From the NCBI GenBank assembly GCA_044892525.1, contig CM097888.1, positions 77,314,001 to 77,378,000 on the forward strand: a stretch of 64,000 nucleotides of DNA, read 5' to 3'. A program made the position numbers and the translations under genes. A model generated the notes under the pieces. It did no database searches. It was not told where the DNA came from and saw only the letters and a program-made list of their open reading frames with translations. Below are positions 1 through 64,000 of the stretch, piece by piece. The stretch is from Schmidtea polychroa (Eukaryota). Numbering within the stretch: position 1 is the first letter of the stretch; each line of letters begins with the position of its first letter.

Positions 1-3000
1 CTATAAACATATAGCTACCAAACCGATCATTTAAGTTAATTATCAGCTACCACACCTGATTTTATGGAATAAAGTATACAGAAAATACACCAAAGTATAG
101 AGTAAAATACACCAAAGCGCATAAATTATGAAAGGAGGACACATATTACGAGCAATTGATATGTCAAAGTTATATTTTCAATTAAATTTTCAATTTTTAA
201 AGTTTTCTAAAATATTTTTAATTTTTAATGTTAATAATATTTTTATTGAAATTAAATTTTCGTATTTATTTTGAATTTCAGGTCATGATTTTGTTTCAAA
301 TTTTTATTCAAATACAGATTTTTTGTAAGCTCTTCTAAAATGTTTTCGTTCTTAAATAATTTGGAGAAATCCCTTTTTATGTAATTGTAGTAATTTTCTC
401 CTCGTTCCGTGACTTCGATCAATATTTTTAATCATTTACTAAATACCTAAAAATAATTTCCTTTAAATTTAATATATTTTTATAAATTACTTTTTACTTT
501 GCTTTTCTTCTACATTTTCCATAATTTTCCATCACTTTCCAAATTTCTATAAACATTTCAAATTGGAATTGTATTAAAATTAATTACATTTTATATTGTT
601 CTTCTTTGCTCTTCTCCTAAAAGTGAAATGAGTTAAGTCACTTGACGAATTCCCAAATTGCATATTTTTTTTACCATAATTTTTGTCCATCCGTATATTT
701 TTATTATATGGTTATTGAGTATAATGTATGTGCGTTTGTATTTTATTTTTCTGCTTTTATATAATAACTATAAATAACCTTAATTTATGCCATGATATTT
801 GTCCTTTTTTCAAGTAGGCGTGTATATTTTTTCTATTTATAAAGTAATTATGTCTTATACTAGACCCGAATTTATGGCTTACCATAATTCATGACCTTTA
901 GTATAATATAAGTTGGTGTGCAAATCATAAACTTCTGACAAATTATTTTTTTCAAATCATGAATATACAAAATTAGGGATTATTTTTACTTATCTATATT
1001 ATTCGCCAGATATTTACTGGTGATCCGCATCGATTTTCCTTTGTTTTACGCATATTTATTTTTCAGTATATGGTTTTGTTTTATTCTTAAATGATTTGGT
1101 TATTGTAAGAATTAATGTATCGACACAGCTGTTAGATGATACCAATTAATATACGAAGGCTGTAAGACCTGTTTTTTAGGAAGGTCATAATGTACGCATG
1201 ATGGAGATCAACCGGAAAAGGACAAATTATGACTGAAACAGACGGAAGTTCCTAAATAACGAGCAAAGCAATTCAAGATACGATGCAATGCAAAGACATG
1301 GAGTCTACGTGGTTAGAGCCTATAACCCACCGTCTGCAACTAAAAAGACAGAGTTAATGATATCGGTAATAATTGTTTCTAAGACAATTTTCTTTAATGG
1401 CAGCTTTTGAATTTCTAATAATTTATTTGTTCTATTATGAATTTTAGGGTACACGTGTTCTGTAAAATGAAAAGTGCAAAATCGATTAGTGTTTTCATAT
1501 TATTATATTCATTTATTAATGATTTTTCATAAAAAATATACATTATTACAAAAAAGAAAAATTTTTAAAATTAGTTATTTCGATTTCAACTTTCTATTTG
1601 TCATCGACTAGTACTTTTTCCACTGAAAAATATTAGTTTTTACATTTTTGAATATTTACTTAGTTTTTAATTAATTTCTAACAATTTCCAATTTTTCATT
1701 TTACTTTATTCGTTTTTTATATAACCCCAAAAATATTTATCATACTTTATGCATTTTAACTTATTTCAACATTTAAAATTAACATTTTTACAATTCCTTG
1801 CAATTAAAACATTTCCATTAAAACAATTAAATTCTTTTCATGTTTGAGATTACCTTCTTTTCATATAAATCATTAGTTTCGAATCAATTTAAACAAATAT
1901 TTTAATCATTTGCATTTTAAAAGATCGCTGCTCATGAAAAAAATTTTAAACGCCGACAATTATAATAAAAATCCTTTATTTTTAATTAGCCCAAACCTGA
2001 ATTATTTTATATTAAATCTGGTTAATATTGAATTTCAACCTATTTAGTTGTATTAATAAATAAAATATTTTCCTGAAAAAAAATCGAGAGACCGAGAAAT
2101 TATCTGCTGTTTGATGAGACATTTCCTGGGAAAATGAATTGCAAAATTGAGTGATTTGCCGATTCTTTGAAAAAAAAATTCTTATTCGAATTATACATAA
2201 ATTACTATTGCTTTTATCAACAGTAGTTATTTATTTTATTTTAAAGAGATTGGTGCTTAGTGAATTATTTTATATTCTGGAGTCACTGATTAATCTGTCA
2301 TCAACTCATCACTAAATGCCTTCATAAATATTAGCCCGCACTATTCGTGTACACATCGCAGTAACCATATTGGTGATGTACACATTAGCCGAAAATCAAT
2401 GAACTGTCGAGATCTATTGTTAGAACTTCTCATTGCATCTTCTTTTATGGGTTCAAGATTTCCGATAGGAAGTCTTACGCCGCTTTGTTATTCTGTTATA
2501 ATTACTGGGATTATGGATCTTTAATATCTTTATCATCTTTATTACCATGGTCCTCATTATTAAGTAGAAAAGAAGTAGAAAAAACCCCTAACGCACAAAC
2601 TCAACATATAATAAAATATCCATGTAAACTTTCGATATGTAAAAATATAGTATGGAATAATAACCTTTAAAATTTTAATATTTGAAGAAATCATAACAAA
2701 TAAAAATCTAAAATTTAATGTCAGAAAATTTACTTGACCTTAACATGACCCTGGCCCGCTTACCCTTTCAATATGTTTTTTTAATTCATGAAAATTTTAT
2801 TTCAGATTTATTGTCAAATAAATATGACAAAAAAATTAAGCAGGAATAGACTTGTCTACTGACCTATGATCGTGCAATACACTTGTAAGTATTTAATACA
2901 TGTTTAGTATATATCAGAAGTTCTCTGTGACAATAAGTCCTTACAGGATTGAAATGATTAAATCCTCTTTGACCTACTTTTTCTTGGAGAGGGGAGGTGG

Positions 3001-5517
3001 TTGACCCTTATCTGAAGGTCTCAAATCCACCTACTTATGGTGTCAGAATAAGTAATAGAAGAATGGTTGATAAATGAAAATCTTTCAACATTATTAGTTT
3101 TACCGAAACGATAGAATAGTGGATAAGCAGTAATTGAAAAATTAGTGAGTTTAACAGAACTTGAAATTCTTTTGTCAATGTGGTAGACATTTTTAATAAT
3201 AATATAAAAAACAACAAAAATTCCTTCGATACTTCACTGATTTAATTAACAAGAAGATTGACTACAAAAAAATGAAAAAGTCGGCAAATACACCATTGCA
3301 ATTTGATTAGAAACAATTAGCAATTTAGAAGAAAAATCTTATAAACCGGGGGGAATTTTTATACAATGCATAAATTGTAAGGAGATCGTGTTACATTCCT
3401 AGCTAAACTATTCATTAAAATAGTTTAAAGCAGACATTTTCAACGAATTCTTTGAAGTCTGCAATATTGGAAAAATTAGAATAAATAAAAGAAAAAAAAT
3501 GAAAAAAAAACAAATGTGAATTTTCAATAAAAGAAAGAACATTTTTGTATAATGTTTAGAAAGATAAATCGATTGCTTTGAAATAATAAAATCAGTAAGA
3601 AAGAAGTAAAGGTTCAGGAAGTATTGGACAAAAATGGGGTCTAACAAAAACTTTCTTGGCAACATAAAGGCAGAAGTTCAATAAACAGAAACACTATCGA
3701 AAGGAATATTAGAAGATCGGTGAGACTATACTCAGACTCAACATTCGAATTTCCACAGATGACTAAGGCCAGTATTATAAGGAAATCGAACCCAGAGTAA
3801 ACATGAATATAATTTTATTTTATTAAGTTTTATAGGGAATGCAAACGGAATAATCTAAGTTATGGGTTGCAGGCAAGTACTCAAATGGTCCTAGAATTGT
3901 CAATGGAAGGTCTATGTTCATCTTTACTTTTAGATCCCAAAACCATTTACATTTCTTCCTAAAAAATTAACGAATTCGTGATTTCGGATAAGTCAATAAT
4001 ATATATTTATCACTATTGTATTATAAGAACTTATTTTTTCAAATTTCGCCAATGATTTCTTTTCCATTGTATTAATTAAAAAGCTTGACTGTGGATCAGT
4101 AAATATATCGATTTTTTTGATATTCACGAATTTTTGGAACTACTTGTTTCAAGTGAACCTGGTCTTCTTTTCTCTTCGTCATCTACTTTGTTGCTTCACA
4201 CATTTATGAAAATCGGGATATTCACACTTAACCCCTGATCCTAGAGTTCCGTTTGAAGTTTCGACATGTTTATCTTCTTTATGTGCATATGGTGAGGTCC
4301 ATGATAACGAATTCGAATTCCTGAAATTAAACATAAAGCATATTATTCTCATACCACTTCAATTATTCTCATTCTCAGTCATGAATGGACTCTCGCGCAG
4401 ATCTTAAAAAACTTATATTCAAACTATGAGTGAGCTTATGGTTATTCTGACTGATTATTTAGCTGCCTTGTCGGATTGGAAAGAAATACAGGTAGTAAAT
4501 CGTCTCTCTCGCATATGTCTGTGCTGAAATGGTGTGCAGATTTCTTACCGTCAAACATAAAGATACAGAAATGCTAGTAGGAAATTCTCNNNNNNNNNNN
4601 NNNNNNNNNNNNNNNNNNNNNNNNNNNNNNNNNNNNNNNNNNNNNNNNNNNNNNNNNNNNNNNNNNNNNNNNNNNNNNNNNNNNNNNNNNNNNNNNNNNN
4701 NNNNNNNNNNNNNNNNNNNNNNNNNNNNNNNNNNNNNNNNNNNNNNNNNNNNNNNNNNNNNNNNNNNNNNNNNNNNNNNNNNNNNNNNNNNNNNNNNNNN
4801 NNNNNNNNNNNNNNNNNNNNNNNNNNNNNNNNNNNNNNNNNNNNNNNNNNNNNNNNNNNNNNNNNNNNNNTACACTTATTACACTTAAATCACATGAAAA
4901 AGGCTGTTCCGAAAATTCATGAATATCAAAAAAACATCGATATTTTTTACTGTTTCAATTTCAATTTTTTAATAAATATAATGCAAACTTATTAATTCAC
5001 CAAATTAATTCAAAAACATAAATGTTCAATGGTTATTTAATAAAATTTTAACGGTACCGGGTCTCCGTCATTTGACCAAGGAACACGTTGGGACAAAATC
5101 AAATTTATCCTACTGAAATTCGTTGTAAAATAAATGGAATTAACTATGAGAAAATATTATTGTCTTAAACTTTCATTAATCCAAAATGTTTATCTCATTA
5201 TAACAAAAAATTCTATTTTCTACTTAAAAAATGAAACTAAATATTTTCTTTGGCCGTAATTCAACCAGGAATAATTATCTGAAATTTCAATTTTCTTTTC
5301 ATTAAAATGACTAATTACAGAGTAACGTTTTATTATTAGGTTTAATTATTAAAAATGTAATTTGTTTAATATTTAATTATCTTTTATATTTTTAATAATC
5401 TTGAAAACTGTAAGTCACATTTATACAGATAATTATCGCTCTTTTGCTATATCTGTTGGACTCTACCCCAGCCTACCAAAAGTCTCCAATCAGGCAGTTA
5501 TTTACATATTGCAGTCT

Positions 5518-5664
5518 ATAATGAACAGTCTAATGAATAGTTTATGATGAACAGTTTATAATGAACAGTTAATAATGAAATGTTTATAATGAACAGTTAA
5601 AAATGAAATGTTTATAATGAACAGTTAATAATGAAATGTTTATAATGAACGGTTTATAATGAAC
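5518..5664. repeat. Imperfect 14-bp tandem repeat (ATAATGAACAGTTT-like) with partial 28-bp higher-order alternation
   Basis: About 10 consecutive units are visible; the middle units alternate ATAATGAACAGTTA / ATAATGAAATGTTT. Confidence 0.85.
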
Positions 5665-6142
5665 AACAATGGAAACAAATGTCACAAACACACACGAATG
5701 CTGAATGTCTGTAGTGCTGAGAGAGTTAATACTTCGTTATATTACCTTTCCTCTGGTACAACTAGAAACCTAACGAAAAATGAAAAATACGATTTTAATA
5801 AATAAATAATTTTTCCTTTTATTTACGGCATTTGATATTAGCAAAATATGCGGCCCTATAATTAATCAAAATATTAAATAAATTTTTCTCAGTTTTCTAA
5901 AATAATAATCGTAAATTATATTTCATATTTTTTTAATATAAGACGCATTAGAATGACTGACAAAATTCTCACTTTTTTAGAATTTCTAATATTTTTAAAA
6001 TATTTTTTAATATTTAATTTCTAAAAAAGTTATATTTAAAGATTATCCATATAATATTTTTATTTGTATATTTGTTTAAATAAATATGTATTGAAACTTT
6101 GAAAATATTAAAATTTTGAGAAAAATTAAATAGCTTTCGGGT

Positions 6143-7155
6143 TATGGGCGTCCGCAAGAGTGGTCACTTGCCACCCCTGGATTTCCCAAACCATTCTATT
6201 TTTCGATTAATTTAAACACATTACATATCAATAGATGCGCTCAAACAAAGTTGGAAAAACCCAAGACAAAAAAAGTTAATAAAGAAATTTAATTTAAAGA
6301 GGCATTAATGTTAAACTATAAATACATTGATTAATAATGAAAATAATAAAGAAACTTATCGACAAATTGTAAAGCTTAATAATTAATAATCCTTTATTTT
6401 CTTATTTACTGATTGATTATTTTTAAATTCAAATTATTTATCTTCATTTTCGACTATAGATCAATATTTTTTTTCATTTTTTATGCATTTTTTGAAGTGT
6501 TTGTCGAACAATATTATTTTACTTGAGAAAAAAAAGATGAAAGGTTTGAGTTTTGATAAAATAGAATAGAGCTAAATGCAGCACAGACAAAATGCCGGAG
6601 AGTTTTTTAAGACCATTATTTCTCAAAGTGAGAAATTGGCAGAACAATTAAACATCCAGTTGACAATTCCCAGACAATGTAAGAGGCAAACACACCGTTC
6701 AAATAATGGTGGTTCAACTGTTGAAGAATACTTTCGAAGATCTGTCTTTATACCATGCTTGGATTCAATCATCTCATCGTTGGAGACCAGATTCAATGAC
6801 AATAACAAAATCAATTTTAGTCTATTTTAACTTCACCCAGTCGAAATGTTGAAACTTTCAAAAGATGAATTCAAAACTCACACAGAAAACATCATAATAG
6901 TATCAAATTGAAAACTTTGATGCTGAGGCAAGTACTTAGTTTGATATGTAATCAAGTAAAAAGTCGGATTTTGAAATCAAAAGTCGCGATGGAATGATGG
7001 ATTCATTATAATTCACAGACCTTTTTTCAGCTATTAAGAAAGCAGTTCTTATTGCTTTAACATTGCCAGTGACAGCTTGCACGGTTGAAAGATCATTTAG
7101 TACACTGAGAAGAATTAAAACGTGGCTAAGGTCCATAATGTGTGAAAATAGACTT
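6143..7155 (+). mobile_element. Degraded hAT (Tip100/ZMYM-like) transposon remnant
   Basis: ORF 6576..6830 reads IPRQCKRQTHRSN...EEYFRRSVFIPCLDSIISSLETRF. Near 7020-7155 the + strand reads ALTLPVTACTVERSFSTLRRIKTWLRSIMCENRL, the hAT C-terminal dimerisation motif. Stops and frameshifts lie between. The GC-rich TATGGGCGTCCGCAAG at 6143 may be the left end. Confidence 0.8.
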
Positions 7156-7170
7156 AAACTTACAAATTAA

Positions 7171-7315
7171 GGAGAATATCTCAGTGGAAATGTTGAAGCC
7201 GATGATAATTTCACTCGGAATTTAAGGAATAGTTACAATCAGGAGATTTGTAATTCGATAAAATATATAATGCCGATGAGACAGGCTTATATTGGATGTG
7301 TTTGTCTACAAAGAA
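7171..7315 (+). mobile_element. pogo/Tigger transposase fragment
   Basis: 7263 onward translates IYNADETGLYWMCLSTK, matching the pogo/CENP-B-type NxDETGL motif with the first catalytic D. It directly abuts the truncated hAT. Confidence 0.7.
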
Positions 7316-7992
7316 ACATCCACCCCAGATCACAAATGAACTTAAACAACTATGTGACATATATTAATTAAACTACATAAAATATGTCTGTCCCAGCAGG
7401 CCCATGGTTTTAAAGTCGATTAATTAAACTAAATAGAATATTTCTTTGACCCAGCGAGCCCATATCTCACTACTACCCAGGTTCTGGAAGGGGATCCAAT
7501 ACAACCTTGATACAAATATACATGTTCGAATATATGAATTCTGTTCATAATTCGCAGTTATCTGAAGATCTTTATAACATTATTAACGGGTGGTTCTATA
7601 ACATATTTAAAGAGATGTTAAAATTATTTGTAAAAATGCAGTGTCAAAAATCTGTGTTAAATAGAAGAAAAATTTAATCTATTGTCGTAGTGAAAACAAA
7701 TATTTGGATGCATCTAATTTCAATTAAAAATATAAAAATGAATCAAAAAATAAATCAAAAATGAATCGAAAATAAATTTAACAATCCAGTATTTGAATAT
7801 AGACTAAAAAGCCTGATTCAAACAAAATTTATGTACATTTTAAGCCTTAAAAGTAAATTTTGTCATATTCTGAAAAAATAATTTAATTAAATAAAATAAT
7901 TATTATCAACCAATCACGATAAGCCAATCAAAAACCAAATAAAATGTTATAGATATTTTTTTGTTGGAAGACAATGATTTTATTTCCATAGA

Positions 7993-8466
7993 ATGTATAA
8001 TTATTCTTATAATTCAACTTTACCGGAAATTCCATCATTTAACGGATACAATTTATTCAAATCTGTGTTTTATTTTATTGTGTTCTTTATTTCTATTCTG
8101 GGAAACACTCACACTATTTTCTTTACTCGCAAATTACAAAAGAGATCAAAACTAAGCTACAGATCTTTGTACAGAATGATAATGCAATTGGCTTTTGCCG
8201 ACATTCTTGTATGCCTGTTTTTCGTATTGACACAAGCGATTTGGAATATCTTTGTCAGCTGGAGAGGAGGAAGTTTCTTGTGTAAACTGATGAAAATGGG
8301 TCAAGCATTCAGCATCTATTTAAGCACATATATCATGAGTCTCGTGAGTCTCGACCGTGCTATCGCAATATGTAAACCGATTCACCATCTACACAGCTGG
8401 AACAGAAATATTAAAATAATAATAATATGCCTTTGGATTTATTCTTTTCTATTGGCCATTCCACAA
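7993..8466 (+). CDS. GPCR exon 1 (N-terminus, TM1-TM4)
   Basis: ATG at 7993; N-glycosylation sequons NYS and NST in the short N-terminus; ends ...LAIPQ at donor CAA|GTAATC (8467), phase 0. The ORF-track tail VIHKYIIWTF is intron read-through. Confidence 0.92.
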
Positions 8467-11400
8467 GTAATCCATAAATATATTATTTGGACTTTTTAAA
8501 TAATTATTATTATTAATGTATTAAGCTAGTAAATGATAATATAATCTTTTTGCTACAAAGTATAGATTGGATAAAATAAAAAATTTCGATTATAAAAATA
8601 ATCCTTGTCGATTTCTTAGGATTTTAGTTGTTCCGAGTATCACATTCTGAATTGATCTTCTTTTTAAAATTAATTTTCTGCCTTCTCATTGGTTGAAATA
8701 ATTAAAAATAAATTAAAATAGAACTTTTCAAGAATTTAAATTCAAAATTAAAATAACTATCAAATTCAAATAAAAAGAATATAAAATTTTTAAATGTTCT
8801 ATATTTCTGTATTTTTTATAAAACCTTTAATAATTTTCTATATATAATTCAAAAATAACAAACATAATAAATAACAAAAATATAATAATAAACATATTTT
8901 CTTAGATGTCTGGCAGTTTTCCATTGTGCAAATGCTTTCTAGTTTGTGTTATTTGCTAGAACTTCCAATTTCCAGGACTCACGCGCCAATGTGTTTAAGT
9001 TCTTACATGATTTTCAAGTCGAATATGTCGTTGATGAATGGATTGTATCCCTTTCAATGTTCTTATTGTGATATCTGTTTTTATATTGGACTTTATTGAA
9101 GTTTAATTGTTGTTTATAGTTCTCCTCTTCAGTACATCAATTGGATATCCTTTGTTTCTCGTACATTATGAAATTTACATTCAGTAAGTATGAAAGTACT
9201 GATCTTTGGTGCATAAATATTTCTTCATGGACTGGTTTTTGTAGAATCTATAGATTGGAGTATCTACTTCCAAAACAACTNNNNNNNNNNNNNNNNNNNN
9301 NNNNNNNNNNNNNNNNNNNNNNNNNNNNNNNNNNNNNNNNNNNNNNNNNNNNNNNNNNNNNNNNNNNNNNNNNNNNNNNNNNNNNNNNNNNNNNNNNNNN
9401 NNNNNNNNNNNNNNNNNNNNNNNNNNNNNNNNNNNNNNNNNNNNNNNNNNNNNNTTTGTAAAAATAAGGAAACAAATCTCACACACAAAAGATTTTTTGA
9501 CAATTTTTTATTTAATAAAATTGTTTATTTGGATATAGAAAGTAAGGATGATAATCTGAATTGATCAATTGAAATTTTGGAATGACCATAACCGAGTCAG
9601 CTTCCCTGCAATATTGATATAATAAGGTTTTATTGGGGCTTCCTCAGTTTGTTGGGTTTACTATTTTTAATTGTGAATAATTGATAATTTTTACTAGTCA
9701 TTCTAGATTAAGAGACAGAAAAATTTCGATTATTTTGATGTTTTTACTCCATATTCAAACATAATCGAATATTTGACTAAAGAAGTTGTTGTTTCATTTA
9801 ATAAAGTTGTGACCAAAAGCAATAAAATCTAAACTCTATTGCAAATATATTTATCAACAATCGCATAACTCATTTTCATGAAGCTCTTGAAAAAATACCT
9901 ATTTCAAGAAAACTAAAGCTGGTTTACCAATATCTCAACCCGAGGATACAAGATCAATACTAATGAAGTCATCACCCCTTATATGAAAGGTTGATTACGC
10001 TAGAATCTCGTTAGGATTTCAATTGTTTAATAAGTATTCTGTTTACTTATATTTTACTTGCGTTGAGTAGATTTGTTTTCGTCTGCTTTTTATAAAATTT
10101 TTATTAGGTCCAAAAGTGAGCTATGAAATTTTTAACAAGGGGCTCGCGCGAGCCTCCTATAGCTNNNNNNNNNNNNNNNNNNNNNNNNNNNNNNNNNNNN
10201 NNNNNNNNNNNNNNNNNNNNNNNNNNNNNNNNNNNNNNNNNNNNNNNNNNNNNNNNNNNNNNNNNNNNNNNNNNNNNNNNNNNNNNNNNNNNNNNNNNNN
10301 NNNNNNNNNNNNNNNNNNNNNNNNNNNNNNNNNNNNNNNNNNNNNNNNNNNNNNNNNNNNNNNNNNNNNAAGCACATTGATCAAAAATACGTTTAACAAA
10401 AATATTTAAAAACGAGCACAGTTTTCTTATAATTTTGTAAATATATTCACATTAAACCCATAAATTCTATCGAATACAAGTTGAGTATGAAAATTTCGCT
10501 TATTATGGAACATTAGTATTAGAATATGAGAGAGGAGGTTTAATGTGAATACAAGGAGGTTTAAAATAGTTCTGTAGAGTTTACTGTAAAAATCTGTCTC
10601 AAGGCAGCTGGTATGTGTTCATTAATGCAATGAATACTTTCGCATGTATGTTATATTACAATGATAAAAATATCACATGAATTAAAACAAATATTTTTAT
10701 ATGAATCAGGAATTTTTTAACAAATACAAAGGGAAATGTGTTCTATTTTCTTCAGTTCAATGTATTTAATTCAATAAATATATTTAATAAATATATTCTG
10801 TTGTTTAATTTTCAGTTTTCTAATTTGCGTTTTCTTCTAATTTTGGTTTTGTATTGTTAAAAGAAATTAAATTTTTGTTTTGATTCTTTAATTTTTATTA
10901 TTTATGATAATTATTTTTTATTTTATATTTAGAATTTTTTTAAATAATTATTAAAAATCTCATTATAATATAGCTCATCAAAACACAAGATAAAAAGGAA
11001 ATTTTGGCAACTTTCCTATACAAATGTTAATTTAAGTGCAAAATATAAATTGAAGATAATTTATACAGAATTATCTTTATGAAAAAAATCTGAAAAATAT
11101 AATAATTAATAATTAAATTAATTAATTTATAACAATGAAAATAAAGATTTTATTATTTTAATCAATGTTCATTTTAATAAAAAAAATCAGTAAAATCTTG
11201 ACTAAATTCTCTCATTTCTACATCGTATTTGATAAATAAATTAATAATTTTGTTTCAGAATGTAAAAATATATCAGCAATGAGAAATATTACAAAAGTGA
11301 TTTTCTGTGAAAGTAATTAGCATTTTTATAGGCGTAACTGATGCTCTACAGATTATTTTTAGTTCTTTAAACAGTACAAAAAATAGGTTTGATGAATGAT

Positions 11401-13372
11401 TAGAAAAAAGCAGAAACTAAGCAATATATACAATGAAGATAAATAATTACCATATAAAAGTCAGAAAGTGCCTTGGTGAGTTCATGTCTCTTATTCTGTT
11501 TTGCTTACCTAGCATTTATATTTCAATTAAATTCCAAAATTGAGCTTTTTAACCACCCAAAAATTAAAAATATTTCACATCAAAGTTCACTTCTGTAAAA
11601 CAATTTAATAGGTATAATCAAATTTTGTTTTAAGTTTTACTATTTATATTTGTTTGAATATTATTTGTCTTTGTAGTATGAACATAAAATTTCAATAGTT
11701 TTATTCTTATCTTTATCATTTTATTTGTGATATCCCAATAACGAAACTAATTTATATAAAATAAAACCTGTTTATATGAAGCTTGTTTTAATAAGATAAT
11801 TACTTATTCTTCATTAGAGGCTAAAAGACTAAAATTTGTTTCTTTTATATAAAGCAATTTTTTATTGTATAAAAATCAGAACCTAAAACAAATTATCTTT
11901 TAATTATTTGTTTATATCAACGTTGGGTAAAGGGTATTCCATGAAAAAATTAAGAAGTTAAGAATAAATTTAATGCCATCGAAAACTTATGAAAAAATGA
12001 TTATTATTAATATTTAGTAAGTAATTTTTAGTACGCAGGATTTTTCATACGCCATGTTTACAAGTTTACAGATTTTTTATGTGATTTAGCTAATTTGCCA
12101 GTGATGTGATTTCCAGTGTATCAAGGAAAGTATGCAATAAAGCTGAATCAGCAATATTGTATATCTGGCGCGAAAAGAAATCTTTGTGTCTCCTGCATAG
12201 TAGTGATGAGGTCAAAAAGCTCGAAACTAGTCTATTATTAGGATTTGCACTGGGTATNNNNNNNNNNNNNNNNNNNNNNNNNNNNNNNNNNNNNNNNNNN
12301 NNNNNNNNNNNNNNNNNNNNNNNNNNNNNNNNNNNNNNNNNNNNNNNNNNNNNNNNNNNNNNNNNNNNNNNNNNNNNNNNNNNNNNNNNTGTTCTGTCTT
12401 TTGAAACTAGAAATGAAAGTTTAAAAATCAAATATTATCACGTCTCACTATGATACCTCCGACTCAACTTTTGTCTGATTATTTTCTGCCGATTTTCTAC
12501 CACGACTCATCTACTGTCACAATATAGCCAAACCACCAAGTCTTGTTTTTGAATTTGTTTAAATTTTTAATACAGATTTCATCAAGTTGTTTTTTACTCT
12601 GCGTACGGAGTATCCACAGTGATGTAATCTTTCAAATCTCTAAGCAGTTGTAGATTATATGATTTATTGGGCCGTGACAAAGAAATGTCTTACCTTGTAT
12701 ATAATTATAGTTGGGAACTGTTCCACTTCCTTAATGACCCGAACCAACTCAATATTTGCTGTTGTTGTCGTTGTCAAGATTCTCTCATCTCTCATTGAAA
12801 CCCACCTCATAACCGTCAAATAATGAGGTGTTTAGTCTCCGTAAACACAGACAAAATCGCCCACGAAAAGAGGTTGCTTCAAAGCCGAGTGTATATCGCA
12901 TGAGAATGTGTGACCTCATATTATTTTTCCATTTTTAAAAAATATTTTTAAAGGTTTTTGCTTCAAACAATGAGTATTTGAAATGAATGTTTATAGTTTT
13001 ATGCATAATTTTAACGATGAATAAATGTAGTTTTTAAATCAGTACTAAGATCCCTTATTTTGTCATATAAGTTAACTATATTTAAAGAGTTACAAAACTC
13101 ATTCAGTTCCGTAAGTAATTTTACAGGCGATTGTCAATCATGTTTTGGGGTCAGATTATTGTGGTAGTTACTCAAAAATATTTCTAATATTTTTGGGTTT
13201 ATAAAGAATTTCAGTAGAAATATTATAAGTTTTATTTTTAATAAAACAATTTTTCACAATTCTAATTCACTTGTTCAACAACACAGTTTGATTTAATAAT
13301 TTACTCGTGTAAATAAGAAATATGTATATCATATGTTCATCACTGACTGACTGACTGTGTAATGCTATTATA

Positions 13373-13459
<87 letters not shown>

Positions 13460-16400
13460 AATATTTTTATTGTTTATTGTGATCAATTGTAATCATTTGA
13501 TCACATTGGCATCAATTTGGAGACCCCAGTATTTTTACACGGCTTGGTTTTCCAAGAGGCTCTTCATTAAATTTTCATAATATTAGCAGAAATTGAATTT
13601 TTAATAAATATTTCGTGTATATTAAATTAAAGTAAGCGATATTTTTCAATGGACACCTCAAGCACCTTAGAACTAACTAGTAATGATATAGTCTAATACT
13701 ATGGATAGAAGACCTCAAACTATATTTTGAATACTGAAGTACTTGGAAATATCTGACTGAATTTCTAAACTTATGTTACAATATACTTGATGAATTTGAC
13801 CACAATGGCAAATTTAGTTGAGTTAGTTTTCATTTTATAAGCTGTAATTAGTATTAATCAGAATTAAATTACAATATAACGATTCGCATCCCCGAATTGA
13901 GTATGCCATAGTTTGAGAGGTAAATGTAATACCTGTCAAAATTGGTGATTTATTTTCCATATAAAAATGATCAGTGTTGTCAATAAATATATTTTAATTA
14001 ATTAGTATTTACCTAAATAGTCTAGAAACCCCCCCCCCATCTATTTGAAATTATTATATTCATCTTTAAAATTCCTTTCACTAGTTGTTTTTCACTACTT
14101 TTGCCTTCGGAAAATATTGATTTTTCAAATATTTATTTAAATTGTAATTAATTTGCACTCGAATTTTGGGTATTTAAATTTCTATTTGCACTCATTAATT
14201 ATATCAGTGTTTCTCAGACTTTTCTCTCTCGCGGCACACCTGCCCAAAAATCCAAATTTTTACAATTTTTTTGATTTTTCAATGATATATTAAAAAGCTA
14301 CATTTTAGTCAATACTAATTAAATATGGTTACGAGAGAATTTTATAAGGTAATAAAGACAATTCTTTGTAATTTTGATCCAGAGAAGCGACTTTTTCATA
14401 GTAAAAAGCTTGATATAGTTTTTGTAAATTTATTTTATTACTAACTTTTTTGGGAAAAAAAGTCTCGTGGCACATCTGGCTAAAACCTCGCGGCACACCG
14501 TTTGAGAAACACTGAACTATATCAATAAAAGTATTTAAACATATGTTTTTCACAAAAAAATTATTTTACTTTTTATTTTTGGATCATAAGACTTCAGAAA
14601 AGCATTGAACTAAAAAAGGATTATTAAGGAAGAAAAATTGAAGGGAGGAATAATAATTTCTTGATATTTTAGAAATTTGTCGTTTCTTTTTTAATGAAAT
14701 GTAATAAAAAACTAATGCGAATACTAGAAATAATAAAATATTGCAAACTAGATGAAATATGTGACATAAAAAGTTAAGCGGGACTAAAAGGGAAGTTGGC
14801 AGACGTCAATTGGCGATTGTGGAAATATATATTGAAAATGAGATCAAAGATTCCCATACAAATGCATTAATACAAATTAATCAGGACAACAATTTAATAG
14901 CTATACGAGATCAGTCAACCTAGTGCCATACAAAGTTGGTTGGCAATTGAATGAAGTCACGGATCACTAATTTATCAAATAAGAATAACTTTGATATAAT
15001 CTCAAAAGTTTCGTTAAGAGTTGAATTGAGGATTGCTTTTGAGAAATATCTTTTTTATGACGAAAAGAAATTTTCAATTGATTGTCATAATAAATTATAA
15101 ATTTTTTGGAAAATGTTTTCATTTATTAAATTATTTTTATTAAAGAATTCAATTTATTCAAAATATGGCAACTGTAATACTTGTAAGAAGAGTACTTTGA
15201 TGAAGACCTTCTCTATAGGCCTTCCAAGTAGTCTGAAAACATCAAAAATCTTTTAAAGAATTAGTGACAAATTTGACAGTTTTTTTAATACAATACTCAT
15301 TTTCTTTTATCTTAAACTTTTATCTTTCTTCCTAGAAAGACTACGTATAATAATCTACGTTACTTAAGACTACGTTATTAGTATAAACATGTACTATAAG
15401 AATATACGCTAATGTTGGGGTTGTATGGACTAGTGTAAAAATTAATTTAAAATGTGAAAAAGCGAAAATCAATATTTTTAAGGGCAAGGATATGAGAGAG
15501 GAGCAAATAAAAATATAAGTACAAATATAATAATTTTAAACCGTTGGTATTTTTCGGGCATAAAGCCTATTCAGTTCCATCGAGAACTTCTGAAATTGCC
15601 CAATTATCTTTCATGAAGGGATATATGTGTTTTCCCCAGTAATCAGAAGAGTCTTTTGGATTTCGTTCTTTGAACTTGTTGAACTTCATGATGGTTTTCA
15701 TATTTGAGTTCCAATAATATTTATAATAATAGTATCATCATATTTTTTAAGCCTTGCTTTTGTGCTTCATTAATCCGAAAAATGTTTGAATTACAAATTT
15801 CCACTTAGGGAACTAACTCTTTTTTAAATAGTTACTGATATCTTTCTTATCTTTATTATAGAAATGGGAAAAATATTGACATTAAATTAAATTTTGAATT
15901 AAATTTTGAATGCAAAAATTTTAAAAAATAATATAATAATTTAATTATAATTTTTTAAAAATAATTAAATGTTTTTATTAAATAAAAAAATTTTTTATAT
16001 ATAATTAATATTTTTGTTTAAAATCCTTAATTTAATTAGTTATTATATCCCACCTGATGATGACAGGAAAACTGTCGAAATATATCGTGAAAAGAATGTT
16101 TGATTGGCGTTATCTTATAATTAAATTATTGCCATGTATGTTTAACTATATATATATATATATATTATTTTTTGAATACGTCATGAAATATAGGTAAATA
16201 TTAATTACTCTCCTCTACCGACTCCATCATTTCGCATATCGAATTAGGTATACCTATTTTTACCCTTAAATCTAGTGTTAAATGAAAAAACACAAAAATC
16301 GTTAAATTAGTAATAAAAGTTTCCTCATTAAAATTATCTATTAAAGTTAGCTAGTTTAAAAAATGTTTGAGATATTTTTAGAAAGTGTTCTTTGACAGGT

Positions 16401-19400
16401 TAAAACAAATCAATATTGATAATAATTAATTAAATTATATTTTTTCATTAATTATCTCCAGTTTGCCTCATTATATTATTTTTAGCGCTAATTTTATCTA
16501 ATAAATTAGAGAATTTATCAACTGACTGAAGAAATATATTTGCTGACAAACTGAAAGTAGCAAATTTTTGAATGATTTATAAAAAATAAAAAATTCAAGA
16601 AAATGTCAATATACAATATGTTTAATATGCTCCTTGGAAAATTAGATTCATTGTAATTTATCTCATCTGCCTGTCACGCCCCTTAACAATGGTTTATTTT
16701 AAATAATTTAATGCTCTTCACTCAAGTGATTGAAAAATATATTTTTTGAAAACAACTATTATCCAAAATTTAAGAATCCATTTTAAAATAATATATTTGA
16801 TTATAACATTTTACTCATTTAAACAAATTATTCATTTGTTTGACAAGTTTGTAATTTATATAATATATACAATGTTTACGATGTATGAAAATGTCTCACT
16901 TTTTTATGTTGTTGTTTTATTAAATTATTTCATTAATATAATTTCTATATTACAAACGGTTAAACATGATAGAAAATTAATGCATTTTTCTCTCATAACA
17001 TTGAAATATTTTTCATTATTTAAATAATATAGACTAGTAGTTTTTCGAAACTTAAATTAATAAAAACTTATCTTCATTCAACAATGACTCAAGAACGGCT
17101 TGTAGGCTCGGCGACACTGTGAATTGAAGATGAAATAGCGTTGCTGACTTAACTAAACAAAAGGCTAGAAAACTTAAACTTTTTTAAATGTAAAAATGTA
17201 AGTAAAAGAAAAAAAGTTTTAAAAAAATTAATTATTGCTTTTAATATATATTTTAAATAATATATAAGTTCCTAATTTACAGGTATAGAATATAATATAG
17301 AACAGGTATATATATTTATAATCTTCTTGATATGTCTTAATTTGTTTTAAATATTGTTATTATTTAAATTATTGTTCATTTTAACATTTTTATTTAAAGT
17401 AAAATTCTTCGTTATTTTTTAACATCAAGCACTTTCAAACACAGAAAATTTCCATTGAGGTTGGAATAAGATATAAATAGAAATATAGATGACAAAATTA
17501 GTGAAATTAATTGTATGTTAAATTCTTTTATTGTGGTAGAAAAAAAGAAAATGGAAATATTCGTATGCTTGTGATTTATGGGATATTGGATACCAAAAGA
17601 GCAAGGATGATATTTCCAATTCTAGTGAATGTATTTTTTTACATTAGATTTTTTCTGTGGTTATGAGTTGCATTATTGAATAAACACTCTATTAATGTCT
17701 CCCATATTTCTCTCAGAAAAATGTGATTCAAATAAATTTTTCATTTAGAAACAAATGCAAGATCTGTTCGCTATAAAGCATAACAAAGATTCACTAAGAA
17801 CAACTTTTTAATTGAAAAATCCTTTTCGACTTGTGCGATAGTTGCAGTCAAAGTAGTTAGTAACTCTAAATTCTCTTAGTTATTTCCCTAACTTTTTATT
17901 TATAAAAAAAATAATTTAAAAGTATTTTTGACTTGAAAGACTGAAAACCGATTATATAAACCAGTCACATTTCCTTACTTTCATTAAACCGTGGCTTCAT
18001 AAAATGTTAATAAGTATAATTGTTTGTTTTATTAAGTCAAATTTATTAGTTAAGTCTTGAGAAGACATTTTTTAATGGTTTGAATTTGCAAGGAATGAAA
18101 ATAATGAATTCTATTACAGGGAATTTACTACAAAAATTGTGAAAATAAATAAAATAAAAGCTTATATATTAAAATAACTTCTTAACAGGAAAGACTTTAT
18201 TTTTCTATAAAGCCAGGTCCAGAAAGGGTAGAGAAGATAATTTGAATAATTGAATATTCACTCTAAATATTAAAGTTGTTTCTAATCATATAATATTTAT
18301 TTTCTGAACAATAAATGTAAATTTTCAGGTTTTATTGTTTGATGCATATCGCGGTCCATGGAAGACAGTAGATTTCTATCAATGTACAACATCCGATAGT
18401 CTGAATATACTCCAAATGTATGTTTACCCCCTTGTGTATTGTGTTTTAATACTCCTCATTCCTATTGGTATTCTAGTGACATGTTATACTGTCATAATTC
18501 ATACAATTAATGTTCGATCCAAGGAATACGGTATGATTTTGGCTATGAAAAGAGAAAAAAAACTATTAATATTAATTACAATAAGAAGTAGAATTAATTA
18601 TACGATAAAATAATCTTTTCAAGATTTATAAATTTAAAATTTTTTATAAAAATTTTTAATTTAAATGAAGTTTAAATTTAATTAATTGTACAATGTCTAA
18701 AAATAAATATATTAATATAGGAATTTTTGTATACTTTTCAATTTAAAAATAATAAATTATTGCATATCATTTTTGATTCAACATTTTATTATAANNNNNN
18801 NNNNNNNNNNNNNNNNNNNNNNNNNNNNNNNNNNNNNNNNNNNNNNNNNNNNNNNNNNNNNNNNNNNNNNNNNNNNNNNNNNNNNNNNNNNNNNNNNNNN
18901 NNNNNNNNNNNNNNNNNNNNNNNNNNNNNNNNNNNNNNNNNNNNNNNNNNNNNNNNNNNNNNNNNNNNNNNNNNNNNNNNNNNNNNNNNNNNNNNNNNNN
19001 NNNNNNNNNNNNNNNNNNNNNNNNNNNNNNNNNNNNNNNNNNNNNNNCATGAATAATGTCTCTTGTTTTAATTTATACCAACTTTTGCCAATTTTTTTTC
19101 AAAATATGCAAAATTTTCTCACAAAGCAAATACATGAAAATTCATAAATAATTTGTATAAATCTTTTCTGCAAGTTTTTTATAAAAAATGTTAATTATAC
19201 AGTAATCCTAATAATCATCAATGAAAATATATCTGTAAAAGCCAAAAATCGTATTTGTTCTTTCATTAAAAGATTTTCAAGGTAAAAAAATTTAAAAATA
19301 AATAATATATTTAGTTGTACTATTTTAACTAATAATATTCTTACATCATGATATTTTAATGTAATGTAATATAAACATTTAAAAGGATAAAATAATGCGT

Positions 19401-22400
19401 ACATTAAAACCTGTTCCTGTACATTATATCTTTAACTGGAATTTCTAGACATTATAAAGATTGCTACGATATATCATGAAATGTATATCTTTATAATTTG
19501 TGTTGAAATTCATTAAATTCACCGACCGCTTCTCACTCTTTTTCTCAGTGAATTCCGATTGATATTATCCCCGTTCAATGAGTTAATGATTGAATCACTA
19601 ATAAAATGTCTATTATCACACCTTATCGATTTTATCTTCTCTGTACTCACTAAAGTTTCTGGTGTATGCATTGGTATTAAAATTGGTTCATCAGAATTCG
19701 GAAGAACATCTGGATTCTAATCAGCATTATTCAAATATTTGGCTTTATCCATATTGCTATATCATATACAATAAACTGTATTGGCAAACACTAAAATTAT
19801 AAATAAATTATAAATTTATTATAGAAATAAAAATTAGGTTTGAAAAATTGAGCTAGGGATGAAAAAAATATCATTTTTCTGGTCCCTTGTGAGAGTTTAT
19901 AAACGCAATATATAATAAAATAAACAAATTTTATGTAGCTAGTTTAAATATTTTTTTTATTTTTTATTTTTATTTTCAAATCATATGCATGATAATTTGT
20001 ATTAATTAAAGATTTTTATATTTCATTATTTTATTCTAATATATCTAGGTTTATTAAATTTTTATATTTATAAATGAATATTTAATTTATATCTTCTAAA
20101 AATCTAAAATTCACTTTATAATATTGTTAAAGATTATTAAAACGGGATATTAAGATTTGTTTAAAATAAAACAAATTTATTTTTTTTCAGTTTCAATTAG
20201 TTATTTTTTTATATTATTTGGTTTAAGTTAGCAAATAAATCTTGACGATTTTATTTTCACGTTTTTTTCAATGAGTGGTATACAGCATTTTTACATAAAT
20301 GTTGAGTACTAATTGAAATTGTCGTAATTATGGAAAATTTTATTCTTGCATCGCTGATAATTATGAATCTTCAAAAAAATTAGCTTGATAATAATGTCAT
20401 ATGAACCGTCGAAATTTATTTCGTCTTCATTTTAACAGGAAATGCGTTATTTTTTATTTTATTTACGAATAAAATATCCATCGAAAATATGATACAAAAA
20501 CAAATAAATTGAAAGATGAACTATAAATAATATTTATGAAAAAAGATCAAATTTTTCTTTGACTAGTAGAAATGTCTTTGTAACAATTGTATTATTAATA
20601 TTTATAATATTTAATATTTATAATTAATATTTTTAATATTAATTAAATCACAACATCTAGTAACATTGATGATTTCTTGCATTAATGCAAATCTTTTCTT
20701 CTATAATGGAAGATGTGACCCAAAAGTAAAAAAGATCTTTAATTCAGTGTANNNNNNNNNNNNNNNNNNNNNNNNNNNNNNNNNNNNNNNNNNNNNNNNN
20801 NNNNNNNNNNNNNNNNNNNNNNNNNNNNNNNNNNNNNNNNNNNNNNNNNNNNNNNNNNNNNNNNNNNNNNNNNNNNNNNNNNNNNNNNNNNNNNNNNNNN
20901 NNNNNNNNNNNNNNNNNNNNNNNNNNNNNNNNNNNNNNNNNNNNNNNNTGTAATCTTGGCTTTTTAAAGTACTTTTAAATAATTTGATAAATTTAAAAAA
21001 ATGACGTAAATTTATTTTAAAATTTCAATCGAAAAATAATTTTACAAAAATTTGTTTTAAACTGAAATGAATCCATACAATTTTTAAAAAATCAAAAACA
21101 AAATTAACTAAAATTAAAACAATGCATTAAAATTGTTTTAAAAGTATCTTTTAAATCATCCAATAAAATTAATTAAAATGTTAAATAATTTATCTAAATA
21201 TCAAAAGAGTGATNNNNNNNNNNNNNNNNNNNNNNNNNNNNNNNNNNNNNNNNNNNNNNNNNNNNNNNNNNNNNNNNNNNNNNNNNNNNNNNNNNNNNNN
21301 NNNNNNNNNNNNNNNNNNNNNNNNNNNNNNNNNNNNNNNNNNNNNNNNNNNNNNNNNNNNNNNNNNNNNNNNNNNNNNNNNNNNNNNNNNNNNNNNNNNN
21401 NNNNNNNNNNNNNNNTTATTGTTTGGTTTTTAAGTTAGACTAAAAGGTTCTCTGATTATAGTGTGAGTTTCAGATTGACATTCAACCAAAAGATAATAAT
21501 AATAATAAAAGTAATAATAATTATAAAAATAAATAAAAAAAAATTAATATAAATTTAAAAATATATATTAAAATTAATTCATTTCATTTAAACATATAAT
21601 TTCTTACAAAATCACTTCATTAAAACTAAAATATTTAAATTAACTAATTCATTAGCATTTCATTAATCTTAAGCCAAATATCCCTCAAGGCCCTCTACTG
21701 GCATAAATAATAAAATATTTTGTATTATGTATTTTGAAATCAATAAAAAAATATCATTAAATAACTGGTGAAAAAAACACATTAAAAAACATATCTCTCA
21801 AATTAGTAAAATAATATCCGACTACTGAATTATTTTGCTTTATATAATATTTGAGAAAATCAAATTAATTAAAAATAATTAGAAATGCCATTGCTAGTTG
21901 ATTTGCATTAATTATTATCCTCTTTATTTTTCATGTTAATTATGAATAATTATAAAATGCTAAGTAAGAATAAATATTATTATTGTTTTAACAAGTAAAT
22001 TGAAAGATTAANNNNNNNNNNNNNNNNNNNNNNNNNNNNNNNNNNNNNNNNNNNNNNNNNNNNNNNNNNNNNNNNNNNNNNNNNNNNNNNNNNNNNNNNN
22101 NNNNNNNNNNNNNNNNNNNNNNNNNNNNNNNNNNNNNNNNNNNNNCAAGCATAAATCAAATGTTAGAGAATTAATAAATAACAAGATAAGTATTTACTGC
22201 AAATTTTAATAAGTGAGAATTTTTGATAATAAAATAATCTTTTCAATTTACATCTAAACTTTAATATATAATATTTTCTTTAAAATCTATTTTCTACATT
22301 TTATTGGATATGAAAATTTGTTTTTATCTATATAAATATTTCCAGATTTTTATACGGTTCAATAATAGACAAACCATAATTTTTTTATTTATTTAATATT

Positions 22401-25400
22401 AAAACTTTCTTCAGTCACAAATATTTTGTTACCAAATGATGAAGTTAATATTATACAAATAAATATTGTAAATACTGATAATACTGTAGCCACCTCGTAT
22501 AAAAAAATTAAATAATATGTCGAGATTTATTGTTGCTTGTAAAAAAATTAATAAGACGATAAGAAAAATTAAATTCTGCCCCACTTTTCTAAAACATCTC
22601 TTTTCTATATCTTCTAATTCGCAATCTTAAAAAATTAATATGATTTTAAAACTTTTGAATTTAGTGAAATAAAATGTATTATAGTGGAAAAGAATCTTTT
22701 TACTATATTAAATATTAATTGGAAAGAATTGGCTTTCCGTTTTAATATCCTGTTTGAAAATGACATTAGCTTGTTTGTGGCTGTTTGAGACACTGGGAAT
22801 TTATATGCGGCAAAGCAAATTGAAATGTAAGTTTTCTTGAAAGTTGGAAAAACCCTCGAGTAACCTTATGAATTTCCAAGTTTGTCGGTATTGCAAATTT
22901 ATAAATGTGAATTTCGAAAATGGAAACAAATTTATTTCACATTCTTTCCACGTGAAACGTAATGGAAAACACTTCTAGCTGCTATTTGTGCAATTGAAAT
23001 ACATTGATAATAAGCGAGACTATAAAAACAAATGTTGAAATTAGAGAGAACCAACGATAGACAGTAGCAAACGAACAACAGTATATGAGAAAATTGTTGA
23101 AATAAGACAAGTAGATGAAGATGACTGAAATTATGAAAAGTAGAAAAATTTCTACCAAATTATTTATTTATAAAACGATTTTTCTTTTCTTCTCTGACTT
23201 GTTTACTTTACTTCACTTATATTCATTGATTTGACAAGGCATGTTGAATATTATTAATTTTATAATATTAATATTAAATTACTCTAACTTCAAAACATCT
23301 CAAAAATAAAAATCCATTGTAGTGAATATCTAATGTTTTTTAGTTAAAGGTATAAGCTAGACACCTCCAAGGTGGTCGCGACCCATAAATTGGCAACCTA
23401 TGATATAAACAAATAAATTTAATTTATAATTAAATTAACCCCTTCAGACTTGATCTGCATAATTATGCACATCAACGTCATTATATTTTTAGAGAACTAA
23501 AATCAATATTTTTTATCACGCTTCGATTATTTAATGGTGGCAATATTTATAAGCATAATCTAAAATTTCTGTTAGCATGTATCAAGTTATTCCTGAGGTA
23601 CTCCATAATTAAATCATCATGGCTGAGCAATTTTCAAAAATATAAGGTTAGTATTATTTCATTTAATTTTTTACACAGAAAATGTAATTAAAATTAAAAT
23701 ATTTATATACATTAATGTAGATTTAGATCACGATTAATTAGCTGTGTTACTTTCCTAACTTATATTAAAAAATTTAAAAATACCATCAATTAAACAACTC
23801 TTTTTTTTAATAATAATTATAAGAATAAAATAAAAATAAATATTTTTGTTTTTCTTGCACCTAATTGAACCCAAATATATTAAAAAATATTTTTATCTCA
23901 AGCAAAAAAAAATCAGGTCTGAAGGGATTAAACCAGTGGTTCTCAATTAATATAAAAGCGCGGAACACCATTCGGAACACTGAAAAAAAATACTTGCCCA
24001 CAAAATTACTATAAATCTGTCGTAAACGTAAACAATGCCTTCTTATAAGCAAACAAAATACCACGCGCAACAATAACAAGCAATAAAAACACTTTTATAT
24101 TTATATGTTTATATATCTGTGTAACGGCTTTTTTATTGAATCATCTTATAAAATAATTAATTGAGGTTTTTGATGATATGTATCTTAAATGCAAATTTAA
24201 AGATAATTTTAATATTTTTTCGCGGAACACGGGTTGAGAACCACTGGATTAAACTGTAAANNNNNNNNNNNNNNNNNNNNNNNNNNNNNNNNNNNNNNNN
24301 NNNNNNNNNNNNNNNNNNNNNNNNNNNNNNNNNNNNNNNNNNNNNNNNNNNNNNNNNNNNNNNNNNNNNNNNNNNNNNNNNNNNNNNNNNNNNNNNNNNN
24401 NNNNNNNNNNNNNNNNNNNNNNNNNNNNNNNNNNNNNGATTGTATTAACGAAATTGTTGATCAAGAGAAATTAAACTTATTAAAGAGTGACATATGACAT
24501 AGATAAATAAATAACATACATATAGCAACATTGTAATATTTCTGCATTTCGATTGTTTTTATCATTATAATTTTTAATTATAATAATTTTAATAAATAAT
24601 TATGACTAAAAATAATTTATTTTTTATACTTTACTTTCTTTTTTTTATACTTTAACATAAATTTCATTCGATTTAGTTTGTTAGAAAATAGTGAAATAAT
24701 AACCTGTTCCTAATAAGGATTGTTTTCTGTTTTCCTCGTCCTAGCTTGTCGAAAACTTTCTTGAAACATGTTCTTTGTTTATTATCATTAAGGAGTTTAT
24801 TATGTCTTCCTAAACAATAAAATAGTCTTCATATCTTTCTCTAAGTTTACAAATAATCTAAAAATAATTTTTTACATTCAATATTCTTTTGCAATTTTCA
24901 TACAAATAACCCAACGTAACCATAATTTTTTATTTCTCCTTCATTTTCAATTTGGGAAAATTGTTCAATCAATATTTTTTCAATTTTTTCAATAATAAAA
25001 AAGGAAATAGAAACAGCTTCCTAATAGGTTTTTTTAAAAAAATATTTCCCATTTCTTTTTTTTTATTTTGCTCACCATAATTAACGCGAACAATTTGTAT
25101 TGAACTAGTTAATGAAAAAATGAACAATTACTTTTGTTTTTCAAGGATTTATTTCATTAAAACTAATCCATTTGAAATTAAGAGCAAAAAATAGATATTT
25201 AGGTAATTACTGAACATTTTCAACTACTATTCTACGTGAATAATGTAAATCTCCATTTCCTGGGGAAATTATAAAATCGAAATTATATAAGTATAATGAA
25301 ATGATCTCATTTTTTTATGTGGAAGAAAATTTTAATTTTTTAATATTTATGATTAATTTTTCAGATTTTTTGATTTGTTTTGTTTTTTGAGAAACGACAA

Positions 25401-28400
25401 TATGATCATAGATTATAAAGAAAATATTAAAAAGTAGTGATACATTATAAAACGAAATTAAAAATGTTTTTTTTATATTATAAAAACTGCAAAATTAAAA
25501 GAAAATAATATTTAACTAAAATTAATTAATTAGTTAAAACAAACGTAAAAAATATTTTTTTGTTTGTTTTAATTTTAAAATGTGTAAACTTCATCATAAA
25601 AGTCATTACAAATATTATTTACTAAAAATAATATTTAAAATCTTAATTTATTTAAAAACTTTATAATGCAGCAAAATAATATTTAGTTAAAATAAATAAA
25701 TTAATTAAAAAAATTGTATAAAAATTACAATAGCAATAATAACAAAAGAAATATTTACAATATATTCTCTTTTCTTTTTGTTATTCAATATTTATGATTT
25801 AATTTTAAAATGTGCAAACTTCATCATAAACGTCATTATAAATATTATTTATTATAAATAAACTTTAAAATCTTAATATAGTGAAAATAGAAAAAATGTT
25901 CTTATAATAAAATAATAAAGTCAATATTTGAATTTTCACTTTACTTACAGTGAGCAAAAATAGTATGGAAAAATGAGATAGAAATTTGTTTCTTCTGTTA
26001 TCACTTTATTTTGCGAATACCATGAATTACTCCCGTTAGTGCTTCTTGGTACAGGGAGGGGAAAAAAATTCCCAAAATTTTGAATCAAATAAGTATGGAA
26101 AATATTTTTTATTTTCTGTTGTATTGAATAAATACAGAATAAATACTGACTGAATGACAATGTCAACAAGAGTTTACATTAAGATAATAATTAATATTTT
26201 GTAGGATATCCACAAGCATCCAAAACTGCGTGACAACGGCGTGGCATTGAGTACACAAAGCACTCACAAATGCTAACAGGAATCTCAGACGAAATTTCCC
26301 GAAGTTTCTCATACAACTGATTCGCGTTCGAGAAATGTTGAGCTCCAATAGGTCTTCCCATCTCATCACAAAGATGTTCGATTGGATTAAGGTTCGGAGA
26401 TTGTAATGGCCATTTCAGGATATCGACCTTTTAATTCATGAACCACTCTTGTAGGACTTTTGAGGAATGCTTCGGATCGTTATCCTGTTGAAATCTTCAT
26501 TTATGAGGCATTCTTGCCCTGGCATATAGCAACGGTCTGTTCATGATACCGGTTATCTGTGTTAGTGGTCCCGTTCCAGATCTCGAGAAAGCTTCCTAAA
26601 CGAGAACATTACCAGCCAATGTGTTTTTTTTGCAATTCTTTGCCCATGAAGTCCGAAGCTCATCAGTCAGTTTCGAATAGTCTTGAATGGCTTTGGCAGT
26701 TATGAATGAGTTTTACTTGACCTCTTTCATGATAGTTCGATCCATACGTTCGTCTGTTTTGCAAGGTCTCCCATATTTTTTTACATCTTGAACACATTCA
26801 CAGTTTTGGTGTTCTTTGATAACTTTAGTCACAGTACTACGCTGCACTTCAAAAGCTTTCGCAATGTCAATTTTCTTCCTTCCACCATTAATATAAAGGC
26901 CTATTATTCTTTCTCGAATATTGACTGACAAATATTTTCTTGTAGATATGAGAAAAAAAAGTTCATTCGGAATAGAAATTAAATGATCAATGCTGCCTTT
27001 ATACTGTCGTAGAAAATTCCAGAAACACATGTGTAATTGATGCATTTAAACAAAATCATAGAAAGAAAGAATCATAGAAAGAAGAGATAATAAAAGAAAA
27101 TAGTTTCCTATAATGTACTAGAAGAAGAAGCACTAAAATTCCTAGAAGAGGAAAAAAATACAAATTTATTCGCTGAAACAGATTTTCAGTAAAAAAGATA
27201 ATTAGCGTCCGTAAAAAAGATATCAAAAAGACAGTTTTGAATTACATAGAACTATTGAAACTTTTCAGTGCAAATATTAATGCTGAGAATATATTTAACA
27301 ATATTTAAAAGTTAAAAAACACAAAGTTTCCGTAAATATGTTATTTATATCACAGTAGCTAGAATATAGTCACAATGCTTGCATCACTCATACAATTTGC
27401 AAAATTTAATTATTGTAAAATTGCAGTAAAAAGCATTTTATTTATTTTTCGCATTTTCTAGATGACTGGCATGATTGGATTTTAATTAATTTTATTTATT
27501 GATAATCGACTAAAAACCACTTTGTGGTCAATCTTAATGACAGCACCCGCTTAAAGCATTATCATAATATTTTACATCCCTCATATTTTTCATGGGGTAG
27601 TTTATAAATAATTGTTTGATTTCTAAGGAAGTAAATAATTATCTAATTTATAATCATTCTCAAAATTTTTAAAATTTAATTTTAACTTATGTTTTATTTT
27701 TCATCTGATATAACTCATTTTAAATAATTTCTTCGGGTCCTTTTGTTAATATTCAATAAAAATAATATTTTCTCAAACAAAAAATTTACACAAGTGCACA
27801 AATCAGCACCACTCTTACACGAAACAAAATGCAAAATATTACAAGATGCGTTCAAAAATTCATTGCAAAGATTAGCCGCTGAGACTCTTTAAATCAAAAA
27901 TCTTAAACCGTCCATCAACATTCAACTAAATTAATACTTAAATTAATATTTAATTAGATTTAAAATTTAAAATTAAAAAAATATTTAAAATATAAAAAAC
28001 GTTTTTTTTTATTAAAAAATTAAAAATTTAATTAAATTACAGAATTTAAAATTTTAAAAAAATAGGAAATATTTTTTGGGTAATTAAAATAAAATATAAA
28101 TAGAATATAATTAAACCAATAAATTTACGATAAAATACGAAATAAATTTATTATCCCCAAACAATAATTATTTAATGTAATAATGATCAAATTCACTTGA
28201 AAAAGGCAGTGCCAAAAATTCGTGAGTATCAACAAACAACTGATTTAAATATATATTTAAACAAATTCATTAAATAAAATATTGTTTATTAAATTATTTA
28301 TTAATTTATTTTTAAACAAAAATAAACTGATATAATTTGTGTTTGTTATTTGGTCATTTTTCTAACTTATTAATTTGAGATTCATAAAATATGAATATTT

Positions 28401-31400
28401 GGCCATAATTTTAGCGGGTTGGAGACTAATTAAAAAATTACCTTTAACCCTTAAAGTTTTGAATTTTTAAACAAAAACGTTTTTAAAAATTCATTTTATT
28501 GGAATATTAAAAAAATAATTGAAAGCAGCTTTTGAAAATTTGTTTTTGTGATATTATAAATATTGAAAAGTATTCAACAGACAGAATTGAAAATATAAGA
28601 GATGAGTTTAATGTGGAAATGTGAGATTTGCAATCATACCTTTCATTACAATAAATGAAAGACGTGAAAAATCAGGTGATTTTACATATGTGAAGTTCTT
28701 GACGAAACATTAGTTCACCATGGAACTATTGGAATAATACCCTAATAAGAAATTTAAAACAACCCATTTGAATGTTGTTGATGAATATTTATATTATTAA
28801 TACGTTAATCACCCTATCAGTTGTATATGTATGACACCATCAAGTCCTGTATGGGCTATGTTAATCATACACGATTGACACTCAGTTTTAATGTTTCACT
28901 CATTCATACCTAGTTGATGATATGCATAAATTTGTATTATATTTCGAAAGTTTATGATGTCATTATTAAACATTAAAAACATCAAACATCAAACATCAAA
29001 CACTGTCTCAGAAAAAGATAACCCAGAATCTAGAGCTGCGTTAACAATGTGGTCAATTAAAAAAACGGTAAATTAGTATAACAAATAAAAGTTTTCTCAT
29101 TAAAATTTCTCATTAAAGTTAGCTAGTGTAAAAAATGTTTGAGATATTTTTAGATAGTGTTCTTTGACAGGTTAAAACAAATCAATATTGATATTAATTA
29201 ATTAAATTATATTTTTTCATTAATTTTCTCCAGTTTGCCTCATTATAATATTTTTAGCGCTAATTTTATCTAATAAATTAGAGAATTTATCAACTGACTA
29301 AAGAAATATATTTGCTGACAAACTGAAAGTAGCAAATTTTTGCGTGATTTGTAAAAAATAAAAAATTCAAGAAATTGTCAATATACAATATGTTTAATAA
29401 GCTCCTTGGAAAATTAGATTCATTGTAATTTATCTCATCTGCCTGTCACGCCCCTTAACAATGGTTTATTTTTAATAATTAAATGCTCTTCATTCAAGTG
29501 ATTGAAAAATATTTTTCTCAAATTCGGAACAAACGAATGAAGCGAAGAAATTGGAAAACGAAAAATAAATAGCAAAAATTAATGAAATTGAATAACGAGA
29601 AGTAATGAGGGCGTTTTTAATTAATTAGTTCAAATGAAAGTGAATAAAACAAAAACAAAAAAATTTGGGAATGGAAATATTTTATTTTTAATAAATGAAT
29701 TACTGGCACATTCGAAAAAAAATTAAAAGCGAAGAAAACAAAATAAAATTGAAATCGATACAGTAATCAATAGAAAATGGAATATAATCGTTAAATCAAT
29801 AATCCAGTGATAATTAAAGTAACAAGTAGAAATTATTTAAGTCCTAAGTGAAGCCAGAAAAGCAACCGAAAGCAAGGTGTTAGCCACTAGCAGCAGTTAA
29901 TTTGTCGTATAATTAAAGTTTTCCTAAAGTGCAATTTCTCCCGAAGGGTTGTAATAAGCTCCCAAATACGTTTGAGTTGCATTGAGTAATTGGTGTCATT
30001 GTAATCGGTATAACTATTTGTGGTATACAATCAAGTTATATTGTTTGGAATTCATTATTGTTGTTAGATAAAACACGCTCGGAGTCAGAGAGTAGTTATC
30101 GATTTGATAAACCACTGACAACAAACCCCAACACTTCTATATAAAAAGAAGTCGAACTACTGCAGCATTTTCATTAAAAAGAAATAAAATCGCCTACTAT
30201 TATAATAAATAATTCCGCTGAATATTTTGTTTTAATATTATTGTTGAATTTCAACGAAAGAAGCACAAAAACGAGGTGAAAATCAATAAAAACATCAAAT
30301 TCACAATAATAATTTAAAGTATAAAAATATTAATTAAAAAAATCAAAAATTAAAAATGAATACTTTCCGGGGGAAACTGGCATGAGTGGATGCCAAACAG
30401 TGAGACGAGTTCAAATATAATAAAAATAAAGTCAATGGGGAGAAATAATTACAAAAAAACTAAAATTAATTAAAAAATTAATTAGCTAATAGAAAATCCG
30501 AGCAGTGTGAGAGGACCCAAGTGGCAAATTGAATTATCCGACGAGTAATTAAATTGGGGCAAACTAGCCAAAAAATGAATAAATTATCTAAACCAATTAG
30601 ATCGGTAAGAAAAAGGTCGGGAAAAAGTATCCAAAGTAATTTGATAGGAAGATAATAAGATTACTAGACGGGTATAAAAGCGATCAGCAAGTAAACAGAA
30701 TTGCCAGTTGGTCAAAGAAAGAAAATGGATAGTATAGTGAAAAGGAGTAAAGTGAATTTAACATAGTGCTAGCCAGATCATTTTGAATCCAGCGTACCAG
30801 AAAGGGACATCTCTCGTTGGAAGATTTATCCCTGCGCAAGGTTCAGGTTCAAATCAATAAGGGTGCAGAGTAAAAATAGTTATTTAAAGTTGTTTAAATT
30901 GAGATTGTTTCATTAAAGTGTGTAATAAAAGAAAAGTGCAATTGTGATAATTCCAAGTAAATATTGTTGTGTTGGGTTGTTCGATTTGATTAATAAAATG
31001 ACACCTAGGAATCAGACAGTGACACCGACTTACACAAAATACCCTACAATATATATTTAGAAATCTCATGAACTCTTATAAAATTTTACGAAATTTTAAT
31101 AACAATGATAATGATAATACATTTTTATAACTTACTTTTGAATTCAGTAAAAAATTTTATATTAATATAAATATTATTTATATGAATTTAATTTGTATAT
31201 TTTATATTTTAAAATATTCATTAGTAATGATTACTGCATTTATGCAAATATTTTACTAAATTAATTTTCAATTATTTAAAACAATAAAATAGACAGAAAT
31301 ATGTTTATCAATTTTTAAACAATTTTTAAAAGTTTATTTCATCATTTTTACTAAAATCTTTACGTTAACATTTGCTCTAAAATAATAATTAATTTTTATA

Positions 31401-34400
31401 ATATATTTTAAAAATTTATTTTTCAAAGTAAAATTGTATTAAAATATTAAATATAATTTTATTGTAAATCATATCAATATAGTTAAATTTAAAAAATACA
31501 ATATTAACAAATAAAACATTGACAATTAAAAACGCATTTCTACTTCGAGGAGCACGAAAGAAGACTTTTAATAGAATTTATTGGACATTGCGTGATTCTG
31601 GGTTGTCAATTAATCAAAATGTATGATAAGCAATTTTGTATGAATGATTAAAACAAACGATTTCATTATTGAAAAATCAAATTGCATATGAAAATCGAGA
31701 AACATATGTCGTGACTTTATGCTTCAGGCATATTTAATAAGACAACAAGTCGTAAACATTTTCTCTAAACATCTTTCAATGATATTATATTCATATTATT
31801 ATTATTATATTTCACGATTTTCTTTACTATATTTTTAACAAAAATCTCCCGTTGAAAATTATTTCATTCAAACATTGTTGGGAAACATTGCAATAGATAT
31901 GGAATGGCAGGAATTTGAAGTATTTTACAGTTAATATTGATAAATGAAATGTGAAAGCGAACTTATGGCGAGCGCAATTTACTGATGAAATAAAATTTTG
32001 TTTGTAATCTATTTAAAACTTTAGAAAAATTTTGAATTTTATGGAACTAAAAACTCAAATAATAGATTTTTATTCACATTCTTTGTGGAACAAGAAGTTT
32101 GATGATATTTTTGGTAAGTGAACATAAATAAATTCACTTCTACGTCATTAGGAATTATAAAAACTATTGACTATCATCATACACCCGTTTGCACTGAATA
32201 AACTGAATAAAATATTATATAAACATACAAACTTACGTAATGAATAAACGCATTTAATATAGAAAGTGAGAAAGTGGTAGAAAAAATTAACACAAAAACG
32301 CAACACATAGTGAAAAATGCATGCAAATTTTCGATATGTAGAATTGTTGCATTGAATAAACGCACTATAATAAATCATTTACAGACATTTTTAGAATTTT
32401 TTAGAAAAAAATGAATGAAAAAAGTTTTAACGAAAATTCCGAAAACTCAACTTTGAGTTCTATAGATAATGAAGACATTATTTCGTAAAATTTATCTAAA
32501 ATTTTTAATAAATTTAATAGTTTTTCAGTATTTCACATTGCGCTGAAATCTCAACTTTGTCGTCCGATGTAGGGAAAAAACTAGAAAATCGTAAATTAAA
32601 TTAACCTAAATTTAAAACTTAATATTTCTATAGATTTTTATAATTTCGAGCGATTATTAGGAATTCACCAAGAATCAATCAGAAATATAATATTCAGAAA
32701 TATAATATAATATAATATAAAATATAATAATAGTATTAATAAATTAATAAATTGTATTTAATAAATTGTACGTAATTACTTAATAAAATAATAATAAAAC
32801 TCACATTATATTGAAATAATTCCAAATAATAATAATAACATCTAAAACTCCTGAAAATTTAATTAAAAATAATTTATAATAAAAAATGTTGATAAAAAGT
32901 ATTATTTAAGAGCTTGAATAATGATCTCATATCTATATGGATCAATATTCAAGCCTTAAAGTTTACTTTAAATAAAAATAAATTACTTGAAAGCCATTTT
33001 TAAAATGGCTAAATAAAAAGGCTAAATAAGTAGTTGAATGCATGTAGTTAATTTAACTACATGCATTCCAAAACATTTCATCATAAAGAATGACGCATCT
33101 ATAATTGGTTGTACATACCAACCCATATTTATTCAGTGCAAACAGGTGTATTATTATTAGAAGAAGAGAAAAACAAATTAAGTATGTAAATGTAATCTTA
33201 CTAACTCATCCAAATAGGAGCCTTGTATTCAAGTAAGTCGATAATTGAGGCCTGCATATTCGATTGTCATATTCAATTGGCTAATAGAAGACAAATCTGT
33301 CCACTGCCGGATAGATGAACACATAGTAATAGTAACATGCAGTCAGAACTAGGGTCAGAACACTCGGTAAATTCGGTAAATTAAAAATTCTTGATAGAAA
33401 TTTTTATTCTGAAATTTTATTTTGATATTTCCGATAGTGAATATGATCATTTATATATGTATATCAAGAAGCAACTGAATCTTTTCAACTTGTTCTTCAA
33501 AATGCTGAAATAAATTGTTTAATAACAAAAATGCGGCAGATAGTAAGAATTAATAGAAAATCGGCAACCAAAAATAATTTATTATAAAAATATGTAAAAG
33601 AAATCATTGCTAAAGAGCTTTGTTTAATTTTAGATTGTAAAACCAGGTGGAATAGTATATTAAATATGTTGGAAAGATTTTTATTACTTAAAGATGCTGT
33701 CCGAAAAATGTTTGATCGATTTAAAATTGGAATTTGATTCAAATGACAGAGAATTAAAATTACTGTCACATTTAATCACGTTTGCAACCCATCAAGCTAG
33801 CTGTGGAAACCATATCTAAAGAAAATACTAATTTATATGTGGCCGATGATGCGTTAAAATTTATGTTGGATGAATTGTCTAAACAAAATAATTTTTTAAG
33901 CACTGAATTAAAAAAAACCCTTAATATGCAGCATAAGGGAGAGAAGGACTATCTATTGAGATATTCTGCAATATTTGGACAGACCCTAATTTGTTTTTTT
34001 TCGAATCAGGAAAACTATGATACTTTTCATATCACCAATAAAGCAACAATAATCAAAAGTATTATGGAAAATCTTTCGATTATTGTTGTTGATAGTCAGA
34101 TTCAGTTAAATCATACTGATTTGGATACCAGTTTATAATCAAATAATAAAAATATTGACACTTCTACAGTTAATGTAGAAATGCCTATGAAGCAGAAATT
34201 ACACTATCTGAAAAAACAAAAAACAGAATGCCAGGAAGGATCAGTTCCACAACAAAAAAACAAAAGAAATTGACAATATATTGTGAAAAAAAGAATTGGA
34301 ATAATTTCTCCAAGAGAAAATACGAGTAAAGTATATTCAAATGGTATGTGATTATTTGATGAAAATTCATCCAACAAGCTTTGATTCAGAAATGGTATTC

Positions 34401-37400
34401 TCGGTCTCTGGGTTATTTTGTACAAAAATAAAAACCAAATTAGGGGATAGGACTTTAAATAATTTAAGTTAAATTATTTAAACTGGTAAAACTCTGTCGT
34501 TGATTGTATCGTTGGATTGTGAGAGATTTGTGATTCGAATATCCTTTGGGTAGTTTATTGTTTTGTTATTTACGATTAAAAGGACACGTGGAGTCAGAGA
34601 TTACCGACTTGAATTAATAAAACCCAACAATATTATTATAGTTTGGTTAGATTTATAATAATACTATATATTTTTTTTATATTTTTTATATTTTATATTT
34701 TTGAAATAAAAATCGTGAAATGGAAATTTAAACTTGGTTTTTGTCAACTTTATTTTATCTTTTAGTAAAAAAAAATTTTCCGTTTTTTTATTTTCATTTA
34801 CTGATTTACCGGTAAATGAAAAAATCGGTAAATTTACAATCCCTAGTCAAAACTACTTGACCGATGGAAAATACATTCAGTTCTGTCCACATCATTCGAA
34901 ATCACAAATGAACACAGTTTAAATTTAATTGTGCTTTGGTGTGTTTTCTAGATGAATATGACATACAAATTGTCTACTTACAGCAGATTCAATTTGGAAA
35001 TGGTGTATCTAGTGAAATAAATTTCTTGAAATTATCTGAGTCAAACTTTAATACCTTTAACCCATTTGCATTACAAACGTGCAGTTGTTCTTTGGCATTA
35101 AAACCAGAATGCATTTCACGCAATTAGTGAAGAGCTAATTGTAAACAGAAGTACTTTTCCAGGTAAAGCGCATTATTTTAGTTTCTATTTTATTATAATA
35201 AGAACGTTTTTTCCAATTTCACCACTGATTTCTTTTTCCATTGTACTTATTAAAAAGAGCTTGAAGACTGTTTTTTATATATTTACTGATTTATAGTCTT
35301 CAAGCTCGTTTTAATCTATTTTATAAGTTATTTATTATAAGAACTTCTTTTGAACGAGTATACGGTAATGATAGCTTTCCCAAAATAATAATTTGTTATA
35401 TACAGGGATATACAGGGATGTTTGGATATTTTTGAATATTGTATAATTTGACAAATGTTGTAAAATGTTATTCAAGTTTATTCAATAAATGGTTATTTTT
35501 GACCAATTTAAAAGTTATTTTGTCCACCATAACGATTTTTCTAAAGCATCTGAAAGGTTTTTATATACATTTTATCCGTTTCCAATTGTTGATTTGTATG
35601 TACTGTTCCTCAATTACCGTATGTTTTATTTTACCGGTAAACGGTAAATTGACAATCGTATTACCGGTAAAACCGGTAAATTTCGGTAATAAACATTTTA
35701 CCAGAAATTAAAACAAAATCATGGTTTAATTGAAAAAAAAACATTACAATATGTTTATTTCATACATATTATATAAAAGAAATCATTCAAGAAAAGAACT
35801 AAATACAAAAATTTAAATTATTCATTATTTTTGTTAACATTTTTTTCAAAAAGAAATATTTAAGGAAAACGATAATGTGCAAATTTTCATCCGATAACCT
35901 AGTTCTTATTTTAGTGCAAACTCGGCTCGCTATGGAGAATGTTCTTTCATTGTCTGTAGATGTTGGTTTTGCGGTTTGCAGAGCTTCGAACAAAAGTGTG
36001 AGATTATGACTTTTTTCCCCGGATACTTCAAAAAATAAAAACTCTTTCTGGACTGATGATAATAATCCTACTGGTTTACTGGAAATGGAAACCATAGCTG
36101 TAGAAATAGCATTTTGAAATTGAGATTTCAAGTCAGTATTTAAAAGGTCGGTCTCGACATTATCTTCTGAATCTGATTCTGCTGACTCATCTGATTTGAA
36201 TAATCTTTCAATTATTTTTTCCCAAATGCCACTGTCGATAACTTTGAACAGTAATCAAAGTGAACATTTCGTTTCATTAAATTTTTTGGATGAAGCATGT
36301 ACTGTACAAGAGACAATAATTTAATATTACGTCTTTTATCAATTTCTCTTTTCAAACAAACTAAGAAGTTAGAAGTTATTGGTGAATCGGTATTTTTTTC
36401 CAATGTTGAACATAACAATTCAATTACACTTTCCGCGGTAAATAGTGTAGCATCATTTCTTGCTAAGGCTTCTGCAGCAATCCGAACTGGCTCTAAAATT
36501 TTTAGAATGTTTATCAAATATTTTTCGTCTATTCTGGCTAACAAATGAAGAGAATTAAAATATTCTAAGGCTTCTTTTACTTCCTCTTTTACTTGTAAAT
36601 ATCGTTCTATCATGGGATCGATGGAATTCCAACGTGTCTTTATATCTATTTTTAATTCCAGTTCTTTGCCAAGTCGAGTTTTTATCTTCTCTTGCAAAAA
36701 ATCATTTTTCAATGACGACAATCGAAAATATTTAATGACGCTGCGTAAGGCTTGCAATTGAATGAAAAAAATTGAATGACTGTATGCATCATTTTCAATT
36801 GCCTCGTTTATCTTTTCAATTATCATATGGTTATCTGGTTCAGCAGAGTCACCATCATTAATGTCAGCGTCACTGTCATATTCCTCTTCCAAAATAATGT
36901 CTTTCTCATTTGCAATTGAACTCTGGTCAGTTTCATCAACATATTTTTGGTAGAAAAACTTGGTTACTGATAAATGTAGTGCATGGTTTAAGCATAATAC
37001 CGGTTCAACTGGACTTTCTCTATTATATTTTTGCATTACTGCTCCACCATCGTTGATTGAACATAAAATATGATGATCAAAATCTACGTTGAACTCATTT
37101 AATCGGTTTCTTATTATTGCCTGAATATTTTTTGCATCACATTTTCCAGTTATTCTTGCTAAACCAAGATTGTAATTTTCTTTGTCATCATACAAAATAA
37201 TATTGCAATATCTTCTATTTTTGATGCTTGTCCATTCGTCTACAGACAGCGAAAATCGTTTCCAATAGAAATTTTGGACTGTAATTGTTCTACAAGTTGT
37301 ATTTTTATTTTTTCGTAATAAACTTTTACCAATTCCATCGTGCCCGTTGAATTTTTTGGAAGCTTGTGTCCTAGTTCATTTATACTTTGCCGAATGAAAG

Positions 37401-40400
37401 ACGAATTTGTGACGCCATAATAAGAGAAACCATCTAAAGCACTTAGTCTAGACACAATCTCTTCTAAAGTTTCACGTTGTAAATAACTGGATATTAATAT
37501 TTTATCCTTTTTAAATGTAGAGGCAGAAGTACTAGAACCTGCATCATTATCAGCTGCTTTTTTGATCAAAATTTTATGTACAAGTTTAAGGTGCGAAATC
37601 ATTCCACTTGTTGAACCACCATCACATTTAATAGATTTTTTACATAATCTGCATATAGCCTCTTTATTATTGTCTTTTCGCTTTTCAAAATGCTCCCAAA
37701 CATTTGAAGAACCCATATTCTATTTCAGTGCTCTTCAACCTTTCGCAGTCGTCGGAACCCTTCCAAAAACTTTCGCAGTCGTCGGAACCCTTCCAATAAA
37801 AATTTCCCCATGTATATGTGGGCATGTATATATGTATTCAATTGGGGTTGTCGATGTGGTAATTTATAAAAAAATAATGCACTTTATAATATAAAATTAT
37901 TTTATTTAAATAATTAATGGCAAAAATATAAAGTTTAACATAAAAAAAATAGAAATTTGATATTAAATGGTACTCAATGACTAGGTTGAGCCTGTTTTTT
38001 GCTACAAATTACATTGAAATCTGGTACAATTCTTGTAATTTGTAGCCTCATTTCATTTTCAGCATCTAATTTATTTCTGTATTTTGTTTTTGTGGCAATA
38101 TATAGCGAGAAAGATCTTTCACACATATAAGTGGTCACAAATGGCATCAAAATTTTAATAGCTTTTTTTGCGAGGTCAGGAAATTGGCAAAACATTTCAA
38201 GCCAAAAATTCAAAATCTCTCCTTCAAAAAATTTTATTTTTAATGTAGAATCAGTTGAAATATCAATGTATTGCTCCCTTTCTTTTATTGTTAAATGATA
38301 GTTATTGCAGTATTCAACAAATGGATTTTGAACCCAATCAAAATTTTCTATCTGAGCAGGAAGATATTCCACAAAAGTATCTTGTAAATCAGATAAATGT
38401 TGCAATACATATATTTTAACATTTTCATTAATTTCAGCATTATTGGAGAGTAAAAAATCATCCTCTCCCGCATCCTATGATTATAAATTTATTTTTAGAA
38501 ACTATATTCAAATTTCAAAGGATTATATATTGAAATTTAAAGAAAAAATCGAATTATTCTCAAATATTTTTGATAATTTATACTTTTCTTACATTTTTAG
38601 TAAATAAAAAAAATTTCAATGTCATTGTAGCATTTCATAAATTTTCAAGGCGTAAAATTTTACAACAGAAAATTTTCAATGTATAAAATATAAATTATTA
38701 TATGTTTATTTATATTGAAAACTTTTTTTATAAGAAATCATAAAATTTGTTCGCGGAACCCATAATTTTTTATACGGAACCCAAGGGTTCCGCGGAACCC
38801 AGGTTGAAGAACACTGTTCTATTTAAACAATATTCTATTTAAACAATATTCTATTTATTAAAAAATATTAATTTTTCAATATAATTTTATTTTAATAATA
38901 AATCAATAACGTTATAGATAAATCTTATATTACTTACGAGATCTGCATATAGCCTCTTTATTATTGTCTTTTAGCTTTTCAAAATGCTCCCAAACATTTG
39001 AAGAACCTATATTCTATTTAAACAATATTCTATTTAAACAATATTCTATTTATTAAAAAATATTAATTTTTCAATATAATTTTATTTTAATAATAAATCA
39101 ATAACGTTATAGATAAATCTTATATTACTTACGAGATTTTTTGTTTCTAAAAATTTGTTTCTATGTATTACGAAATATTATTTATTTTAAATAAAAAATC
39201 ACAAAATCACATGCACAGTTCTTTAAATAATTCAGTTTTACTGGTTTTTATATTTATTGTTATAGGATAAATATAATATTTTTTTATTTTGCACAATAAC
39301 CGTATTACCGGTAATTTAGTAAATATTTTTACCGGTAAACGGTAATGTAAAAATGCGCAATTTACTGGTAAACGGTAAAGGTTTTTACCGGTAGAGGAAC
39401 TATATTTGTATGGAATTATGATATTTTCCACAAATACTTTTCGGTGTATTTTAATGGTTCTTTTGATTTTTAATTAGTATTCTTGTGTGACTTGTGTTTT
39501 CTTTCCCTGGATTTATTTAATTTGGTCTTAATGATGGTAGTAGTGGTGTCAATTTATTTATTTTCCTTTCTTGTCATAAATATCATCATATCGTCAATTA
39601 CAATAATTCACCCTTCCAGGATCATTTATGTCATTTTTATGCTATTAATACGTCATTTAAAGACAATCCGTTGAAGACCACTACTAAAACAATTATTCTC
39701 AAATTAAAATTGCGGGAGTAAATAAAAATAATTTGCAATCATTGAAACGAAATTTTTATGTATAAGACGGATTTTCTTTGTCCTGAATATAACTCCCGTG
39801 GAGATTGAATTACAACAATTTAAATTAATAAAAATGTTTAACAAAATTAGTGAGTAATATGTTAAATAATGAATAAAATGTTTATAATATATTTCCTTTT
39901 ATTTATACGTAAATAAAAATCCATTGCATTAGAATAATATTCTAACAAACTGTAAATAATCCTCAACACGTCATTAGTATTTAGCAAAAATTAAACCAAT
40001 TCCCATATCAATATTAACCGGATTATTGCATTATCTCGACAATATTTCTACGCACTTTCCAATTTTTTTACTGTTGAAAACTAAAATTTAATTCTAAATT
40101 TTGTAAATCAGTTTATTTTAAACATTCAGTTATAACGGAAATATATTTGCAGAAATGTAATTGTAAATTCTTAAATTTTTTGTCTTTTGTCGGCTTAGTC
40201 GGTGCTGAATATCTACGATTAATCAATAATTCAATAATAGAGATTTTCATGGATTTATCATGGCACTCTGAATGGATTACGATTAGACCATTTTGTTAAA
40301 TAAATTCTTATATTTTATACATATATTTATTTTTATAATCACTATTTTTCTATTTAAATTTTGATTATTCTAAATTTTAAGCATTGTGATTTNNNNNNNN

Positions 40401-43400
40401 NNNNNNNNNNNNNNNNNNNNNNNNNNNNNNNNNNNNNNNNNNNNNNNNNNNNNNNNNNNNNNNNNNNNNNNNNNNNNNNNNNNNNNNNNNNNNNNNNNNN
40501 NNNNNNNNNNNNNNNNNNNNNNNNNNNNNNNNNNNNNNNNNNNNNNNNNNNNNNNNNNNNNNNNNNNNNNNNNNNNNNNNNNNNNNNNNNNNNNNNNNNN
40601 NNNNNNNNNNNNNNNNNNNNNNNNNNNNNNNNNNNNNNNNNNNNNNTAAGTAGCAGCATTTATTATTTAAAACAATACGGTACGTTTAAGTTCTTTCAGG
40701 ATCTTGAAGTCCAGTATGTCACTGATGAATGGGATATTCAGATAGAAATATTTCTGATTCTTTTGTGTTAATTCCCTAGATCTTCTTGGGGTAGAATTCA
40801 TTCTTTCAATGTCCTCACCTTGGTATCCGTTTCGGTGTAGGGTTTTATTGAAATTTGATTGTTCTTTAAAGTTTTCGTTTTTCTCCGTGCATCGATTGGC
40901 TATTCTTCGTTTCTCGTTTCTTATGACATGTACTTTCTGTAAGTATGGAAGCGCTGATCTTTGGTGCATAAATATTTCTTTGCGAGCTGGTTTTCTGTAG
41001 AACCCGTATGTTGGAGTATTTTCTTCTATTTTAATTTTCAAATCCAATAAATTAAGGGATCCATCTTCTTCCGGATACTTCCAGAATACTTTTCAAGTGA
41101 TATTTTAAGAGGAATATAAATTTTCGAATGAGTCCATTAAACTTATCATATCATTGATGGTAAAATGTGATGATTCAAACAAAAATTATTTCCTGCGAAG
41201 AGGTATAAAGATTAAAGAAAATATTTACTATTAAATATAAATTTTCAATGGAAAACAACAAAATGTACAACAAGAAATAAATAAATTAATAATTAATTAC
41301 ATTAATTAATTACGTAATCATAAAATAATTTAGAGAACTTTCTTCATTAGAAAAAAGTATTTGGCAGCATAATAATGATTAAATAAAATAATATTTATTT
41401 TGTTATTATTAGTGTTAAAAGTTTTTGAAAATTGTATATTAAACTACAGAAATCATTAATTATTTTTATTAATTTCTTATCTGGCACGTCAGGAAAAATT
41501 CAAGTCTTAATTATTTTGATAAGAACTGAGACTTTTCTAATGTAAATAATTAAATTACCGAATTCAGTAGTTTAATAAATTATTTTCTTTTTAATTTAAA
41601 GACTGCTTTAAATAATTAAATAAAAATATTTTGTGAAAAATACCGAATAAAATATTTATATTAGAAAATAATTATTAAAACAAATTGTATAAAATTAGAA
41701 ATAAATATTAAATCTTTTTCTTTTGTAAAAGTAAATTCAATAAAGAATTCTAAATATTCTCTTAGGTTCCTCATGTCAATAGGTCATACTTCCGGCAAAT
41801 TCAATTTCGTATTGTTTTCTCTAGATGTCATACAGGAAATTCACTATTAATTGTCAGATATGTAATTAAAAGTATTAAATGTAATTAGCATATAAACTTT
41901 CGAAAAGCGGCGGTTTTTAATCAACGTCCACTAGTCGAATGTAAGACTAAATCGTTTGCCTTATGACTTCAAGCATTGCAATTCAACCTTGCTCTATTGC
42001 TTAAACATTTTGTCGTAATTTACTATAATATTTCAAAAAGTATAGGCTGACTATGGCGCATCAAACTCATGTGCTAAAAGCGATTTGCGCATCTCGGAAG
42101 ATGTTATTAAAAATGCTGAACGGCAAACCATCAATTGTTGTCATTGATGGTATAGCACCACCGCCAAAGCGCTCCACATCATAGGCATCGATATCAAACT
42201 ATTGTTTGATATCGATACCTATGATGTGGAGCGCTTTGGCGGTGGTGCTATACTTTTACTGGGTTCTTCAACACTTTTTAATATATTTTGCACTGAGCAG
42301 ATTTTCTAGATCTTTCGCGTAAAAAATGCTCCAACACTGGAGTTTTATCAATTATACTTTACTTGCTTACTTCAAAGTTTGACATATGCGGTGATTTTAT
42401 TTTTCTTAAATATTTAATTTCCCTATTAAATAAAATAAATTTCAATTTGATATTTGTTATAATTTGGCATTTATGAAAAATCTTTCGTACAAAATGTGAA
42501 AAACTATAAATACACTTGCATAGAGTTGTGTACGTCGGGAGAAAGATAAAAGAAAGATAAATGAATGTAATGAAGTACCCAATTAAAGGCTTTTATCCTT
42601 CAAAGGGTTTATATTTCGGTTTGTTTTGTTTATATAATATGATTAAAGAAATACTCAAAACTCTTGAAATACACCAAATATTTTTTAACCAACAAATTAA
42701 ATAATTAAGTTTTATGCACGGAAAAATATCTGAAAAATCTATGGGTAACATAAATATAATGACGCGCTGATTGTTTGTTAATGATATACTTAGAGACTAG
42801 ACTAAACAAACATGAAAAAATAAATAAACATTTCCCCAATGGACAAATAACGACCCAATGACCACAAATATATTAAATATTTCCCTTAACATTTTGTCCA
42901 GAAGTTATCAAAAAAATAATTAAATTTTCATTATTTATTTATTTGTTTTAGTAGAACACAACAGTGTCACGATACTTTTTAATCCGCCAAAATCCGACGA
43001 CTGCGAGCATATAACAAATCAGTTTCCGTTTTACGACGACGTCAAACATTCAGGAAGTAACAACGACAACGAAACGATCGTGATAAATCGAATAAGTGAG
43101 AATTCGAACAATTTCCAAAAGCTTCTTTCACACAAAAAACAACAGTTAATGTCTCGGGCAAAAATCAAAACTTACAGAATGTCAGCGATTATTATTTCCT
43201 GTTTTTTACTTTGTTGGTTACCATATTGGGTTTATTACGTCTTAGTCACCTTGAAAACTGCGAGATTAATAAATTTCACTTTGGGAAAAAATATTTGGAT
43301 TTCAGTTTTCATTCAAAGCTTAGCCAGTTTGAATTCAGCATTTAATCCGATAATTTACGGATTTTTTAACAGAAATTTTTTTCTATTTTTCCTGAGAAAA

Positions 43401-43445
43401 AATTTTAGTGGACAAAACAATCGACGAAAAATGCAATTTCAATAA
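7993..43445 (+). CDS. GnRH-superfamily (probably corazonin-type) class A GPCR, 3 exons, 389 aa: join(7993..8466,18329..18530,42952..43445)
   Basis: The three ORF segments supply TM1-4, ECL2-TM5 and ICL3-TM7 in order. GT-AG sites have compatible phases (0 then 1), and exon lengths 474+202+494=1170 nt keep frame to TAA. Motifs: GN (TM1), LAFAD (TM2), WN..W...CK, LDRA, AIPQ, DFYQCTT, RAKIKT, CWLPY, NSAFNPIIY. Confidence 0.92.
8940..9280 (-). mobile_element. Penelope-like element RT thumb/linker fragment, degraded
   Basis: The minus strand gives ...FY(K)KPVHEEIFMHQRSVLSYL...EKQRISN*CTEEENYKQQLNFNK, clearly homologous to ORF 40667..41047. It runs into an N gap. Confidence 0.7.
12022..12257 (+). 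mobile_element. Dispersed copy of the hammerhead-containing 362-bp repeat unit
   Basis: Matches the reverse complement of about 59670..59920, including the junction between the spacer and the duplicated part. It is cut by an N gap at 12258. Confidence 0.85.
12197..12238 (+). ncRNA. Degenerate minimal type-I hammerhead ribozyme
   Basis: ATAGTA-GTGATGA-GGTCAAAAAGCTC-GAAA-CTAG-TC-TATTAT. The core C3 is changed to G and stem II is weakened. Confidence 0.6.
12420..12800 (-). mobile_element. mariner-type transposase remnant
   Basis: The minus strand gives TTTTTANIELVRVIKE (HTH region) and ...YIVTVDESW (mariner IVTGDETW-like first D motif), with stops and frameshifts. Confidence 0.65.
13376..13454. 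repeat. (TA)n microsatellite, about 39 units
   Basis: Uninterrupted TA run. Confidence 0.97.
14205..14514. mobile_element. hAT Buster/Charlie-type MITE, 310 bp
   Basis: TIR CAGTGTTTCTCA / TGAGAAACACTG; subterminal CGCGGCACACC motifs at both ends; 8-bp TSD AATTATAT / AACTATAT (7/8, central TA). Confidence 0.88.
16051..16089 (+). ncRNA. Minimal type-I hammerhead ribozyme (Penelope-type), second family
   Basis: CAC-CTGATGA-T-GACAG-GAAAA-CTGTC-GAAA-TATA-TC-GTG: intact core, perfect 5-bp stem II, palindromic ATATAT in place of stem III, only 3-bp stem I. Confidence 0.65.
16312..16740. repeat. Interspersed repeat of about 430 bp, copy 1 (unclassified)
   Basis: Colinear, highly similar direct copy at 29084..29515; no TIR or TSD identified. 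Confidence 0.85.
18329..18530 (+). CDS. GPCR exon 2 (ECL2, TM5)
   Basis: Acceptor ATTTTCAG|GTT at 18328/18329; VLLFDAYRGPWKTVDFYQCTT...YPLVYCVLILLIPIGILVTCYTVII; donor TACG|GTATGA at 18531, phase 1. Confidence 0.92.
23934..24246. mobile_element. hAT Buster/Charlie-type MITE, 313 bp
   Basis: TIR CAGTGGTTCTCAA / TTGAGAACCACTG; perfect 8-bp TSD GATTAAAC; subterminal GCGGAACAC motifs. Confidence 0.92.
25571..25878. repeat. Diverged local direct duplication of about 80 bp (230-bp offset)
   Basis: AATTTTAAAATGTG(T/C)AAACTTCATCATAAA...AAATCTTAAT occurs at 25571 and 25801. Confidence 0.6.
26191..26950 (-). mobile_element. Tc1 (DD34E) transposase pseudogene, internally deleted
   Basis: N-terminal HTH ...IAKAFEVQRSTVTKVIK...GRPCKTDERMDRTI. 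C-terminal [38 protein letters not shown] has 34 residues between D and E and ends CGYPTKY*. There is an in-frame stop and the middle is missing. Confidence 0.88.
29084..29515. repeat. Interspersed repeat of about 430 bp, copy 2
   Basis: Direct copy of 16312..16740. Confidence 0.85.
33350..34845 (+). mobile_element. Degraded, internally deleted hAT element
   Basis: The + strand gives KELCLILDCKTRWNSILNMLERF, LQPIKLAVETISKEN and IHPTSFDSEMVFSVSGLFCTKIKT. Termini are TAGGG...CCCTA with subterminal CGGTAAA repeats and a candidate TSD GTCAGAAC / GTCAAAAC (7/8). Confidence 0.75.
35613..35704. repeat. TTACCGGTAA/CGGTAAA subterminal motif cluster (3' side of the hAT)
   Basis: Several palindromic TTACCGGTAA and CGGTAAA units; a matching cluster lies at 39299..39393. 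The exact TIRs were not resolved. Confidence 0.7.
35799..37716 (-). mobile_element. Near-complete hAT transposase with BED finger, split by two 1-nt deletions (about 639 aa if repaired)
   Basis: ORFs 37240..37716, 36212..37195 and 35799..36131 join. Motifs: BED (VWEHF...CRLC...H...H), RFSLSVDEWTS (D1), INDGGAVM (D2), CLNH (CxxH), KTRWNS, TSTDNERTFS (E). Frameshifts fall at GGAAAC (about 37258) and GGGAAAAAAT (about 36216). Confidence 0.92.
37726..38816 (-). mobile_element. Nested non-autonomous hAT Buster-type element, 1091 bp
   Basis: TIR CAGTGCTCTTCAACC / GGTTGAAGAACACTG; perfect TSD TTCTATTT (37718..37725 and 38817..38824); ORF 37974..38405 is a Buster/Charlie C-terminus (PFVTTYMCERSFS...KTKYRNKLD...QAQPSH); 30-bp direct repeat at 37741..37796. 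Confidence 0.93.
38817..39135. repeat. 195-bp-period tandem duplication of the hAT leader plus transposase start
   Basis: 38817..38940 recurs at 39012..39135; 38941..39010 copies the first ~70 nt of the transposase CDS (37647..37716) with ATG changed to ATA. Confidence 0.88.
39299..39393. repeat. TTACCGGTAA/CGGTAAA subterminal motif cluster (5' side of the hAT)
   Basis: Same motif as 35613..35704, flanking the other side of the transposase. Confidence 0.7.
40655..41090 (-). mobile_element. Penelope-like element RT C-terminal/thumb fragment
   Basis: EEDGSLNLLDLKI...YRKPARKEIFMHQRSALP..QK...R...RC...LHRNGY...LNIPF fits the PLE pattern (F)LD..YRKP..H..S..P..K...NGY...IPY/F. There is no YxDD or GIY-YIG domain in view. 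Confidence 0.8.
41880..42390 (-). mobile_element. Heavily degraded hAT transposase 5' fragment
   Basis: The minus strand gives PVLEHFLRERSRKSAQCKIY*KVLK (BED-like), SMTTIDGLPFSIF and GKRFSLTFD*WTLIKNRRF, paralleling the 35799..37716 protein. Confidence 0.75.
42150..42253. repeat. Near-perfect palindrome: 50-bp arms, 4-nt loop, 1 mismatch
   Basis: 42150..42199 is the reverse complement of 42204..42253 except one position (C at 42186 opposite A); loop TATT. Confidence 0.97.
42952..43445 (+). CDS. GPCR exon 3 (ICL3, TM6, TM7, C-tail)
   Basis: Acceptor TTTGTTTTAG|TA at 42951/42952 (phase 1). The frame is open from there through EHNSVTILFNPP... into the tracked ORF 43080..43445. An AATAAA overlaps the stop codon and another follows at about 43504. 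Confidence 0.9.
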
Positions 43446-43655
43446 AATGAGTGTATTAAAACAAAAATTTGTAGATTTTTTATTAATGTTTATTAATGAA
43501 AATAATAAATTCTGCAGTTTTTTTGTACTCGTTTGTACTAAGTAAATTAACTTTGTTCATTGTCACCTCCTAGGGTTACTGGTCCGCTATGAACACTATA
43601 TAATGTCTTATCAATGTATGTTCGGTTGTGTTTCAATAATTTTAACTTGATATAT

Positions 43656-43745
43656 TTTATTAAAAACTTGAAGACCACTTATCAGTAAATATATCAAAAA
43701 CATCGATATATTTACTGATTTGTAGTCTTCAAGCTTTTTAATAAA
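43656..43745. repeat. Hairpin-bearing interspersed repeat (arms about 40 bp)
   Basis: TTTATTAAAAACTTGAAGACC..TCAGTAAATATATC / GATATATTTACTGA..GTCTTCAAGCTTTTTAATAAA. Related segments occur at about 4021..4124, 35197..35325, 52033..52054 and 53513..53570. Confidence 0.75.
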
Positions 43746-46263
43746 TACAATGGAAAGGAAATCAGTGGTGAAATTGGAAAAAAAGTTTTTATAATTGATA
43801 TATTTTATAAATAATAACATAAAGATCTTACACGCTAAATATTTACCAAAACCAAAGATTACAAAAAGTTGTGTATGATTTGTATATAATGTTTGTCAGT
43901 TTCGATACCAAGGTTAGACAAAATCGAGTATCTGCCTAAGCGCAGTATCTCAAGTGGTGCAGAAACAATGATCATTTTCTAATAAATTTTTCTGATATTT
44001 TCGAATTTTAACTTTTTATTAGATATTTTCTTGTAATTTATTATAGATTTTAAAAAAGAAAATTAATTCGTATTAACTGTAGGGGTATTCTTTTCAATAA
44101 AAATATTGTTACAAAATGATACATACTGTAAAAACTGATTGGTTTTTTAAAGTATATAATTTTCTTTGAAAGGATTAAATTGTGTTCCTTCCATAGGGTG
44201 CAACTTTGGATTGTCCCACTTCTGATATCTGTTAGAACAACTAGTTTGAGTTATAATATTTTTTGAAAACCATAATAAATGACTTTGCTAGAGAAGTATC
44301 TAAAATAATTAAATCACACTCACATGCAACATACATTTACTTTAGTATTAATTTGATTCTCAGGTTATATTCATATTTTACCCCTTACTACAATTATAAA
44401 ATATATTACCTTAAAACTTAATTTTGATTTTAAAATTATAAATCGGCCGTATGACCATTTTATGCCTCTATCATAAAAAAAGACTTTTGATGCACTCAAA
44501 CTTTGAATCTTTTTTGACTTTAATGTTTCAAAAATTGAGCTGTAATAACAAATAGGTCTTTATTTTTTGTTTCCATTTTGATTTTTATAATTTTTGTCTT
44601 CTTTATATTTAAATTATTTTTATTACGGTTATTGATTTTTTTAACCCTTTTTTACCATATGTAACACAAATTTACGGTTTTATCGTTCATAAAAAAAGAC
44701 AATGCCGAAAATTTGTGTTACATGGCGAAACAAAATTCGAACCATAGTTTACAGAAAGGATGAACAAAACATGGCACGCGGTGATCCATTGTAAACAGCA
44801 AACATAAAAGTAAACAATAAATAAACTGTGTTAAATAGAAATATTAGTTGTCACTTTATATATTTATAATAGATATGTACAAGGAATAAGTATTCTTGTA
44901 AACGATGTGACATTGCATTCGTTTTAAAAGACTTTTAAACTGCGGGCTTTCAGAGAATCGTAAATATTAAAACAATTAGTAAACATGCATCGACCCACCG
45001 AGCTTGATAGGCAAAAAGATGAAAGAAATCAAAACACTGTTATCTGTACCTCGGCTGTGCCTAACCATTGAGCAAAACAATCTTAATACTAAGCGATACA
45101 CACAAGATGTCTAATCTAGTTGGTTCTACATGAACGAGTGTCCTGTGAGAAACAACAACTTTCATTACATTGCGATATCTGATATTCTGAACTAAAACAA
45201 TACATCTATAGTACAGTTTGGTGCGTACACCAATTATAAATGACTTCCCAATTGTGTAAAAATTTAGTAACTAAATTTATTTGGTAGGTTAAAAAATATT
45301 TTAATAAGAGAATGCTGTCTTATAAATTTTTCAGATTAAAAAAATATGTGTACATACGTGAGGCCCCGACCTGAGTATTTGATTTTGTTTATGCGGCCCG
45401 GGTCAGAAAAATGTTGTACATCACTGGTCTACAGTATTGGTTCCTAAACTTATGGAAATGCGGAACCCTTCAAAACATAGGAATTTACAACGAATCTAGT
45501 GATTCACTAATTGTGTGTTGTCAATCAACAATGGATATCATCAAGCATTTCATAAAAAATCGTGGAGTAGTTGAGTTCAGCGGAATAAACATTGAAAAAC
45601 ACTGATTTACAATAATAACAACATTTAACCAATTTCTTGATTACTTATAAGTTCCATTTCCCTTTAAATTATTACTATTTAAATCAGTTGTCAAATCTAA
45701 ATTAAGATTTAATATTTTTAAATGTTTGATAATATTTTTAATCCAAATTTTCTGTATTCTGTAAAATCTTAGCAATTTAATGGTTAAAAGCAATAATTAT
45801 GATCATTTTTATTCTGGTATTTTATTAGTTTATATGATTTTAATTAATATTGATAACGAGTAATGGAAGAATTTTATTTGAAAGTTACTTCGAAGACAGC
45901 AAACCAACAGTTTGGTGATCCTGTTTTATCCAGGAACAATGAACAAATTGTCAGCGAAGATACAGATTCTTCCAATTTCATTTGCGTTTCTTCTGACACC
46001 ATTTTGATGAATATTGAAAATAGGTAACAGTTAATTTTCTACTTCCTTTTAGTTATTAAACAAAATTGTTTTTATTTTAATACAATGGTCAACAGTGATA
46101 ACGTCATATTTTTGTTTATCTCGTCATATTCAATATATATAAAAAAGGGTTTTTTCAAAATTCGAAATTAAATCTACAATTATTTCACCTGAATTATTAA
46201 AAATCTTAGTAAAATTTAAATTAATGTGATAAAGCATTATTTCAAAAATAATATAAGTGCACG

Positions 46264-46716
46264 ATGAATAGTGAAAATCAAGAAACAAAAATTCAAAAAT
46301 CACTTATTTTTAGAAATTACATTCCCGAAGATAAATCTTTGCTTGAATTACGGAAAGATCCAATAAAAATTATTGATAGTAATTTCAGTTTTTATATGAT
46401 AATTAGGCTTTTATTCTCACAGTCAAACCTTTGGTTAGCGAACAGCTAGAATTAGCCAAAAATGCCGCTGCACCATATGAAATAGTATTTTATATCAGCT
46501 TACATTGCCGGTAATGATGTTTTTCCAGACTGCTGAAAATCTTAGACACAAGAAAATTGATGAAGATTTGAAACGGAATATTAAAAAGAAAATGGATATT
46601 TTGAAAATAGCAACTCGTCAAGTTATTGTCGAGTTTTCGAGTATGGCAAATTTTAATTGAAAATTTGTATTTCTATTATATTAGATGCGAAATACCACAG
46701 CAGCAGTGAAGACTAA
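46264..46716 (+). CDS. CCDC12: CCDC12/Cwf18 spliceosomal protein, 106 aa: join(46264..46378,46423..46484,46529..46640,46685..46716)
   Basis: The spliced product has LIFRNYIPEDKSL...VSEQLELAK...ENLRHKKIDEDLKRNIKKKMDILKIATRQVIVEF, matching the Cwf18 motifs FRNYxPxD, EQL and DLKRD.KKL..L...T..AI.EL. Three GT-AG introns (phases 1,0,1); 321 nt in frame to TAA. Confidence 0.85.
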
Positions 46717-47092
46717 AATATGGATAGGTTAAGCATGGAAAGTTGTGTTTATAAATAAAGCTTTAGTTTTTGTTTTTGAATTAATTATTGGAAATTATAA
46801 ATATAATATTTATTCCATTTTATTGGTTAATGAAATCATGATTGATTTGAAAATGGTGAAAATGTTTATTTATTAGCTTATTAATTATCTGCAATAGAAC
46901 TAGAAATATAGTTACAAGGAAAGAGGATCGATATCACCGGCAAGACGAGAGGCTCCTCAAATATGAAGGAAACATAGAAAAAATATATTACATATTCAGG
47001 GAAAATTTGAGTTGGTGTTGCCTAATAATATGCTGTATTTACATACGTAGCGTGTACGTGCTTATGGGCGCTTAGCACTTAATGGGTTAGGG

Positions 47093-47719
47093 CAGCGCTT
47101 CTCAACCTTTTTTGGCTTGAGTACCCCTTGGAAGTTCATTATCATAAATTGTACCCCTTATATTAGAAAAAGAATTAAAATATTATTACTCGCATATTTG
47201 TTATTATTTTAAACGTGTTCGAACACTAAATAAATTGCAATAATGTGTCAAGGAGTATGCTCAGAATGTTTGTTGATGAAAGTAAAACATTTATTATGGT
47301 TACATATATTTTAATAAAAAACGACATGCATATAAACTATTAAAATTTTTCATTACTTTTAACTTAACTTATTACATTTAGTGAGATCCTTGAGCTTGCT
47401 TTGAGACGCATAGTTTTTTGAAGTCAGTTCGATTGATGCAAGGTATAATCTTAAATCTGGATCTGCATTCAGCTTATTACGATATTTGTTTTTAATAAAG
47501 AGATATGTAGAGAATGCTCTTTCCACCAGCACTGTACTTGTAAATGGTAACAAAACGTTAAGCGCTTTGATAGAAAGCAATTCATATTTGGTGCTGATAT
47601 GTGACCAAAAGTTAATAAGACATTTGCCACCGCTTTGAAACTAAATTGAGGCGGGAGTTATATTTTTAACATCCGTCATTACTAATATTTTTTCGCGTAC
47701 CACGGGGTGGGAATCGCTG
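47093..47719 (-). mobile_element. Non-autonomous hAT Buster-type element, 627 bp
   Basis: Imperfect TIR CAGCGCTTCTCAACC / GGTGGGAATCGCTG; perfect TSD GGTTAGGG; ORF 47359..47580 reads LLPFTSTVLVERAFSTYLFIKNKYRNKLN. Confidence 0.9.
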
Positions 47720-48994
47720 GGTTAGGGTTAGGGTTTTTACATTTTAGCTTAAATACATTTACTTTTATTTAACATTCCAATTAAAAATACAACATATATT
47801 TTATTCAATTTTAACTTTCTAAGAATTACGATGTACAGCAGTGTTTCCAAGGAGGAGAAAATGTAAATTTTTGTAAAACGATTGGAAATTCAACTATACA
47901 GAAAAGATATCATAGAGTAATCAAAAAGTAATTAATTGAATTACAAGCTGAAAATTAACATATTTTAGAAAGTAAATGGAAATATGTTCAGAGTGGATGG
48001 GATCAGGCGTGCACCCAAGATTTTCGTTGGAGACGCTCAACTTGAGGGGGAAATTTAAGGGTCGAGTTCATTTTCAATATATAATACATGAGAAAAATAA
48101 AATATTAAGTACTATTATATTCATTTCAGATTGGATGGAGGGGGGGGGGTTTAAATTCATTGCATTTACTACAAAGGGTGCCGCTTAATATTATGCGAAA
48201 TTACAGAAAATCAATAAATATTCAAATTTAAAAACGAATCAAATGTAGATTAGACAATGATTATGGTGATTATGGATTTGTCAGAATACGTGTAGAAAAG
48301 GCCGAAAAGAATGGAATGTGTTAAAATAGAAAATCGTCAATTAATTAATTTAATTATTAAAAAAACCCGAGTTTGATAAACAATGAAAAAGTTAACAAAG
48401 TCATTATCGTAGCACCGTGATTAATATGAAGAAGTAGAAGTCGGGGAAAAAAAATTAAAACCGAATTTTGAAACTTGACTTATTTAAAATAAAATGCCTA
48501 CAAATTTTTTATACGTAATTCAAATATTTTCCATGCATACCTTATACGCAACGTCCCCACTAAGACTAGAGTGTTTCTACTTGAAAAACCTAAAGGCTGA
48601 TCAGGTTTAATCACCAAATGTGCAAGTGCAACACCACTTTTGCACTGATACAAATTGGTGACTTAACATTCGTAGTTGATATTTTTTTTAATTTCATTTG
48701 TTTTTATTTTGGATAATTTAAATTAAATTCAAATAGTAAAAATTTTATTTGGTCTAATGATTTTTTGCGTGTACGATAGTTTGTAATAACTGTACCGCAC
48801 TTTCAAAATTGCTGCGCGGCAGCTAAGAGGGAATGTTGATCCAAAATTTTAAAGTTTTGTTATTTAAGGTTTTAAATATTTAAAATTAGTTGTAAAGATT
48901 CCATTTAAAATATAATATAATTAAAATATCGATATTTTGTAAATAATTTTTACAAAATTTATTTTGACAAAATAAATTACTTAAAATTGTAAAA

Positions 48995-49822
48995 ATGATT
49001 GGGTCGAGTGCAATGAACCTTAAAAGAACTATGAAACAGTCAATTGGGAATTTGAGTATTTTTCAAAAGGACAAAAAGAAACCGGATGCACGTTTCTATG
49101 AAGCACTGATACCATCAGCAAAATGTGACGATAATTGCTTGCGATTAAGGCACGTTCCACCTTCAATGATTAGCAATATAATATATGAGCACTTAATAAG
49201 AAAGTGTTATCATCCAGAAAGAGAGTGTGTCATAGCCAATACAGATCCAGAACGAACTCAAGAAAAGTTGCGAAGAAAGCAAAGTATCAGAGTCGCAAAA
49301 CGATTGGTTCCAGCATTAGCATCAACCTTTTCAGGTGTTGAAGAGATGTCTAGAAATCAATTAAAATTGTCTATAATGAACCCTCAAACCATCATCAAGT
49401 TAATTAACGCAGTCCCAAAAGTAAGTCATGTCCCCACTAAATATAGGCCAGAACGTAAAGTAGTTCCGATAAAAAAGCTTCTGTGCAATAAGATGCTTTA
49501 CGCACCTAAATACTGTCTTGATTGCAATAAGAAATCAAATCATTCTTTAACCAATTATTTGGATAATATAATGAAAAATAATTTAACACGAAGGGCTCCA
49601 GATTTTCTTGAAAAAATGATCAAAGAAAGACCGGGTGAAAAATCTGGGAATAATTATAAACAATTGTTGAGAGAAATTTTAGTTTATGAGACTAATAACG
49701 TTGCAGGTCCGCTAAATTTACAAGAGGTTGGCAACCAAAAGAGTACATTTAAAAATCCGTTTTTACCGAAAAAGCATGAAATGCATGTCGGTTCTAATCG
49801 AATTTCTCTTAAGACGGTCTGA
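48995..49822 (+). CDS. Hypothetical 275-aa intronless protein, basic, no recognised domain
   Basis: 828-nt ATG-to-TGA ORF in a GC-richer island, far longer than chance ORFs at this AT content; no transposase or RT motifs seen. Confidence 0.7.
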   Translation: MIGSSAMNLKRTMKQSIGNLSIFQKDKKKPDARFYEALIPSAKCDDNCLRLRHVPPSMISNIIYEHLIRKCYHPERECVIANTDPERTQEKLRRKQSIRVAKRLVPALASTFSGVEEMSRNQLKLSIMNPQTIIKLINAVPKVSHVPTKYRPERKVVPIKKLLCNKMLYAPKYCLDCNKKSNHSLTNYLDNIMKNNLTRRAPDFLEKMIKERPGEKSGNNYKQLLREILVYETNNVAGPLNLQEVGNQKSTFKNPFLPKKHEMHVGSNRISLKTV

Positions 49823-51172
49823 GAGCAGAAGGGCGATGTTTAATTTTTTAGAAATTATAAGGAGAAAATTTTTGTAAGACAAGTAATGCAAACAAATTAC
49901 AAATTTTAGTTTACGATATTAGTAATTGACATTTTTCTTAGGACGTCCATGTCATGGTCATGAATCGGAAAAAAGCCGTTGGTCAGTAAAATTGTTGGCA
50001 AACATTTGAATTTTAAATTATAAAAATCATTAAAAACATTAATTAAAATGTAAATAAGTTGAAGGAATTATTTTTCATAAAAACTAAAAAAATAATGTTT
50101 CTCTGATCAACTGGAATAATTAATGAAGATTGAGACTTTTACACATGAAACTTTTATTTATAATTAGTTTTTAAAATAAAATTGTGTTATTATAGAATTT
50201 TGTAACACTTCGGTTTAAAAATGTTGAGGTTATAAAAAAATTTAAAAAAAAATTAAGTAAAAATCAAAAAAAAAATAAAAAGTTGGATTACAGAGAGAAA
50301 GACCGATGCATTTATGTTGACAAAATACTACAGAATGGACCCCAACACATTTCGAGTCACCATATATATAGAAAATAAATGTAATATTCTTAATTCAATA
50401 TCAAAAACAACTGACAATTATTTAGCAATTTATAAATAATGCTTTTTTTAGGAACTATTGTATTTTAAATAAAATAAAATATTTCATCAGTATTCACCAT
50501 TGGTCTATTTTCATTTTCAATTGAATGTTCAGTTTTGATTAATTTTCATTTCGTTGATTCCATTTACTTCCGGTGATTGGAGTATAGCAAGAATTGAGCT
50601 GACATTGGTAAAAGCATTCTTCCTCGACTTCTGACCCTATATTGTGGACGGCCTTGTGGAAAGGATGCAGAATGTAAAAAACCGATAAAGAATATTATTC
50701 AGGTCGAAAAATTTTAGTAAATTTTTACATTGACGTTCCAGCAAATTTCAATATCTCTTCATAATCATTGAATCATATGTTCTTTAGAAATAATTTGCTA
50801 TTAATAAAGGAAAGATTTTACCAGAAGACTTCGAATAAGAGAAATCTTAAAGCTGGTTTCCAAGACAACCAAGAAGAAAGAAGTTCTAAAAAATTGGAAC
50901 AGTACAAACCAGTTAGTACTAAAGATGCAGGACATATATAATATTAAAAGACTTCATAAAGCCCTTTGGATAAAAAAGGACAAATATTCTTTAAAATCCA
51001 AATGACAAAACTTCGTACAAACCTGGATACCGAGACTTATGAGAATACTTATCAAAAGAAGAACGACAAGGAACATTACTGATACATATGACCATTAATA
51101 TAGCTTAACTTTATAGGTAGGTAAAATTATTAATACTTACATAATTTATCTGGCATAGTTCTTCTTTTTACA

Positions 51173-52376
51173 GTCGTCTCGCACGACCACGGGGCAGCCA
51201 GTTAGGACACTAAATAAGTGACATGGAGACACGTCAGAGATTGAGCGGGAGGGCAACTAGGCAAGGGCCTAAAGCAATATGTCTGTGTAGCAGTGGCGGC
51301 TCGTATTCAAAATATGGGCAAGCAATAAAAAAAAATTCAAAATTAATTTATTTATATAAAAATCAATTCTTCTTGTTTTTCAACAAAATTCTTTAATTAC
51401 TAAATCATAAAAATTGTATTTAGTAGAGAAAAGTTCTTTTTAAAAGATATTAAAAATTTAAAATATAGAATTTTTCAAAATTGCTTATTGCAAGCAATTC
51501 TTGCTTTGCAAATATGGACGAGCCACCACTGCTGTGTAGGTAAATAAGTGAGTATATATTAGATTGTACATAAGAGAAGAAAAAGGTAGCACAGCACAGT
51601 TATATAATATAATAGTTTCAAAATTATTAATATTAATTGATGTGCTCTTCTTTGGAATGGTCTATTATATATATTATTTTTATTATTAATAGTATTACTA
51701 GCTCTAGCCCGTCAAATACGATGGAATCATGTTATCAATCCAAATATATAATTCTCCATAGATTTGTTTGTTCAAAAAATAATTAAAATAGTTTTCCATA
51801 TTTAATATAATATAACAATTAAAAATAATTAGTGATCCAAATTAGACAAATTATGCATTATTCGATAGAGGAAAGTAAATTTTCAGATAAAACTTTTATT
51901 TTAATGTTATGTTGTTGATAAAAATTAAAATTTATAATAAAATTTGCCATTTGGTTATTTTAATTAAGCGTAATTCAATAATCACTCGGTCACATATACA
52001 TACATAGAGAATTATAATTATAAGAACATGTTCAATTTTCACCACTGATTTCTTNNNNNNNNNNNNNNNNNNNNNNNNNNNNNNNNNNNNNNNNNNNNNN
52101 NNNNNNNNNNNNNNNNNNNNNNNNNNNNNNNNNNNNNNNNNNNNNNNNNNNNNNNNNNNNNNNNNNNNNNNNNNNNNNNNNNNNNNNNNNNNNNNNNNNN
52201 NNNNNNNNNNNTCTCCTTCTCTTCTTATGTACAATCTCATACATACTCACTTACCTACATACACAAATATATAAGTTTACGCCCTTACCCAGTTACCTAC
52301 CTGCTCAATCTCTGACCTGTCTCCATGTCAGTTGTTTAGTGTTCTAACTGACTGCTCCGCAGTCTTGCGAGACGAC
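51173..52376. repeat. Converging inverted pair of a diverged repeat of about 165 bp or more
   Basis: 51173..~51590 (minus the MITE insert) aligns with the reverse complement of 52212..52376 (GTCGTCTCGCA...GACATGGAGAC.GTCAGAGATTGAGC...), roughly 80% identical by eye. Confidence 0.75.
51291..51531. mobile_element. hAT MITE, 241 bp
   Basis: TIR CAGTGGCGGCTCGT / ACGAGCCACCACTG (1 mismatch); perfect 8-bp TSD CTGTGTAG; its absence from the second repeat copy confirms the empty site. Confidence 0.93.
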
Positions 52377-54596
52377 AATGTTCAATAAAGATCGACTCGA
52401 TAAAAGATAAAGATTATCCACAGAAGATAATATTCCGGAAAAAATCAATAACGATAAGCGTATATAGACATTACCCAAGGAGAAAGGAGAAATATAAGAT
52501 ATAAGACTACAGGAATTTAAATCAACATTTATTTACATTCTTACTACACTCATTCTAACCTCGTATCTCAATTTATAATACCATTAAACCTAACAATCCT
52601 CCTTAAAACCATCTTAGCATAACCTCATAACTCTCCTTCTTATGATAGCTAATGATATCTAAGTCCTGTTTTTACGGGACTTCCACTATTGCGCCATTTC
52701 CTATTGAGTACACATATTTGTACATCAAGAATATATTAAACTCACTTTAAATTTACATCATATTATGCAAAATTCAAAACAACACACGACAAGTACGTAC
52801 TTGTCGTTGGTAACAGTTGTTGATGACTTATCAACTTGTGAATATATAGAAAATTATTTTATTTTTTGAACACAGTACATATGTATATGTTCAGCACTGC
52901 AGAGGTATGGTTCAAAATTGTTGTGTACTCTTAGTGAAATTTTTTTATATTAGATATATTTACCCTTGAGGAAACATGGAAGAAGGATGTCATTGGGAAA
53001 GTTTTGAGATCAGTGAAAACAAAAATGAAAATAAACTAAAATGATCAACCTAAATAATTTAAAAAATCTAAATGAAATCAACCATCAGAAACCCAACAAA
53101 TATGATCTGACTATTGAAATATTCATATTTATACTTATATTTATACTTTTATTTTTTTTTAAGATACCTAATTATAATTTTAGTAAGACATTAACTTACT
53201 ATGCATTGAAAATCTTTTTACACTGAATAGCATCATTATTGTTAGATTTAAAATTGATCAGAGAAATAACTGTTCACTCCACACAAAATTACTATAATAA
53301 AAACACTACTAAACTAATGATAAATATCACTTAAATAAGGTCATTTATTGAAATTTAGTTTAAATAATAAAAATATTTTGTCATTTACTAATAAATAATA
53401 AACCTAATTCATATTTTCAAAAAAAAATCATCTAAAATGCATGCATATATAACTTATTAATATTAAAATTTTTATTAAAAATAATTAATTAATTACATAA
53501 ATTTTATATTATTAGAACTTTTTTTCCAATTTCACGACTGATACTTTCCCCATTGTATTTATTAAAATTTATACATCAAAATTACATTAAAGAAAATTAC
53601 AAAGTAAAATGGCCTTAACCTATGAATTAGTTCTAGATTAGTTTCTAGATTAGACCAATCCAATACACTCTACAAAAAAGTGAAATAAACAAAACTAAAT
53701 GAAATCAAAAAAACTCAAGTTATTTTCGGGTCTGTTGTCCTTATCGGAACTTTAACAAACTAGAGATCAATAGTCTTTTTCCAGTAACATCGAATATGTT
53801 GACTGGGTTGTACCGTAGTTGTACTCTAGTTAACGGTGTACTGTGTTATAGGTACACATACTCCTTGAATACTTTTGTCTTTGTGAACAAGTGTTGAACT
53901 TGAATTTTTCGAAACTTCGTTACTTTTATTATCTACATGCACTATGTAATAAAACTGAAACTCGAAAAAAAATGTTCAAAAAAAATTTTTATAGGAAAAT
54001 ATAGGTAAATCTGTTATGGGAATGGTATGCTTCGAAGGAATTATGACTGCAATCAATTTGCGAAATATTTAGATTGGATAGTTAATAGAAGTCTAGTAGA
54101 ATTTAGACAATTTTCCAAAAATTTATTCAGAACAACTTAACTAAGTGAAAGAATTTTTAGTTAGAGAAACATGTCAATGTAAAAATTAGGCAAAAGTAAA
54201 ATTCAATTATATAATTATGTTTTCTAACCATTATATTAAAACAAAATAAATATACATGTGTTGAACATGAATTAAAAATGTATCTCGTCTTTTAATTTAG
54301 TTGTTTTTACTCGAGTAAGTTCCACTAATGTTACTGATTCTTTTACTTATTTATTGATGTTTAACCATATTTTTTGCATAAATTATGAAATCAATGGAAT
54401 TAATTTAAAGTTTTTTCCTAAAATTTTATGATTCTGATTGTAATGTAAATTTTTAAAACATTTCTCAACCAATAACCTACACTATTATGTTTTGTTTTTA
54501 TTATCTATTTTTAATAAAAGTTATCATAAATAATTTAAATTCTTTTATTTTTATTTTGATATATTTAGTAAATATAAAAAATTCAGACAGTTTAGA

Positions 54597-56338
54597 ATGG
54601 GTCAAGTTGGTTCAAGACAAGAGCAATTCTGGGAAGCTTGTAGTTTCGGTAGGGTTTGGCTTGTAAAACAAATGATTGAAGAGGGAATAGATGTGAATTG
54701 GGTTTCCCATGTGGTATATTAATATTAACTTAATTTATTTAAAACAATATATTTAAAAGCACGACAGCTGCCCAATCCATGTTGCATCCCAAGGAAAACC
54801 AGAAGTTGTTAAATTACTAATAGAATCTGGATGTGCTGTTGACTCCTTAGATTTTGTAAGTTCTAATAAAATTATCAGTTATACTAATTTAAAATTATTT
54901 TGCAAGTTCAATTGAATTAAATTTTAATAGATGATGCATTGAAAATCAATATAATATTTATTGAAATTTTTTTTATACTTTCATATTTGTTATATACCAA
55001 TTTTGGGTTGTACATAAATTTTAATATAAAAAATCGCAGTGAAAGATTTGAGATTTTGGTTTCTGCAATAAAGAATATTTAGTTTATGAAGTATTTAAAT
55101 ACACATCTTTTATTATAATCATTTTTATTTTATGGTGAAATTAAAATTCAATAATTTAATAATTAATTTATCTACCGCCCAAATGTACCGCTATGTAACC
55201 GAAAATTCGAAATCAATCAGTGATATTTATGAATAACATTGGGTTGTACTAATTTTTGGACATGATATTTAATAATATATTTTATACTCTGATATCAATA
55301 TTTATTCCAATATTTAATTTGTATAATTATCCGAAAATATGATACCTATAACAATTTACATCTATAATAATAGATCACCAATTTACAGATCACTTAAATA
55401 AATAACTATTTCCTATGACATGGATCAATTCGTGGACTAATTTGCCTAGATATCGAACTCAGTCTATATGAGCAGCATATTTAAGATTTATAGTTTGATA
55501 GTTTGAAACAGCCTTGGACAGCCCAAGTTGGGTTTACTGATAATATTGAAAAAAACGAGGGGCCTTGAGAAAACTTTGTCAGGGGATTTTGTCGACAATT
55601 GTTATATTTATAAATAATTTTTTTTACTAGCTACAAAATCATCCGAGTTTCCCTGATATTTCTATTGCCTCTTACTGTATTTTTTATATAGAATTTCAGA
55701 TTATTTTCTTTAATCTTTACGTCAAAATATTATATAATTATAATCTCATCGAAAATGAGTTTCTATTAATTGGGAAACAAAATTGATTCTAGAAAAAAAA
55801 CACCGCGCTTCATCATGCGGCAATGTCAGGAGATTCAGAAATTTGTGAGTTACTTATTCAGAGCAAATGCAACATTAATGCCATGAATCTATCTGGTTGG
55901 ACTCCTCTAATAAACGCTGCCTATTGGAATAATTACGCTTGCTTAGAATGCTTACTAAATAACAATTGTGATATTTCAATACAGAACAATGTATGTGAAC
56001 TGCTTTATTGTAGATACAATATTTATTGTACTGCTGAATTTTAAACGCTAGGACGGTCGAACTGCAATACATGAATTGTGCAGATCGAAATCCACTGAAG
56101 ACGAATTACTATTGAAATCTTTATCGTTATTGATTGAATGTGGATCAAGCATCCATGACAAAAGTGACAATGACAATCCATGGGATTCAGAAGTTTGATT
56201 ATATTCAATATATTGTCTAGTAATTACCACCAATTTCAGGCAGACTTCAGTCCACTCATGTTTGCTACATATCACGGTCATTCAAAATTGGTCGAATGTT
56301 TAATAGATTCTGGCGCCAATGTCAATGAGCGTGATCGA
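54597..56338 (+). CDS. Ankyrin-repeat protein, 3' partial: join(54597..54713,54760..54855,55793..55990,56052..56192,56240..56338)
   Basis: Five phase-0 exons with GT-AG introns of 46, 937, 61 and 47 bp. Repeats: CPIHVASQG-KPEVVKLLIESG, NTALHHAAMSG, GWTPLINAAYWN, GRTAIHELC, FSPLMFATYHGH. Donor CGA|GTAGGT at 56339, with the next exon not securely found. Confidence 0.88.
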
Positions 56339-56429
56339 GTAGGTTTAATGATTTATTTTCAATTATAAATCATTTTTCTATGATTATTATTATTTGACTA
56401 CTCTAATTTCTAATCAATAATTACCATCA

Positions 56430-57256
56430 GTATTACTTAACAAATGATTAAACTGCTATTTATACACATGCGCACACATTTATCCAATCAAATTATTGGG
56501 AATCATTCACAGAGATATTTTATCGAATCCAATACACATAACCAAATACTTACCGCCTCCTATCGGCACCAGATTGTTGGAAGTAGTCATCGGTTTATTT
56601 TCGATTACAATTTATATTCATTAATAATTCAAACATCTGAATTGCACTTATTTCATTTAAATTAATTAATTATTTGGAACTTGAACTTGTTTGAGAACGA
56701 ATTTTCCGTGATTTATTAGATATAAATATCTAATACCTATCTGTTAATTTTGTTTAGAATTCAGGATTCAAATAAACTGATTTGAATTAATAAATTCAAA
56801 TGGTCATTCGGATAAACTGATTTTTCAAAAGATTTATTGAATTATTGAACAAAATCTTCATTTCTCCCGTAAACTATCCGATATTTGTTTAATATTATAT
56901 TCAGTTTTTAAATCAAAAATTTACGCTTTGTGTTTGTTTTTCAAATTTTCCTTTTTGGTAAATCCTAGCTTGCACCATAAACCTTGAACTGCCATACCCA
57001 TTTTATTAATAAAAGGCACAAGTTTAATTCGTTCAGCAATAGTCTGTTGCAATACAGTTTTTGTGTGAACTGACATTCCTGAAACGCATTGAACAACAAC
57101 GAGATCTCGATCAGTAACTATTAATGCTACCACTTCACTGTTAAAAGCAACGCAACTAGGAGAAGCATTTAAAATCCTTGGAAATTTATTTTCATCCGTA
57201 TTACCATCATCATTTAAAGCTATAGATTGGACAAATTTAATGATTGATAAATTATC
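56430..57256 (-). pseudogene. EEF2: Degraded eEF2-like fragment (G-domain core 56970..57256; possible domain II traces 56430..56720)
   Basis: [64 protein letters not shown] aligns with eEF2 [65 protein letters not shown]. The DxxG and NKxD motifs are broken. Weaker frameshifted traces (AIQMFELLM, IENKP...NLVPIGG.KYLV) follow downstream. Confidence 0.75.
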
Positions 57257-58628
57257 CTAGTTCATAAATTCAGTCATTTTGAATGATTTTTATCTTTCTG
57301 TCCATAAATTGATCTAATTGTAAAATAGATGATAAAGATCATTTGGTAAAGATCAACAAATTCATGTATGTATATATAAGAAATATCATTTATATAACTT
57401 ACAATTAAAACTACCATTTAAACACCAATAAAACTTCCTCTTAAATTATAATCTAATTAAAAGATAATAGGAATGGAAAAAAATTGATAAACAATATTTT
57501 ATTATAGGCTCTTAAATGAAATTTCAATTAAATTACTCAATTTTCTTTAGAAGTTATTTGAATAACATATATGAACTAACAAAAAGTGTAATTGAACATT
57601 TAGTAAAAAAATGGAAATATTTTTTTTGTAAAAATTACCATTTTCAATGTCTGATGCCATACAAAAAAATATCCCGAAACCAAGATGATATAGAATTTCA
57701 AAATAAGACAGATAGATAGCCTTTAATCCAAATAAAATTTCATTTATTTTCATTACAACTATAGATCAATTTATTGAAATACTATTTGATAATATTATAG
57801 TGATGAGGTTTCAAAATGTGAGATCATTTCAACGTGCACTAGTTTTTCTTATGTCATTAAAATATAAAGAACAAATGTGTTATATAAATGATTTATTTAT
57901 AAAAATTACCAATTTAAGCTAAATCAATACAGATTTTTCCATTTTTAAATTCAATATTAAAATTATATTCAATTGATCAGTGTTCTGCAATCGCATATGG
58001 GTCCTTGAAATTGGTCTAAGGAGTATGGGAGTCGCTTAGTAAAATTATAGAAACAATAGTTAAAATAAAATATTTGATAAATTTTAAGGTTGTTTTATTT
58101 TTCATGTTTACATCCCCATACTTTTTAAAATAGAACTTGAGGGAAAAGGTTACGGAACACTGAAAAAGACTTCTAGATCAGCATGATTCTTAAGTAATTG
58201 TGTGAATGTAATTGTTGTATATGCATTTCTTTTTTTTTGTAGTTTATTAATATTTTCATTTTGAAAATTTTTCGATTTGCCCTTGTTCCAAAATATTCCT
58301 TGACTCACATTAGCAACATTCTATAAATGATTTAAATTAATAAGAATTATGAGCCATTGATGCAAGTTTTATTCAATTACTTGTCTTAGAATATTAATTA
58401 GAATTTGCAGTCTCTTAAAAGTTAATTCTGTTTTATTGTGCACTACAGAATATTGAGTTTGATTTCACACTTATTTCAGCTATTATTTGTGAAAATAATT
58501 TGCTTCATTTCAAAACAAACATCTCCGATTGATATTATTCAAAGCCTTTAGAATGTCAAAATAAAAAATTCTTCGAAAGTAAAATTTTATTATTATACTG
58601 TATAGCTCGAACATGGAATATACTTGTA

Positions 58629-58832
58629 CAGTCATACCCCGGATAACGTTGCCCCGAATAAAGTTGTTTCGCTGTAACGTCGGTCCACCATTATAGTCAT
58701 ACCCCACTGTAACATTTTAAATCTATTTAATTGCGAATTTTTTTCTTAATTATAATTGCTTCGTATAACGTTGTTTCGATTAACATCGCGTTTTTCTGGA
58801 ACCATTTAACAACGTTAACCGGGGTAAGACTG
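58629..58832. mobile_element. Tc1/mariner-pogo (Tigger-like) MITE, 204 bp
   Basis: 22-bp TIR CAGTCATACCCCGGATAACGTT / AACGTTAACCGGGGTAAGACTG (2 mismatches), flanked by TA on both sides. Confidence 0.88.
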
Positions 58833-59687
58833 TATATAATTATACCAGTAAATGCGGCATATTCGGATTGCGTATAATTACGGGAAGAATGTTTTGTGTG
58901 AAAATGCACAAATAAAGTGCAAAATTAAAAAACACTTAAAATTTTAAATTAAAAGAAAAATAATTAAAGTTGAAAATCAGTATTTGGTGAGGGGAAAGGT
59001 ATGAGTGAGTGAAAAATAAAATGTTAAAGATTAATATAATAACAAAAATTGATGGGGGATACCCAGGTAATGTTATTATTATAAATAAAAACTAATTAAT
59101 TAATTATTCAACATTTTGCTGGTAATCCTTAATCGATTTTCTATTATTTTTGATATCAATTAGAATTCTCAGAACCTTTTAGGGCTCAAAGCAACAATTA
59201 CAGATTTTGAAACCGCTGTTTGATAAGCGATCATCCAATTTGAAATGATAAATATATAATTAAATTCAGTGATTAAAAAGATGTAACTGTAAGATGTAAC
59301 TGTAACCTGTCAATGTAACTGTAACAAATTAATAATAAATCCAACAAAAGTTTTACACAACTTGTGTACGTATTGAAAACTGAACATGGATGGACGATAC
59401 TGGGATATTTCTAGGGATCATAGATTAGAAATAAAAGATAACCCAGAATTATTTTTTGGCATTAGGACCTTTACACCGAAGTCCGAAGATTAAATAACTT
59501 AAAAAGTTAAAGTATTAATTAATTAGAAAGAGGTTTCAAGAAATATCATATTATTGCAACTATTTTTTATATTGAATATATAAATAAGTTTAGAAATGGT
59601 TTAGGCAAGAACTTTACCATAAATCTGATAATAATTTCAGGTGTAAAATAAACAGTACAAGCTTTGTGATACCCAATGCAAATCCCA

Positions 59688-59729
59688 ATAGTAGACTAGT
59701 TTCGAGCTTTTGGCCCTCATTAGTACTAT
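59688..59729 (-). ncRNA. Minimal type-I hammerhead, downstream copy (core G5>A)
   Basis: ATAGTA-CTAATGA-GGGCCAAAAGCTC-GAAA-CTAG-TC-TACTAT; stems are intact but CUGAUGA reads CUAAUGA. Confidence 0.7.
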
Positions 59730-60049
59730 GCAGGAGACGCGAAAATTTCTCTTCGCGCCAGGTAAGTATACAATATTGCTGATTCAACTCTATTGCATAC
59801 TTTCCCGGTTACACTGGAAATCACATTACTTGCAAAATAGCTTGATCACAGAAAAATTCTGTAAACTTGTAAACATGGCGTATGAAAGATCCTAATCACA
59901 TCTGCGGACTAAAAAATTAATCGATACATAGAAACTGTTTACCTTTAGCATTTTTAACTTATAAAGTAATGGTGTAAAATTTTTTTGTCGGATGTCTCAC
60001 TTGAATAAAATAAACAGTACAAACTTTGTGATACACAGTGCAAATCCCA

Positions 60050-60091
60050 ATAGTAGACTAGTTTCGAGCTTTTGACCCTCATCAGTACTAT
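60050..60091 (-). ncRNA. Minimal type-I hammerhead ribozyme, intact core
   Basis: ATAGTA-CTGATGA-GGGTCAAAAGCTC-GAAA-CTAG-TC-TACTAT: perfect 6-bp stem I, 4-bp stem II with CAAAA loop, palindromic ACTAGT in place of stem III, GUC cleavage triplet (predicted cut between 60056 and 60055). Confidence 0.82.
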
Positions 60092-61739
60092 ACAGGACAC
60101 GCGAAGATTTCTCATCGCGCCATGTAAGTATACACTATTGCTTATTCAACTCTATTGCATACTTTCCCTGGTACACTGGAAATCACATCACTTGCAAACA
60201 ATAATCAATGTCAGATGTAATTAAACTATTTTTATTTTCCAATTTTAAATTAAGTTTATCTTAACTTACATTTTTAATAAGAATTCATTTAGTAAAATTC
60301 TGTTTCAATTGATATTTCGGATTTTTTCAGCTGGCCACAATATTTGGCCAAAAATAGATGAATCGGAAACGAATTTGTTAATTAAAATTTAATTATTAAA
60401 TATGATTATTTACTGATAGTTATATCAATAAGCGGTTTTTTGAATTTATTAATTATCAATTCTCTAATTGATAACAAACTTGAAAAGTATTAATTATATA
60501 AAAATGGAAATAATACTGGGATCACATGATTTGATCCAGATTAGTTATATAATTGATTATTTTTGCCTACTGTCTTTGGTTTTATTTTCAGCAAATAATA
60601 GATTTTGTATATTTTTGCTTGTTTCACAACTCATTTTAATTCAATAATAATATTTTAACAATAATCAATAAATTCATTAAATAAATTTAAAAATTTTTTA
60701 TTTGTATATTTTTGCATGCCTCGCAATTCATTTTTATTCAATAGGGATATTTTAACAATAAATAATAAAGTCATTAAATAAATAAATAAAATTATTAATT
60801 GATTTATTATATAAACTGAAATGGTTTTTGATTTTTGGAAGGCTGGTCTATTAGCCGCGCTTGACGAGCACAGATGTTATGTTAAAATGTTAATAAGCGA
60901 ACTACTTGTATGTACTTGTCAGAAGATTTAATTTTGTTTATATTTTAAATACAAAATATAAATATATTATTAAAACAAAAAAATATCCAAATAATATGTG
61001 GGGTATGTAATTAAAAATGAATAATGTCTTGAGCAATGTCATTATTCAACATACCACAGAAAAATACATGTTACACTTGTTATTGGTTAATTTTAATTGC
61101 GCCCCCAAAATGAATTTTTAAAACTAAATTTCATAGTTGATTTAAAATGTAATACAAATTTTAATGATAGACTGGTGTAGAGGTTATTTAGTTCATTGAA
61201 TCGTGGAACGGTTTGCATGGAGATTTAAAGTTAATTTTTCATTTTTTATATCTGTAACATAATCTGAAATATCTCATAATTGATTTCTACAAGTCTTATA
61301 AAAGCGAGATTCATTCTACAGATTATAGTTTCCTTACTGAAAAATTTGGAACCACCATAAACAATTGTTTGTACTTAGTGACAGCAATGGAGTAGAAATT
61401 GCAAATAATGCTTAGAATATTCGAGCTAATAAGGTCTTTGCAGAGACCAATTCTAGTATAAAATCTTTAATTTTTTTATTTACTCTTGACTTGTTTACTT
61501 TTCATTTGTTTTCATTACTAGAAAGTTTGTGTTACATTGGAAAATAAAAAATTTTGATCTATAGTCGTAATTAAAAAAAATGAAATTTTTTTAATTATAA
61601 AATGTTAGAAAAATAAATAAATTTAATTATATTCTTGACTTATATTGGACCTTATTATTTTGTTTTACTCTATCGGTAACCGTAGAAAGAACATTTAGTA
61701 AATTTAAAATTATAATGGATCATACAACATATTCAATTG

Positions 61740-62623
61740 GTCAATCATGAATGAACAATTCCAAATTAGAAATGCAGGAAAAAATGAATAAAATGGAATA
61801 TATGAGCTTTACAACTGATACGTGAATATCAGTTAGCATGGATTCATATATGAGTATTACAGCGCATTTTATTGATGGCGATTTTTTATTTTAATTCATA
61901 TCTTCTTTCCATGGTATATTTACCGCTGCGACGCACAACTATCAATCTCCATGCTAAATTTGAAGAAAAATTAAAAAAGAATAAGGTCGATGAAAATGTG
62001 TAAGCATAATCCATGAGAGTGCCAAAGAAATGACAGATGGAATGTCAGATAATATTAAATGTTTAATTCGTCTTATTCAATTATTAATTAACCATGCTCT
62101 TTGGAATACCAATGTCAAACGTATTCTCAAACTAGTAAGGGGCATTGTAGGGAATTTTCATCAAATTTAATTTTAGTGCTTCAGGATGAAGAGAAGTATG
62201 AAAGTTCTTTTATTTTATTAGAAAATAGCTATTAAAAACTTGAAATTTGTTAAAGAAAAGTTAAATACAGAAATTAAAATAAACCTCGAAATTGAAGTAC
62301 AAACTTCTTTATGGGAAAACTTTATTGATGATAAAAGTTATTACAAAAGTGAAATGAATGGATATGTTATAAATTGAAGATCAATGGATATCAATTGGAA
62401 ATAATGGAAAATCCATTAGATTTTTGAAAAAGCGATTATAAAAATTTTTCTATTCTTGAAAATCTTAGTAAAATATATTTATGTATGCTTGGATCGAGTG
62501 TGTCACTGGAGTAGTTTTTCATCTTCTATGAATATAAATAATGACCTGAGGAATAGACTAACATCAAAGAATGCTGAATTGCTGGTTATCTTATACCATA
62601 ATGCAAGAAACATGAAGATATAA
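61740..62623 (+). mobile_element. Degraded hAT (Ac/ZBED-like) transposase remnant
   Basis: EYMSFTTDT*ISVSMDSYMSITAHFID near 61796 (TTDxWTS...Y...TAHFID motif) and LSKIYLCMLGSSVSLE*...RNRLTSKNAELLVILYHN near 62465-62600; many stops. Confidence 0.78.
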
Positions 62624-64000
62624 AAATTTAATTGAATTTATATTATCATATTCAATATGGATTTATTATACCCTTTCATAACATCAAAATGGGTTAATTT
62701 ATTAATAATAATTCTTTATTATTATCCCATCTCTAATAGAAATGAATATTACAGGTCTCACTGATAAATTTGCTTCCGAAAAAGGTAGAAAGAAATTAAA
62801 AAATATTTATTATTTAAAATATTATATTTTCTTAGTTTAAAATATATTTAAAAAAAAACTATTTTTAAATTGCATTTTACTTCTTATTCAAGTATATTTT
62901 TTATTTGAACTTGTTATTTGGTTTCTAATATATAAAATGGATTAGTAAATACTAGGAGAAATCAACTATTATTTCGTTTCTTTTTTCCATTGTAAATTTA
63001 TATATAAAAAATCTAATTTTAGATTTTATTGTTATTTATTATAAATATTTAATGCATGAATTCCCAGGTTTATGATATAAAACATTTGTATGAATTGAAG
63101 TCATTTCATTCTAGTGATAAATAAGAAAATCAAATCGGATATTATAAGAAAATTAATTAATTGAAAATTAATTTTTTACAGTAAATTTTAACTGTTAAGC
63201 AGAAATTCATTTGACTAAACCAACAAAAATTCCCTTTCTCGCTACTTATATATTAAATTTAAACCACACAGTAAAATCTATTGTTAACATAGAAATAACA
63301 ATAATAACAGATAACTTTTTGAGTGACAGCTTTAAACTTCGAATTTAATTTGGCACAATTAATCAAAATAACAGCAATTTGTAAATTTATCGAAACTTCT
63401 CAGTAAATTATTATTACACTTCTTTGACCGTAATAGCCTTCTGAGTAAATATCCTTCTCCTTATCAATTAATACTGCCTCCTTACTTTTCTCCAAACAAA
63501 TTTTATTTCAAGTTGATCAAATACGAAAACTAATTTAAAAAAATTGACAAGCTGATGTCCTGTCTGTTAAGTTCGGGAGTTTGTTTTTTAACCGATAAAG
63601 CAAGTAATAACGTAAAACTGGTATATTTTTGATACAATTATCTTTCCTTATTCAATTTGTTTAGTTATTATTAAAATAAGTTTTCTGGTAAAAAAAATTC
63701 GCTGTAAAATGTTATTGTAACTTTACAGATACCATTTAAACTTTCGCTATTTATGTTAATATTTTAGAAAATTTCGGCACATAATTCTCATTAAAAAATC
63801 CATCGTTGATAAGGAAACATATTTACTATTAGGATTCTCATCCGTTAAAACATTAATATCTGTTTGCAAATCACTAAATAATTCTATAAAATTTATTTAA
63901 TAAATTATACACTCAAAACTTATCTTCTCTTTTGTTTCTTATTTAAACAAATTTTAATCTTATTTTTAAAATATTCCTCGATAAAAATATTTTTAAAAGT

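What the first reader, a model, noticed from the sequence alone, without database searches (positions are those of the whole stretch)
59644..60198. Tandem minimal hammerhead ribozymes defining a 362-nt retrozyme-like monomer
Seen: two type-I hammerhead motifs on the minus strand exactly 362 nt apart. Each has a perfect 6-bp stem I (ATAGTA/TACTAT), a 4-bp stem II whose variant position stays paired in both copies (U.G versus C-G), and the palindrome ACTAGT where stem III should be. An upstream CGCGA(A)...(T)TCGCG hairpin is kept in both copies. Known: such stem-III-less hammerheads are typical of Penelope-like element pLTRs and of small non-autonomous animal retrozymes; they are thought to fold as dimers through the palindrome, and cleavage at successive copies releases unit-length RNAs that can circularise. 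Inference: this is a non-coding, self-cleaving mobile RNA family of 362 nt, probably mobilised by the Penelope RTs whose fragments lie at 8940 and 40655. At this locus one core is mutated (G5>A), so this copy may be only half active.
Basis: partly seen in the sequence, partly recalled or inferred. Interest (0 to 1): 0.8.

Follow-up and report, generated by a model that had tools for sequence, protein, structure and literature searches.

The report
Decayed hammerhead retrozyme insertion, 1.5 units
This is a real but worn-out 1.5-unit copy of a small, gene-less, ribozyme-carrying mobile element (an animal "non-LTR retrozyme") that occurs in very many copies in this flatworm-like genome; the kind is already described, so it is a new member, not a new system.

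Summary
On the minus strand a 193-nt direct repeat (60198-60006 and 59836-59644, 92% identical, spacing 362) carries one type-I hammerhead motif per copy. The upstream core is intact; the downstream core reads CUAAUGA (G5>A). A general hammerhead descriptor finds only the upstream motif in 64 kb (0.07 expected by chance).

The locus is a 5'-truncated copy (A) joined head-to-tail to a full unit (B), about 1.53 units. A third, decayed copy lies at 12037-12257.

Assembled contigs of a DNA run of what looks like the same individual show the family at hundreds to thousands of times single-copy depth. They also show a sharp common 3' end at 59644 and the same head-to-tail junction at other loci. Nearly all other copies carry the canonical G5 and an A-U pair in helix II.

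In one small run labelled RNA, three contigs close into a ~379-nt cycle. That fits a multimeric or circular form but does not prove a circle.

The motif is the canonical metazoan, dimer-dependent hammerhead, not the Penelope "min-HHR". No copy in the window adjoins a Penelope ORF; two degenerate Penelope-like ORF fragments lie elsewhere.

This matches published non-LTR retrozymes, already reported in platyhelminths. The scan has noted similar units elsewhere in this genome. Self-cleavage, circles and Penelope mobilisation remain untested.

The parts
60006..60198 (-). Copy A: 5'-truncated upstream copy holding the 3' 193 nt of the unit
   Evidence: Direct repeat D1. Other copies run on past 60198 with B-like sequence (loose ends behind 60198). 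The alignment with B and C shows that homology stops at 60198.
60046..60096 (-). Hammerhead A, core intact: helix I 6 bp plus a 4-bp extension, CUGAUGA, helix II of 4 bp (G-C, G.U, G-C, U.G), GAAA, ACUAGU, C17 at 60056
60100..60119 (-). 8-bp hairpin with GAAA loop just 5' of helix I, copy A; it has one U/U mismatch where most copies have A-U
59998..60005 (-). Junction UUCAAGUG between the 3' end of copy A and the start of copy B; it is part of the unit, not filler
   Evidence: It pairs with the 16-nt segment that other copies carry after 59938 (duplex -16.5 kcal/mol; 2 of 500 shuffles as low). The 322-nt contig of X2 runs through it.
59644..59997 (-). Copy B: full unit of 354 nt. It lacks 16 nt after 59938 that most copies have. 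Its 3' end at 59644 is the family's common end.
   Evidence: 32 contigs of X7 leave the stretch at 59644 with unlike flanks. Joints go from 59997 back to 59644/59648 at other loci.
59684..59734 (-). Hammerhead B, core CUAAUGA (G5>A at 59721); the site equivalent to the cut is 59694|59693
   Evidence: About 99% of family depth has G at 59721.
59738..59757 (-). 8-bp hairpin with GAAA loop, copy B (one G.U)
12037..12257 (+). Copy C: third family member, 87% identical. Its 5' limit is near 12025 and it is cut by the N run at 12258. Core AGUGAUGA (C3>G), with one mismatch in helix II.

Best explanation
The locus is an old, partly decayed insertion of a non-autonomous, ORF-less retroelement of the metazoan non-LTR retrozyme kind. 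It consists of a 5'-truncated copy joined head-to-tail to a full unit, 1.53 units in all.

Inferred life cycle of the family:
1. Head-to-tail copies are transcribed.
2. Two neighbouring hammerheads pair through the ACUAGU palindrome into a double hammerhead and cut after GUC.
3. Unit-length RNA of about 360-380 nt is released and probably ligated into a structured circle.
4. A reverse transcriptase supplied in trans, most likely from a Penelope-like element, copies more than one unit length. Copying starts at a fixed point about 50 nt 3' of the cut, which gives 1.x-unit insertions with a sharp 3' end and a variable 5' end.

At this locus the downstream core is dead (G5>A) and the upstream helix II is weak, so at most one cut is possible and no unit can be released.

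Shown here: the anatomy, the high copy number, the common 3' end, the recurring head-to-tail junction, the conserved core in other copies, and a closed ~379-nt contig cycle in one run labelled RNA.

Inferred only: cleavage, circularisation, and the identity of the reverse transcriptase.
For: Anatomy and significance.

A is truncated and B is full: copy C shares about 75 more nt upstream with B but not with A.

Family size: in the DNA contigs of X7 the flanks sit at depth 18.9, while the bins of the element sum to 8.6 thousand to 323 thousand, highest at the hammerhead/3' part. 2845 contigs were laid.

Common 3' end: 32 contigs diverge at 59644 with only 0.48 agreement among their flanks.

Head-to-tail junction at other loci: joints go from 59997, 59996 and 59986 back to 59644 or 59648.

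One source molecule for A and B: both carry G at position 10.2 (59715 and 60077), where more than 99% of family depth has A.

Conserved core: 59721 reads G5 in about 99% of depth. The majority helix II is G-C, A-U, G-C, C-G.

Cycle in X2: a 322-nt contig (59863-60168) and 117/118-nt contigs (59777-59891) overlap by about 30 nt at both ends in unit coordinates. Depths are 81.7 against 64.5+30, and the flanks are at 0.

Structured sense strand: circular MFE -87 kcal/mol against -68 +/- 5.4 for shuffles (z -3.5); the antisense strand gives -57.5.

No coding capacity: no stop-free run over 66 aa even in a trimer of the unit; GC 34.5%.

Penelope-like ORF fragments are in the same window.

The published class matches (PMC7229834; preprint 10.64898/2026.07.22.740005).
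Against: - No cleavage or circle was observed. Contigs have no ends or strands, and the junction of a circle is identical to the genomic head-to-tail junction.
- The kind of X1 and X2 is only guessed as RNA. A closed cycle can also come from k-mers shared by many head-to-tail DNA or RNA copies.
- Per genomic copy the element is not over-represented in X1: the X1/X7 depth ratio is 0.04-0.17 on the element against 0.48 on the transcribed flank.
- There is no compensatory double change among the three window copies.
- Rfam scores are far below gathering.
- No target-site duplication was found.
- The element's ends do not coincide with the ribozyme cut, so the ribozyme's part in mobility is not evident from the anatomy.
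- No autonomous partner sharing the 3' end was identified.
Confidence: 0.8

Rival explanations
1. It is an ordinary pseudo-LTR remnant of an autonomous Penelope-like element. On this view the 193-nt repeat is the pLTR of a once full-length element whose ORF was deleted, not an independent non-autonomous family.
For: PLE insertions typically have a 5'-truncated copy before a full one and carry hammerheads in their pLTRs (PMC8557442; PMC4209133). The hammerhead/3' 130 nt is about 10-40 times more abundant than the rest of the unit. It is also the only part found in the related organism B, so it could be shared with an autonomous element. Penelope-like ORF fragments lie in the window.
Against: Only 169 non-coding nt lie between the repeats. 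The same short junction (3' end joined to the 5' start near 59997) recurs at other loci and closes a ~379-nt cycle in X2. None of the three window copies adjoins an ORF. The hammerhead lacks the PLE min-HHR traits of a long helix II and a bulge after A9.
Confidence: 0.1
2. A single dispersed SINE-like hammerhead element was duplicated locally by unequal crossing-over or replication slippage, as in satellite birth. The 1.5-unit form would then not be a product of retrotransposition.
For: The 2026 preprint proposes local amplification of PLE-derived units into tandem repeats by unequal crossover. A and B share a private variant at position 10.2, as a local duplication would also give.
Against: The same head-to-tail junction occurs in several other contigs with different neighbouring letters. 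The upstream copy ends at an arbitrary internal point and the downstream copy ends at the family's common 3' end, which is the pattern of 5'-truncated reverse transcription. Copy C is independently 5'-truncated.
Confidence: 0.07
3. The hammerhead resemblance is a chance motif in an ordinary repeat with no RNA function.
For: Rfam scores are below gathering. There are no compensatory changes among the three copies. Two of the three copies have core mutations.
Against: 0 of 100 shuffles match the pattern, and the full descriptor gives 0.07 hits per shuffled window. 95.5% of cells are paired against about 40% with slid partners. The core and helix II are canonical in about 99% of family depth. The helix II loop resembles that of the Rfam HH9 consensus.
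Confidence: 0.02

Closest known systems
Metazoan non-LTR retrozymes (Cervera & de la Pena 2020, PMC7229834), e.g. the mussel 350-390-bp and axolotl 330/350-bp repeats
   Same: Both have a type-I hammerhead inside short head-to-tail repeats of 150-450 bp. Both lack an ORF, LTR, PBS and PPT, have low GC and many genomic copies, and have a highly self-paired predicted RNA. Both co-exist with PLEs. Like the axolotl/newt motifs, helix III is 1-2 bp with a palindromic loop, so a dimer is expected to be needed. Platyhelminths are already listed in that paper as carriers.
   Different: This locus is a 1.53-unit copy with one dead core, not an array. The family has a sharp 3' end 50 nt past the cut. 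There is no recognisable internal loop 1 for the loop1-loop2 contact; instead an 8-bp GAAA-capped hairpin sits next to helix I. Expression as circles is not shown here.
Penelope-like element pLTRs with min-HHRs (Cervera & de la Pena 2014, PMC4209133; Craig et al. 2021, PMC8557442)
   Same: The insertion architecture is shared: a 5'-truncated copy before a full copy, and a sharp 3' end. Both have a hammerhead near the 3' end and a palindromic 15.2-16.2 region. PLE-like ORF fragments lie in the same window.
   Different: There is no RT-EN ORF between the repeats. The hammerhead has a 6-bp helix I and a 4-bp helix II without the extra nucleotide after A9, whereas PLE min-HHRs have a 7-8 bp helix II, a 4-5 bp helix I and that bulge.
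Newt satellite 2 / Schistosoma Sm-alpha hammerhead repeats
   Same: These are dispersed or tandem ~330-bp non-coding repeats in animal genomes with a type-I hammerhead whose weak helix III favours double-hammerhead cleavage.
   Different: There is no sequence relationship beyond the ribozyme core. Sm-alpha is described as SINE-like with a Pol III promoter, which was not looked for or found here.
Rfam Hammerhead_HH9 (RF02275)
   Same: It is the best-scoring Rfam model. The core, the 4-bp helix II and a CAAAA-type loop 2 are shared.
   Different: The scores are 20.6 and 19.8 bits against a gathering score of 52. Loop 1 and most of helix III are deleted in the alignment. It is not a member by Rfam's criterion.

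Membership tests
Hammerhead ribozyme, type I (canonical metazoan form) | Conserved core C3 U4 G5 A6 N7 G8 A9 ... G12 A13 A14 ... H17 | tested here: met
   Met in copy A. Not met in B (G5>A) or C (C3>G). About 99% of family depth has G5.
Hammerhead ribozyme, type I (canonical metazoan form) | Helix I of about 6 bp open to the flanks; helix II of 4 bp with G10.1-C11.1; helix III of 1-2 bp with a small palindromic loop (PMC4209133) | tested here: met
   22 pairs with 95.5% of cells paired, against about 40% with slid partners. ACUAGU is invariant in all three copies.
Hammerhead ribozyme, type I (canonical metazoan form) | Compensatory covariation in helices I and II | tested here: inconclusive
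   Only three copies: 0 double changes, 6 one-sided pair-keeping changes, 3 breaks. The family majority turns G.U into A-U at 10.2 and U.G into C-G at 10.4.
Hammerhead ribozyme, type I (canonical metazoan form) | Reaches the Rfam gathering score of a hammerhead model | tested here: not met
   0 hits at gathering. HH9 gives 20.6 and 19.8 bits against 52.
Hammerhead ribozyme, type I (canonical metazoan form) | Self-cleavage after H17 | not testable with these tools
   Contigs give no molecule ends; table 6 is empty.
Metazoan non-LTR retrozyme | Type-I hammerhead within short (150-450 bp) head-to-tail repeats present in many copies | tested here: met
   Spacing 362, 1.53 units. The head-to-tail joints recur at other loci, and depth is hundreds to thousands of times single-copy.
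Metazoan non-LTR retrozyme | No ORF, LTR, PBS or PPT; GC under 50% | tested here: met
   The longest stop-free run in a trimer is 63-66 aa; GC is 34.5%. No ORF of 60 aa or more lies on the sense strand. PBS and PPT were not searched for formally.
Metazoan non-LTR retrozyme | Expressed as unit-length linear and circular RNA | tested here: inconclusive
   Contigs of X2 (kind guessed as RNA) close into a ~379-nt cycle at depth 82-94 with flanks at 0. This is compatible with a circle, a multimer or shared k-mers of tandem copies.
Metazoan non-LTR retrozyme | Highly self-paired predicted RNA | tested here: met
   Circular MFE -87 kcal/mol, z -3.5, 62% of bases paired; the antisense strand is much weaker.
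Metazoan non-LTR retrozyme | Co-existence with autonomous PLEs in the genome | tested here: inconclusive
   Two degenerate fragments were found with the HTH_animal (PF26215) region typical of RT/GIY-YIG proteins. No intact PLE was seen in the window.
Penelope-like element min-HHR / pLTR | Helix II of 7-8 bp, helix I of 4-5 bp, unpaired nucleotide between A9 and 10.1 (PMC4209133) | tested here: not met
   Helix II is 4 bp, helix I is 6 bp (10 with the extension), and there is no bulge.
Penelope-like element min-HHR / pLTR | Repeats flank an RT plus GIY-YIG ORF | tested here: not met
   169 non-coding nt lie between the repeats. Copy C has no adjoining ORF either.

The most novel reading that the evidence does not exclude
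The family may be a live planarian retrozyme whose ~380-nt RNA circulates as an abundant circle. It would be reverse-transcribed from that circle starting at a fixed internal point about 50 nt 3' of the ribozyme cut, so that every insertion is a 1.x-mer with a sharp 3' end. That would give direct genomic evidence for the proposed rolling-circle template of PLE-type insertion. It would also give a tractable model, since planarians offer RNAi and neoblasts, for what these circles do.
Probability: 0.4. Interest if true: 0.45.

Novelty: new member of a known kind. Interest (0 to 1): 0.3.

Why it matters
The finding adds a well-delimited flatworm family to the known animal retrozymes. It gives exact limits: a common 3' end 50 nt past the cut, a junction sequence that belongs to the unit, and a GAAA-capped hairpin next to helix I.

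The 1.x-unit architecture with a fixed 3' end bears on an open question. Do PLE-type reverse transcriptases copy circular or multimeric ribozyme-processed RNAs, or do they jump between linear templates? The locus itself is a relic, so its value is for annotation and comparison rather than as a new mechanism.

Tried and rejected
1. Rfam at gathering threshold found nothing. Only sub-threshold HH9 hits appeared at E 0.04-0.07.
2. A weak U4 snRNA match on the opposite strand (16 bits, E 0.68) was not reproduced in copy C. I rejected it as chance.
3. A metagenome scan with a 15-nt anchor outside the ribozyme returned 119 loci. BLAST showed that none belongs to the family.
4. The target-site duplication search found only an AT-rich 6-mer, ATTATT, at unequal distances from the two ends. 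It is not convincing.
5. Pfam found nothing in the 126-aa Penelope-like fragment. The link to HTH_animal comes from a 95%-identical database protein and from feature-based neighbours.
6. The search of earlier findings by sequence and by a five-word query returned blanks.
7. Tandem Repeats Finder does not report the 362-nt period, because there are only 1.5 units.
8. Reading X1 as proof of strong expression was rejected. Per genomic copy the element is less represented in X1 than the transcribed flank.
Full report
**1. Observation**

Read on the minus strand, 60198-59644 holds two copies of a 193-nt segment: 60198-60006 (copy A) and 59836-59644 (copy B). They are 92% identical with a start-to-start spacing of 362, and they differ at 15 positions, 7 transitions and 8 transversions.

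Each copy carries a type-I hammerhead layout. In A:
- CCUG, a 1-nt bulge, then AUAGUA (helix I, 5' strand)
- CUGAUGA
- GGGU-CAAAA-GCUC (helix II)
- GAAA
- the palindrome ACUAGU ending in U16.1
- C17 at 60056
- UACUAU-UGGG (helix I, 3' strand)

B has CUAAUGA (G5>A at 59721) and C-G in place of U.G at pair 10.4-11.4.

The motif is not a chance match:
- The exact pattern occurs once in the window and in none of 100 dinucleotide shuffles.
- A general descriptor that I wrote finds only copy A in 64 kb, against 0.07 hits per shuffled window. It allows C3-G8 or U3-A8 cores, an optional bulge, helix II of at least 4 bp, a palindromic helix III region and helix I of at least 4 bp.
- Rfam gives nothing at gathering. 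It gives sub-threshold Hammerhead_HH9 matches to both copies: 20.6 and 19.8 bits, gathering score 52.

**2. Anatomy of the locus**

A third copy lies at 12037-12257 on the + strand, 87% identical. It abuts the N run at 12258, which I did not try to fill. It has a C3>G core change and a helix II mismatch.

C shares about 75 more nucleotides upstream with B but not with A. So A is 5'-truncated at 60198 and B is the longer copy. The locus therefore reads: truncated copy A, the 8-nt junction UUCAAGUG (60005-59998), then the 354-nt copy B. That is 1.53 units.

There is no ORF. The longest stop-free run is 63-66 aa even in a trimer of the unit. GC is 34.5%, against 22-28% in the flanks.

**3. Family-level evidence from public runs (contigs, at least 85% likeness)**

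Run X7 covers both flanks at an even depth of 18.9 with no differences. It is therefore DNA, probably of the assembled individual.

- *Abundance.* Over the element, 2845 contigs are laid. Summed depth is 8.6 thousand to 323 thousand and is highest over the hammerhead and 3' tail. The tool warns that this is not a copy number. It does show a family present hundreds to thousands of times, with the 3'-biased profile expected from 5'-truncated reverse transcription or from a tail shared with other families.
- *Common 3' end.* Thirty-two contigs leave the stretch exactly at 59644, with flanks that agree only 0.48 with each other. This marks a common 3' end with different insertion sites.
- *Junction at other loci.* Several contigs join 59997, 59996 or 59986 back to 59644 or 59648, so the head-to-tail junction also exists elsewhere.
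- *Conserved ribozyme.* Nearly all family depth differs from this locus at a few ribozyme positions:
  - 59721 reads the canonical G5.
  - 59715 and 60077 read A at position 10.2, which makes an A-U pair.
  - 60075 reads C at position 10.4.
  - 60114 and 59744 make the GAAA hairpin a perfect 8-bp stem.
  The ribozyme is thus better conserved in the family than at this locus.
- *One source for A and B.* A and B share a private variant at 10.2, so they come from one source molecule or one event.
- *Missing 16 nt.* Most copies carry 16 more letters after 59938. On the sense strand these pair with the start of the unit, including the 8-nt junction (duplex -16.5 kcal/mol; 2 of 500 shuffles as low). 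The junction therefore belongs to the unit.
- *Age.* X1 holds the low-side flank joined to the element, with 18 differences in 386 nt. The insertion is therefore old and shared between lineages.
- *Related species.* Organism B holds mainly the hammerhead/3' part; one contig covers 59644-59849.

**4. RNA evidence**

Run X2 is small and its kind is only guessed as RNA. It has no depth on either flank and only four laid contigs.

A 322-nt contig (59863-60168, depth 81.7) and two variants of 117/118 nt (59777-59891, depths 64.5 and 30) overlap by about 30 nt at both ends once 60168 is translated by 362 to 59806. That is the k-1 overlap of a closed de Bruijn cycle of about 379 nt, which equals 362 + 16 + 1.

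A circular RNA, a multimeric transcript, or k-mers shared by many head-to-tail copies would all give this. It supports a closed or tandem unit but does not prove a circle.

In X1 the element is abundant in absolute terms. Per genomic copy it is less represented than the transcribed flank: the X1/X7 depth ratio is 0.04-0.17 against 0.48. X1 is therefore no evidence of special expression.

The 362-nt monomer, cut site to cut site, folds more stably than shuffles as a circle (-87 against -68 +/- 5.4 kcal/mol, z -3.5, 62% of bases paired). It also folds far better than its complement, at -57.5 kcal/mol.

**5. Mechanism**

Helix III here is a single A-U pair, or two pairs, around a palindromic CUAG. 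According to PMC4209133 and PMC7229834, such motifs cleave poorly alone and efficiently as dimers.

In the double hammerhead of established knowledge (Forster et al. 1988, as cited in PMC4209133), the core of one copy acts on the site of the other. From that I infer the following for a transcript of this locus:
- The intact core A would cut at 59694|59693.
- The dead core B would leave 60056|60055 uncut.

Cofolding of two motifs is more stable than two separate monomers (-27.9 against -22.4 kcal/mol). The predicted MFE is not the catalytic fold, however, so this is weak support. Either way the locus can be cut once at most and cannot release a unit.

The sharp 3' end 50 nt past the cut, the variable 5' ends and the 1.x-unit form fit two models:
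- more-than-unit reverse transcription of a circular or multimeric template (PMC4209133, PMC7229834);
- the partial-tandem insertion habit of PLEs (PMC8557442).

I could not tell these two apart.

**6. Penelope link**

The ORF at 40667-41047 (minus strand) has one 95%-identical database protein carrying PF26215, HTH_animal. Its feature-based neighbours are HTH_animal clusters, and the structural neighbours of one of those clusters are proteins that combine HTH_animal with RVT_1 and GIY-YIG, the PLE make-up. My own Pfam scan found nothing in it.

A degenerate homologue lies at 8993-9270, 76-84% identical at the DNA level, with stops and frameshifts.

Both fragments abut N runs, and neither adjoins a hammerhead copy. 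PLE relics are therefore present, but mobilisation by them is inference only.

**7. Comparison with what is known**

The element meets the structural definition of metazoan non-LTR retrozymes (PMC7229834). That paper already lists platyhelminths among the carriers. A 2026 preprint (10.64898/2026.07.22.740005) argues that such retrozymes derive from PLE pLTRs.

The hammerhead is the canonical metazoan form, not the PLE min-HHR: it has no long helix II and no bulge after A9.

Notes of this scan report several similar retrozyme-like units (371, 373 and about 355 nt) and many hammerheads elsewhere in this genome, which follow-up agents took for a planarian. Those notes are unchecked leads. Even so, the scan has evidently met this kind before on other DNA of the same genome.

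**8. Verdict**

The element is a new member of a known kind, and the locus itself is a relic. Interest is modest.

The bench tests proposed use natural intact copies.

Noticed in passing
window 7993-8499 (+) and 43080-43445 (+): Two ORFs look like parts of a rhodopsin-type GPCR. The first has TM1-3 with a DRA(I) motif and the second has TM6-7 with NPIIY. They may be exons of one gene separated by a ~35-kb intron that holds the Penelope-like fragments and copy C.
   Followed up: no
window 55823-56368 (+): Short ORFs with ankyrin-repeat-like sequence lie 3.3 kb from the retrozyme insertion. In run X1 the flank 59318-59643 is covered at depth 9 and the other flank at 0, so the insertion may sit at the edge of a transcribed region.
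   Followed up: no
window 60604-60797: An AT-rich 97-nt tandem repeat of 1.9 copies, 82-85% identical, lies 400 nt from the insertion. It is unrelated in sequence to the retrozyme unit.
   Followed up: no
window 8993-9270 and 40667-41047 (both minus strand): Two degenerate fragments of one Penelope-like ORF family (HTH_animal region). Each directly abuts an N run (9281-9454 and 40393-40646). Copy C of the retrozyme also abuts an N run (12258-12389), so the N runs in this window tend to sit at repeat-element borders.
   Followed up: partly
window 59938/59939 (family level): This locus lacks a 16-nt segment that most family copies carry. The segment forms the 3' arm of a long-range stem with the first ~20 nt of the unit, so the copy here has also lost a structural element besides its core mutation.
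   Followed up: yes
window 59749-59877 (+): A weak U4 snRNA covariance-model match (16 bits, E 0.68) lies antisense to copy B. It was not reproduced in copy C and was judged chance. I mention it only because other notes in this genome report U1 5' ends fused to hammerheads.
   Followed up: yes
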